A stretch of DNA of 64,000 nucleotides from Azolla caroliniana (GCA_043228905.1 JBHGNT010000002.1:8308001-8372000), one strand, 5' to 3'. Positions 1 through 64,000 are shown, counted from the stretch's first letter. Numbers and translations: made by a program. Notes: a model not told the origin generated them from the letters alone.

Positions 1-9
1 TTATTGCAG

Positions 10-4091
<4,082 letters not shown>

Positions 4092-5449
4092 ACCATGTAA
4101 TATTAGTGATCTCTCCTTGTAGTAATAGATTTTTAACTTACATTAAAATTACTAGCTTTATAAGGTCTATACTACTTATTAGTATATACCTTTGATTTTT
4201 GTTTTTCCTACCAAGAAGATAAAAACGAGATGTTAAAAAATGTTAAATACTCGGGAAGGATAAAGTCAGGGACAATTTAATGGGCAAACTGATTGTTGTC
4301 TCCCCCACTTCCTCGATCTTGTTCAAACGTGCATGTATTCGAGAGACCCTTCATGATCCTGACATTATTACGGTTTTCAAATTTGATTGGAACAAGGTGT
4401 GGTGTACACAGTAAATATTTGACCTTGTTATTTAATTCAGAAGTTGTTTCCTAGTTTAAAGTGAGATATGCACAATTAGTTATTTCTAGAAAAAATGAGG
4501 ATTGCCAATTCTTTCCAAGAAAATGGCTTCAATTGCATCTCGGCAACAACGAGCTCTCTAACAACATTTTCATGTTTATTTGTATAATCTGATAAAATAT
4601 CAAACCAACAATTACATTTCCTTTGCAAAAAGTACCCTTCTCCGTGTCCTTCAATTTTATTCAAAACATAGTTCTGCAAGTATTTAGTCTGAAGTTTCCG
4701 AACATAAATACTCTTTGCAAAATTTGATGCAGGAATATCATAGTACTCAGAGAAAATAATTATCATACTGTAAATTGGATGATTGTTGTAAACGATGTGT
4801 TCCATATTGATTCTATGATTGTTTAAAGATTTCAAGATGATACAGAACACCGTAGCTATTGTAAGTTTTTGGAAAACTGAAGTTTTGACAACAAATACAG
4901 TCGTGATGATTTGAGCGGTTCTTCGCCAGAGCCTCAGCTATAGATTTCATCAAAGGAATCTGGCAAGACAAATTCAATCATGATAAATTCTAGCACTCAT
5001 TTTAAACTGCGAGCTAGTATTCATTCTTTTGGGGGGAGTGGGGCTTGTTGGTTTTGCAGTGTTGGAGAATGTTCTTAAAATTTTGGTCAGTATGAATATG
5101 CTATATTTGAGAAGCGAGAGATAATGTTTCCAAATATAGACCCAAGACTATCAAATTTCATGCCAAAATTGGAGTCCTAATAAGCTTTTTGGTCTTGTTT
5201 TGGATACCATTGATTTGCATTTTCTTGTACAAAATGCTTCTCACAAAATGATTTCCATAGAAGAAACCGATTCTTCTAGAGAACAGAAGGAAAAACCTTC
5301 CCCTAACCCTAATCCGATTCAACTCTATGTCGTTGCTTATACCCTTAAAAAGCATGAAACTCTTCATGCCAAGTTGCCCTGAAAGCTTTATTTTGAGTTG
5401 AAATAACTTATTTCTCTCAAGTGATAAATACAGCTCACAGTTACTAGCC

Positions 5450-8400
5450 ATGGATCCTCCATCATCATATCAGCACAATCTCTCTCTTATTGAGAGTGCA
5501 TCAAAGTCTGGAGAGGATTTCTGGCTACGTAGACAAGAGTCAAAAGAAGAAACAGAGGAAGAGATAGAGAAGAAATATGCAGCATATTTAAGGAAAGATG
5601 CATATGGAGCTATGGGGAGAGGAGAGATTTGTATGAAAGAGAAAATCCTTCTCGGGCTTGCTCTATTCACCATCGTTCCTCTCAAAGTGGTTCTACTCTT
5701 TGCAACTGTTATACCATATTACCTTTTATGCATTCTGTTAACACTATTCCATAGCCATAAATCTACATCAAGGCATGGTGTCACTACTAAGTACAGGTGG
5801 TGTTGTCACCATAATGGTGTCTTTGGTCATAGAGATGGTGGTGGAATGACCCATAATATATCTTTTGAGAAAGAAAATAAGGAAAACATTCTACAGAATT
5901 ATACTGATGATGCTGATGCAAATGGAACGTATGTGAATTTGCATGGATTTTGTCGGTGGCTGGTTGTAACTATGGGGCGTTATGTGTCACGAGTAGTGCT
6001 TTTCATTTTAGGGTTTTATCGGATCAAAGTTATATTCCGTGGTGGCGTTTCTAGAACATCTGAGGTATTTTGATAACAAAATGAAAACGCTTAACACGAA
6101 TTCTTTATGCATTGTAAGTTGTGTTCATAAAGACTGGTTTTTATCTGTTGTTTAGGACGTGATCAATTATCTATAGAGATGTTGAAGAAATTCGAAACAA
6201 AATTGTGAAGATCTTCTTTTGCTTCTTCATTTAGGTCTTGATAAAATCCAGAATCGGATGATGAAAGAAATCATACATTGAGAGTTATATGCTTCCTTAT
6301 TTGTGTAATCAATTCAGTAAAAACACAAGTCTTTATGCGTTCAAAGTGTTCATAATACGGTTTATTTTGTCTTGTTTAGGTTTTATAAGTTCAGTATTGA
6401 GATGGATGAGTCTGAATATGATGGAAGAAACCCAAGCCTTTATGCATGGAGAGTGGTCATAATATGGTTCCTCGTCTTTATGCATTCTAAGTGATAGTAT
6501 GAAGATCCTTTTTCTCTTATTTAGACTTGAACAATTCGGTAAAAAAAACCTAATCTTTATGCCTTTATGCATTGAGAGTGGTCATAATATGGTTCCTCAG
6601 TAAACATCAAGGTCTTTATGCATTCTATAGTATGAAGATCCTTTTTCTCTTATTTAGACTTGAACAATTCGGTAAAAAAAACCTAATCTTTATGCATTGG
6701 AAGTACTTTTTCGTCTCCCATATTCAAAAACCATCCATCTCTTTACTGAATTTTTTCCCTCACAGTCAAAACCAGTAAATCTTCTTATTGAATTGATCAA
6801 GGTAGGATGACTTCGAATATCAGGAGTCTCAACAGATCACTAAAAGAGATGAAAAACAACAAATTGATCAATAGACAGATTGATTGAATTTTGAATGTAG
6901 GAAAAACGAGTTCCCAGTGAAATGAACCTGCGACCACTTGTTATAGTCTCGAATCATGTATCTTACGTGGATATTCTTTACCACATGTGGGTTTCATTCC
7001 CGGGTTTCGTTGCTAAGGTAAGTAAAGCACCTTAAAAAATAGATTAAGTTTCCATGTTTGTTGATTATCTCAGCACTCTTTACTTATTCCATTATTATGC
7101 TGATATGGAATTCTGATTTCTTTTCTATTGATTACTGGCTTTGGTGCTATTGATGATATAAAGAAATCTGTTGCTCATCTACCCATTGTGGGTTTAATCA
7201 GGTTGGTTTACCTAATCCATCCATCCCCTTCTTGCGGAAAAATGTAGCGGGAAATTTGTTTCTTATGTACAAGTTTATTCTTTTTTCAGTCAATTGTTAG
7301 GATGTGTGTATGTGGAACGGGAAGACAAATTGGTCGATGTCAAAGGTGTATCGGGTATGTATGGAATTCAAAGTTTTAAGATGCATTGAATTTTTGTTGA
7401 AAATGAATTTTAAGTGATTGCTTGCTTATAAAACCCTCATAAACAATAGATTTGACAAAATTTGTGACATGCATACCATTGATTGATTTAACCAAGATTT
7501 AGCCATCCTACAAAAGGAGAGAACATTTCGTAATGCATGGGCTAGTTATGTTTGGGATATGCAAATGTTAACTCTTATGGTGTTTCTTTGGACATGCTTA
7601 GCTTTTGATGGTATGTCCTCCAGGTATTATTCTTGAGAGAGTGCAGACAGGACAATGCGACAAGAATGCATCACCGATGCTTCTTTTTCCAGGTAATCTA
7701 AATTAGGTATATATATCATCGAAATTTCTTGTGCACGATGCAAAACCTGATCTTTTCTCATGATGGATAGATTTCTCATGAATTGTCTGTTTTTTTTTTG
7801 GTTTTTGTTGCTTGTGACTGATAAGTTTTATGCATCATTAATATAATTTTTGCTTTTGATGGATGAAATTTTGCAATATCATGATTTTCTTTCGATTATG
7901 ATGTGTGCAGAAGGAACGACCACGAATGGTAGCTATTTGCTACCATTCAAAACTGGAGCATTTCTTGCTCGAATACCAGTGCAACCGATCATTCTAAAGT
8001 ATCGTTACAGACGGTTGAGTCCAGCCTGGGACACCATATCAGGAGTAAGTATTTTTTTTCTTTTGCTATTATATATCTGCATATCTTTGTGCATCTATAA
8101 TACATATACATGTGCATGTATGTGTGTGTATTTGTGTATACATGTGTACTTTTGCTATTATATGTCTACATATCTTTGTGCATCTATACATATACATATA
8201 CATGTGCATGCATGTGTATGTGTATTTGTGTGTACATGTGTATGTGTTGGGCGTACTCGGGCATACATGTCCATTGATGTGTACATGCATCTAGACAAAC
8301 ACATATAGCTACTTTCACATAGATTTAATCATTATCACAAATAGGAAATTCATAGTTCAATTGAAGTTTTGGCAGGTTCGGCATGTTATTTTGCTCCTTT

Positions 8401-9007
8401 GTCAATTCATTAACCATTTGGAGGTTGAGTGGCTTCCTTTATATATTCCGTCGGAAGCAGAGAAACGTGATGCAAAGTTGTATGCTAATAATGTTCGGAG
8501 GTTCATGGCCAAAGAGGTGTTTTTTTTTTTCTTGCATACATTTACAAGCTTAATGCAAGTTGTATGCTCATAATTTTCAGAAGTTCACTGTGAAAGACAT
8601 GAAATTTGTTTTTGTGCATACCTTTTAAGTTTCTCGCCACATATCACACTCATTTTGTTTGATGCTTTTGTTCTGCCCCTTTTTATAGAAGAAGTGGGAA
8701 TGCCTAAAAAATCTTGAGAGCCAATCAATCTAATGTTTGATATCCATGTGGCTTAACAGGCAGGATTGGTTTTGTCTGACATAGGACTACATGAGAAAAG
8801 GATCTATCATACATTTTTGAATGGTAGCTTCCTTAACATTGAGAACATTTACAATTGTTTAAGAAAATATAATTTAGCTTCCAAAACATTAAGAAGATTT
8901 GTAATTTTGTTTAAGAATATATATATATGTTTTTTTTTATGCTAGATATGAAGACTTCCGGAGTTGGCTTTGGACAAAACGGTGTGAAAGCATGCAAATC
9001 TATGTAA
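5450..9007 (+). CDS. LPEAT1: Lysophospholipid acyltransferase, LPEAT1-like; exons 5450-6064, 6901-7017, 7164-7201, 7290-7354, 7624-7692, 7911-8044, 8376-8516, 8760-8823, 8946-9007(stop)
   Basis: The spliced frame contains IEKKYAAYLRKDAYGAMG, a TM segment, the PlsC motif NHVSYVD, FVAKKSVAHLPIVGLIS, LLFPEGTTTNG, FKTGAF, SPAWDTISG and LYANNVR. All junctions are GT-AG and phases are consistent. The last exon is the least certain. Confidence 0.88.
6436..6700 (+). repeat. Intronic tandem duplication, 2 x ~125-135 bp
   Basis: gcctttatgcat-gagagtggtcataatatggttcctc...ggtaaaaaaaacctaatctttatgc repeats at 6436 and 6561. Confidence 0.85.
8068..8306. repeat. Compound (TA/TG/CA)n low-complexity microsatellite in an intron
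   Basis: Alternating purine-pyrimidine runs such as tacatatacatgtgcatgtatgtgtgtg. Confidence 0.85.
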
Positions 9008-9231
9008 AACGGTTCAAGAAAAATCATGTATAAAAAAAAAGCTCTCCTCTTTACGGATGCTAGCTGGTTCCGAGTTTCTATGCATCTTTCAAAAAACGGG
9101 TTTGTATAAGAGATGTGAGTTGTTTAACACATGTTCACAAAGCAAATTGTATATATACAGACTTCTGAAACTTTTAACACATTTTCATAAAAGAATTGTA
9201 TATAAGAGTTTTGAATCTAATACAATGTGCT

Positions 9232-9437
9232 AAAAAGTGAAACGAAAAACAATGATTTGAGTTGATGTTTAAGTAAAGAGTGGTTAATGGGGTTTTTTAT
9301 ATTATATAGCCCTATATTTCTTCTCATGTTGAATAAAAAGTGAAATGAAAAACAATGATTTGAGTTTATGTTAAGTAAAAAATGGTTAATGAGGTTTTTT
9401 ATATTATATATAGCCCTATATGTCTTATGTTGAATCA
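9232..9437 (+). repeat. Tandem duplication, 2 x ~102 bp, downstream of LPEAT1
   Basis: aaaaagtgaaa-gaaaaacaatgatttgagtt...tatagccctata...atgttgaat occurs twice. Confidence 0.85.
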
Positions 9438-10973
9438 CGGTAAGGATTGCAGAGGTGTTCTTAGGGATCTCGTGGGTGTCTATTTAATGTATTATTGATT
9501 CTTTCTTTCGTAAATTCTTCAATGGTTGGGCAAGTAGTTGTATGTTTGATTGGTGCAATCATACATTGGCTTGCATACATGATCGATATTATTGAAAATA
9601 AAGAAATAAATAAGTGACAAGATCCCTAAACCCCAATGACATGCTATACTACTACGTATGATCTAGAGATGTACCTTGGATTAGATTAGATGTAGATGAA
9701 CGATAGTGTGTAACATCAACTTTGCCAAACCACCAAAGTCTCATAGTTTCACAGGGAACTCATAAAAGAAGGTAGCTAGTCCCATATTATAATAATATCT
9801 TAAGCCAAAGGCCCCTTGATTGCCACAGAGGTTCCTATGTATTGTTGACCATACTACGGTTCCTCAAATCCTAGGATAATTATCTTTCCTCTATTTATAT
9901 ATTAATGAAAAATAGGCATCCGATCCGAACCTAAAGCTATGTCCATAACATTGCGAGTATGGATTGTAGGCCAAGCTTGAAAAGTGTCGTCGGCATTGAA
10001 CCTCATCAATTTATATTGGGATTCTATTTTTGTTAGGTGATCTCATGGGCCTAAAACAAGGGGTTTTATAAGAACAATCCTAGGGAGCCTAAGAATATGG
10101 ATGTCCCAAGACTTAAGTCTCAAACAAGGAAGAAGGTATTGTTTGAAGAGAAATTCTATTGAACTTTTGACAAAAAATGGCTTCATGATTGATTAATGAC
10201 AATGAGTCAAAAATAGTTTGGTTTTAGACCTAATGCATCCTTAAATTAAATTTACAATGGTGTATTTCTACCTTCAAGTAGGTCTATATGTATATGGTAT
10301 AATCTTGGAAAGTGCATTGGAATTTGGTGTCACCCCTCTTATCTTGAATTTGATTGTATGATGCCTCATGGAACCAAAATCCAATCTAAACATTACTATT
10401 TTGTTATAAGCTTCCCTCATTTACATGTCTTCATTCAAATTCAAAGCCACATCTGCCAAGGTTTGAAATCGCATAAATCACGAGAGACATGTTGTTCAAA
10501 ATTTAGGTTGCAACTTCCCAGATTCAATAAAATGAGAGGACATTATTCATACTCATGACCAATAACCACCTGGGTTACATCATAAACATGGGTTCACATT
10601 GTAATAATCAAGATGCTACACAAAAAAACAGAGTGCAGACATGCGTGATACACATGCATAGATTGATATAAACATATTTACATGTATAATTATCCATTGT
10701 AGGTTGGGGTTGGACATTCTTGCATTTGGCTTGGGTTATAATGTTATATAGGCCACAAAGAAACATCACAAGTTTGGACCATGGAAACCCCAAGGTTATG
10801 GTTTAGTTTGAAAGGTAAAAGGTATGAATGTTAAGTGGGAGCAACATGGATCAGATTATATATGTAATTACAGAGTTATGGCTGGATAGGAGATGAATTG
10901 ATTGTACAAAGTCCCAAGCATAAGTTGTTAGAAGCACAAATCATGACACAAATACAGAGGTTTAATAACTGTT

Positions 10974-11159
10974 TTATACAGTTGTATCGGCGGCAGCCAC
11001 GCCACCATCATGAACTTCGCCATTGGCACCACCATTACAGCAACACAAGTTATAAAGCAGAGAGAAGATGCCTTCAACAAAGAACCTAAGCAAACAGTAG
11101 AGGATACTAGTCCCTATGAAGATCAAAATTGAAATCAACACTTTGAGAAAAGTTTCCAT
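10974..11159 (-). CDS. Candidate 61-aa single-exon membrane microprotein (hydrophobic N-half, CCC motif, G/A-rich tail)
   Basis: ATG in good context (aagATGG). It has a long hydrophobic segment, LCCCNGG, and a GC-richer coding-like tail within AT-rich, non-TE DNA. No family recognised. Confidence 0.4.
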   Translation of the reverse strand: METFLKVLISILIFIGTSILYCLLRFFVEGIFSLLYNLCCCNGGANGEVHDGGVAAADTTV

Positions 11160-11299
11160 CTTCTACATACAATGAATTGAACTGAGATCCTTTCTTTCCT
11201 TCCCCAGTGCTTCATAAATTCAAGCCATTAAAGTATTATCCTAAGACATGGCCCCCACCGTCCCGTGTTTGGCGACTATGATTTTCTATGAGTTCTCGT

Positions 11300-11423
11300 G
11301 GATTGCTCTCGAACTCATGTTTTTGACTTCTCGATTGCTCTCTATCTCATGCTTTGACCTTCTCGTTTGCTCTCGATCTCAGGTTTTGACTTCTCGGTTG
11401 CGCTCGATCTCATGTTTTGACTT
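11300..11423. repeat. Minisatellite, ~4 x 31-32 bp
   Basis: Unit approximately ttgctctcgatctcatgttttgacttctcg. Confidence 0.75.
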
Positions 11424-12233
11424 GGCAGCATACACTTTCGATTTTATATTAAATTTGAAACCAGGCAGATCAGATTAAGAGAAAATGTGATTTTACATAA
11501 TTGAAGGAATTTAGAGTATACAGATGGATCGGCACCATGGCGATTTAAAAATGTGCGGGTTTGGTGAAATTCATTAACAAAGCATGAATGCAGACTAGCC
11601 CAATGCAACAACACATTGTTTTATTTGGTATCACTAATATTATAAAGCAACTAGCATACATACAGTATATTATGTATATATAGATTGACTTGACTGACAA
11701 ACATACAGAGAATCTAGGCAGTGTTTGGATATAGATGAATTTTTCTATCATGGTTTTAAATAAAGGCAAAGAGTTCTTGAATTGAAGGATTCTGATTTTA
11801 CTCTCCAAATTGATTCAGTGAGAATATTCTATCCTTCTCGATTTCCTCTCTTACATTGTCCTCCTCAAAATGCTACTCTTTTCTCTCCTCTTACTCACCC
11901 TATGCCCCATCTTAGCAAAGGCAATAAAAATGCATTGATTCCCTAATTCTTCATTACTATCTCAGATGAAGTAAAGTGCTTTCTTTCTCATGGGAGGGTG
12001 TTATCATCCAAGGAGAGACACTATCAACGAGTTTTGCCCGCCTAGCAGAGTGATCTAAATGACACAATTGTAAAATTAGTTAGACTTTATGACTACTTTA
12101 ATAGGAAAAGGGTCCCTAGCTCTCACATTGCCCAACAATGAGGCCATTAAGATGAAACATGGGGGATAACAACTTGCCATCTAAACCTATTTACGTGCAA
12201 CAATGACTTTAGAGAGGGATAATTGTTATACTA

Positions 12234-13550
12234 TGTAATATAGAAGAAGAATTCCTACATGGCAAAACCTAAAAACAGAACACAGTCGGCTCAGCCGGAC
12301 AACAACAGAGAAAACACACAGAGAGTATAAAGAAAGATACACAGTAAGAGAAGGCGAGATAGAGAAAGTAGAAGACTAAAAACCTCAATTCAAAAAACTA
12401 ATATGCTCTCTCTCTACATATGACTGTGCTCATTGAGCAATTTTATACAAGCCCTAACAAAGGGTTAACACAAGTTTTGTCAGTGCTTTAATGCTCACAT
12501 AAAAACGCTACTCCTAAGACTATTCCTACCTACTAAAGTAGGAGTGTAGGCTTCTAATGGCCTGCCAGATCCCAACCGATCCAGTTCTCGGCTTATTCAG
12601 TCCGCACAATTTGGCATGTTGAGCTTGTTTCTCAACACCCACCCTCAAGCTCAACTTGAGGTTCCTCTTGCTTTGCCGGTTCTTCGCCTCGGCTCCTTTT
12701 GCCAGCTCATCTCTTGGCATGTGCTCCTGGACCCATCTGGTCCCACGCTCTTCGACTTCTTCGGTCGGCTCGTCTACTCCTTAGGCCTACGTTGGCCTTC
12801 TTCTCTCCATTTCCATTACCTGAACCGGTTGTCTTCAATTCGTCTTCTTCTCCGACTCTCCTCTTCTCTTTGGTTGGTTCTTGTTCTGACTCAACATCAC
12901 AACCGTTGCTCCTCGATGCTGTTCTCCCCCTGAAGCGCGACATGTCGAGGTGTTGAATCCCAAGCATATCTGAGAAGTGTTGCAACTTGTCCATTCCAAG
13001 GGCCTTGGTGAAAATATCGACAACCTGCAGATCGGTTCGAACATACCGTATTTCAACCTCACTACTCAGGACCTGCTCGCGCCCAAAGTGATAGTATACT
13101 TCTATGTGCTTGGTGTGAGCATGGAACACATGGTTCTTTGCCAACTGCATGCTAATGATGTTGTCACAATAGATCAAGATCGGATCGACAACTTCGACCC
13201 GTAAGTCCCGCAACAATCACTTGAGCCATATTGCCTCGCATGTAGCAACGATGGCTCCTCGGTACTCAGTCTCGATGCTTGACAGGGCCACTATCTGCTG
13301 CTTCCTACTGCTCCACGATAGAGAGAACATGAACCCTGATGTCGACCGACGATTCGTGGCGTCTCCAGCCTAGTCGACCAATTGTTCGGCAATGCCATGC
13401 CGATACAACAGTCCATGACCTTCGTGACACTTGCATATCGCAATATTCGATGCACACACTGAAGATGCTCCGTTGACGGTTGCGACATGAATTGGGTGAT
13501 CAGTCTGACGGGATAGCTGAGGTCCGTTCGAGTGATAGTCAAGTATATTA
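12234..13550 (-). mobile_element. Ty1/copia 3' fragment (family A: end of RT, RNase H, PPT, 3' LTR ~12234-12637)
   Basis: Minus-strand ORFs carry LIYLTITRTDLSY and IYCDNIISMQLAKNHVFHAHTKHIEV. The PPT is at 12638-12647 and the LTR starts TGTTGAG at 12637. The outer LTR edge is uncertain (12224 or 12234). Confidence 0.85.
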
Positions 13551-15180
13551 GGCAGAACAAAACCACATTCCACTCGAGACCACCAAGGAGAAGAGAGGCA
13601 ACATTGGAACTAGTACACATAGATGTGTGCTACATGGATGCTCCATCGCATCGTGGTGGATAATACTTCGTAACGTTCATTGATGACTACAATCGAAAGT
13701 TGTGGGCTTTCATACTAAAGTCGAAGGATCAAGTACTGTCAGTATTCAAAGAGTTCCAGGCAATGGCAGAAAGGGAGTCGGGTTGGAAGTTGAAGGCTGT
13801 TCGAATGACAACGGTGGCGAGTACAGAGGACAGTTTGAAGAATACTACAAGGCCTAGGGTATTCGAGTCAAATATACAGTGCCAAAGACCCATGAGTTGA
13901 ACGGGCTTGCAGAGAGGATGAATCAGACGATCATGGAAAGAGTGAGGAGCATGTTGTCGCATGCAAAGCTGCCGAAATCATATTGGGCTGAGGTGATGTA
14001 CACAACTATTTATCCGATGAACATGTCTCCCTCAATGCCCCTGAAAGGTGATGTCCCACAGAGAGTGTGGATAGGTAAAAATGTCTCTTATCAACACCTG
14101 AGAGTGTTCGGATATCTGGTATATATGCATGTAGCTAAGGACCAAAGGTCGAAGCTCGACAACAAGTCGAAACCATGCATATTCCTAGGGTACTTGGAGG
14201 ATGAATTCGGCTACAAGCTGTGGGACCTTCTTGATAAGAAGATTATGAGGAGTCGAGACATAGTGTTTATGGAAGACAAGACAATCGAAGACCGGAAACA
14301 ACAGCAGTCGGGGTTGTCTTCTCGGCTGACTCTAAATGCAAGATTAGCCGACATGACACAATCGACTATAAGAAGAGAGCCAATTGGAACAACTGAATCC
14401 GAGATAGTCGACTCAGAGCAACTGAATGATACATATGAGTTAGAGTTAGCAGAACTCCAGCAACCGACCAACATGCATGAACCCAGGCCAAATGAAGAGT
14501 CGGCAGAGACATCTGAATCTGAGCTGAAAATGGGAGGCAGGAGATATCCACTTAAAGAAAGGAGTACACCCATTCGATATGCCAGTCAATATGTCCTCTT
14601 GACGGATGAAGTTGAGCCGGAATGCTATGATGAAGCCATAGCCGATGAGCACAAAGAGAAATGGCTGAGTGCAATGCAAGGTTAAATGGACTCCTTGCAT
14701 GAAAATTACACCTTCGACCTGGTTGAGCTACCAAAAGGTAAGAGAGCACTCAGGAATAAATAGTTCTACAAGGTGAAGACTAGAGAAGTCGACAATCACC
14801 AAGATATAAAGCCGACATTGTGGTGAAGGGATTTCAACAGAAAAAGGGTGTCAACTTTGACGAGATATTCGCTCTAGTTGTGAAGATGACATCCATCCGA
14901 ACTGTTTTGAGCATAATTGCCAGCATGGATCTGGAGATTGAACAATTAGATGTCAAGACAACATTCCTGCATGGAGAATTAGATGAAGAAATTTATATGC
15001 AGCAGCCCGAAGGCTTTGTAGAGAAAGGAAAAGAGAACCTGGTCTGTCGATTGCAGAAAAGCTTGTATGGTTTGAAACAAGCTCCACACCAATGGGACAA
15101 GAAGTTTGAATCCTTCATGTTGGAACATGGGTTCCATAAAACACAAGCTGATCACTGTATGTTTGTAAAAAGGTATGACT
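13550..15180 (+). mobile_element. Ty1/copia fragment (family B, Tnt1/Tork-like): integrase to mid-RT, pseudogenised
   Basis: LELVHIDVC, FVTFIDDY, LNGLAERMNQTIMERVRSML, QLDVKTTFLHG, KSLYGLKQAP. Contains stops and frameshifts. Confidence 0.9.
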
Positions 15181-15699
15181 TAGCCTCAATACGGCAAAAT
15201 GCGCGTTTGGCGTTACAAGTGACGCACTTCTTGGGCACATAGTAAGTAGCGAAGGCATTGCAATCGACCTGGGAAAAATCAAGGAAATTATCGAAGCACT
15301 GGCCCAAAAAAATGCCAAGGCCCTAAGTCGCTTCTTCAGATAGATCTGATGGCATAGTCGGATGACACCTCTACACGTAGCAGTACATTGGATGCCATTC
15401 CAGTGGATGGAGACGGAGGATAAGGTATATAGGGCCCGAAAGGTCATGCCAACACAAGCACCAGATGCCCATTTGTAGGATTGGACGCGACTGTTCCATG
15501 TGTTTGTCGATGCATCAAACACCGCAATCGACAAAGCTCTCATGCAACTGACCGAGCCGAACTGGTATCGGCTAGTCTACTATTCGAACCGAAAACTTTT
15601 GAGTGCAGAATGGAATTATTCAACGACCGAACGAGAAGCCTTGGGTATGATCTATAGTATCAACAAATTTTGACACTACCTATTGGGCTAGAAGTTGAT
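15180..15699 (+). mobile_element. Ty3/gypsy RT-end/RNase H fragment
   Basis: Broken reading FLGHIVSSEGIAID...FHVFVDASN...NYSTTEREALGMIYSINKF. Confidence 0.75.
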
Positions 15700-16184
15700 T
15701 GTCATGAAGGATTCCAACCACCGAGAGAAAGAGGGGTTGGAAGCGGTTGAACGGAGATCTCGGACACGAGGAAGATGATAGGTTTGTGAGTGTGTGAACG
15801 GGGTGTGCACGGATGCACATGAAACCGTTTTGATGTACCAATATGTGTGTATAGTGTTAGTTTAAGTGTTGATGAATACTAGGTAGGGGTGATTCGATAG
15901 GTACTTTTATGACCACACGAGTAGAGGAATAAACGGGATTGATGGGAGGAAACCTAGGAGAGAATGGGGGGTTGAAAGTGACTATCTTAATAGCCTGATG
16001 TAACGATCTCTCCCTCCTTGAGCTATAAAAGGAGGGAGAGATGATTGAGAGAGGAATCTGTTGGGAAACCGGTCCCTCCGGATGGGATCCGGATGAGAAC
16101 CGGATGACCCAAATCAGACGAGTCGAAGGAAGGAATTGGGCCGAATGGATCCGGATGAGATCCCGAGCACTCCTATTCCGCACA
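15700..16184. mobile_element. LTR-like segment (TG...CA), orientation and family uncertain
   Basis: Begins TGTCATG and ends GCACA, with ctataaaagg at ~16023. It directly precedes a tRNA-iMet primer binding site (PBS). No TSD found. Confidence 0.5.
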
Positions 16185-17371
16185 ATCTGGTATCAGAGAA
16201 AAGTTCTAAACTTCAAACAAAGAAAAGGAAGACCCATTTGGCAACATGTTCAAACTCACCGGCTCCAACTACCCAGTGTGGAAGTCGAAGATGAGGGACA
16301 TGTTGGTGGTTAAAGATCTCTGGATGCCGGTACAGTTTGGAGACAAAAGACCAGACAAGATCGATGCCATGACCTGAGAGGTGATGCATTTGAAGAAGAT
16401 GGCTTACATCCGATGCTTCATTGACATGAGCCTATACAACAACTTCAATGAAGAAAGTAAGGTTCATGTGCTCTAGGAGAAAATTAGTACCATGTTGGAG
16501 AGTAAGAATTATGTGAATCGAGTCTCAGTATCCCAGAAGTTAGTGAGACTCTGATACCAAGATTGATCGAGTATGGTGGAGCACATGAATGCCTTCTAGG
16601 GGCTGATAAACCAAACAACCTCGTTGGAAGTACCTCTGGCCGACAAGGTACTTGCGCTGCTGCTGCTCGGGGGTTCCCTCTTAGATAGTTGGGAGACGAT
16701 AGTTGTCACTCTGGCAACGCCAGGCCGGAAGGAGAACACCTTTTCTTAGCAAGGGTAAAATCAAGCTTGTTGGATGAAGAAGCTCTTCTGAAGGACTGGG
16801 AGTCCGGAACCGATCCGAAGGCCTTGGTTACGGAAGACGACCATAACCGGGGAAGAGACTGTTAGGAATATGTCCCTCCAGTGGGAGGAGTCGACTGCTC
16901 AGAAAGAGCCGACTTAGAGAGGGTTGATTGAGATCGAAGACACGACCGACTAATCGGTCCAACCGGATGGTCGATGACCAGGTCGACTAATCGGACCGAC
17001 CCGATAGTTGACGAATAAGTCGGCTGATTAATAAGACTACTACTATTATTATTAGATAATAATAATGGCCAGATTTGTAAATAGCCCATACAGGGTGTAA
17101 GTATAAACACAATTAAGGCAAGTAGTAGATAATGAATGTGAGAACAGTGAGTGAGCCTCTGTGTTGTAGCTAACGATAGAGAAGAGTGAGAACGAGAAGA
17201 GAGACTGAGCGAGCGGCGCCATAGTTGTGTTCTGTAACAACATACGCCAAGAGCCCTGTGCGGCTAATACACTCAGTGTAGAGAGTGTTGTACTCTAATC
17301 TTGTCATTGTATATCCACTGTATAGTGAAGCTCCGTTCTCCATGGTTTTCTTCTGCTTTAGGGTTTCACGT

Positions 17372-18137
17372 TGTTGAGAAACAAGCTCAACATCGGCCGG
17401 ATCGGTTGAGCAAGCCGAGGACTAGATCAGTTCTAGGACCGATCGGCGAGGCCGGACCGGTGCGTAAACCGGGTGCGTAAACCGTTGCACAACGAGAAGC
17501 CGTAGCGGTGTGTAAACCGCGAGGCCGTTGGAAAGATATTCAACGTAGGAATATATTTTGGGAGTTAGTGTAGAGCTCATTTATGAGCATTGAAGTACGT
17601 GTTAGTACTTCTGTCAGTCCGTATGGACTTACATAAAAGTGCTCACTGAGCACATCCTATGTACAGATTGAGTATTTGTTACCGGCCGACAAAGGAGTCA
17701 AGAGTGTGAAACGGGGAGTTATTTAATTAGTAGGAATGGTTGTAAGTAAGCTATGAGTGTGGACGGACGGACCGGAAACGGTATGCCGTTCCGGATCCGG
17801 ACCGATCCCGAACAGGTGCGAATGGCACTGTTTTGTAATACAGACCGGAAACCTATTTAAAGGCTCGGATACAATGTAATGAACAACGGTTAATTAATAA
17901 AGCTCAGTGTTATCTCTCTATGTTAATTGCCGTTCTGCATTCATTGTTATATCTTACGCGTGTGATTATTAAAGACGATCATGCTAAGTAACCTAATTAA
18001 GTCGAATTAATTGTTGAGTCTAATCCTGTTGCCATAACACCCCTTTGGTGAAGTGTCTTCCGTAGACACCCTGTGTTAGGCCATTGTCTGGCCCTAAGAG
18101 TTAACAATATTATTTTGAATTGATTTTCTGTGTGTCT

Positions 18138-18171
<34 letters not shown>

Positions 18172-21100
18172 CTGCGTACTATGTATATTCAAGCTCTCCA
18201 TTAAACCTGCGTATTGTCTGTGTTTGGTTTTCTACTTGCTTCCGCATACTATTCTTTACATGGTATTAGAGTGCAAGGGTTGAGAACCTCTGCAGCCGAC
18301 ATAGCTTGAAAGGAAAACCAACCAAGAAGAACAGGTAAAACCGATGGATAGAGGCATGGCTAGCTCGCTTCCGACAGAGAAGCTCGACAGAAACAACTAC
18401 GCGTCTTGGTCCTACAAGATGCACTAGTACCTGCTTGGGCACAGTTACTGGAGCTATGTCGACGGAGCAAATGATACAGTACCCGAAATGACACACAGAG
18501 ATTTCCCGGCGTGGGAACAGTCGGCGAACAGAGTACTGTACTGCTTCGCGTCTTGTGTCGGTGAACAACTCCTAAGCTAAATTCGGGATGCAGAAACACT
18601 GAAAGATGCTTGGGGAAATCTGAAGAAGATTTTCGCCGCAAGCACTACAGCCAGGAAGCTTCAACTGTGACAGGAGCTGAGCAACCTACGACAATGCGAC
18701 TTGTCGGTAGCAGACTACACCTCCAAAATCAAGGACATTTGCAGCTCTCTGGCCTCCATCGATGTGAATATCAAACAAGCCGATATGGTGCAAATCTGTC
18801 TCAGAGGTTTGGCGTCAAAATTCTGAGCGTTCCGAACTGCTGTGTGTACACAGGAGAATACACCGTCCTTTTTCGACCTACAATCGATGCTCCTTATAGA
18901 ATAGAACCACGCGGGTGCGTCAACGAGCACGCACATCGACAACAGGATGTTGTACACGGAGGGAGATAGGTCCTGTGGACGTGTCGGACGAGGCGAGTCG
19001 GTGCGCAATGGAGGCGGCCGACGGGAGCAAGGAAGAAGGCACCGAAGTGATGCCGATAGCAACTCCGGACCCTCCGGAAAGAGGGGGAGTCGAGGTGATG
19101 AGAACCGGAAAGGGAAATCCACCATGGAATGCTGTTATTGTGGCAAGAAAGGCCACAGGGATAGCGAGTGCTGGAAAAACGGCTCCGATTCGGAGAAAAC
19201 TGGGTCTGGATCAGGTTCTGGAAAATTTGGAAGAGGGTCAACCTTCGTGACGAGACACGAAGCAAACTCGATGAAGAAGATCACCCCAAAGTCGGACGAG
19301 GTGTGGTACGTCAACTCCGGCGCGTCAAACCACATGACATGCCCCAAGGAGTGGTTCTCATACCTGGAAAAACCGATGCAACCGGGAGTAGTCACAACCA
19401 GAGATGACACTCCGCATCCAATCGCGAATGTCGGTGAAGTTCCCTTGAACCATGTCGGGCAGAAAGGGAAACTCATGAACGTGTTACACGTTCCAACAAT
19501 CACGAAGAACCTGGTGTCGGTCAGACAGATCGTCGACTAGGGGATGCAGGTTCGGTTCACGCATCTCGGGTGCTTCATCGAGGAAGAAGGCCGAGTTATT
19601 GCGCAAGGGCGCAGAGATGGGAGGATGTTTATCCTCAACTCTAGTGACAATGGCACCGCAATGTTCGCGAAAGGACAAAAAGTCGAGTCGGATATCGACT
19701 TATGGCACAAGCGGACAGGCCACGTCAACTATCAACGACTTGAGGACCTCCAATCGAAATAGGTGGTGTTCGGATTGCCCAAATTTAGTGGCTGGAAGGC
19801 ACGAATTTGTGAAGCATGCCAGCTAGGGAAGCAACACCGACTTCCTTTCCCTAACGAGCGTAACCGGAGCCGGAACAAGCTCGACTTGATACATTCCAAT
19901 GTATGGGGGCTGACACAAAACGTTAGTCTTGGCGGTAGTCGATATTTCGTCTCCTTCATCGATGACTATACACGACATGCGTGGATCTACCTCATTGAGA
20001 AGAAGAGTGAAGTCTTTGACTGTTTCCAGGACCTCAAGAGTTTCATCGAAAGGGAAATAGGAAGAAAGATCAAGTGCCTGCGATCGGATGGTGGAAAAGA
20101 GTACTTTTCCGGTCAATTCAACGGGTATCTACAATAGATGGGAATTTGACGCGAATTCAGTTGCAGATATACGCCAGAGCAAAACGGCGCGGCCGAAAGG
20201 AAAAATCAGTCGGTTGTGGAAGCGGCACGAGCAATGGTGGAGGAGAAGAGCTTGCCCAGGTTCTACTAGGCCAAAGCGATTCGGACCGCGAACTACATCC
20301 AGAACCGGATCGGAGTAAAAGTGTCGGCGCATGAGCTATACTTCGAAACGAAGCCGAATTTGCGACACTTAAGAGTTTTCGGTAGCATTGCATATGTGCA
20401 TGTACCAAAGGGGAAGGGGAGGAAGCTGGACGCGAAAGCCGAGAAGTGTATCTTGGTCGGCTATTCAGACGAGCAGAAGGGTTATAAATGTTATAACCCT
20501 CGCACCAAACAAGTGCGTGTAAGCCGCGACATTGTGTTTGACGAGTCCGCGTCTTGGTACTTGCCTCCGACTCCAGACCTCACCTCCAATCCAAGTTCAG
20601 ACGATGAGGTCAGCGAGACCGAGATGCCTCCGGATGAGCCTGAAATTGGGACCCACGAAGAGAGTCCAATTTCGTTTTGGTTAAGCGGACCGAATGGACG
20701 ACTGAGTTGGTTCGACCAGTCCGATGAACAACCGGCAAGTAGTGGAGACTCGGCCGTGCATTCTCCGCACAGGAAGCCGAGGAGACGGCTTACGGACAAG
20801 GAAAAAGGGAAGGAGAAGGTGTCGGATTACGGCATGGATAGGAACGAGTCGGATCGACGCCTTGAGTCCGACTCCGAGGGAAGTGATGACGGGTCTTCAA
20901 AAGTGAAGTCCGCGTCGGCTAAGAAAGCCTCAACATCGGCTAATGAACAATTACGCCGATCTACCCGCCAAAAGAATCCTGTTGTGTGGTTCGGATACAA
21001 CGAGTACATGGCGCATCACTATGCGTACATGACCCATGTAGCGGAAGTGCGTGAGCCGGAGAGCTACGCAGAAGTGGCGAAGAACGCGAATTGGCGTGCC

Positions 21101-22860
21101 ACAATGGAGGAAGAGATGTGCGCATTGGCTGAAAATGAAACCTGGGACCTAGTTGACGCACCGAAAGGTATGAAACCGATCGGATGTAGGTGGGTGTGCA
21201 AGGTCAAATACAACACTGACGGCTCGGTCAACCGATACAAGGCCCGGTTAGTAGCGAAAGGTTACGCGCAACAACATGGCATTGACTACGATGAGACGTT
21301 TGCACCGGTCGCGAAGATGACGACCGTCCGTGTTTTGCTCGTGGTAGCTGCGGCAAAGGGGTGGCACTTACATCAGATGGATGTAAAGATTTCATTCTTG
21401 CAAGGTGAGCTTGAGGAACAGGTGTACATGGTACAACCCCCCAGATTTCACTCCGGAACGAACACTTCGGCGGTGTGCCGATTGAAGAAGTCCCTTTACG
21501 GACTAAAGCAAGCCCTGCATGCCTGGAGAGCGAAGATCACGCAACAACTACGTCGGATGGGCTTTGTGATGTCGAAATCAGACTCACTGTTCATCCGGAA
21601 AGGTTGACTCGGGCCGGTTAGTATTTTACTTTATGTTGATACTTGGTCATCACCGGCGCCGACCTAAGTGAAATCGACCGCGTGAAGCTTCAACTTGTGA
21701 CATCATTCAACATGAAGGTTCTGGGGGACCTTCGTTACTTCCTCAGGATTGAAGTGATCCGCACTCCCGAAGGCATTCTGATCAGCCAACGACATTACGT
21801 GCTGAGTATGCTCTTCAAATTCGGGATGGCCGACTGTAAGTCCGTCTGGACTCCTCTAGATAGAACAGTCAAGCTTCGCCCCGATTCCGGAAAGGTATGT
21901 GACCCGATGAGGTTCCGACAGATAGTCGGAAACCTCATATACTTGACAATCACCCGACCCGACCTCACTTAGCCGGTCGGGGTGATTAGTTAGTTCATGG
22001 CGTGATCGACTAAGGGGCACGTTTAGTGTGCGCAACGCGTACTTTAGTACGTCAGCGGCACTAAGGACCGGGGGCTACTATATTGGACCGGTACAACCGT
22101 GCAGTTGGTCGGCTACACCGATGCTGATTGGGCCGGCAAGGCCACCGATCGCCAATCCATGTCTGGATACACGTTCTCTCTTGGGAATGCCGCGATCGCA
22201 TGGAGTAGCAAGAAGCAGCCAATAGTTGCACTGTGGAGCACCAAAGCCGAGTATAGAGGAGTGTCTGTCGCGACATGTGAAGCCATATTGTTGAAGCAAC
22301 TACTAAAGGATCTACAGGTTGATGTATCCGATCCAACGACAATCTACTGCGACAACCTCAGCAGCATCCAGCTAGCAAAGAACCCTGTCTTCGACGCCCG
22401 GACTAAGCACATTGATGTGCACTACCATTTTGTCTATGAGCGTGTTCTCTTCGGTGAAGTCGAACTTCAATATGTTACGACGGATCGGCAGGCTGCCGAC
22501 ATCTTCACCAAGCCTCTTGGTCTGGACAAGTCGCAAAAATTCTTGGGTGCGCTTGGGGTGCGTCACCTCAACATGCCGAACTTGAGGGGGAGAGATGTCC
22601 CGAATGACCACACGAGGGGGAGAGACGTCCCAAAGAGGAGAGAAGCTCCGAAAGACTACGAAGCCGAACCGAATTGGCTGAAGAAGCCGAGGGTGGATCC
22701 GCGGAAGATTCCGAAAGCGGATAGAAGGGGAGCAGTCGAAAGAAAGAGCCTAAGCCAACCAAGTGTGGGGGAGACGAAGCCATCAAGGGTGAGAAGACCG
22801 AAGACGAGTTGGAGACAGCCAACTCAGACGAGAGCGAAAACCGATCGGAGGAAGCCGAAT
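17372..22860 (+). mobile_element. Ty1/copia family A element A2 (5' LTR 17372-18260, PBS 18261-18271, gag-PR-INT-RT-RH pseudogene; 3' end deleted)
   Basis: LTR TGTTGAG...TTTACA and PBS TGGTATTAGAG. Motifs: CCYCGKKGHRDSEC, WYVNSGASNHM, FVSFIDDY, YKARLVAKGY, YTDADWAG. Many premature stops. Confidence 0.92.
17677..18106 (+). mobile_element. Solo LTR (430 bp) inserted in the A2 5' LTR
   Basis: TGTTA...TAACA ends and TSD GTATT/ATATT. Removing it restores the sequence seen in the family A LTRs at 46685 and 56292. Confidence 0.85.
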
Positions 22861-25800
22861 CTTTCATTTTCCATGAAAGATCTTGGACCAGCTAAAAAGA
22901 TCCTAGGGATGCACATAATTCAAGATAGAAGTAAGAAAGTGTTGTGGTTGTCACAAGAGAAATACGTGACTAAGATCCTATAAAGATTCAACTTCTCAGA
23001 AGCAAAGCCGATCGGCTCTGTGTTGCTGACTAACTGCAAGTTAAGTGCAAACCAATGCCCGAGAGGGGAGAAAGAAAAGGCTGAGATGAGGAAAGTACCA
23101 TATGCATTACTTGTCGGCAGTTTAATGTACACTATGGTCTTTATGAGACCAGAAATAACATTTGTTGTGGGAATAGTAAGCCGATACATGAGTAATCCAG
23201 GACGAGAACACTGGGCATCGGTGAAATGGATACTAAGGTACATAAAAGGCACCTCGAGTGTGTGTCTTGGTGTCGGAAAACCCATGCTTGAAGGGTTTAC
23301 CGACTTAGACATGTCAGGGGATGTGGACTCAAGCTGATCCACGTTAGGGTACGTGATGACCTATGCCGGGGGAGCAATGTCGTGGCAGTCACGATTGTAG
23401 AAGTCTGTGGCCTTGTCGTACACAAAGGCAGAGTACATGGTAGCAGTAGAGCCCGGTAAGGAGTTGATTTGGATGAGAAACTTTCTCAGCGAGTTGGGGA
23501 TGAAGCAAAAGGATTTCTTGCTTCATTGGGACAGCTAGAGTACCATACATCTAGCCAAGAATGTTGCATACCACTCCCGGACCAAGCACATATAGAGAAG
23601 GTATCACTGGTTGTGGGAGAAAGTTGAAGGAGAGTTTACCCTCATGAAGATCCATACCGACGACAATGGATCCGACATGCTGAGAAAGAACCTACCGATG
23701 GACCGACTTAGAGTCTGTCGATAAAGGACAAGAATAATGGATTCCTCCCCAGAGGAGTGAAGGGGGAGTTTGTTAGGAATATGTCCCTCCAGTGGGAGGA
23801 GCCGACTGCTCAGAGAGAGCCGACAATCGAAGACAGGGAGCAACCAACTGATTGAATGAGAGCTGACTGTTGAGGAGTCGACTCAGAGAGAGTTGATCGA
23901 GGTCGAAGACATGACCGGCTAGTTGGGCCGACCCGACAGTCGATGAATGAGTCGGCTGATTAGTAAGACTATTAGTATTATTATTGGATAATAATAATGG
24001 CCACATTTGTAAATAGCCCATACAGGGTATAAGTATAAATACACTTAGGGAAAGTAGTAGATAATGAATGTGAGAATAGTGCGTGAGCCTCTGTGTTGTA
24101 GCTAACGATAGAGAAGAGTGAGAACGAGAAGAGAGACTGAGCGAGCGACGCCATAACTGTGTTCTGTAACAACATACGCCAAGAGCCCTGCACGATTGAT
24201 ACACTTAGTGTAGAGAGTGTTGTACTCTAATCTCTTCATTGTATATCCACTGTATAGTGAAGCTCTGTTCTCCGTGGTTTTCTTCCACTTTAGGGTTTCC
24301 ATGTAAAATCTGTGTACACTATTTTTCTATGTTTTCGAACTGTGTATTTCAGTGCATTCCTTCTTGTGGATTGACGATCTGTTTCTCGACAGAGGCCCAA
24401 ATCGGAGTCCCCAGAACCAAGACAAATCGGGGATGAGGTCGAAATCAAGGAGGAGACCCACGCCTTCTACTATGGGAAGCGGGGACATTTCCAGAAGAAT
24501 TGCCGACAGTTTCGAAAGCCAAAGGGGGAGCTGACATTTCAGAATCAAAGAATATCTCAGAAAGAAAAGGAATGTCAACAATTGTGACAAGTGAAGAGGA
24601 ACTGTTGCTAATCACTAAGGGGAGTGAGCTGCATCATGTTAGCGACGAAACAACATGAGTTGTCGACTCTAGTGTGTCATTCCAACAAAGCCACGACCGG
24701 AAGTGTTTCTCATCTTACAGAGCCGAAGATCACGGTTGTGTCCAGATGGGAAATGAAGGAGCATGTCGAATTGTTGGCATAGGTGATCTGTGTTTGACTA
24801 CATTAATCGGGCGGAAACTGTTGTTGAAAGATGTCCGACACATTCCGGAGGTTCAGTTGAACCTGATATCAATCAGTCAGCTGGATGATGAGGGCTACAC
24901 TAGTAGCATCCGGAACGGAGTAATGAAGTTTTGCAAAGGGACCCTGATCGTGGCTCGAGCCCGGAAGATCAACACATTGTACCTGTTGCATGCTCGGATA
25001 TGCCGGGAAGAAGTGAACATGGTATCCGACACTACTGGTGAGCTATGGCACAAGAGGTTGTGCCACATGAGCTTGAAGGGGATGCGGAGACTTGCCGAGG
25101 ATAACCTCATTCTGAAGGTGAAAGATGTGTAACTTGAGAAGTGCACCGACTGTTTGTTCGGCAAGCACAACCGAACCTCTTTCCAAACTTGACCACCGAC
25201 AAGACGGAAAGAACTATTGGATCTTGTACATACAGATGTATGCCAAGTGGACATGAAGTCACATGCCGGATCGTAGTACTTTGTGACATTCATAGATGAC
25301 CACAACTGGAAGCTGTGGGTCTCACCGCTGAAGACGAAGGACCAGGTACTATCTGTCCTCGAGGAATTCCACATGAGAGTGGAAAGAGAAACCGACCAGA
25401 CGCTCAAGGCAGTTCAGGCCGACAACGGTGGAGAGTATCGGGGGCAGTTTGAGGAATTTTGCCGATCAAAAGGGATCCGGATTGAATTCACCATGCAAAA
25501 GTCACCAAAACTAAACGGATTGGCCGAAAGCATGAACCAGTCTATGATGGAGAGAGTTAGGAGCATGCTGACACATTTTAAGTTTTCCAAGATGTTTAGG
25601 GCTGAGGCACTAGTGACAGTGATGAACGTGATAAATAGAGACACACCTTAGAGAGTATGGACCAGTATTTGGCCGTCTCGCCTACGTTCATGTTGCAAAG
25701 GACCAGAGAGCAAAATTGGATTCAAAGTCTCGACCATGCATATTCCTTGGATACAATGATGATAAGTTCGGCTATCGAGTGTGGAACTTGGTCGACAAGA

Positions 25801-26659
25801 AGGTGTTCCGGAGTCGAGACATAGTCTTCATGGAAGAAAAGACCATTACTGATTGGGAGTCGTAGAAGAAGATAGTGGACTCTAGGTTGACCGACAAAGA
25901 TAGGTCGAAAGATACAAGAACCCATCTGGCCGGAAGCCGGATGACACTTGAAGAACCATCTGGAGTCAGACAAGAAACCGAGCCAACCGAAGAAGAAGAA
26001 TTGGACATCGGAACTTGACAAGAACCCGAATTGAATTCGGATGAAGAACAAATGGAGGAACCGGCGGTCGAAAACCAGGGACAAAGATATCCTCTAAGAG
26101 AGAGAAAGACCCCCCCCCCCCCCCTTGGGAATTTTTGGATGAAGAGCGAGTACTACTAATTGACGAGGGGGAGCCAGAAAACTTCAAAGAAGCAAAGAAA
26201 GACACCCATAGCCACAAGTGGTTAAGTGTCATGTAGGATGAGATGGATTCCCTACATGAGAACCACACATATGAATTGACAGAGTTGCCGAAAGCAAAGA
26301 GAGTGCTCCAGAACAAGTGGCTGTACAAGTTAAAATCGGGAGGATGCCGGAAATCCACCAAGATTCAAAGCCCGGATCGTGGTGAAGGGGTTTCAAAGAT
26401 ATGGCTTACAAGAACAATCAAGCGATAAAAACAAAGAAGGAGCTGATGCGGCAGATATAAGAGCTGCAAGAAAATATGGTTGAACTACAACTCCAACTAC
26501 AAAACGCCACATCCACGGCCCCCACAGAAGGTTCTTGCACAGAGGACATCCACGCATTATGTGAGGAGGTAGAGGTGGAACAAGTGATAACGGCCAAGGC
26601 GAAGAAAACAGTTGCGTTGGCAAAAACAGAGCTCAAGCAGGTGGGTTACAAGGTCGGAT

Positions 26660-27335
26660 CGGATACATGTGGGTGTACAAGGTCAAGTACAATGCTGACG
26701 GCTCCGCCAACCAATACAAGGCCCGCTTGGTTGCCAAGGGCTACAAGCAGAAACATGGCATCGATTATGATGAGACCTTCCTGTCGGTCGCGAAGATGAC
26801 AACTGTCTGTGTATTGCTAGTGGTAGCAGCGGCAAAGGGGTGGCACTTACATCAGATGGATGTAAAGAACGCATTCCTACGAGGCGATCTTGAGGAACAA
26901 GTGTACATGGTACAACCCTCTGGATTTCTATCCAAAAGAAACACCTCGGTAGTTTGCCGACTAAAGAAGTTGTTTTATGAACTTAAGCAAGCCCAGTGCG
27001 CCTGGAACACAAAGATCACGCATCGACTGCGTAAGATGGGATTTTCTCCATCAAAATTAGACTCTTCATTGTTCATTTGAACGAGTCGAACCAGACTGAT
27101 TAACATTCTACTATATGTCGATGATCTAGTCATCGCCGATGCCAACCTTGGAGAAATTGGCCGAATCAAGTCTCAGCTTTCGGCAACATTTGAAATGAAG
27201 GAGCTTGGGACCTTCATTACCTCCTCGGAATCAAAGTGATCCGAACCCCCAAAGGCATATTGATCGGCCAACACCATCAGGTGTTGAATATGCTTTTCAA
27301 GTTTGAGATGGTGGATTGTAAGTCCGTCTCAACCG
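26660..27335 (+). mobile_element. Ty1/copia family A RT fragment
   Basis: WVYKVKYNADGS, HQMDVKNAFL, LLYVDDLV. Confidence 0.88.
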
Positions 27336-27339
27336 AAAA

Positions 27340-30262
27340 GCACGGGCCATGATGAACGAAAAGCACGTGCCGATGATGAACGAAAAGCACGTGCCGAAGT
27401 CGTATTGGGCAGAAGCGGCTAACACGGCCGTATACCTCATGAATCGGTGTACAACATCCAACGTGCATGACCTCATGCTACACGAGAAGTTTTTCAGAAA
27501 GAAGCCGGACCTATCGCATGTCCGAATACTCGGCTCCATTGTGTGTGTGCACATCCCCGACGAAAAGTGACAAAAGCTCGACCCAAAATCGGAGAAATGT
27601 ATCCTCATCCGATACTCACTGGAGCAAAAGGGGTACAAGTGCTATAACCCCTTGACTCGAAAAGTTCGCATAAGTCGAGATGTCATTTTTGACGAGTCCG
27701 CATCTTGGTATGCACTAGAGACTGCTTTGACTCTGATTCCGCTTGACCCGGAATCTGCCGAACAAGAGATAGAGGATGAAGATTGCCTTACATGCATGTT
27801 CGAAGAAAGTCCAATTCCGACCCGACTGAGCGGACCACAAGAGCCTTTGAGGGATCAAAGCACATCTCGACCAAGTCCAAAGTTGGACAAAGGGAAGGCC
27901 AAAATGCCGGAGTATGAAGACGCTCATTTCGATGGCAATGAATCGACTCACTCCCTCAATAGTGAGTTTGAAGGCCTTGACATCAGGACAAATGGAGTGA
28001 AGAAAGCCTTAGAATCCGCAAATGAGAAGCTACGCCGATCCACCCGTGAAAAGAACCCCGTAAGCCGCTTTGGCTATGATGAGTATATGGCATACCATTA
28101 CGCCTTTATGATGAAGGTCGCAACAGTACGGGAGTCGGAAACCTTTTCCGAAGCCGCGAAGGACCCGCGATGGATCAAAGCAATGAACGAGGAGATGTGT
28201 GCACTATGCAAGAACGGCACATGGGATATCCTTCCCCACACATTGCACAGGAAGGCGATCAGATGTAGATGGATCTACAAGGTGAAGTATAATGCCGACG
28301 GCTCCGTCAACCGCTACAAAGCTTGACTTGTAGCGAAAGGATACGCACAAACACATGGCGTCGACTACGAAGAGACCTTTGCCCCGGTGGCAAAGATGAC
28401 GACGGTGGGGACCGTGATCGCACTTGCAGTGGCAAAAGAGTGGCACTTCCACCAAATGGACATCAAGAACGCCTTTCTTCAAGGTGAATTAGACAAGGAG
28501 GTGTAGATGGTACAACCACCCGGCTTCGAATCGCGCATTCATCCAAAATTTGTATGCCAACTCAAGAAGCCTCTCTACGGACTCAAGCAAGCACCGCGTG
28601 CTTGGCATTCGAAGATTACGCAATATCTTCATCAAATCGGCTTTCGAATGTCGAAACCCAACAACTCCCTTTACGTACGAAACGACTCTAGAAGCTTAAT
28701 TGTCATCATCCTATACGTGGATGATCTGGTCATTGGAGGTGAAAGTCTAGTCGACATCAACAAGGTCAAGTCCCTCCTCTCCGGAAAATTCGAGATGACG
28801 GACATGAAGGAGCTCCATTACTTCCTTGGTATCGAAGTAATTCGGATTCCGGCTGACATTATGATCTCTCAACGGCACTACATTCTCAACTTGTTATACA
28901 AGTTCCGGATGACTGAGTGCAAATCGGTCGCAACGCCTCTCGATCGAAACCTCAAACTAGATACTGACTCCGGCACAAACGAGTGTGAGCCGACCCAATA
29001 TCATCAACTGATCAGGAGCCTCATCTATCTCACAATCACTCGACCCGACCTTAGCTATCCAGTCGGACTCCTTAGCCAATTCATGCAAAAACCATGCGCC
29101 ATTCACTTGGATTGCGCTAAGCGAGTATTACGATACGTGAGCGACACAATGGATTACGGCGTTCTCTACGCCTTGGCCACACCAATATGACTCGAAGGGT
29201 ACACAAACATGGATTGGGTAGGCTACAAAGCTGATCGATGATCGACCTCCGGATTTGTCTTCTCGCTTGGTAGTGGAGCAATATCTTGGAGTAGTAAGAA
29301 GCAGGCTACCATCGCACTTTCGAGTACGGAGGCTGAATACAAGGGTGCATCCGTAGCTGCATGTGAAGCCGTATGGCTCAAGAAGATTTTGAAGGATCTG
29401 GGCGTCCCCATCAAGGATTCGACTCCCATTTACTGCTACAATATGAGCAGTATATATCTGGCTCGGAACCCGGTGTTCCACGCGTGCACAAAGCACATCG
29501 AAGTGCACTATCACTTCATTCGAGAGCGTGTACAGGCCGGAGATGTTGACCTTCAACACATCAACACGAATCTTCAGAAGGCCGACATCTTCACCAAAGC
29601 CTTAGGAGCTGACAAGCTTCAACAATTCATGTCAGACCTTGGATTGACGATCCCTGACTTGCCAAGCTTGAGGGGGAGTACAAGCGAGAATCGGATACCG
29701 TCCGAACCGGGTACGAGCCGAAGCGGACACCGGAGATCGTCTGAACCGGATACCAACCGAAGCGGACATCAATCGAAAGGAGCCAACCCGAGTTGAGCTT
29801 GAGGGGGCGTGTTGAGAATCAAGCTCAACATAGTGCAACATGTGAACACACTTTTTAGAATCCATGATTACTCAAAGGTCAAGAGTCACACCACTACTCT
29901 CTAGACATTAACTATGTGTCACGGAATCATATTCTATGACACATAACTAATGAGTTACATATTCCCCATGACTATGAGTCTTCACATTCCTCAAGAGAGA
30001 GAGTAGTGGTTGTAGTTAGTTAATGAAGAGAGAGGGTGACTATATATAAAGCACCCTCCTCACACTTCATACCAAGTCGGTTGTGACTCCTTATTATGCT
30101 ACATTTTGTAATTCTTATTCTACTTGTGAAATATACGCCTTCTTCTTGAGTATTCCTTTTTCTACCTATCTTGTGTTCTCTCATCTCTCCTCTAATTCCT
30201 CTCACACATACACATAACACACATCTCTTCTGCTACACAAGAATCATACCGGATTCTTTACA
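27340..30262 (+). mobile_element. Ty1/copia family C (related to A), 5'-truncated: INT C-half, RT, RNase H, PPT, 3' LTR 29810-30262
   Basis: [60 protein letters not shown]...TTTACA matches 36383-36846. Confidence 0.92.
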
Positions 30263-33200
30263 GTACTTCTTAAAAGTTGTGGATATGAAGGATAGACGAG
30301 AATTGGGAACTCTTCTTGAAGATGATACCCAAGCAAACGGGCTTGTGGCAAACTGGATTGCAGTGAAGCGAGCGTGGAACAACCTCAACAAGCATCGTTA
30401 GTGGGTTGATGACACCGACTTGGCAGGATCGACCGGGGAGAAAACGAGACAACCGAAAGTAGTTGAGCCGCCCAAACAAAGCAACTCAGAAGAAAAGAAG
30501 ATTGATGATGACATCATCGAAGAACTGGCGAAGAAGTTTGAGATGGTCACGTTAGCCAACATGAATCGTCGGGGCCCCAAAGGAAAAGAACCCTTTAGAT
30601 GCGTGTGGTGCAATAGCATAGACCACATGAGAAGGAATTGCGCGAGCCTTTGAGACGCCATTCGACAAAATATGGTATACATGGATGACAACATGATCTA
30701 CTCAAGTGAGACTAGAAGCCAACATGAATCGTCGGGGCCCCAAAGGAAAAGAACCCTTTAGATGCGTGTGGTGCGATAGCATGGACCACATGAGAAGGAA
30801 TTGCGCGAGCCTTTGAGACGCCATTCGACAAAATATGGTATACATGGATGACAACATGATCTACTCAAGTGAGACTAGAAGCCAACATGAATCGTCGGGG
30901 CCCCAAAGGAAAAGAACCCTTTAGATGCGTGTGGTGCGATAGCATGGACCACATGAGAAGGAATTGCGCGAGCCTTTGAGACGCCATTCGACAAAATATG
31001 GTATACATGGATGACAACATGATCTACTCAAGTGAGACTAGAAGACCCCTATAGGTGAATTTTGGGAGAGGGTGAATGAAGAAAACCATGGAAGATGTCG
31101 AGGTGACTCATGTGAATGCGATGCACTATGCTGTATTGGCCTGAATAAGAGTCGGGAAAGACAAAGCTAAAGCTGCTAGAGCGAGAGCAAAGTTTTGGTC
31201 TACTATTCTCGAGTATGAGAACAAGGGAAAGGTCACTTCGAACGAGGTTGAGCTTGCGGACCGAAGTGTGCAAAGCATAACCAGATGGTTGGATCCTGTG
31301 GATGACAACACCATACTCGCCGAAGTGATGTGTGACAACCACAAGGTGTTCATGGATGAAAAGAGAAAAAGAATGGAAGGGCAAGACAAACCATCAAAAA
31401 GACATGAAACAAGGAGCGTGAAAAAGAAAGAAGATCCAAAAATGAGTCGAGCTTTACAAACGGAGGGAGACTCAAGCCGGAAAGGGGAGTCGAGCAAATG
31501 AGTCGAAGAAACGGTTCGGCCTTTGAAGGTTGGTGTCGAAGACCCCACTTGGGAGACGAGAATTATGCCTACCTATAAGCTAAGGTCGGACAAAGAGCAA
31601 ACGACAGATCTGAAGAAGATTCTCGAGGAATGTGTTCTCGATAGCCACGTTACCTTGTCCTTGAGGGAATTGCTCGGTATTACGAAGAAGGAATTCCATG
31701 ATACGATCGTGGACCTTATGAAGAGAAAAAGGAAACACTTGGACGAGGAAGAAGAGAAGTCGTTAAAAGCAAAACCAAATGCCATAACGATGTCAAGGGA
31801 CAAAGTCGACGAAGATTTGGTGGACAACCACTATACTCGATCTCATTGGGCACGAGCGACAACAGAGATGCCGGTGAAGATCGGGGAGAAGAAAGAGACC
31901 GTGGTAGCCTTGATCGACCATGGCTCGGAGATCAACCTCATGTTGACTGAGTTCCCACAAATAGTCTAAGCAATTACAAGTCCCCACAAGAAAGTAGAGC
32001 GCGTGGATTGCAAGGAGAAGCAACATGTGTCACACCTAGTGGCGCATGTAAACTAGTACTACCCAACAAGAAGGACAAGCATTGGATACAAGACTTCGAG
32101 AAGATGCTGAAACAAGAAAACATAATCGAAGAAGAAGAATTTGTGACTCATATTATGGAAGAGGCCTCATTTAACGACACCATCGGCGAAATTGAGGAAG
32201 TCGTGGACTTGAGCTATCTTCATGATCAACACATGATTTCGGTTAACTCCGTCAACATGTACGCTATCATCAATGAATATCATCGAGGCATCTTGATGGA
32301 GGAAGCTAGAGTCAACACAAAATATAAAATGGTGGATAGAAAGATCAAGCCAGTTGCAGTTCTGCTACCAAAAGATAGCTAGCAAAAGATGAAGGAAGTC
32401 GCTAATGATCCAAGCCTAAGGGATCTAAAGGCAATAGGTCATGTCTTCACTGAAGAGATGAAAAGAAAGCTACGAGTTGGGAAGGAGGATTTCCTCCTCC
32501 CTGAAGAGGAGCGAATGTTCCACGGAATGCTTGAAAGACATGGGAAGGCTTTCACATTTTTCCCACAAGAAATCGGATGTGCTGATCCAAGCACGATAGA
32601 ACCGATGGTAATCTTCATGGTGCCGCACGTGCCTTGAAATTTGAAACCGATACCGGTTCCGAGAGCACACTTACCGAAGCTGATTGAGCTCTTAAAGGAG
32701 AAGGTGGATATGGGAATTTTGGAACCGTCAAATGCTCCCTATTCTAATAGGTGGTTCACGATGCCAAAGAAGAATGGATCATTGCGATTCATCCAAGATC
32801 TTCAACCCGTCAACAAGGTGACAATTCGGAATGCTGGAATCGGTCTGAGTGTGGATGTGTACCTTACCTCAAGGTGGAACGAACTCGGTGGCTCATATGG
32901 TGAATGCCATGAACAAGGTCTTGAAGGATTGCATCCCGGGCATCAAGATGCCATTCTTGGATGATATTCCGATTAAAGGATGTTCGGATAAGGAGAAGGA
33001 TGAATTGAAAGAAAAGGAAGGGTGTAGAAAGTTCGTCGTAGATCATATGAAAGATTGCGAGAAGGTGCTCCAAAGACTCGAAGATGCGAATTTGACATTT
33101 TTGGGAGGAAAATTCGCATTCGGGCAACCGGAGATCTTGGTGGTAGGTCGCTTGTGTGGAGCATACGGCCGGAAGCCTTCACCATCCAAGGTGAATGTGA

Positions 33201-36008
33201 TCCAAGACATGAAAGAAGAATGTGTAACCCAAACGGAGGTTCGAACATTCCTTGGAGCATGCGCATTTTATCATATATGGATTCCGCACTACGCTCATGT
33301 CATCGAGCCATTATATGAATTGCTAAAGAAAAGAATGAAGTTTGAATGGTGAGACAAGCATACAAACGCGATGTGAAGATTGAAGAAACTACTTCTTGAA
33401 GCCCCAACACTAAGGAAGGCCGACTATACTAAAGGGAAGCCGATTTATGTGATTGTAGATATGAGCCCAACCGGAATCAGGTGGGTCATCAACCAAGAAG
33501 GAGAAGATAATGCGCAGTATGTCATCCGGTTTGGAGCAAAGGTTCTCAGCGAGCGACAACAAAGATACACCCAGGTCAAGCGGGAACTTTGGGGCATTGT
33601 GTCTGCAGTAAAGATGGACAAAGTCTACCTGATTGGGTCAGAAGTGAAATTGAGAGAGATTGTCTCCCAATCCTCGGGATGATCTCAAGATGTGCGACAC
33701 TAGATCTAGCTATGCTAAGGTGGATCGCCTATATCAATTCTTTAAACCCAAAGATCCGCCACATTGCAGGAAAGAAGAACTCCATCGCTGATATGCTGTC
33801 GAGGGCAAGATTTGAGAATGAAAGTGACATGGTTTCGGTTGATGAAGACGTCACCCTCGACATCTTCAAGATGGCCCAACTATCGGTGGAAGACAAGGAC
33901 ACACTAACCGTCCACGCCTTCAACGAGGACGAGTACGAAGGAGAGTGGTTACTGATCGACAAATTCTTAAGAACAATGACGACGGATGTTTCGTTGACGA
34001 AAGAGGAGGCTCTAGGAATCCGGAAGAAAGCTTACCAATACTTCCTGAAGGGAGGATTCCTCTGGCGACACCCAAAAAGAAGGACAGGAATGCCACATCG
34101 AGTGGTGGTTAAGAAAGAAGAGCAAGTGACACTGATGACCGAATTCCATGAGAGTCCTTGGGCGGGTCATAGAGGAACATGGGCGACGTTCGAAAAGTTT
34201 AAGGAAAAGTACTTGTGGGCAAGCACGTACAAAGATGTACCATTTCGTGTCCACATGCGAAACTTGCCAAGTACATTCGAACATACATCATCGGGATGAG
34301 TTACGGCCGACATACTCGCTAACCATACACTTCAAATGGATGGTGGATTTGGTCTCGATTCCAATGGGAGTGGGACAAATGAAGTACTTAGTACTAGCAA
34401 GAGAAGACATAACAAATCAAGTGGAAGGACGGGTCTTGGCAAATAAGACGACGTCAGCTGTTTGCAAATTTCTACTCGAAGAGGTTGTTTGCTGATACGG
34501 ATGTGTGGGAAAGATAGTGGCTGATCGAGGGGAGTTGGATGTATGTGAAGCAACGGAGCTCTTCGATCGACTAGGCATGAAGCTCTCCCTCACAATTGCC
34601 TACAATCTAGAAGCAAATGGGAAGATCAAGCGAGGGCATGGACCAATCATCAAAGCCATCGTACGAGCATGCAACGGTCGAGTCAAGAACTGGTCATGAC
34701 TATTGCTCTATGCCTTGTGGGCCGATAGAACTACACACAGTTCAGTGACAGGATATGCCAACAGAGCTTATGTATGGACAGAAGCCGGAAATGACCATCG
34801 AAAGGACAATCGCCTCATGGGTAGCGATACCATAGGAGAACGAGATGAGCCGAGAAGAATTATTACCGGCACGGATAAGGCAACTTGAAAGGAGACCTGA
34901 AGATCTAGAAAAAACGCGAAAGATGATGGAGGAAGCCCAAGTGAAGAACCAAATTCGGTCTGACAAGATGCATCAACTGCGTCCTAAGAAGATCGAAGAA
35001 GGAGATTGGGTATTGGTCTATGATAGCAGCCTTGACAATCAACATAAGACAACAAGGAAGTTCGCAAGAAGATGGTTCAGACCGTATGTGGTGACAAGTG
35101 CCAACAACAATGCCACATACCACCTCGCGGAGCTAGACGGATCAAGGTTGGCCGTGCCAATTGCGGGAAAAAGAGTAAAGATTTTCAAGAAAAGACAAGA
35201 CAAGGATCCTAACCTCGACCACCTCGACGATGAAGATAGTAGGATTGAACCTATAGACTTGAGTTATGTGAGCGAGGAGATGGAGGAATCTGATTGATCA
35301 CCGTAGCCGAAATCTCACACTCTCTCCTCTTGGCACGTATCGGAGGACGTGCGGTTTGGTGGGGGTGGATGTTGTGAAGATTTTCGGCGATAGTGTGTAA
35401 ATTGCGAGGAACATACAAAATCGAGTGCGGTTCTTCTCACAAGATATGAAATAGTAATAGTGAAGATACTATTCTAAATAATTTTAATACCTTGGTACGA
35501 AAAGATGAAGGTCTTCAAGAGTTTTTGAATGCACTTTACTACATAAGAAACGAACAACTAAGTGTCAAGTTATGTGGGTATAAAGATTGCGAAGAAGAAG
35601 AGAAAAACAAAACTGTGAGATATCCCATATAGATAGGACAAATAAGGATCCCAGAGTATATAAGCAGACCAATATCTCTTCATAATATATCTATGTGTTT
35701 GGAGCACATAAAGGTTGAGTTGTATGACTTGACGAATGGATGCAGCCAAGTTCATTGGTTTTGGACAAATCCGGACAAAACCAAACTGGTGGAAGGAAGG
35801 CGATGGAACCGAAACTGGAACCAGATGACAACCAGATAGCTACAAAATCGGATCGGGATGTAGACCGCACGGAACCAGCTCGGGTTGCGGGCCGGATGGG
35901 ATCGAACCGGACAGATGCGGATCGTATGGAACCGAATGGCATGCGGACCGGGCCGAATCGAACGGATGGGACCGGACTAGACGAGTAGATTTATCGCAAT
36001 GCATGATG
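30263..36008 (+). mobile_element. Ty3/gypsy family D (no chromodomain), degenerate gag-PR-RT-RH-INT, PPT ~35355-35369, truncated 3' LTR from 35370
   Basis: CVWCNSIDHMRRNC knuckle, ALIDHGSEINLM protease, LPQGGTNSV and PFLDDIP RT, HESPWAGH...CETCQ integrase, RWFRPY GPY/F-type motif. Confidence 0.9.
30555..31043 (+). repeat. Tandem triplication, 3 x 163 bp, covering the gag zinc knuckle
   Basis: Units start at 30555, 30718 and 30881. Copies 2 and 3 look identical; copy 1 differs at two bases. Confidence 0.95.
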
Positions 36009-36846
36009 TTATCACTTCATTCGAGAGCGCGTATAGGCTGGAGATGTCGACCTTCAGCACATCATCGGACGAGTAGATTTATCGTAACGCACGATGTTAT
36101 CACTTCATTCGAGAGCTCGTACAGGCTGGAGATGTCGACCTTCAGCACATCAACACGAATCTTTAGACGGTTGACATCTTCACCAAAGCCTTAGGAGCCG
36201 ATAAGCTTCAACAATTCATGTCAGACCTTGGATTGACAATCCCTGATTTGCCAAGCTTGAGGGGGAGTACAAGTGAGAACCGGATACCGTCCGAACCGGA
36301 TACGAGCTGTAGCGGACATCGGATACCAGCCGAAGCGGACATCAATCGAAAGGAACTGACCTGAATTGAGCTTGAGGGGGCATGTTGAGAATCAAGCTCA
36401 ACATAGTGCAACGTGTGAACACACATTTTGAGAATCCATGATTACTTAAAGGTCAAGAGTCACACCACTACTCGCTACACATTAACTATGTGTCATAGAG
36501 TCACATAACTAATGAGTTACATATTCCCCATGACTATGAGTCTTCACATTCCCCAAGAGAGAGAGTGGTTATTGTAAGTTAATGAAGAGAGGGTGACTAT
36601 ATATAAAGCACCCTCCTCATATTTCACACTAAGTTGGTTGTGACTCCTTGTAATGCTACAATTTTGTATCTCCATTCTACTTGTGTAATATACATCTTCT
36701 TCTTCTTGAGTATTTTATTTCTCTTGCTTATCTATCTTGTGTTCTCTTCTCTCCTCTATTTTTTTTCTCTCTCTCTCTCTCACACACACACAAACATAAC
36801 ACACATATCTATTCCGTTACATAAGAATCACCATCGATTCTTTACA
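36009..36846 (+). mobile_element. Ty1/copia family C 3' fragment (RNase H end, PPT, LTR 36383-36846)
   Basis: Closely similar to 29510-30262. LTR TGTTGAG...TTTACA. Confidence 0.9.
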
Positions 36847-37577
36847 AAACCGAACTAAACCATTTTGAAAAACCTAAACCTGAACTTAACCGAATTGAAC
36901 CATTGAAACCGTTAAGTCGTGGTTTCGCGGTGTCGATTGTTAATTTGACCACATCACTATTCTTCCGGGTGAAAGGCTCACTAAAGAGATCTGTTATTAT
37001 TTTGAAACACCCAACTTTCAAAATATGTAACAAATATAACAATACCACCAATTCCAACATTAAAATACTTGGCCTTGATTATGACAAAATATGTTGCGCA
37101 TGAATTTGCCTCTCAAAACTCTAGCACAATACATCTAGAAACACACAAGGCACATCATCAAAGGGCACCATAACAACATCTTTGAGTAAATAAGAAAGAA
37201 CAAAAACACAAAACGAGATGAATGGGTATGACAAAGACAATCAATGAAGAAACATGAGAAGGGAAGATCTAAATCAAGAGTTGATAATATTGTATAAATA
37301 TAAATTCTCACTACATGAAGGAGGGTTCATAAGATTTTATGATAATCATCCAAGTACAACAAATAAGAGATTGGAAGTGACAAAGATATGTATCATAATC
37401 TATGAGAGAGGAAAGGAGAATGAACATAGAGTATCTATAAACAAGACGGAGATAAAAAAACTCACACTACATCAAGAGATATTGTATGGCTATCTTATCC
37501 TCAAGCCTTCCACACTCATATTTATATACAATAGGGGCTTAATTGTTAGTGCTTGCATGTATCTTGCCATGTGTCAC

Positions 37578-38778
37578 TAGGGATCGACAATGGCTCGGCT
37601 CAAGCCTAAACCGTTTGGCTTAACCGGCTTAAAACGGCTTAGCGGCTCGGCTCGGTTTAGGCTTGAGCTTGCCTTAACGGTTTGAGCTCAGCTCAGCTCA
37701 GCTAAGCCAGCTAAGCCGTTTAAGTGATTTAATTAGTAGTTACTATAGTTTATTACTAAAGTCTAAGTTCTAACTTCTAATTAGTCACGAGTCTAAGTTC
37801 TAACTGGTTAGTAGTCACGAGTTTATTGTCTACAGTGCACTGTGTACACACAAACTCTAGAGTGACGACTTAGGTATTAGGTAATAGGACTCTCAACACA
37901 GACAAATGACTCAGACTTAGGTAATAAGACTCTCGACACAAACAATGACCAGTCCATCGACATAGACGCGCGCACGTGCGAGACACACACACACACACAC
38001 ACACACACAGAGGTCTGTTGCATAGTAGAAAGTGGAAGACGATAACTTGTTGTTGCCGCCTGTGTGCATCGTGCAGCCCCAAAGCCTACAAAGTGCATAC
38101 CTCCATCTATTTTACAAACCCTACAAGTAAGATTCACAATATAATTATGCACATATATGAATAATGATACAGACTACATTCAATTTAAAATTACTTTTCC
38201 CTAAGGCTTATATGACATACATTACCCACAATCATTGTCACTACAATGTAGACATATATGAAGTAAGATTCACAATACAATTATGCACATATATGAATAA
38301 TGATACAGTCAAATTGAGCCACAATGTGGCACAATGTAATAACTCATGATTAGAGTAGGACATTTATATTGTTGGAAAAGATAGGATGATTGTTTAACAT
38401 AAAGAAAGAACTAACAATCATCTACATAAAGGTAGCTTTTTACTAGCAATATGAGCTTGCCATATTCATATGTAACCAAGTAAAACTAATAATCCATAAT
38501 GGATTTTAAGTTAACTTCTACATTTGGAGCATATGGAGGGGGATTGTTCAATGATAAATTGTAATGGAATTGTGTTATGAAGTTCAATGATAAATTGTAA
38601 TAGAATTGTGTTATGAAGTTCACAAACCAGTTTACAAGCCGTTTACCAAGGCGGTTCATAAATCGGTTTGGTTTGCTTTGGTTCAGGTTTGAAAACCCCT
38701 AAACGGTTTAGGCTTAACCGGTTTGGCTTGGATAAGGCCAAACCGGCTAAGCCTAAACCGAACCGTTGCCGATCCCTA
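37578..38778. mobile_element. Non-autonomous hAT-type DNA transposon (~1.2 kb)
   Basis: Terminal inverted repeats (TIRs) TAGGGATCGACAATGGCTCGG / CCGAACCGTTGCCGATCCCTA. 8-bp TSD TGTGTCAC / CGTGTCGC (2 transitions). Subterminal AACCG/CGGTT motifs. No transposase ORF. Confidence 0.85.
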
Positions 38779-39139
38779 CGTGTCGCACACATAACATTTC
38801 ACTTTCCTTTGCATGCAACCGATAGGTCTTCTATTTTGGGTATGAAGACGGTTGATTCTATGCACGAACACTTCTAGACATTTTTAACACGTCGAGCAAG
38901 ATTTCCAAAGAATGTTTATTTATTGAAATCCAATGTTCCCTTGAAATATTATGGCCAAAACATTGACATCCTACTGTAAAAGCACTCTTCGACTATGTCA
39001 CATCAATTCACCTTGATTCTTCAAATCTACCTTCAACTAAAGCATACATCATCATGCCTGAAGTGTCATAACCAGCTTGTATCCATATTTTACTATCTTT
39101 TAGCCACTTTGTTGAGCATAGGTATTTACAACACGACAA

Positions 39140-42100
39140 GAGATCCCCCTGCATAAGTCATTACATATCCAGATGTGGATCACCTTGTATCCACATCAGC
39201 CGACATGTCCAAATTAGTAAAACCTTCTAATGTGGGGTTACCTAGGCCAAATCGGAGGCACATGCTTGAGGTGCCTCTCAGGTAACGGAGTATCCACTTC
39301 ACTGCAACCCAATGCTCTTTTTCGGGATTGCTCATATACCAGCTAATGGCTCGGACTGCATCCCGATGTCTGGACTGGTACATACCATCGAGTACATCAG
39401 GCATTGTCTTGCAGATAACTTGTTGTTGGTTGGCAGTGTGAAGCTAACCAGCTTCGCACTTTACATGTTGAAACTTAGGAGCACCTTCGTCACATACTTC
39501 TCTTGTGACAGCCACAATAATCTCTTTGTCCGGTCTCGGACAATGTGCATTCCTAGGATCTGTCTAGCTGGACCTATATCCTTCATTGAGAAAGAATTGC
39601 TCAAGGCTTTATTCAGCAATCCAATCTTCGTAAGCTCCTGTCTGACAATCAGCATGTCATCTACGTACAACAGGAGAACGAGAAAGTCTCCTCCGTCGAA
39701 CTTCTTCACAAACACGCAGTGGTCAGCCTGTGTCTTGTGGTACCCTTGGTCGGCCATGATGGATTCGAGCTTCTGGTTCCACTGTCGGGGAGCCTGCTTT
39801 AGTCCGTCAAGGCTCTTCCTCAATTGGCATACCATGTTTTCCTTCTCCCTTTCGACAAATCCTTCCGGTTATTGCATGTATATCTCCTCATCAAGATCAC
39901 CATGTAGGAAGGTCATCTTGACATCCAATTGTTCGACTTCAAGGTCCATGCTAGCCTCTATGCTCAACACCATCTAGATGGAAGTCATCTTCACAACCGG
40001 GGAAACATCGAAATCCACTCCCTTCTTCTACTGGAAACCCTTGACTAGAATGCGAGCTTTATACCTTGGTGGATTACAGCCATCTCTCAATTTCAGTTTA
40101 TACACTCGTTCCAGAGTGCCCTCTTTCCTTTCGACAACTATGTCAGATCATGCGTGTGGTTCTCTTGCAGGGAATCCATATCGTCCTACATGGTACATAA
40201 CCACTCTCTATTCTGGGTATCCCTCTTCACTTCCTCGAAGGTTTCTAGCTCCCCCTCGTCAGTTAGTAGCACGTACTCTTTGTCCGAATATCTTTGGGGG
40301 GGCCATCTATTCCTTAGAGGGTATCTTCTTCCTATGTTCACATCAACCGACTCATTGTGTCCTTACTCTTCTTCTGCCGATAACCGAATTGGTCATCTCC
40401 ATATCCTAGCAATATGCATGGCGGAGTCTTCGGGTCCAGCTTCCCCCTCTGATCCTTGGCTACATGCACATAGGCAAGACAACCGAACACCCTTAGATGC
40501 CGATATGATACGTCTTTGCATGTCCACACCCTTTGTGGAATATCTCCGTCCAAGGGTATTGAGGGTGACCTATTTATCATGTAGATAACCTTCATTAGCG
40601 CCTCAGCCCAAAACGTTTTGGATAATTTTGCACGTGCAAGCATGCTCCAGACTCTTTCAACAACAATCCAATTCATTCTATTGGTTAACTCGTTCAATTC
40701 TAGCATCCTCGGCACGGTGTATTCAAGCTAGATTCCCTTCGACCAGTACTACTCTTCGAACTGACCTCGGTATTCTCCTCCGTTACCTACTTGAATCTCC
40801 ATGCCACTAGAATTCGTGCATATGGACGTATGCTATGTGGATACAAAGTCCCATGCTAGTTTATAGTATTTCATGATCTTCATAGATGACTGTAGCCGGA
40901 AGTTGTGGGCCAGTCTCTCTTTTTGCCCTCACCTGGAACTCCTCGAAGATGGATAGTACCTAGCCCTTCGTCTTCATAACGGAGGACCATAACTTCCGTC
41001 TACAGTCATCAATGAAGGTCACAAAATATTGTGAGTTAGCATGTGACTTCGTATTTACGTAACATACATAAGTATGTATGAGTTCCAACAATGCCTTCTT
41101 TGTCATCGGGGGTCTTGATGGGAAGGAGGTTCTATTCTGCTTGTCGGCCAAACAATCGATGCACTTATCAAGTTGCACATTCTTCACCTCCAGAATGAGG
41201 TTATCCTCGGTGAGCTTCTACATCCCCTTCTCACTCATGTGCACAGTCGCTTATGCCACAACACACCTATTGTGTCAAATGCCACATTCGCATCCTCCCA
41301 ACATAGTCGAGAATGCATCAGATACAATGTGTTTGTCTTTTGAGCTAGGGCAACAATCAGGTTTCCCTTGCAAAACTTTAGAGTGTCGTTCTGGAAGCTA
41401 CTTGTGCAACCTTCATGATCTAGTCGACTAGTTGATATCAGATTGAATTTGACCTCTAGAACGTATCGCACATCCTTCAACACCAATCTCAAGCAACTCC
41501 TTCTCACTTGTCGCAATGCCTTTTCTATCTGGAATCTTCTTTGGCTCTACACTATCAGCTCCCCCTTTCTCTTTCCGAAAATGTCGGCAATTATTTTGGA
41601 AGTGCCCTAGCTTCCCACAATGGAAGCAAGTGGGCCTCCCCATCGACTTGAACCTCGTCCCCGACTTCTCCCGATTCTAGGCACTTCTATTTCGACCTCT
41701 CCCAGTTCATGTCTTCTTCTGTGACTAAGGCGTTCAGGTCAGTTACAAACTCTTTGTCCTTCTGGCGAGCTTCATCATTTAACAAGCTCGACTTCACCAT
41801 TTCGAGGGAACAATGCGTCCCTTCTGGTCTGGCATTGCCCAATGGGACAACCGGTGTTTCCAAGCTATCCAGAAGGGATCCCAACAATAATAACGCCAAT
41901 GCCTCATCATCAAGAGGTGATTTGATCTATTAGTCCCTGGAAGGTGTTCAGATGCTCCATCATGCTGGAGCCATCCTGATACCGGAGTCTCACAATCTTC
42001 CGGAATACTGAGACTCTGTTGACGACATTCTTGTTCTCAAACATTATGTCGATCTTCTTCCAGAGGACGCCCGCCTTGGTCTCTTCATTAAAGTTATGAT

Positions 42101-42470
42101 ATGGACTCATGTCTATAAAACATCTGATATATGTTGTCATCTTCATATGCATTACCTCCTAGGTCGATGCATCAATTTTGTCTAGCTTCTCATCCCCGAA
42201 CTACACTGGCATCTAGAGGTCTCTACACACCAACATATCACGCATCTTTGACTTCCACACTAAATAGTTGGAGCCTGTAAGTTTGAACATGCCTCTTAGA
42301 TGCTCATCCATCGCTCTAATATTAGTTTGATGAGGATTCGACCTGCCACAACCGGTTCACACTAATGCGTATGTAGGTGCAAATATTGAAACAACAGAAA
42401 TAACAGAAGATGGAAATGAAAGTATAGAGACACAAGTACTTTTACATGGAAAACCTAGAAAGGGAAAAAC
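39140..42470 (-). mobile_element. Ty1/copia family B, heavily deleted copy (gag to RNase H start, LTR U5 remnant ~42350-42470)
   Basis: Minus ORFs carry CFHCGKLGHFQNNC, FVTFIDDC, LLLYVDDMLI and VKWILRYLRGT. Confidence 0.88.
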
Positions 42471-43424
42471 GACCTTATCAAAAGGAGATTAGGAGGAAGG
42501 ATAAGAGAAGGAACATATCAATCGGCTCAACAACGACTCCAATGAGCAATCCCAAGAAATGACCGACCAAGTACCCACTAAACCTCTGTCAACTAAACGA
42601 CCTCAACAGACAGAGCAAGCTGAACAGGAGATAGTTGAGGAAGCAAACACCCAGCAAATTAGGGAGGATAAACAACAGGAGGAATCGACCCGACCAAGAC
42701 AAACCCCCCTACATATCTTGGAAGAAGTGGTAGGAGTCGACTAGCCAGACCCGGCCGAAAAGGGGCAAAGATAGACCGACTGCAACGGCCCAGGTAACCG
42801 CCAACAATACCACCATCAGCAACAACATGAGGGTTCAACAGGAGCCAAACATTTTGCATATTTTTTGTGGGCTCGACTGTGCAAGGCACTGTTCCACAGG
42901 CATGCCATGTGTTGGTTGGTAAGGAGGGCCAATGTGTGAAAGGGTTGTAGGGACGACTGCAGGTCAAAACCGAGAATGGGTTGGGCCAGATAGGGAGCTA
43001 AAACATCAGAAAACGCATGTATTATAGCTAGAGGAAGTTTTAGATGTTGACATTCTAGACATAACCATCCATGCTCCTTATAAAAAGAGATATCAAGCCT
43101 TGTAAAAAGTTTATCAGTTGTATTGAGTTAGTCTCTTAATAGAATATATGTTTGTTATATTCCGTGTTTGTGTTGTAAGAGTCTCCATTCTTTTATTGTG
43201 TGCCATAAGTAACCAGTCGGTTGTAGCCGGCTTGGTTCGTACATTCCGCGGGTATTGTAACTCGATCAGGTATTGTTCTATGTGAACTTACTTTGTTATG
43301 TTTGTGTAAGTTGTGCACTATTGTGCATGACCCGTCTACGTTTCCCGTCTCTCGACCACAAGACCTTGAGTCAGATATCAAAGGAGTGAGTATCTGAACC
43401 CTTGTGTTATTTAAGGTGGTAACA
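42470..43424 (+). mobile_element. Probable LTR remnant of another family
   Basis: TATA-like cttataaaaag at ~43078, a GT-rich U5-like stretch, and an end in GGTAACA abutting a copia RT fragment. The 5' edge is not defined. Confidence 0.45.
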
Positions 43425-44846
43425 TAGAGGTGTCAAGGCGATTGATTGCAGATGGGTGTACAAAGTAAAGTACAATGTTGACGGCTTCGTCAACAGGTAC
43501 AAGGCCTGACTAGTGGCCAAGGGTACATGTGGCAAGACGAAATAGACTACGACAAAACATTTGTGCTAGTCGCGAAGATGACGATTGTTTGTGTATTGTT
43601 GGATGAAGTAGTGGCGATGGGATGACATCTACATCAGATGGACATGAAGAACACGTTCCTCCAAGGCAACCTTGAGGAACAAGTCTTCATGGTGCAACCT
43701 CCCAGATTTTAGTGTGAGTCAAGAACAAATCGGTATTTTACCGACGGAAGAAGTCCCTTTACGAAATTACACAACACCTGGGTAAGATGCGGTTTTCTTA
43801 GTCAAAGTCAAACTAGTCCTTGTTCATCCGGCAAGGTTGGAATAGGTCGGTTAGTGCTTTGCTATGTGTGGATGACTTGGTCATTGTCGGCGCTGACTTG
43901 GAGGAAATCAGCGAAAAGTCTCACTCGGCGGCATCATTCGTGTTAGACGATTGGCTACCCAAAGTCCAAGGGTCAGAGTCGGAGTCGACAATACTCGGAG
44001 TCGACCAATGTGAATAGTAGTTGGAAGGTCGGAAGGACAAAGACAGAATCTGAATATGAAAAGGATGGAAATTAATATAATGTATTTTGTCAAGTATAAA
44101 ATATAGTAAGTTAGTTAGGAAAATTTTGGTGTAGTTCTTACTGAATAAGACAAATGTAATCTTGGAAGAGAGACTCTTAGATCACCTATAAAAAGGGACC
44201 GACATAACTGTTATTGGATCAGTCTATTTTGAGTCATATAAGTTAGTAGTTAGAGGATCTGTTGTGTCGACTACATTGTGTTGTAAGTTTTTCTAATGGT
44301 CTTTGTGTCGAATGTTCGAATAAGGTCTCTGCTCCACAAGTTGTATTGCATCTAATAGTTGATCATAAGTATATCATAGTAAATAATTTGGGTGAAAGAC
44401 TACCATCGATCAATCCATCTCTTCACCACAATCTTTTGATAGAATGTTCAACCTATTGTGTCTGTCAGCTATAACAGTCGGCTTTCGGTAAGCTAACAAT
44501 TCGAGATGAAGGACTTGGGGGACATTCACTACTTCCTCGAGATTGAAGTGATTTGCACCCTGGAAGGCATATAAGTGTTCAAGCAAATGGAGGAACCTCA
44601 AGTTGAGCTTGAGGGGGAGTGTTGAGAGACAAGCTCAACATGAGACGGATCAATTAAAGCTTGGTAGGCAGTATCGACTGAATAAGCTGAGAGGAAAGTC
44701 AGTTGAGGAAGATCGGCTGCCATAGCTGACAACCAAATCAACGGGGAGCTGACGGACTGACTGTTAGAGGCATACATTCCTATTTTTGTAAATAGGAATA
44801 CTATAGACATTTAGTGTTAGAATGCTATAGACATTCCTATTCACAT
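43425..44846 (+). mobile_element. Ty1/copia family A-like remnant (RT fragment, large deletion, PPT, LTR start at 44620)
   Basis: WVYKVKYNVDG, LCVDDLVI, EMKDLG, then GAGGGGGAG followed by TGTTGAG. Confidence 0.8.
43941..44498 (+). mobile_element. Solo LTR (558 bp)
   Basis: TGTTAG...CTAACA ends, perfect TSD ATTCG (43936-43940, 44499-44503), and ctataaaaagg at ~44186. Confidence 0.88.
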
Positions 44847-45357
44847 TGTCACGATAATCCGCGGGTATGTGTCGAAACGGGCGGGACCATCGAGGTCTCG
44901 GACTAAGGAGCCAGTAAGAGGAAACGAGAGAGAGTGAAAATGATTATCCAGAACGTTTCCGGATAGCTTTTTCAGAACACGAGCAAGGACACACGGGCTT
45001 AGATGCGTATATTGTTGTAGACTAGACGTTAGATACTAGATGAAGAGAATGCGGGCTTAGATGCTCGGGTATACATGAAGGTAAAAGGGGAATAGAGATG
45101 AGAATGTAATAGAAATTAGGTGACACACCGGAAACAGAGAAGACCAGATGCAGCAAGACAAATTGATTAACTAATAGACAAAGAGAGATATAACCAAACT
45201 CGGGCGGCGATAGAGCTTTGAGCCCTCAACACACACACTAGCAAGGCTCTGATTGAAGCACTTGACAAAAGCCTCGCAACACAACAACAGAGACAAGCCT
45301 CTGATCGGGAGCACTCGGTAGAGGCCTCACAACACAACAACAGAGACGGAAAGCAAG

Positions 45358-45547
45358 TGTCATGAACACATGACCATTATGGAGGGTGACTTGAACCTAG
45401 GACCTTGTAATCCATGATTGGAAACCTCAACCATTAAGATAGCTTATTAGAATAAAAACTACTTTTTGTATTACATTGATTATTGTAAAACTCTGAATCA
45501 TGTTCCAAAATGTTCTCGAATGTCCTAGACCATTCTAGGTCTAGAAC
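45358..45547 (+). mobile_element. Truncated LTR (U3) related to the chromovirus LTR, inserted in the D' LTR
   Basis: Starts TGTCATGA and has the same module order as the 48127 LTR (antisense B/A box, AT-rich spacer, degenerate HSE). Followed by a family A-like LTR fragment at ~45548-45640. Confidence 0.65.
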
Positions 45548-48257
45548 TATTGAGAGGATAAGCTCAACTGGATCCGGATCGGTTGAACAAGCCAGATCGG
45601 AGTTCGGAACGAAGAACCGGATCGGTGTCCGCATGGTATCTGGAACTGGCGCCGCTTATCGAATCGTTAGGGTCCACGGCTCCGCATACCTTCAAACTCC
45701 TTTCGACTTGACATTGTTCTCAGCCGACAACGCCGACTATTGTACATCCTCCATTTTAGGAGAACCAAAACCTCCTACTTAGTGTACAAGTGTGGGGTTT
45801 CCGGTGACTGTCCGGACTATGGCAGCCCCACGCCTTGATAGCCATCTTCAAAAATCCTCTCGGGACTCACTGCCAAGAGAGTCTCGGTTCCGTTCATGGT
45901 TCCACTGAACTGTCATAAATTGGACGGAATGTTGTCCATCCTAGCTATTCGCCCTTGCATACGCCGAATCGTTGTCCAACACCTTCATCTCTATTCAAGC
46001 CACCATGATATAAGGTTTGCTGAGTATAATGGGGTGCGATGACGTCTCATGCACGAAGAAATGTTGGTCGATCTTGACATCTCCGACCTTCACCCGAACA
46101 TTCAGGCACGCCCCATGAAGCTCCTCTATCGCGTGGGTCGCCGCGTGTATCTTCCATCCGTGCTTTAGGTTGATTGGCCACTTCCATTTCTTATAGAAAT
46201 CCATGGACATCGAGTTGATCTCCGATCCATGGTCGATCAATGCTACTACCGGCTACCTGATGTCGCTGATCCGAACCGGCATCTCGATTGTCGCTCTTGC
46301 CCAATGCGGCTTGGTGTAGTAGCTATCGAAAAACTCATACTCCACCGCCATTTCATCGATCAATGTCGTCCTTACCTTGACCAGTTTTTCTACCTCTTGC
46401 TCTATCGAGAGTCACTTCCTCTTCACTAGGTTGATGATGCTATCATGGAAATCCTTCTTCGTTATCCCTAATACTTCTCGCAGAGAGAGTTCCACCCAAC
46501 TATCGTGGAAATCCTTCTTCGCTATCCCCAATACTTCTCGCAGAGAGAGTTCCACCCGACTGTCGAGGATCTGCTCTTCTAAAACCTTCCATAGGTCTAT
46601 CGCCATCTCAATTTCCGAGCCCAGTTGGAAGCTAAAAAATTTCTCACTCTCTCCTTTGAGCCGACCATCACTTCTCTTCGGTCCTGAAAAGAATTGCGTG
46701 CGGAAGCAATATAGAAAACTGAACAACAGAAAACGTTGGTTTAATGGAAAGCTTAGGTTTGCACAGTATGCACGGGAGAGACAAAGAGAGAGAGTAAACA
46801 CAGAACTTAATTCAAAAAATAATACTCAATCTATACATAGGATGTGCTCAGTGAGCACTTTTATACAAGCCCTGACTATCAGGCTGACACAAGTACTGAC
46901 AGTACTTGACTGCTCATAAATGAGCCCCGAGTCTTACTCCCAAAACTATTCCTTACGAGGAATATCTTTCTAACGGCCTTTCGGTTTACACACCGATACG
47001 GCCTTCCTACACACCGGTTTGCGTACCGGTTTACGCTTCTCCATTTTACGCACCGGTCTGGCCTAACCGATTGGTCCCAACCGATCCGGTCCTCGGCTTG
47101 CTCAGCCGATCCGGCCGATGTTGAGCTTGTCTCTCAACATTCCCCTTCAAGCTCAACTTGAGGCTCTTCGGGATCTTCGGGATCACCGCTCCAGTTCCTC
47201 CTGGCTCTACGCCTCGCTCGCGCTCCTCGGCATGTTCGACTCCATGCGCTTCGACCCTTCCGGTCAGTACGGCCCTTCACAACTCCCTTGTTGTCGTGGT
47301 GTTGGCGCTTCTCCTGCTGCCTTCTTTTCGGCTTGGCCCTCGGTTGATTCAGTGTATCCGAATCAAACACTCGAACCGACTCGGCTACCTCCGATCGGTT
47401 TTCGCTCTCGTCCGAGTTGGTTGTCTCCAACTCGTCTTCAGTCTTCTCGCACTTGACGGCATCATCTCCCCCATGGTTGGTTGGCTTTGGCTCTTTCTTC
47501 GGGATGCTCCCCTTATGTCCGCTTTCGGACTCTTCTGCGGATCTGCCCTTGGCTTCTTCAGCCGATTGAAATCGAATTCGTCATCCGACTCGGCATCGCG
47601 GTCTTCTCCGCTCCTTTCCTGCTTCCTTCCATGGTCATTCGGGACGTCTCTCCCCCTCAAGTTTGGCACGTCGAGGTGACGCAATCCAAGCGCACCCGAG
47701 AATTGCCGCAACTTGTCCAGACCAAGGGGCTTGGTGAAGATGTCGGCAGTTTGCCGATCCGTCGGAACATACTGAAGTTCGACTTCACCAGAAAGAACAC
47801 GCTCTCGAACAAAATGGTAGTGCACCTCAATGTGTTTGGTCCGTGCGTGGAAAACGGGGTTCTTTGCGAGCTGAATGCTACTGAGGTTGTCGCAGTAGAT
47901 CGTCGTCGGATCGGACATCTCCTCTCGCAGGTCCTTAAGTAGCCACTTCAACCATATGGCTTCGCATGCTGCGACAACCGCTCCTCTATACTCAGCTTCG
48001 GTGCTCGACAGTGCAACTGTTGGCTGCTTCTTACTACTCCACACTATCGCGGCACTCCCAAGAGAGAACGTGTATCCGGACGTGGATCGACGATCGGCGG
48101 CGTTGCCAACCCAATCAGCATCGGTGTGTCATGAGATGGCAAGACTCGAACCCATGACCTTATGGTATATGGGTCGAGCTCTTAACCATCTCACCATCTA
48201 TTGTAATTCATAGAATATTATTTTCATTTATGTTTTATTATAAGAAAGTAATGTATA

Positions 48258-48317
48258 TTCCAGATTTCTCTGGAACATTCTAGAAGCTTCAGGATTATTC
48301 CTGAGAACACTATAAAA
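48258..48317 (+). promoter_or_regulatory. Heat-shock element array plus TATA box in the chromovirus U3 (copy at 53503-53562)
   Basis: Perfect GAAcaTTCtaGAAgcTTC at 48273-48290 with in-register imperfect pentamers on both sides. TATAAAA at 48311. Confidence 0.75.
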
Positions 48318-48566
48318 GAAGGCACTAAGCATTATGTTGAACCAAATTGGTTCAACACCAGTCTTAAGCCTCTTAGTCGATTTGTACTTATCTTTCATAT
48401 AATATAAGAGCTGTTGTCATCATCCTATTTCTCTCTCTCTCTCCTCTTCTCACTTCCTCTCTCTCGGGAATCTTACGCAGTCCCGTCCTCTTAGTACTAA
48501 TAGTACTAATAGTACTACTCTTCTTAGTACTAATTCCATCTCTGTTTTAGTACTATTCCTGACAGT

Positions 48567-48578
48567 TTGAACCAATTT
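48567..48578 (+). promoter_or_regulatory. Self-priming PBS
   Basis: TTGAACCAATTT is the exact reverse complement of AAATTGGTTCAA (48344-48355), 33 nt after the TATA start. There is no TGG tRNA-type PBS. Confidence 0.85.
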
Positions 48579-48633
48579 TTTCCTCTAGCCTACTTGTCAC
48601 TCTCCCTCATCTTCCTACCCTTTCCCCTATACT

Positions 48634-49791
48634 ATGGCTACTGTTAGCGCCCAAGAATACCAATCCGTTTTCTCCGAGCTACAGTGCCTAAAAGAAAAGT
48701 TTGTTGCCTTGGAACAAGAAAACCAACGGCTGATAGGGGATCTGCAACAAATCGCTCTAGAAAAACAACAAACGCAACAACAACATGGGGAGTTAGCGTT
48801 ACGGGTACAACAACTCGAAGCAGCGTTGCAACAACAAGGATCCAGTCCCCAAGGATTTCATAAAGAGCCCAAGATTGGACTTCCTGTGAAATTTGATGGA
48901 ACGCGTTCGCAATTTCGGGGATTCCTTAATCAGGTACGCTTAGTCATCCAGATGCATCCTTCCCGATATCCCACTGATGCATCTCGAGTCGGCCTAATAG
49001 GCACGCTACTTAGCGGCTCAGCCTTGGCATGGTTCGCTCCGCTTCTAGAAAAACAATCGCCCTTGCTTAATAACTTTGAAGATTTTATTGGTGAGTTTAA
49101 AGCCTGCTTTGGAGACACCGACAGCATCAGGACGGCGATCAACAAGATCCGGCGATTGCGTCAAGGCGATCGTCCAGCCTCTGCCTACGCGGCGGATTTC
49201 CGCCTACTTGCTTCAGATATACCCTGGGATGATCAAGCACTAATGGAGCAGTTTCGCTATGGCTTGCGAAACGATGTCAAAGATCTACTTCTAACTTTCC
49301 CCGAAGAACCAAAGTCTCTTACGGAGGCAATCAGTCGAGCAGTTCGATGTGACAACCGCCTTTTTGAACGGCGTTCAGAACGTCAATTACAGATACCACG
49401 CTCTAGGCCAGAGCCCACTTACGCCGCAGTCGCGGCTAAACCGTTTGCACGAGACATACCTCAAGCAAATACTTCGACACCGATGGAGATCGATACCATG
49501 CGTCGACGCGGCCTGTTATCGGAAGAAGAAAAGCAACGACGACGTGCCAATCGATTATGCCTTTATTGCGGTGGACCAGGACATATCGCCATCAATTGTC
49601 CCCATAGGCCAAGAAGACAGGTAAATCAAATTGTCGCCTGTACTAAACCTGAGTCAATTCTTCCCTTCGGAGTGTCTGATAGTAGTAATAGTACTAATAG
49701 AGTGTCAGATAGTATTCATAGTACTAATAGCCCAAGTATCTCAAATAAATTTGAAATCCTTAGTCAATTAGATGAAGAGTTAAACGATTGA
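48634..49791 (+). CDS. gag: Gag (385 aa): coiled coil, capsid, CCHC knuckle
   Basis: EPKIGLPVKFDG, LRQGDRPASAYAADF, PMEID, LCLYCGGPGHIAINC. Confidence 0.95.
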   Translation: MATVSAQEYQSVFSELQCLKEKFVALEQENQRLIGDLQQIALEKQQTQQQHGELALRVQQLEAALQQQGSSPQGFHKEPKIGLPVKFDGTRSQFRGFLNQVRLVIQMHPSRYPTDASRVGLIGTLLSGSALAWFAPLLEKQSPLLNNFEDFIGEFKACFGDTDSIRTAINKIRRLRQGDRPASAYAADFRLLASDIPWDDQALMEQFRYGLRNDVKDLLLTFPEEPKSLTEAISRAVRCDNRLFERRSERQLQIPRSRPEPTYAAVAAKPFARDIPQANTSTPMEIDTMRRRGLLSEEEKQRRRANRLCLYCGGPGHIAINCPHRPRRQVNQIVACTKPESILPFGVSDSSNSTNRVSDSIHSTNSPSISNKFEILSQLDEELND

Positions 49792-49834
49792 GTCCAGCCA
49801 AAATAGGAGCCATTTGGTTGGACAGCAGCCCTAG
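49779..49834 (+). promoter_or_regulatory. -1 ribosomal frameshift signal
   Basis: In-frame G TTA AAC, a 6-nt spacer, then an 11-bp stem 49792-49802/49813-49823 with one G:U pair. Confidence 0.75.
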
Positions 49835-52800
49835 ATCTGTACAGCCCATTAGTGGTTCCATTCCTTCCAAGCAAGTTAGCAATGTGTTCCTAGCCCAAGT
49901 CATTGTTAGTACTAAAAGTACTCCCCCAGTACCCGTCCTAGCACTTTTAGATTCCGGAGCTAATTCCTGTTTCATGGATCGAAATTTTGCCCAAGCTTCT
50001 CAGATATCCTTAAGAAAACTTCCTTGTCCCGCATCTGTAGTGGTCATTGATGGTCGTCCCATTGCTTCCGGGAATATTGTAGAAGAATCAGAACCCATTC
50101 AAGTTGTCCTAGGTAGTTTTGTGTGTATAATATCATTTAATATAATTAGTAGTCCAGAGCATCCCATTGTCCTAGGATTACCTTGGCTTGAGTTACATAA
50201 TCCAGCCATAGATTGGAGAACAAGAGAAGTCCGATATCGACCACCCCAAGAATCAACTCGCCGAGTTTCGACCATTTCACTCCATCAACTACGCGAAGAA
50301 GGACCCAAGGAGGCAATGTTCCTATTTTCCATATCAGTACATCCTTCCAACACTATTAAGAAGGACTCCTCAGTACAACTTCCGGCAAAATATCATCCTT
50401 ATGCCGATGTATTTGACAAGGTAAAAGCCGGTACCCTTCCTCATCACCGTCCCTATGACTGTCCCATCGATTTACAACCAGGAACCGAGCCACCATGGGG
50501 ACCAATTTACAACCTGTCACCCACCGAGTTAGAAGTCCTTCGAGCCTACATAGAGGAGAACTTGGCAAGCGGGTTCATCCGTCATTCGAAATCTCCGGCC
50601 GGTGCACCCATCTTCTTTGTCAAGAAGAAAGATGGCTCACTTCGTCTTGTCGTTGATTACCGCGGATTAAATAAAGTCACCATCCGGAATAGGTATGCAC
50701 TTCCTCTTATATCAAGTCTTTTAGAGCGAGTTAATGGTGCCAAGTTTTTTACTAAAATCGACCTACGCGGAGCGTATAATCTCGTGCGGATCCGATCGGG
50801 AGATGAGTGGAAGACCGCTTTTCGCACGCGGTATGGGCATTTTGAGTATACTGTTATGCCGTTTGGCCTAACCAATGCACCCGCAGTCTTCCAACACATG
50901 GCAAATGATATATTCAGAGACCTCTTGGATATCTGTTTGATCATTTATCTGGATGATCTGTTGATTTATTCGAAGACCCAGGAAGAGCACGACTCTCATG
51001 TACTATTAGTACTAAAGCGACTCCGCGAGAATGGTCTTTATGCCAAGCTAGAAAAATGTAGCTTTGACTGCAAGCAAGTGGAATTTCTAGGCTACGTCAT
51101 CTCCTCAAAGGGCATCGCCATGGATCCAGCTAAGATCCAAACTGTACTAGAGTGGCAAATTCCACGGTCGGTACGAGATGTACAATGTTTTCTAGGTTTT
51201 GCTAACTTCTACCGTAAGTTTATACAGGATTACTCGAAGATTATTTTACCTCTCACACAACTTACGAAGAAGGGCCAAGCATTTCTTTGGTCCATTGAAG
51301 CAGATATGGCTTTTCGGCATCTTAAGAAAGCCTTTACATCAGCACCGATTCTAGCTCATGTGGATACAAGCAAACCATTCATCATGGAGGCCGACGCATC
51401 AGATTTCGCCCTCGGTAGCATCCTTTCTCAACAAGGTGATAAAGAAGAGTTGCATCCGGTGGCTTTTCATTCGCGCAAATTCGATGTCGCAGAAATCAAC
51501 TACGAAATACATGACAAGGAGTTATTAGCCATCGTGGATTCATTTGTACAATGGCGGCATTTCTTAGAGGGCTCTCCACATCAGGTCATTGTCTTCAGCG
51601 ATCATAAAAATCTTGCTTATTTTCAGAACGCTCGCGTACTAAATCGACGGCAAGCTCGGTGGGCGCAATTCCTCACGCGTTTCGACTTCAAAATCACATA
51701 TCGACCGGGGAAGCAGCAAGGAAAAGCAGATGCACTATCACGACGTTCATATCTTGCACCTCGTCCTGGTGAAGCAACATTTGATAATCAAAAGCAAGTA
51801 ATCTTAGGACCAACACGATTGCACACGACGCGGATTTTTCACACCCCGATGGATTCACGGATTACCGATGACATACGTGCAACCTTGAAGACGGATAGTT
51901 TTGCTCAAGACATCCTGGCGCACATTGATACTTCTCGGGCATCCTGTTCTCAGTCTCAACAACCAGGTATTGACTACCGACAATTCGAATATCATGATGG
52001 TTTGTTATTCTTTAAAAAGCGCGTATATGTCCCCGATTGCTCCTGTCGCCTTCAAATTGTCCAACATTGTCATGACACCCATACGGCGGGACATTTCGGT
52101 AGTACTAAGACGTTGGAGCTAGTGCAGCGATCTTTTTGGTGGCCCCACATGCGCCGTTTTGTCGACGACTACGTTCGGACCTGTGATGCTTGCTGCCGAG
52201 CAAAGATGCCACGACACCATCCATATGGCTTGTTGGAACCTTTACCAATTCCAAGTAAGCCATGGCAGTCTATTTGTCTTGATTTTATCACAGATCTGCC
52301 GGTCTCGAAAGGGTTCGATGCTATCCTAACCGTCGTCGATCGATATACGAAGATGGCACATTTTGTGCCATGTACTAAAGCCATCACTAGCGAGGAAACC
52401 GCCGCTCTTGTTATGCGTGAGGTTTTTCGGCATCATGGCCTCCCAGACAGTATTATCAGTGACCGAGGCCCGCAATTTGTCTCCAAATTTTGGCAGCATC
52501 TCTTCAAGATGCTCAAGGTCTCCTGCAACCTCTCCTCCGGCTACCATCCTCAAACCGACGGACAGGCGGAACGAACAAACCAAACGCTGGAGCAATATCT
52601 CCGGTGTTTCCTGAGTTATCAACAGGACGATTGGGCCGAGATTCTCCACTTTGCGGAGTTTGCGTATAATAATGCTATTCACTCCTCGACTCGGGTCTCC
52701 CCATTTTTCGCTTATACCGGTTTCCATCCTCGCTGGTCGGTGATCGACACTCCGGAGCTACCTACCAACCCTCGTGCCGAGGATCATTTGGAGAGGCTAC

Positions 52801-53360
52801 GCAAGATCCAGATGGATCTCTCTACTCACCTTCGTCATGCTCAACACACACAGAAGACTTATGCGGATCGTCATCGGATTCCCTCCTCTTTTGCCATCGG
52901 AGATCGAGTATGGCTCTTACGTCGTCACATCAAGACTACTCGACCGTGCGACAAGTTGGATTATCGACGACTCGGTCCTTTCCGTATTACGGGGAAGATT
53001 AATGATGTCACCTTCCGCCTTGATCTCCCTCCGCAGCTTCAGATACATCCGGTTTTCCATTGTTCTCTTCTTGAACCTTATAAAGCAAACACCATTCCCG
53101 ATCGTGTGACACCACCGCCGCCCCCACTGGAGTTGGACGCCGGCCCGGAGTATGAAGTTGCTGCCATCCTCGATTCCAAACTTGTTCGCAACAAACTCTA
53201 TTACTTGGTCGATTGGCTCGGTTATAGTCCGAGTGAACGTACTTGGGAATCCGTCGAGAATGTTGCCAATGCACAAGATCTTCTTGCTGATTTCCACCGA
53301 AAGTATCCGGACAAACCCGGTCCGCAAGTAGCGCTGACTCGTTCCACTCGTCGTCTTTAA
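49788..53360 (+). CDS. pol: Pol (PR-RT-RNase H-INT-chromodomain), -1 frame relative to gag
   Basis: LLDSGA, YLDDLLI, DASDF, HDKELLAI, HHCC zinc finger, D,D-35-E integrase region, LGPF, and the C-terminal chromodomain YEVAAILD...YLVDWLGY...TWE. Confidence 0.97.
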   Translation: MSPAKIGAIWLDSSPRSVQPISGSIPSKQVSNVFLAQVIVSTKSTPPVPVLALLDSGANSCFMDRNFAQASQISLRKLPCPASVVVIDGRPIASGNIVEESEPIQVVLGSFVCIISFNIISSPEHPIVLGLPWLELHNPAIDWRTREVRYRPPQESTRRVSTISLHQLREEGPKEAMFLFSISVHPSNTIKKDSSVQLPAKYHPYADVFDKVKAGTLPHHRPYDCPIDLQPGTEPPWGPIYNLSPTELEVLRAYIEENLASGFIRHSKSPAGAPIFFVKKKDGSLRLVVDYRGLNKVTIRNRYALPLISSLLERVNGAKFFTKIDLRGAYNLVRIRSGDEWKTAFRTRYGHFEYTVMPFGLTNAPAVFQHMANDIFRDLLDICLIIYLDDLLIYSKTQEEHDSHVLLVLKRLRENGLYAKLEKCSFDCKQVEFLGYVISSKGIAMDPAKIQTVLEWQIPRSVRDVQCFLGFANFYRKFIQDYSKIILPLTQLTKKGQAFLWSIEADMAFRHLKKAFTSAPILAHVDTSKPFIMEADASDFALGSILSQQGDKEELHPVAFHSRKFDVAEINYEIHDKELLAIVDSFVQWRHFLEGSPHQVIVFSDHKNLAYFQNARVLNRRQARWAQFLTRFDFKITYRPGKQQGKADALSRRSYLAPRPGEATFDNQKQVILGPTRLHTTRIFHTPMDSRITDDIRATLKTDSFAQDILAHIDTSRASCSQSQQPGIDYRQFEYHDGLLFFKKRVYVPDCSCRLQIVQHCHDTHTAGHFGSTKTLELVQRSFWWPHMRRFVDDYVRTCDACCRAKMPRHHPYGLLEPLPIPSKPWQSICLDFITDLPVSKGFDAILTVVDRYTKMAHFVPCTKAITSEETAALVMREVFRHHGLPDSIISDRGPQFVSKFWQHLFKMLKVSCNLSSGYHPQTDGQAERTNQTLEQYLRCFLSYQQDDWAEILHFAEFAYNNAIHSSTRVSPFFAYTGFHPRWSVIDTPELPTNPRAEDHLERLRKIQMDLSTHLRHAQHTQKTYADRHRIPSSFAIGDRVWLLRRHIKTTRPCDKLDYRRLGPFRITGKINDVTFRLDLPPQLQIHPVFHCSLLEPYKANTIPDRVTPPPPPLELDAGPEYEVAAILDSKLVRNKLYYLVDWLGYSPSERTWESVENVANAQDLLADFHRKYPDKPGPQVALTRSTRRL

Positions 53361-56300
53361 GGGGGAGATAGTGTCATGAGATGGCAAGACTCGAACCCAT
53401 GACCTTATGGTATATGGGTCGAGCTCTTAACCATCTCACCATCTATTGTAATTCATAGAATATTATTTTCATTTATGTTTTATTATAAGAAAGTAATGTA
53501 TATTCCAGATTTCTCTGGAACATTCTAGAAGCTTCAGGATTATTCCTGAGAACACTATAAAAGAAGGCACTAAGCATTATGTTGAACCAAATTGGTTCAA
53601 CACCAGTCTTAAGCCTCTTAGTCGATTTGTACTTATCTTTCATATAATATAAGAGCTGTTGTCATCATCCTATTTCTCTCTCTCTCTCCTCTTCTCACTT
53701 CCTCTCTCTCGGGAATCTTACGCAGTCCCGTCCTCTTAGTACTAATAGTACTAATAGTACTACTCTTCTTAGTACTAATTCCATCTCTGTTTTAGTACTA
53801 TTCCTGACACGGTGTAGCCGACCAACTGCGAGGTTGTACCAGTCCAATATAGCAGTCCCCGGTCCATAGTGCCGCTTACGTACCGCAGTACGCGTTGCGC
53901 ACACTGAAGGTGCTCCTTGGTAGGCCGCGCCATAAATTGACTAATCACCCCGACCGGATAACTGAGATCGGGTCGGGTGATTGTCAAGTAAATAAGGCTT
54001 CCAAAAATTTGTCGGAACCTCGTCTGGTCACACACCTTTCCAGAATTGGGGCGTATCTTGACGGTTCTATCAAGAGGAGTTGAGACGGACTTACAGTCTG
54101 CCATCCCGAATTTGAAGAGCATATACAACGCATAATGGCATTGGCTGATCAATATGCCTTCAGGGGTATGGATCACTTCGATCCCGAGGAAGTAATGAAG
54201 ATCCCCCAGATCCTTCATGTCGAACGATACCGCAAGCTAGAGCTTCACGCGGTTGATTTCACCTAGGTCGGTGCCAGTGATGACTAAGTCATCAACATAG
54301 AGTAAAATACTGACCGGCCCGAGTCGACCTTTCCGAACGAACAATGAGGAATCTGATTTTGACGTCGCAAAGCCCATCCGACGCAGTCGATGCGTGATCT
54401 TTGCGTTCCAGGCACGCGAGGCTTGCTTCAGTCTGTAAAGGGACTTCTTTAATCGGCACACTGCCGACGTGTTTGTTCTGGAGTGAAATCCGGGGGGTTG
54501 TACCATGTACACTTGTTCCTCAAGCTCACCTTCCAAGAACGCATTCTTTACATCCATCTTATGTAAGTGCCACCCCTTGGCCGCGGCTACCACGAGCAAA
54601 ACACGGGCGGTCGTCATCTTCGCGACCGGAGCAAACGTCTCAAGTTGAGCTTGTTCCGGCTCCGGTTACGCTTGTTGGGGAAGGGAAGTCGGTGTTGCTT
54701 CCCAAGCTGGCAGGCTTCACAAATTTGTGCCTTCCGGCCACTAAATTTGGGCAATCCGAACACCACTTGTTTCGATTGCAGGTCTTGAAGCTGCGGGTAG
54801 TTGACATGGCCTATCCGCTTGTGCCATAAGTCGATGTACGACTCGACTTTTTGTCCCTTCGCGAACATTGCGGTGCCACCGTTAGTAGAGTTGAGGATGA
54901 ATATCCTCCCATCTCTGCGCCCTTGCGCAATAATGCGGCCTTCTTCCTCAATGAAGCACCTGAGGTGTGTAAACCGAACCTGCATCCCCTAGTCGACGGT
55001 GATGGTTGGGACATGTAACACGTTCATAAGTTTCCCTTTCTGCCCGACATGGTTCAAGGTAACTTCATCGACATTCGCGATCTGATGCGGAGTGTCGTCT
55101 CCGGTTGCGACTACTCCTGGTTGCGTCGGTTTCTCAAGATATGACAACCACTCCTCGTGGCACGTAATGTGGTTTCACACGCCAGAGTCGACGTACCACA
55201 CCTCGTCCGATTTCGGGGCGGACTGCTTCATCGAGTTTGCTTCGTGTCTCGTCACGAAGACTGACCCTTTTTTGGCTTCTCCGGATTCTTCGGCGTAGTG
55301 CGATCGTTGCCGGTTTCCTTTGTCGGTATGTCTGGAACCAGATCCGGAACCAGTCCTCTCTAACTCAGCACGCTTTTTCCAGCACTCGCTCTCCTTGTGG
55401 CCTTTCTTGCCAAAATACCAACATTCCACGGCGGATTTCCCTTGCCGTTTCTCGCCGCCTCAACTCCCCCTTTTTCCAGAGGGTTCGGAGTTGCTGTCGG
55501 CATCACTTCGGTGCCTTCTTCCTTGATCCCGTCGGCCGCCTCCATTGCGTACTGATTCGCCTCGTCCGCCACGACCACGGGGCCTCTCTCCCTCTGTGTA
55601 CAACATCTTGCTGTCGGCATGCGTGCTTGTCGACGCACCCGCGTGGTTCTCCTCTATATGGAGCATCGACTGTAAGTCGAAAAACAACGACGTATTCTCC
55701 CGGGTACACACAATAGTTCGGAACACCCCGAACTTCGACGCCAAACCCTCGAGACAGACCTGGACCATCTCGCTTTCCTTGATGTTCACATCGATGGAAG
55801 CTAAGGAGTCGCATATGTCCCTAATCCTTGAGGTATAGTCAGCCACCGACAAATTGCGTTGCCGTAGGTTGCTCAATTCGTGTCGGAGTTGAAGCTTCCT
55901 AGCTGTGGTGCTCGCGGCGAAAATCTTCTTCAGATTTTCCCACGCACCCTTCGGCGTTTTTGCATCCCGAACGTAGCTTAACAGTTGTTCGCCCACACAA
56001 GACGCGAAACAGTACAGCACTCTGCTCGCCGATTGTTCCCACGTCGGGAAGTCTTTGTGTGTCAAATCGGGTGTTGTGTCATTTGCTCCATCGACATAGC
56101 TCCAGTAACCATGTCCGAGCAGGTACTGGTGCATCTTGTAAGACCAAGACGCGTAGTTGTTTCTGTCGAGCTTCTCTGTCGGAAGCAAGCTAGCCATTCC
56201 TCTGTCCATCGGTTTTCTTGTTCTTCTTCGTTGGTTTTCCCTTCAAGCAAAGTCGACTGCAGAGGTTCTCAACCCTCACACTCTGATACCATGAAAAGAA

Positions 56301-57537
56301 TTGCGTGCGGAAGCAATATAGAAAACTAAACAACAGAAAACGCAGGTTTAATGGAAAGCTTAGGTTTGCATAGTACGCATGGGAGAGACAAAGAGAGAGA
56401 GTAAACACAGAACTTAATTCAAAAAATAATACTCAATCTGTACATAGGATGTGCTCAGTGAGCACTTTTATGCAAGCCTTGACAATCGGGCTGACACAAG
56501 TACTGACAGTACTTGACTGCTCATAAATGAGCCTTGACTCTTACTCCCAAAACTATTCCATACGAGGAATATCTTTCAAACGGCCTTTCGGTTTACGCAC
56601 CGATACGGCCTTCCTACTCACCGGTTTGCATACCGGTTTACGCATCCGTTTTACGCACCGGTCTGGCCTAACCGATCGGTCCCAACCGATCTGGTCCTCA
56701 ACTTGCTCAACCGATCCGGCCGATGTTGATCTTGTCTCTCAACAGGTCCGCCCCGGGTGTCGTATCTCCCCAAAGGGTCTGCCCCTTCAGCCTTCTTGAC
56801 CCGCTTGTCTTCAACCAGAACCTTGTAGTTCTAGCATGCAGCTTCTACAAAGCCGGTTTTCTCCATAGATCGCTACATCCAGTGACCTCCTGGACCCGCC
56901 TCTCTGCGCAATCCGCTTCCTCCTTTTTCAACTTCTTCTCGGAGAAGCTTTCGAGCACCACCGGCCAAAATACGGCATCGCTTCTGGAACTGACCCTTTT
57001 TTCCCATCTGACTTGGATGCCAGCTAATGCCGAGTAGTGAATAGCCCCGAAGTTTCGAGCCACGGCTTACTCCATCAACCTTTTCATTCCTCCTTGATCG
57101 GTGTTCATCTCAAGGGGTTTCCAGGTCTCACTCTCATGTACTTGTTCATTCCATAGGTACACAACACTACTCTTGAGTGCATTAGCGAAGTCAGCACACT
57201 CTCTCCAGATGTGGCCGACAGCGTCGCACCACATGCATCTATGGTCAATCGGTATGCTCCAATCGCGCGATTGACTACCACCTTCCCTTCGGGCCTAAGC
57301 AATCTAGATGTCTCATACCAACTTGGTAAGTTCTTCTAGAGATGAAACTCTTGTTGATCCACCGACAACGTTCGTCGGTGTCGGCCCCGACTCGAATCTC
57401 CGACTCATCTCGCCTAGCCAAGTCAATACTTCTCCGGTCATCCTCCCGATAATTAGGCCTACAGACGATGTGCCCTCGCTATTCCACGCTTGCCGTTTAT
57501 CAAAACAGCTACAACCCCCTTTTACCATGGTTCAATC

Positions 57538-60500
57538 TGTTACAAAGGCGCTCCGACTCTTCTTTGTGCGCGGCAGATCGTGATGAGTTGTATCGTTTAA
57601 TGTGCTCAAGACAGAAAAGGAAGGGGGAAGGAAACTTACCTCTGTAGCAAAACCAAAAGCTTCTTCTATTTCATTACACGCAGAGCTCAACTCGTTCTCG
57701 TCAGTTTTCTGTTCTTCTCTACTCTCACTACTCTTCTATATCTCACTCTCTTACTTTTTAGCTAAGTTATAAGTGACTTATATATGCAGCTAATTAGCTG
57801 TGAGTAGCTAAATAGTTGTGCATAGCTAAATAGTTATTTCACCTTTATGTCCACTAGTAGCTAATTTCCTAATAGCTACTATAGAAGATCTCACTTACCA
57901 ATATGCATCACATACCTTTGTTGAGCTTGTTTCTCAACACTCCCCCCCAAGCTCAACTTATCCTTTCTTGGGATCATCTTCAATCTTTTTTTCTTCATGC
58001 TTTTCAGCTATCATACCGATGGTTATAACTCCCATCATGTCTCTAAACTGTGTATGTTTTTCCATGCTCAATCCCTTCGTAAGAATATCAGCCACTTGCT
58101 GATTTGTACTTACATACAACAGATCCACTTCTCCATCAATCACTTATTCTCTAACAAAGTGATAATGCACTTCAATGTGCTTTGTTCCTGCATGGAACAC
58201 TCGGTTTTTTGCTAGTTGAATGATGCTCATATTGTCACACCAAATTGTGACTACACCATCTATATACTCTGCCAAATCATAAAGCAATCTTCTTATCCAT
58301 ACCTCTTCACATGTGGCTATTGCAACTCCTCTATATTCAGCTTCAGTACTTGATAATGCAACAGTAGGTTCTTTCTTGCTACTCCATGAAATAATTGCAC
58401 TTCCCAATGTAAACATATATCCACTTGTGAATCTTCTATCAGTTTGGCTTCCAACCCAATCAACATCTGTATATCCTTCCAGCTTTATGTCCGGATTAGC
58501 CCTATAAAACAGTCCATAGTTCTAAGTAGTTTTTACATACCTCAAGATTCTTCTAATGCAGTCCAAGTGTGGCTTTGTTGGCTGTTGCATAAACTGGCTG
58601 ACTAATCCAACAACATAACTCAAATCAGGTCTTGTTATAGTCAAATATATGAGGCTTCCCACCATAAACCTGTACATGTTTACATCTTCTATTTTGGCTC
58701 CCAAATCAGCCCTCAATTTGCAGTTCTTATCCAGTGCTACATCAATAGGTTTGCATCCAAGCATACCATACTTCTTCAACATAGTCGTTGCATACTATTT
58801 TTGCAACATATATATACCACTTTCAGATCTGATCATCTCAATGCCAAGAAAGTATCTCAGCTCTCCCAAATCCTTCATATGAAATTGCATTTCAACATTT
58901 TTTTTCTACTTCGTTATTTCATCCATAAAATCCCCTCCAATGATTAATTCATCAACATATATCAAGATAACAACAATGAAATCATTTATCTTCTTTACAT
59001 ACAATGATGGATCAACTTTTGATATTTTGAAGGCAATCTTTTTCAGAGATTCTGAAAGTTCCTTATGACATGCACTCGGTGCTTGTTTCAATCCATAGAG
59101 AGCCTTTTTCAGCCTACATACATATTCTTGATGCTTCTTATCTTCAAAACCTAGTGGTTGACACATATACACTTCTTCTTCCAAGTTACCATGTAAAAAA
59201 GCATTTTTTACATCCATATTGTGCAGAACCCATCTTTTGGCTACACTCATAGCAAGTAGTGTTCTCAAGGTTGCCATCTTTGCAACCGGTGCAAATGTTT
59301 CATCATAATCAATACCTTGCATCTGGGCACATCCCTTTGCAACAAGTCTTGCTTTATGTCCACTAACATTTCCATTTGAAGCATGCTTTGTTTTGTAGAT
59401 CCATTTGCAACCCACAACATTTTTTTCTTTCGGTAACTTCACCAAATCCCATGTTTTGTTTTTAGCCAATGTATCTATTTCTTCTTGTATTACATTCACC
59501 CATTTCTTATCAGATTTTGCTTCATCAAAATTATTTGGATTAGGGATTTGTACCACTTTAGACATGTATGCATAATGCATAGCCATATATGTGTCATAAT
59601 GAAATCTTTCAACAGTCTTTTTCTCTCCATCTGATCTTCTCAGTTTCTAATTTGCATCTTTCATTGCCTTTTCCATACTAGGGATTTTCAAGGCTCCTAT
59701 ACCAAGCTCATCATCCAATGATGTATCTGACTCTACATCTTCCATGTTTCTAGGCCCATCATCAAGCATTTCTTATTCTGGCATCTTCAATTTTCCCTTT
59801 TTATCATCATATTTTTTATGTCCTACATATTTTCCACTCTGTGCATTTGAATCAAATCTACTACCATAGTTTTTTGATGGTCCCGTACATTCTATTGATG
59901 TTGAATTTTTCTATCTAACATTGTTTCCATCTTTGTGGTTATCTCTTACATTTTCAGATTTTTCTTTGTCTTCATTTTCACAGTCTTCATTAGTTTCTAC
60001 ATTCTCTTTTGGGATGTACCAGCTGCTCAACTCATCAAATATTACATGCTGACTTGCCACAATCTTTTTTGTCAAAGGGTTATAGCATCTATACCCTTTT
60101 TGCTCCTCTAAATATCCAACAATAACACATTATTTAGCTTTTGGATCAAGCTTACTTCTTACTTCAGTAGGTACATGGACATAGGCAAGGCATCCAAACA
60201 CTTTTAAGCCTCCTAAACTAGGTTTCCTTCCATAGAAACATTCTTCAGGAGTTACTTCATGTACTCCATATGTTATACATCTATTTAGAATAAAGTTTGT
60301 TGTGTTTACAACTTTTGCCCAGTAATACAATGGCATATTTTTTTTAGTCATCATGGCTCTTGCTATGTTCACCAGAGTTCTATTTTTTCTCTCAGCAACT
60401 CCATTTTGCTGTGGAGCATACTTACATGTAAATTGTCTCCTTATTCCTTGATTACATAGAAAATTAGAAAATTCATTTGAGAAGTATTCTCGTCCTCCAT

Positions 60501-62711
60501 TAGATCTTAAACATTTTATTCTAGTCCTAGCCTGCTTTTCTACCATGCATTTAAACTTACAAAAGCAATCAAATACTTCACTTTTTTCTTTCATGAAGTA
60601 AACCCATGTTTTCCTTGAGCAATCATCAATAAAGGTTACATAGAACCTGCATCCACCAATTGAGACATTTTTTGTTGGTCCTCATACATCTGTATGTACC
60701 AAATCCAACAAATTTTTGCTTACATATCTTTCATGAGGGAAAGGTAACCCGTTTTGCTTTCCATATTGGCATGCTTCACATATTTTGCTCATCTCACAGT
60801 CTTTCAACTTGGGCAGTCCAACCACTATATTTTTCCTCAACATATTTTTCAATGTTTGCATACTTATGTGACCGATTCTTTTATGCCACATTTCCGCATT
60901 TGAGATTACACTCATTCCTTCTGCAAACATGGTTGTAATCTTTTTAGGCATATCCACATCTAACGCAAACATTCTTCCTTGACGTTTTCCTTTTGCAATC
61001 AGTTTTCCCTGTTTCTCTATAAAGCACCCACTTTGCTTAAACTTAACTCGCATTCCTTGCTCTACTATCTATCCAACAGAAATCAGAGTTTTTGCAAGGT
61101 TTGGTACATGTATCACATTCAGCATATACTTTGTTTTCCCTTTTTCTTCCCACAATGGGATATCTCCAACATGCTCGATTGTGTGAGTAGTATTATCACC
61201 TGTCTATACATAACCAGGAATCTCTAGTTCTCTTAGACTTTCAAACCAACTTGCATGTCTAGTCATATGGTTAGATGCCCCAGAATCTACATACCACATA
61301 TAATCTTCATTGCATCTTTGTGAACATTCAGCCATTGTTGTTGTTTCATGTTGCATCACAAATGCACAATCTTTATCACTGTCTTCACTAGTTGAAGCAT
61401 AATTATTTTGTTGTCTCTTCCCTCTTTTTTCATCATTTTGCTTTTTATAGCATTCAGCCTGTGTATGGCCTGGTTTTCTACAATACCAACAACCATCATC
61501 ATTCAAATAAGTTTGCTTACCTCTTCCTCGGCCTCTTCCAGCACTATTGTAGAGGGCTTGCCCCTCAATCTCAGAGATTCCTTTGTTTACATCATCCATC
61601 TTATTTCTTTCTTCCACTACAAGCATTGAAACTAGATCTGGAAAATTTGGGATGTTATCCCTTGTGAGAATAGATGTTTTGAACCTTTTATATTGAGGTC
61701 CTAAGCCTCTTAAGCATATTTCCACCTTATCATCATCTTCTACCTTCACATTACTAGAAGCAAGTGACTCACATATGCTCTTTATTTTCAGAGCATACTC
61801 ATTAACTGACATCTTACCTTTTTCCAAGGTATTTAGCTCAGTCTTCAACTCAAGTTTTCTAGCCTTTGTGTTTACTGCAAACAGTTTTACCAAACTGTCC
61901 CAAGCTTCTTTTGGAAGTAGAGCATCTTGTATGTGTCCAAGCATCAAATCTGAGATGCTAAGTGACAACCAATGCAATACTTTCCTTGCTCCTTGATTCC
62001 ATTCCTTAAATGCTTTAATCTATGTAGCAGTTGCATTTTCCTGAGGGATCACTGGAGCCTCTTCTAGGTCTCCTTCAATGTAGTCCCAGTATCCTTTTCC
62101 CATCAAGAAATTTGTTATTCTAAATTTCCACGCAAGGAAATTGTTTTTATCCAACTTTTCTGCGACTATTTGGCTTCCATTCTCAGCAGCCATTCTCTCT
62201 TTTAATTAGGGCTTTTGCTACGATTAACTTCACAGACAACTCTCTGATTCAGATCAGCAACCAGAACCAAGCTTCTCATATTTGTACTGCTCTAATCTTC
62301 TTTACGAGCAACTCTACTCTTATACCATGTTACGAAGGTGCTCCGGCTCTTATTTGTGCGCATCAGATCGTGATGGGTTGGATCGTTTAATGTGCTCAAG
62401 ACAGAAAAGGAAGGGGGAAGGAGACTTACCTCTGTAGCAAAACCAAAAGCTTCTTCTATTTCATTACACACAGAGCTCAACTCGCTCTCGTCAGTTTTTT
62501 GTTCTTCTCTACTCTCACTACTCTTCTATATCTCACTCTCTTACTTTTTACCTAAGTTATAAGTGACTTACATATGCAGCTAATTAGTTGTGACTAGCTA
62601 AATAGTTGATTCATCTTTATGTCCACTAGTAGCTAATTTTCTAATAGCTACTATAGAATATCTCACTTACCAATATACATCACATACCTTTGTTGAGCTT
62701 GTTTCTCAACA
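57538..62711 (-). mobile_element. Full-length AT-rich Ty1/copia (family E), LTRs 57538-57939 and 62328-62711, several stops
   Basis: TSD CAATC/CAGTC. PBS TGGTATAAGAG at 62317-62327 (minus). Motifs CWYCRKPGHTQAEC, WYVDSGASNHM, QQNGVAERKNR, LIYVDELII. PPT GGGGGGGAG. Confidence 0.95.
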
Positions 62712-63271
62712 CAGTCGATCGTGAGTCTATCATCTGTCTCCAATAGGAGACCTAACTTTTCCCAATCAAGTGGGTCGACCGACTTGATAAATAGCAGGAC
62801 CTTGCTCGTATCGAGCACGGTTCGGCTGAATGTTGAAAGGCGCGCAAATCACTTCTCAAACTTCTGGAGAAGCACCAATGTGTTCCGGCCTTTGTCAAGG
62901 AGCTCAACCCACTCCCTAAAGTCCCTCTTCGACAACCGGAGCAAGTTGTCGCAACCTTATTTTTCGAGGAGTCGTCCCTTGAACTCTAACCAAGTCTGAC
63001 AGTCGTTTTCGACTTCGAGCACTTCCATGTGGATGCTTGGGGTTACAACCCGTGGGAATGTAGACAGTTATCTATCCTTTGGGATGTCTCTCATTAGCAT
63101 TTCGGCCTTGTAGGCCTCTAGGTAGTTTGTTACATCCTTTCCATTAAATCATCCTATCGTGCCAACTATCATCTCTATGGCCTGTCGAGACCACTCGCAC
63201 TCTCCCAAGCATTCACCGTCATTGCTTCTGCTAGTTCACTTCCCCTCATTTTAGATTCATTTGCTGCCCCT

Positions 63272-63289
63272 TTCACGTCGGGTTCACAA
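63272..63289 (-). promoter_or_regulatory. PBS complementary to the tRNA-Trp 3' end (element D')
   Basis: Plus strand TTCACGTCGGGTTCACAA versus the plant tRNA-Trp(CCA) 3' end TTCACGTCGGGTTCACCA as I recall it (17/18). It lies 3 nt from the LTR edge at 63293. Confidence 0.75.
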
Positions 63290-64000
63290 AGATGTTATGG
63301 TAATCCACAGGTATGTGTCGAAACAGGCGGGATCACCGGGGTCTCAGACTAAGTAGTCGGTAAGAGGAAACGAGAGAGAGTGAAAATGAATATCCAGAAT
63401 GTTTCCAGATAGCTTTGCCGAAACACAGGTAAGGACACGTGACCGATCCGGAGATGTCCACCGGATGCCGGATGGTTAGCACACGGGCTTAGATGCGTAT
63501 ATTGTTCCCGACTAGATACCAAATACCAGATGAAGAACATGCATGCTCAGACACTCGGGTATACACGAAGGTAAAAGGGGAACAAAGATGAGAATGTAAT
63601 AGAAATTAGGAAACGGATAGGAAAAAGAGAAGACCAAATGCAGCAAGACAAATCGATTAACTAACAAAGAAAGAAAGATACAACCAGACTCGGTTGGTGA
63701 TAGAGCTTCGAGCCCTTGACACACACACCTTGCAAACACCAGCAAGCCTCTGATTGGGAGCACTCGGGCTTCTAGACCGAATAGAAGCCTCGCAGCACAA
63801 CATTAGAGACGGGAACAAGAAGCGAACTATTGATTCTGAAATCCGGCAAAACTTCCTCCTCCCCACGATCGATCCCTTACAAGAGTTTAAACCTCCCCTT
63901 TTGATAGAAATAGTGCTCGGCCACAACCAAGCTTCAAACACACGATGGAAGAAACAAACAAACAAGAACCAGGTAGATTTATACACTTACATCGAAATGA

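Follow-up and report, generated by a model that had tools for sequence, protein, structure and literature searches.

The element and its setting

The window, i.e. the whole 64,000-nt stretch of Azolla caroliniana DNA that was analysed, contains an intact Ty3/gypsy element of 5.7 kb in which gag and pol are open. The finding described here lies in its 5' LTR. The main features of the element are the following.

48122..48126 (+) and 53810-53814: left and right copies of the target-site duplication CGGTG
48127..48564 (+): 5' LTR, 438 bp, TG...CA, with no difference from the 3' LTR
48273..48290 (no strand assigned): four alternating GAA/TTC units, heat-shock-element-like
48311..48317 (+): TATA box, likely Pol II promoter
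48344..48356 (+): likely self-primer at the RNA 5' end, complementary to the primer-binding site
48565..48578 (+): self-priming primer-binding site (PBS)
48589..49791 (+): gag reading frame (stop to stop), with capsid and zinc knuckle
49776..53360 (+): pol reading frame, with protease, reverse transcriptase, RNase H, integrase, SH3 and chromodomain
53359..53371 (+): polypurine tract
53372..53809 (+): 3' LTR, 438 bp

The order of domains, from protease through reverse transcriptase, RNase H and integrase to the chromodomain, is that of a chromovirus of the Tcn1 clade. The chromodomain belongs to group I and has the three aromatic cage residues (Y, W and Y), as read by eye from an alignment, with positions taken from the available text of PMC3350952. 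The PBS complements a stretch of the LTR's own R region some 30 nt past the TATA box, a self-priming design known from Tcn1 and from Tf1/Sushi elements (PMC6317226, available part). By domain order, group I chromodomain and self-priming the element appears Tcn1-like, a class set by these features, and the range reported for the clade makes a non-seed land plant the likely host. Self-primer and PBS covary between families (window, L008, L010 and L009; L numbers denote loci fetched for comparison), the self-primer cores lying at 48344-48356 in the window (PBS at 48565-48578), 4310-4320 in L008 and 1370-1380 in L010. In the branch of families described below the self-primer core GGTTCAAC resembles the core of a B box on the sense strand, and that of the sister locus L009 differs.

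The GAA/TTC units resemble a heat-shock element. Such arrays stand just upstream of the TATA box, with three pairs in this LTR and nine in L005 (window 48273-48290 and 45513-45546; L005 2740-2820), and their sequence suggests that these LTRs might be heat-inducible. In L007 and L010, CATG-rich repeats take their place.

The element is nested inside copia-like sequence in a repeat-dense window. Several nested LTR elements lie at 44590-47180 and 54000-64000. A copia-like family has LTRs near 46685-47139 and 56292-56744. Another family has LTR-like copies at 44847-45357 and from 63293, and is interrupted by the LTR fragment that we call site 2 below.

An antisense tRNA-type module at the U3 edge

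At the outer edge of U3, on the strand opposite to that of the element, we find the two internal promoter boxes of a tRNA gene and, between them, the word AGGTC. The module occurs in both LTRs of the element (the 5' copy is site 1) and in the LTR fragment to its left (site 2).

48143..48196 (−): putative Pol III module of tRNA origin, spanning A box to B box, antisense at the edge of U3 (site 1)
48186..48196 (−): A box, tRNA positions 8-19 (site 1), with G at position 14 where many family members have A
48156..48160 (−): AGGTC, tRNA variable-loop positions 44-48 (site 1)
48143..48151 (−): B box, tRNA positions 53-61 (site 1), ending 16 nt from the LTR tip
48204..48253 (−): AT-rich block (86% AT) on the upstream side of the module, where TFIIIB is predicted to sit, a role suggested by the available text of PMC3082873
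53388..53441 (−): second module copy, in the 3' LTR, 5245 bases beyond site 1 and directed towards the polypurine tract and pol
45358..45548 (+): truncated LTR of a sister family, L005/L006 type (site 2)
45388..45441 (−): module in this sister-family fragment
45431-45441, 45401-45405 and 45388-45396 (−): A box, AGGTC and B box of site 2

The initial annotation had placed both motif sets on the minus strand and a further copy in the 3' LTR, as is confirmed here. The 27 nt that it counted between TGGTT and AAGGTC are indeed equal at both sites, measured from start to start, the gap being 22 nt. It had also described a diverged LTR at 45358. This is LTR sequence with the module, but merely the first ~190 bases of a sister-family LTR: its local alignment score is 208 with the 3' LTR of L005 and 117 with site 1, and the sequence behind it resembles the LTR of a copia family.

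The pattern TGGTT-N19-26-AGGTC-N4-GTTCRA occurs three times in the window, always at these LTR edges, whereas 100 shuffles give an expectation of 0.01; it was derived from these same sites, and the independent test is the scoring of a tRNA position profile. This profile was built from 259 phage tRNAs, 71 that matched the module search pattern having been removed beforehand, and the tRNA set itself came from a scan of viral contigs with that pattern (110 matches, 89 of them in real tRNAs according to ARAGORN). Seven modules score 18.8-30.5 bits, all in antisense, real tRNAs having a median of 24. Any module's score is reached by 0-3 of 7996 background windows, and the result held when the pattern-matching tRNAs were taken out of the profile. 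The geometry is also that of tRNAs. From GG19 to G53 the seven modules measure 34, 36, 34, 33, 34, 33 and 34 nt, i.e. 33-34 nt in six of seven, a spacing found in 203 of 266 unselected phage tRNAs. AGGTC precedes G53 by 4 bases, as in class I tRNAs, and is the commonest variable-loop word among the 266 phage tRNAs.

A tRNA gene is not what we see. ARAGORN finds no tRNA gene in the window, Rfam RF00005 gives no tRNA match at site 1, and the L008 module reaches 15.8 bits on this model against a cut-off of 29. The earlier statement that the cloverleaf stems are lost applies to the acceptor stem, which has disappeared (1-4 of 7 pairs across the seven modules), and goes too far for the others: in some modules the T and D stems are partly kept, with 4 of 5 T-stem pairs in four of the seven and 3 of 4 D-stem pairs in four of the seven (tRNA register, raw counts, G-U included). 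The A box is degenerate in its 5' half, departs from the tRNA consensus at position 10 or 14 in five of the seven modules, and is weak in L010. With the boxes conserved (see below) and neither program reporting a tRNA at site 1, the view that promoter boxes rather than a tRNA are retained stands. Judged by its sequence, the module is derived from a tRNA and is not a tRNA gene.

The 50 nt upstream of the module are 80-88% AT in all seven cases, and no 50-mer exceeds 72% AT in the first 200 nt of seven module-less relatives. Plant tRNA genes have AT-rich, TATA-bearing upstream regions, near −35, where TFIIIB binds (PMC3082873, available text). The plant CAA motif is absent at −7 to −3 from the seven modules, and CAA is found at +1 to +3 in only two of them. 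Throughout the branch U3 is ordered as LTR tip, a tail of 16-49 nt, B box, AGGTC and A box (all antisense), AT block, a family-specific enhancer-like block, TATA box and self-primer. The module of a 5' LTR lies between flanking DNA and the enhancer/TATA region, head-to-head with the Pol II promoter.

One branch of five families

An integrase-chromodomain alignment gave 162 fetched loci, the metagenome part being the best 80 from 4 of 64 parts. Six have the module at the U3 edge in antisense (L005, L006, L007, L008, L010 and L019), and this placement holds for all seven LTR sequences compared. They represent five families when site 1 and L019 are counted once and site 2, L005 and L006 are counted once (L006 is a near-copy of L005). 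The best of 67 other LTR starts of at least 80 bases scores 17.8 bits (L034) and the next 10.8, so that none reaches the scores of the modules; the 76 LTR starts were called by an automatic rule and some are surely wrong. A looser B-box scan behind 141 loci yielded no second module-bearing group, and most sampled relatives are without the module.

In a quick integrase tree of 331 columns and 66 rows (the query and 65 loci that match over 230 residues with at least 44% identity; L019 and site 2 left out), the six module-bearing rows form one side of a branch with an SH-aLRT of 95, which implies one change. The sister group, L009 and five others, lacks the module. The LTR of L009 is short (271 bp) and its enhancer-like repeats begin at the tip, hence module and AT block look like an addition. 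Sister families without the module are abundant, and it is therefore not required. The one-off SINE insertion considered in the initial annotation does not account for the module, which marks a whole branch and is common to five families; moreover, between the B box and the LTR tip there are only 16-49 nt, as opposed to a SINE body and tail. The query family is itself abundant in four organisms (2780-5131 contigs per run). The module-bearing contigs and L009 may share their host lineage with the window, because their accessions are of one series.

Selection on the boxes

Between the five families only 0.22-0.50 of the fourfold-degenerate sites are identical (81-113 sites per pair). In a plain, unanchored MAFFT alignment with one row per family, identity reaches 0.92 in TGGTT, 0.84-0.92 in AGGTC and 0.80 in the B box, against 0.40-0.42 in the spacer, 0.45-0.49 in the tail and 0.36-0.43 upstream. 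The box words match the LTR tip (0.92) in this respect; identity over the full A box is just 0.55-0.61. The conservation that had been proposed from two LTRs hence extends to five families, in which conservation of the boxes far exceeds that of the U3 around them, and this difference from flanks and fourfold sites puts the boxes under selection. G53-T54-T55 and A58 are invariant across modules. Within the query family, the best 40 of 87 variants (thousands of contigs from four organisms) include none in the B box, AGGTC or TGG, and six elsewhere in the first 70 bp. A variant at 53435, at ~40-60% of depth, restores the canonical A14. That selection keeps a tRNA-type Pol III promoter, and not a tRNA, is well supported by these comparisons of sequences. 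Part of the conservation of AGGTC may come from pairing with the LTR tip.

Terminators, folds and the LTR tip

Behind the B box, the first T4 is met after 12, 19, 52, 453, 1027 and 1369 nt in six 3'-LTR contexts, and only two of these have a T-run terminator within 20 nt. They are L008 (12 nt) and L007 (19 nt), where T4 falls inside the LTR as in tRNA genes; 1369 nt is the value for site 1.

48129..48196 (no strand assigned): long hairpin over the module, in the site-1 family only, with an inverted near-copy of the B box at 48169-48178

The site-1 module folds as one hairpin of ~68 nt (z −6.7 on the minus strand and −6.4 on the plus strand) because of this inverted near-copy, and there is no T run at its base; the initial annotation did not mention this fold. 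L019 has a weaker hairpin (z −2.4), and in the other five modules the minus strand forms no stronger a fold than shuffled sequence does (z −1.2 to 0.1). A conserved hairpin over the whole module was considered and rejected, the fold not being common to the families. Where the A box and tail of site 1 depart from the majority of the family (variants 53380, 53435 and 53436), the change lengthens the hairpin, which gives the impression that one arm is a copy of its partner.

A smaller structure involves the tip itself. In five of the seven module LTRs, 6-8 nt of the LTR tip recur in inverted form no more than 60 nt away; the copy overlaps AGGTC in site 1, L007 and L008, and in L008 tip and partner covary. 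An inverted tip copy within 70 nt is found at 16 of 53 LTR starts against 6.5 expected, e.g. at those of L007, L008, L009, L010 and L127, and in the window at 48127-48160 and 45358-45375. A hairpin at the U3 tip may be general to this group.

What the module might do

We propose that a tRNA gene, or the head of a tRNA-derived SINE, was captured once in an ancestor of the branch and came to lie between the tip of the LTR and its enhancer block. Together, the two boxes and AGGTC would recruit TFIIIC, and from their sequence we consider that the modules probably do bind it. TFIIIB would then be seated on the adjacent AT-rich block. The bound complex might act as a barrier or nucleosome excluder, so that the adjacent Pol II promoter would stay open in the silenced chromatin where the element likely inserts. 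We infer this heterochromatin targeting from the nested position in repeat-dense sequence and from the chromodomain of group I, a type that directs MAGGY to heterochromatin (PMC3350952, available text). Any Pol III transcript started in the 5' LTR module would run out into the flank. A TFIIIC-bound DNA element is the simplest reading because what is kept are the positions read by TFIIIC, their spacing, their orientation and the AT block, and no RNA end or shape. We give roughly an even chance to the complete proposal, that the antisense Pol III module of this branch is a chromatin element bound by TFIIIC and TFIIIB which protects the Pol II promoter. That the benefit lies in chromatin rather than in an RNA product is, taken separately, about evenly poised. 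The wider claim that heterochromatin-homing autonomous chromoviruses possess a tDNA-type barrier of their own, in the form of a captured Pol III promoter arranged head-to-head with that for Pol II and kept across families with near-saturated synonymous sites, is one we advance tentatively and with some doubt.

TFIIIC sites and tRNA genes are said to organise and insulate chromatin (PMC11346459). The barrier activity of tRNA genes is established in yeasts and animals, and the available text of this review mentions a challenge to their role in 3D organisation; in the literature accessible to us we found no plant evidence for such activity. It also speaks against a barrier that Pol III, with no terminator behind its promoter in the 3' LTR, would produce RNA antisense to pol, and this should invite silencing. 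A role of the module as a landing pad for other insertions gains no support: in the single case available, at site 2, the insertion upstream of the module is about 100 nt away from the predicted +1, as opposed to 22 or 73 nt.

This very RNA might be the selected product, serving copy-number control or as a source of small RNAs when transcribed antisense to pol from the 3' LTR, or else acting as a short hairpin RNA. The promoter would suit such a role, with both A and B boxes and an AT-rich upstream block. Strong folding is seen at site 1 (z −6.7) and weaker folding in L019 (z −2.4), L007 and L008 have T4 at 19 and 12 nt past the B box, inside the LTR, and foamy viruses produce Pol III miRNAs from U3 (PMC3993851, available text). 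Yet the distance to T4 is scattered between 12 and 1369 nt in the six 3'-LTR contexts, five of seven modules fold no better than shuffles on the minus strand, and the base of the site-1 hairpin is without a T run. The absence of a terminator or fold common to the families weakens the antisense-RNA option, which the initial annotation had offered as its alternative, and makes a DNA-bound chromatin element likelier than an RNA product; selection for the RNA seems to us unlikely. The plus strand might also matter as RNA, by annealing to the D and T loops of a host tRNA or to the element's own primer, and so bridge the RNA ends and aid packaging or strand transfer. Orientation and place fit, the sequence being tRNA-complementary and at the 3' end of the genomic RNA; Ty1 and Ty3 have sites complementary to the T and D arms (PMC4974528), and HIV-1 has an embedded tRNA-Lys3-like sequence in U3-R (PMC6468702), to judge from the available parts of both papers. 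The self-primer core GGTTCAAC is itself T-loop-like. But these elements prime themselves, and the covariation of primer and PBS implies that no tRNA primer is needed. The conserved patches cover 5-9 nt over the loops, whereas the intervening stems, needed for annealing, have diverged, and tRNA D and T loops contain modified bases. The AT-rich block would be left unexplained, and we find such annealing quite improbable.

Alternatively, a captured tRNA relic could have been reused as plus-strand sites for Pol II factors together with a small hairpin made with the LTR tip. The inverted tip copies described above fit this: they occur within 60 nt in five of seven module LTRs, overlap AGGTC in three, change together with the tip in L008, and are in excess among LTR starts (16 of 53 against 6.5 expected). 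AACCA and TGAC are also cores of plant MYB and WRKY sites. Such reuse does not explain the tRNA spacing of all three words or the invariant G53-T54-T55 and A58, and the TGAC core is missing at site 2 and L005; we regard it as no less improbable than annealing. There remains the idea that an old insertion, of a tRNA or a SINE, persists here as a neutral remnant. It would agree with the degenerate A box and with sister families devoid of the module, and LTRs do acquire small-RNA sequence, many in Repbase having tRNA-like parts (PMC10886601, available text). It is largely refuted by box identities of 0.80-0.92 against 0.22-0.50 at synonymous sites and 0.36-0.49 in the neighbouring sequence, and we give it hardly any credence.

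Relation to known systems

The closest known elements, as far as the accessible literature goes, are the Helenus TRIMs and TRIMp3 (Kojima 2024, PMC10886601, available text), which the initial annotation did not name. Their LTRs contain tRNA-derived sequence in which A and B boxes are kept and the cloverleaf has decayed, and, compared by eye, the Helenus LTRs also keep an AGGTC-like word before the B box. They differ in being non-coding, tRNA-primed elements of 311-1263 bp, whereas the element studied here is autonomous, self-priming and 5.7 kb long. In the Helenus LTRs compared the module is in sense, often with a T run behind it, so that Pol III could copy the element; here it is antisense in seven of seven. 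Hence what the two have in common is boxes in the LTR, while a short non-coding body, a promoter on the element's own strand and a tRNA-complementary PBS are lacking here. The same paper argues that autonomous partners need Pol II and are unlikely to have such LTR sequence in common with TRIMs. It also states that not a few Repbase LTRs have tRNA-like parts, only TRIMs having been followed up there, and unanalysed cases may be on file in Repbase. Cassandra, widespread in land plants, and Ajax likewise have in their LTRs a Pol III promoter of small-RNA origin, but it derives from 5S, the elements are non-autonomous, and the promoter transcribes the element itself (PMC10886601, available text).

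Among autonomous retroelements, foamy viruses have A/B-box Pol III units in U3, the miRNA cassettes, beside the Pol II promoter (Kincaid et al. 2014, PMC3993851, available text). In these the hairpin RNA and the terminator are functional, whereas neither is common to the families here. The bipartite PBS of Ty3 (PMC4974528) and the tRNA-Lys3-like U3-R of HIV-1 (PMC6468702) resemble the module, in the available accounts, in that a sequence complementary to arms of a tRNA stands close to the 3' end of the genomic RNA; the tRNA in question also primes those elements, whereas the module clade self-primes and keeps only the promoter-box positions. With the Tcn1 clade our element shares domain order, group I chromodomain, self-priming and LTRs of ~440 bp (PMC2864245, PMC6317226 and PMC3350952), and the available text of these papers mentions no Pol III module ("polymerase III" and "B-box" occur 0 times in that of PMC2864245). 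The role proposed here is that of tDNA/TFIIIC (ETC) elements, which bear boxes, bind TFIIIC and organise or insulate chromatin, but these are host loci of yeasts and animals (PMC11346459, available text). In the literature accessible to us, which covers subscription journals and Repbase entries thinly, we found neither an ETC element carried by an autonomous LTR element nor an antisense tRNA-type module in the LTRs of autonomous chromoviruses.

If the barrier reading is true, every insertion and every solo LTR plants a TFIIIC site, and a family of such high copy number would scatter these sites through a plant genome. Moving with the element and conserved at the outer end of its LTR, a site of this kind would then be a concrete answer to the question of how chromodomain retrotransposons stay expressed in heterochromatin. 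The capture of Pol III promoters would also extend from non-autonomous TRIMs to autonomous elements, contrary to the expectation in the available text of PMC10886601.

Additional observations

L006 contains a second tRNA-like A/B module (~1000-1065, minus strand, 24.9 bits), antisense in the protease-RT linker of pol, and a weaker one in its flank (6343, 19.8 bits). Both may be due to chance, and the pol-linker module is not seen in the element of the window. The 79 loci L084-L162 are chromovirus integrase-chromodomain sequences on contigs filed as bacterial or archaeal genomes, and are likely eukaryotic contamination of those bins.
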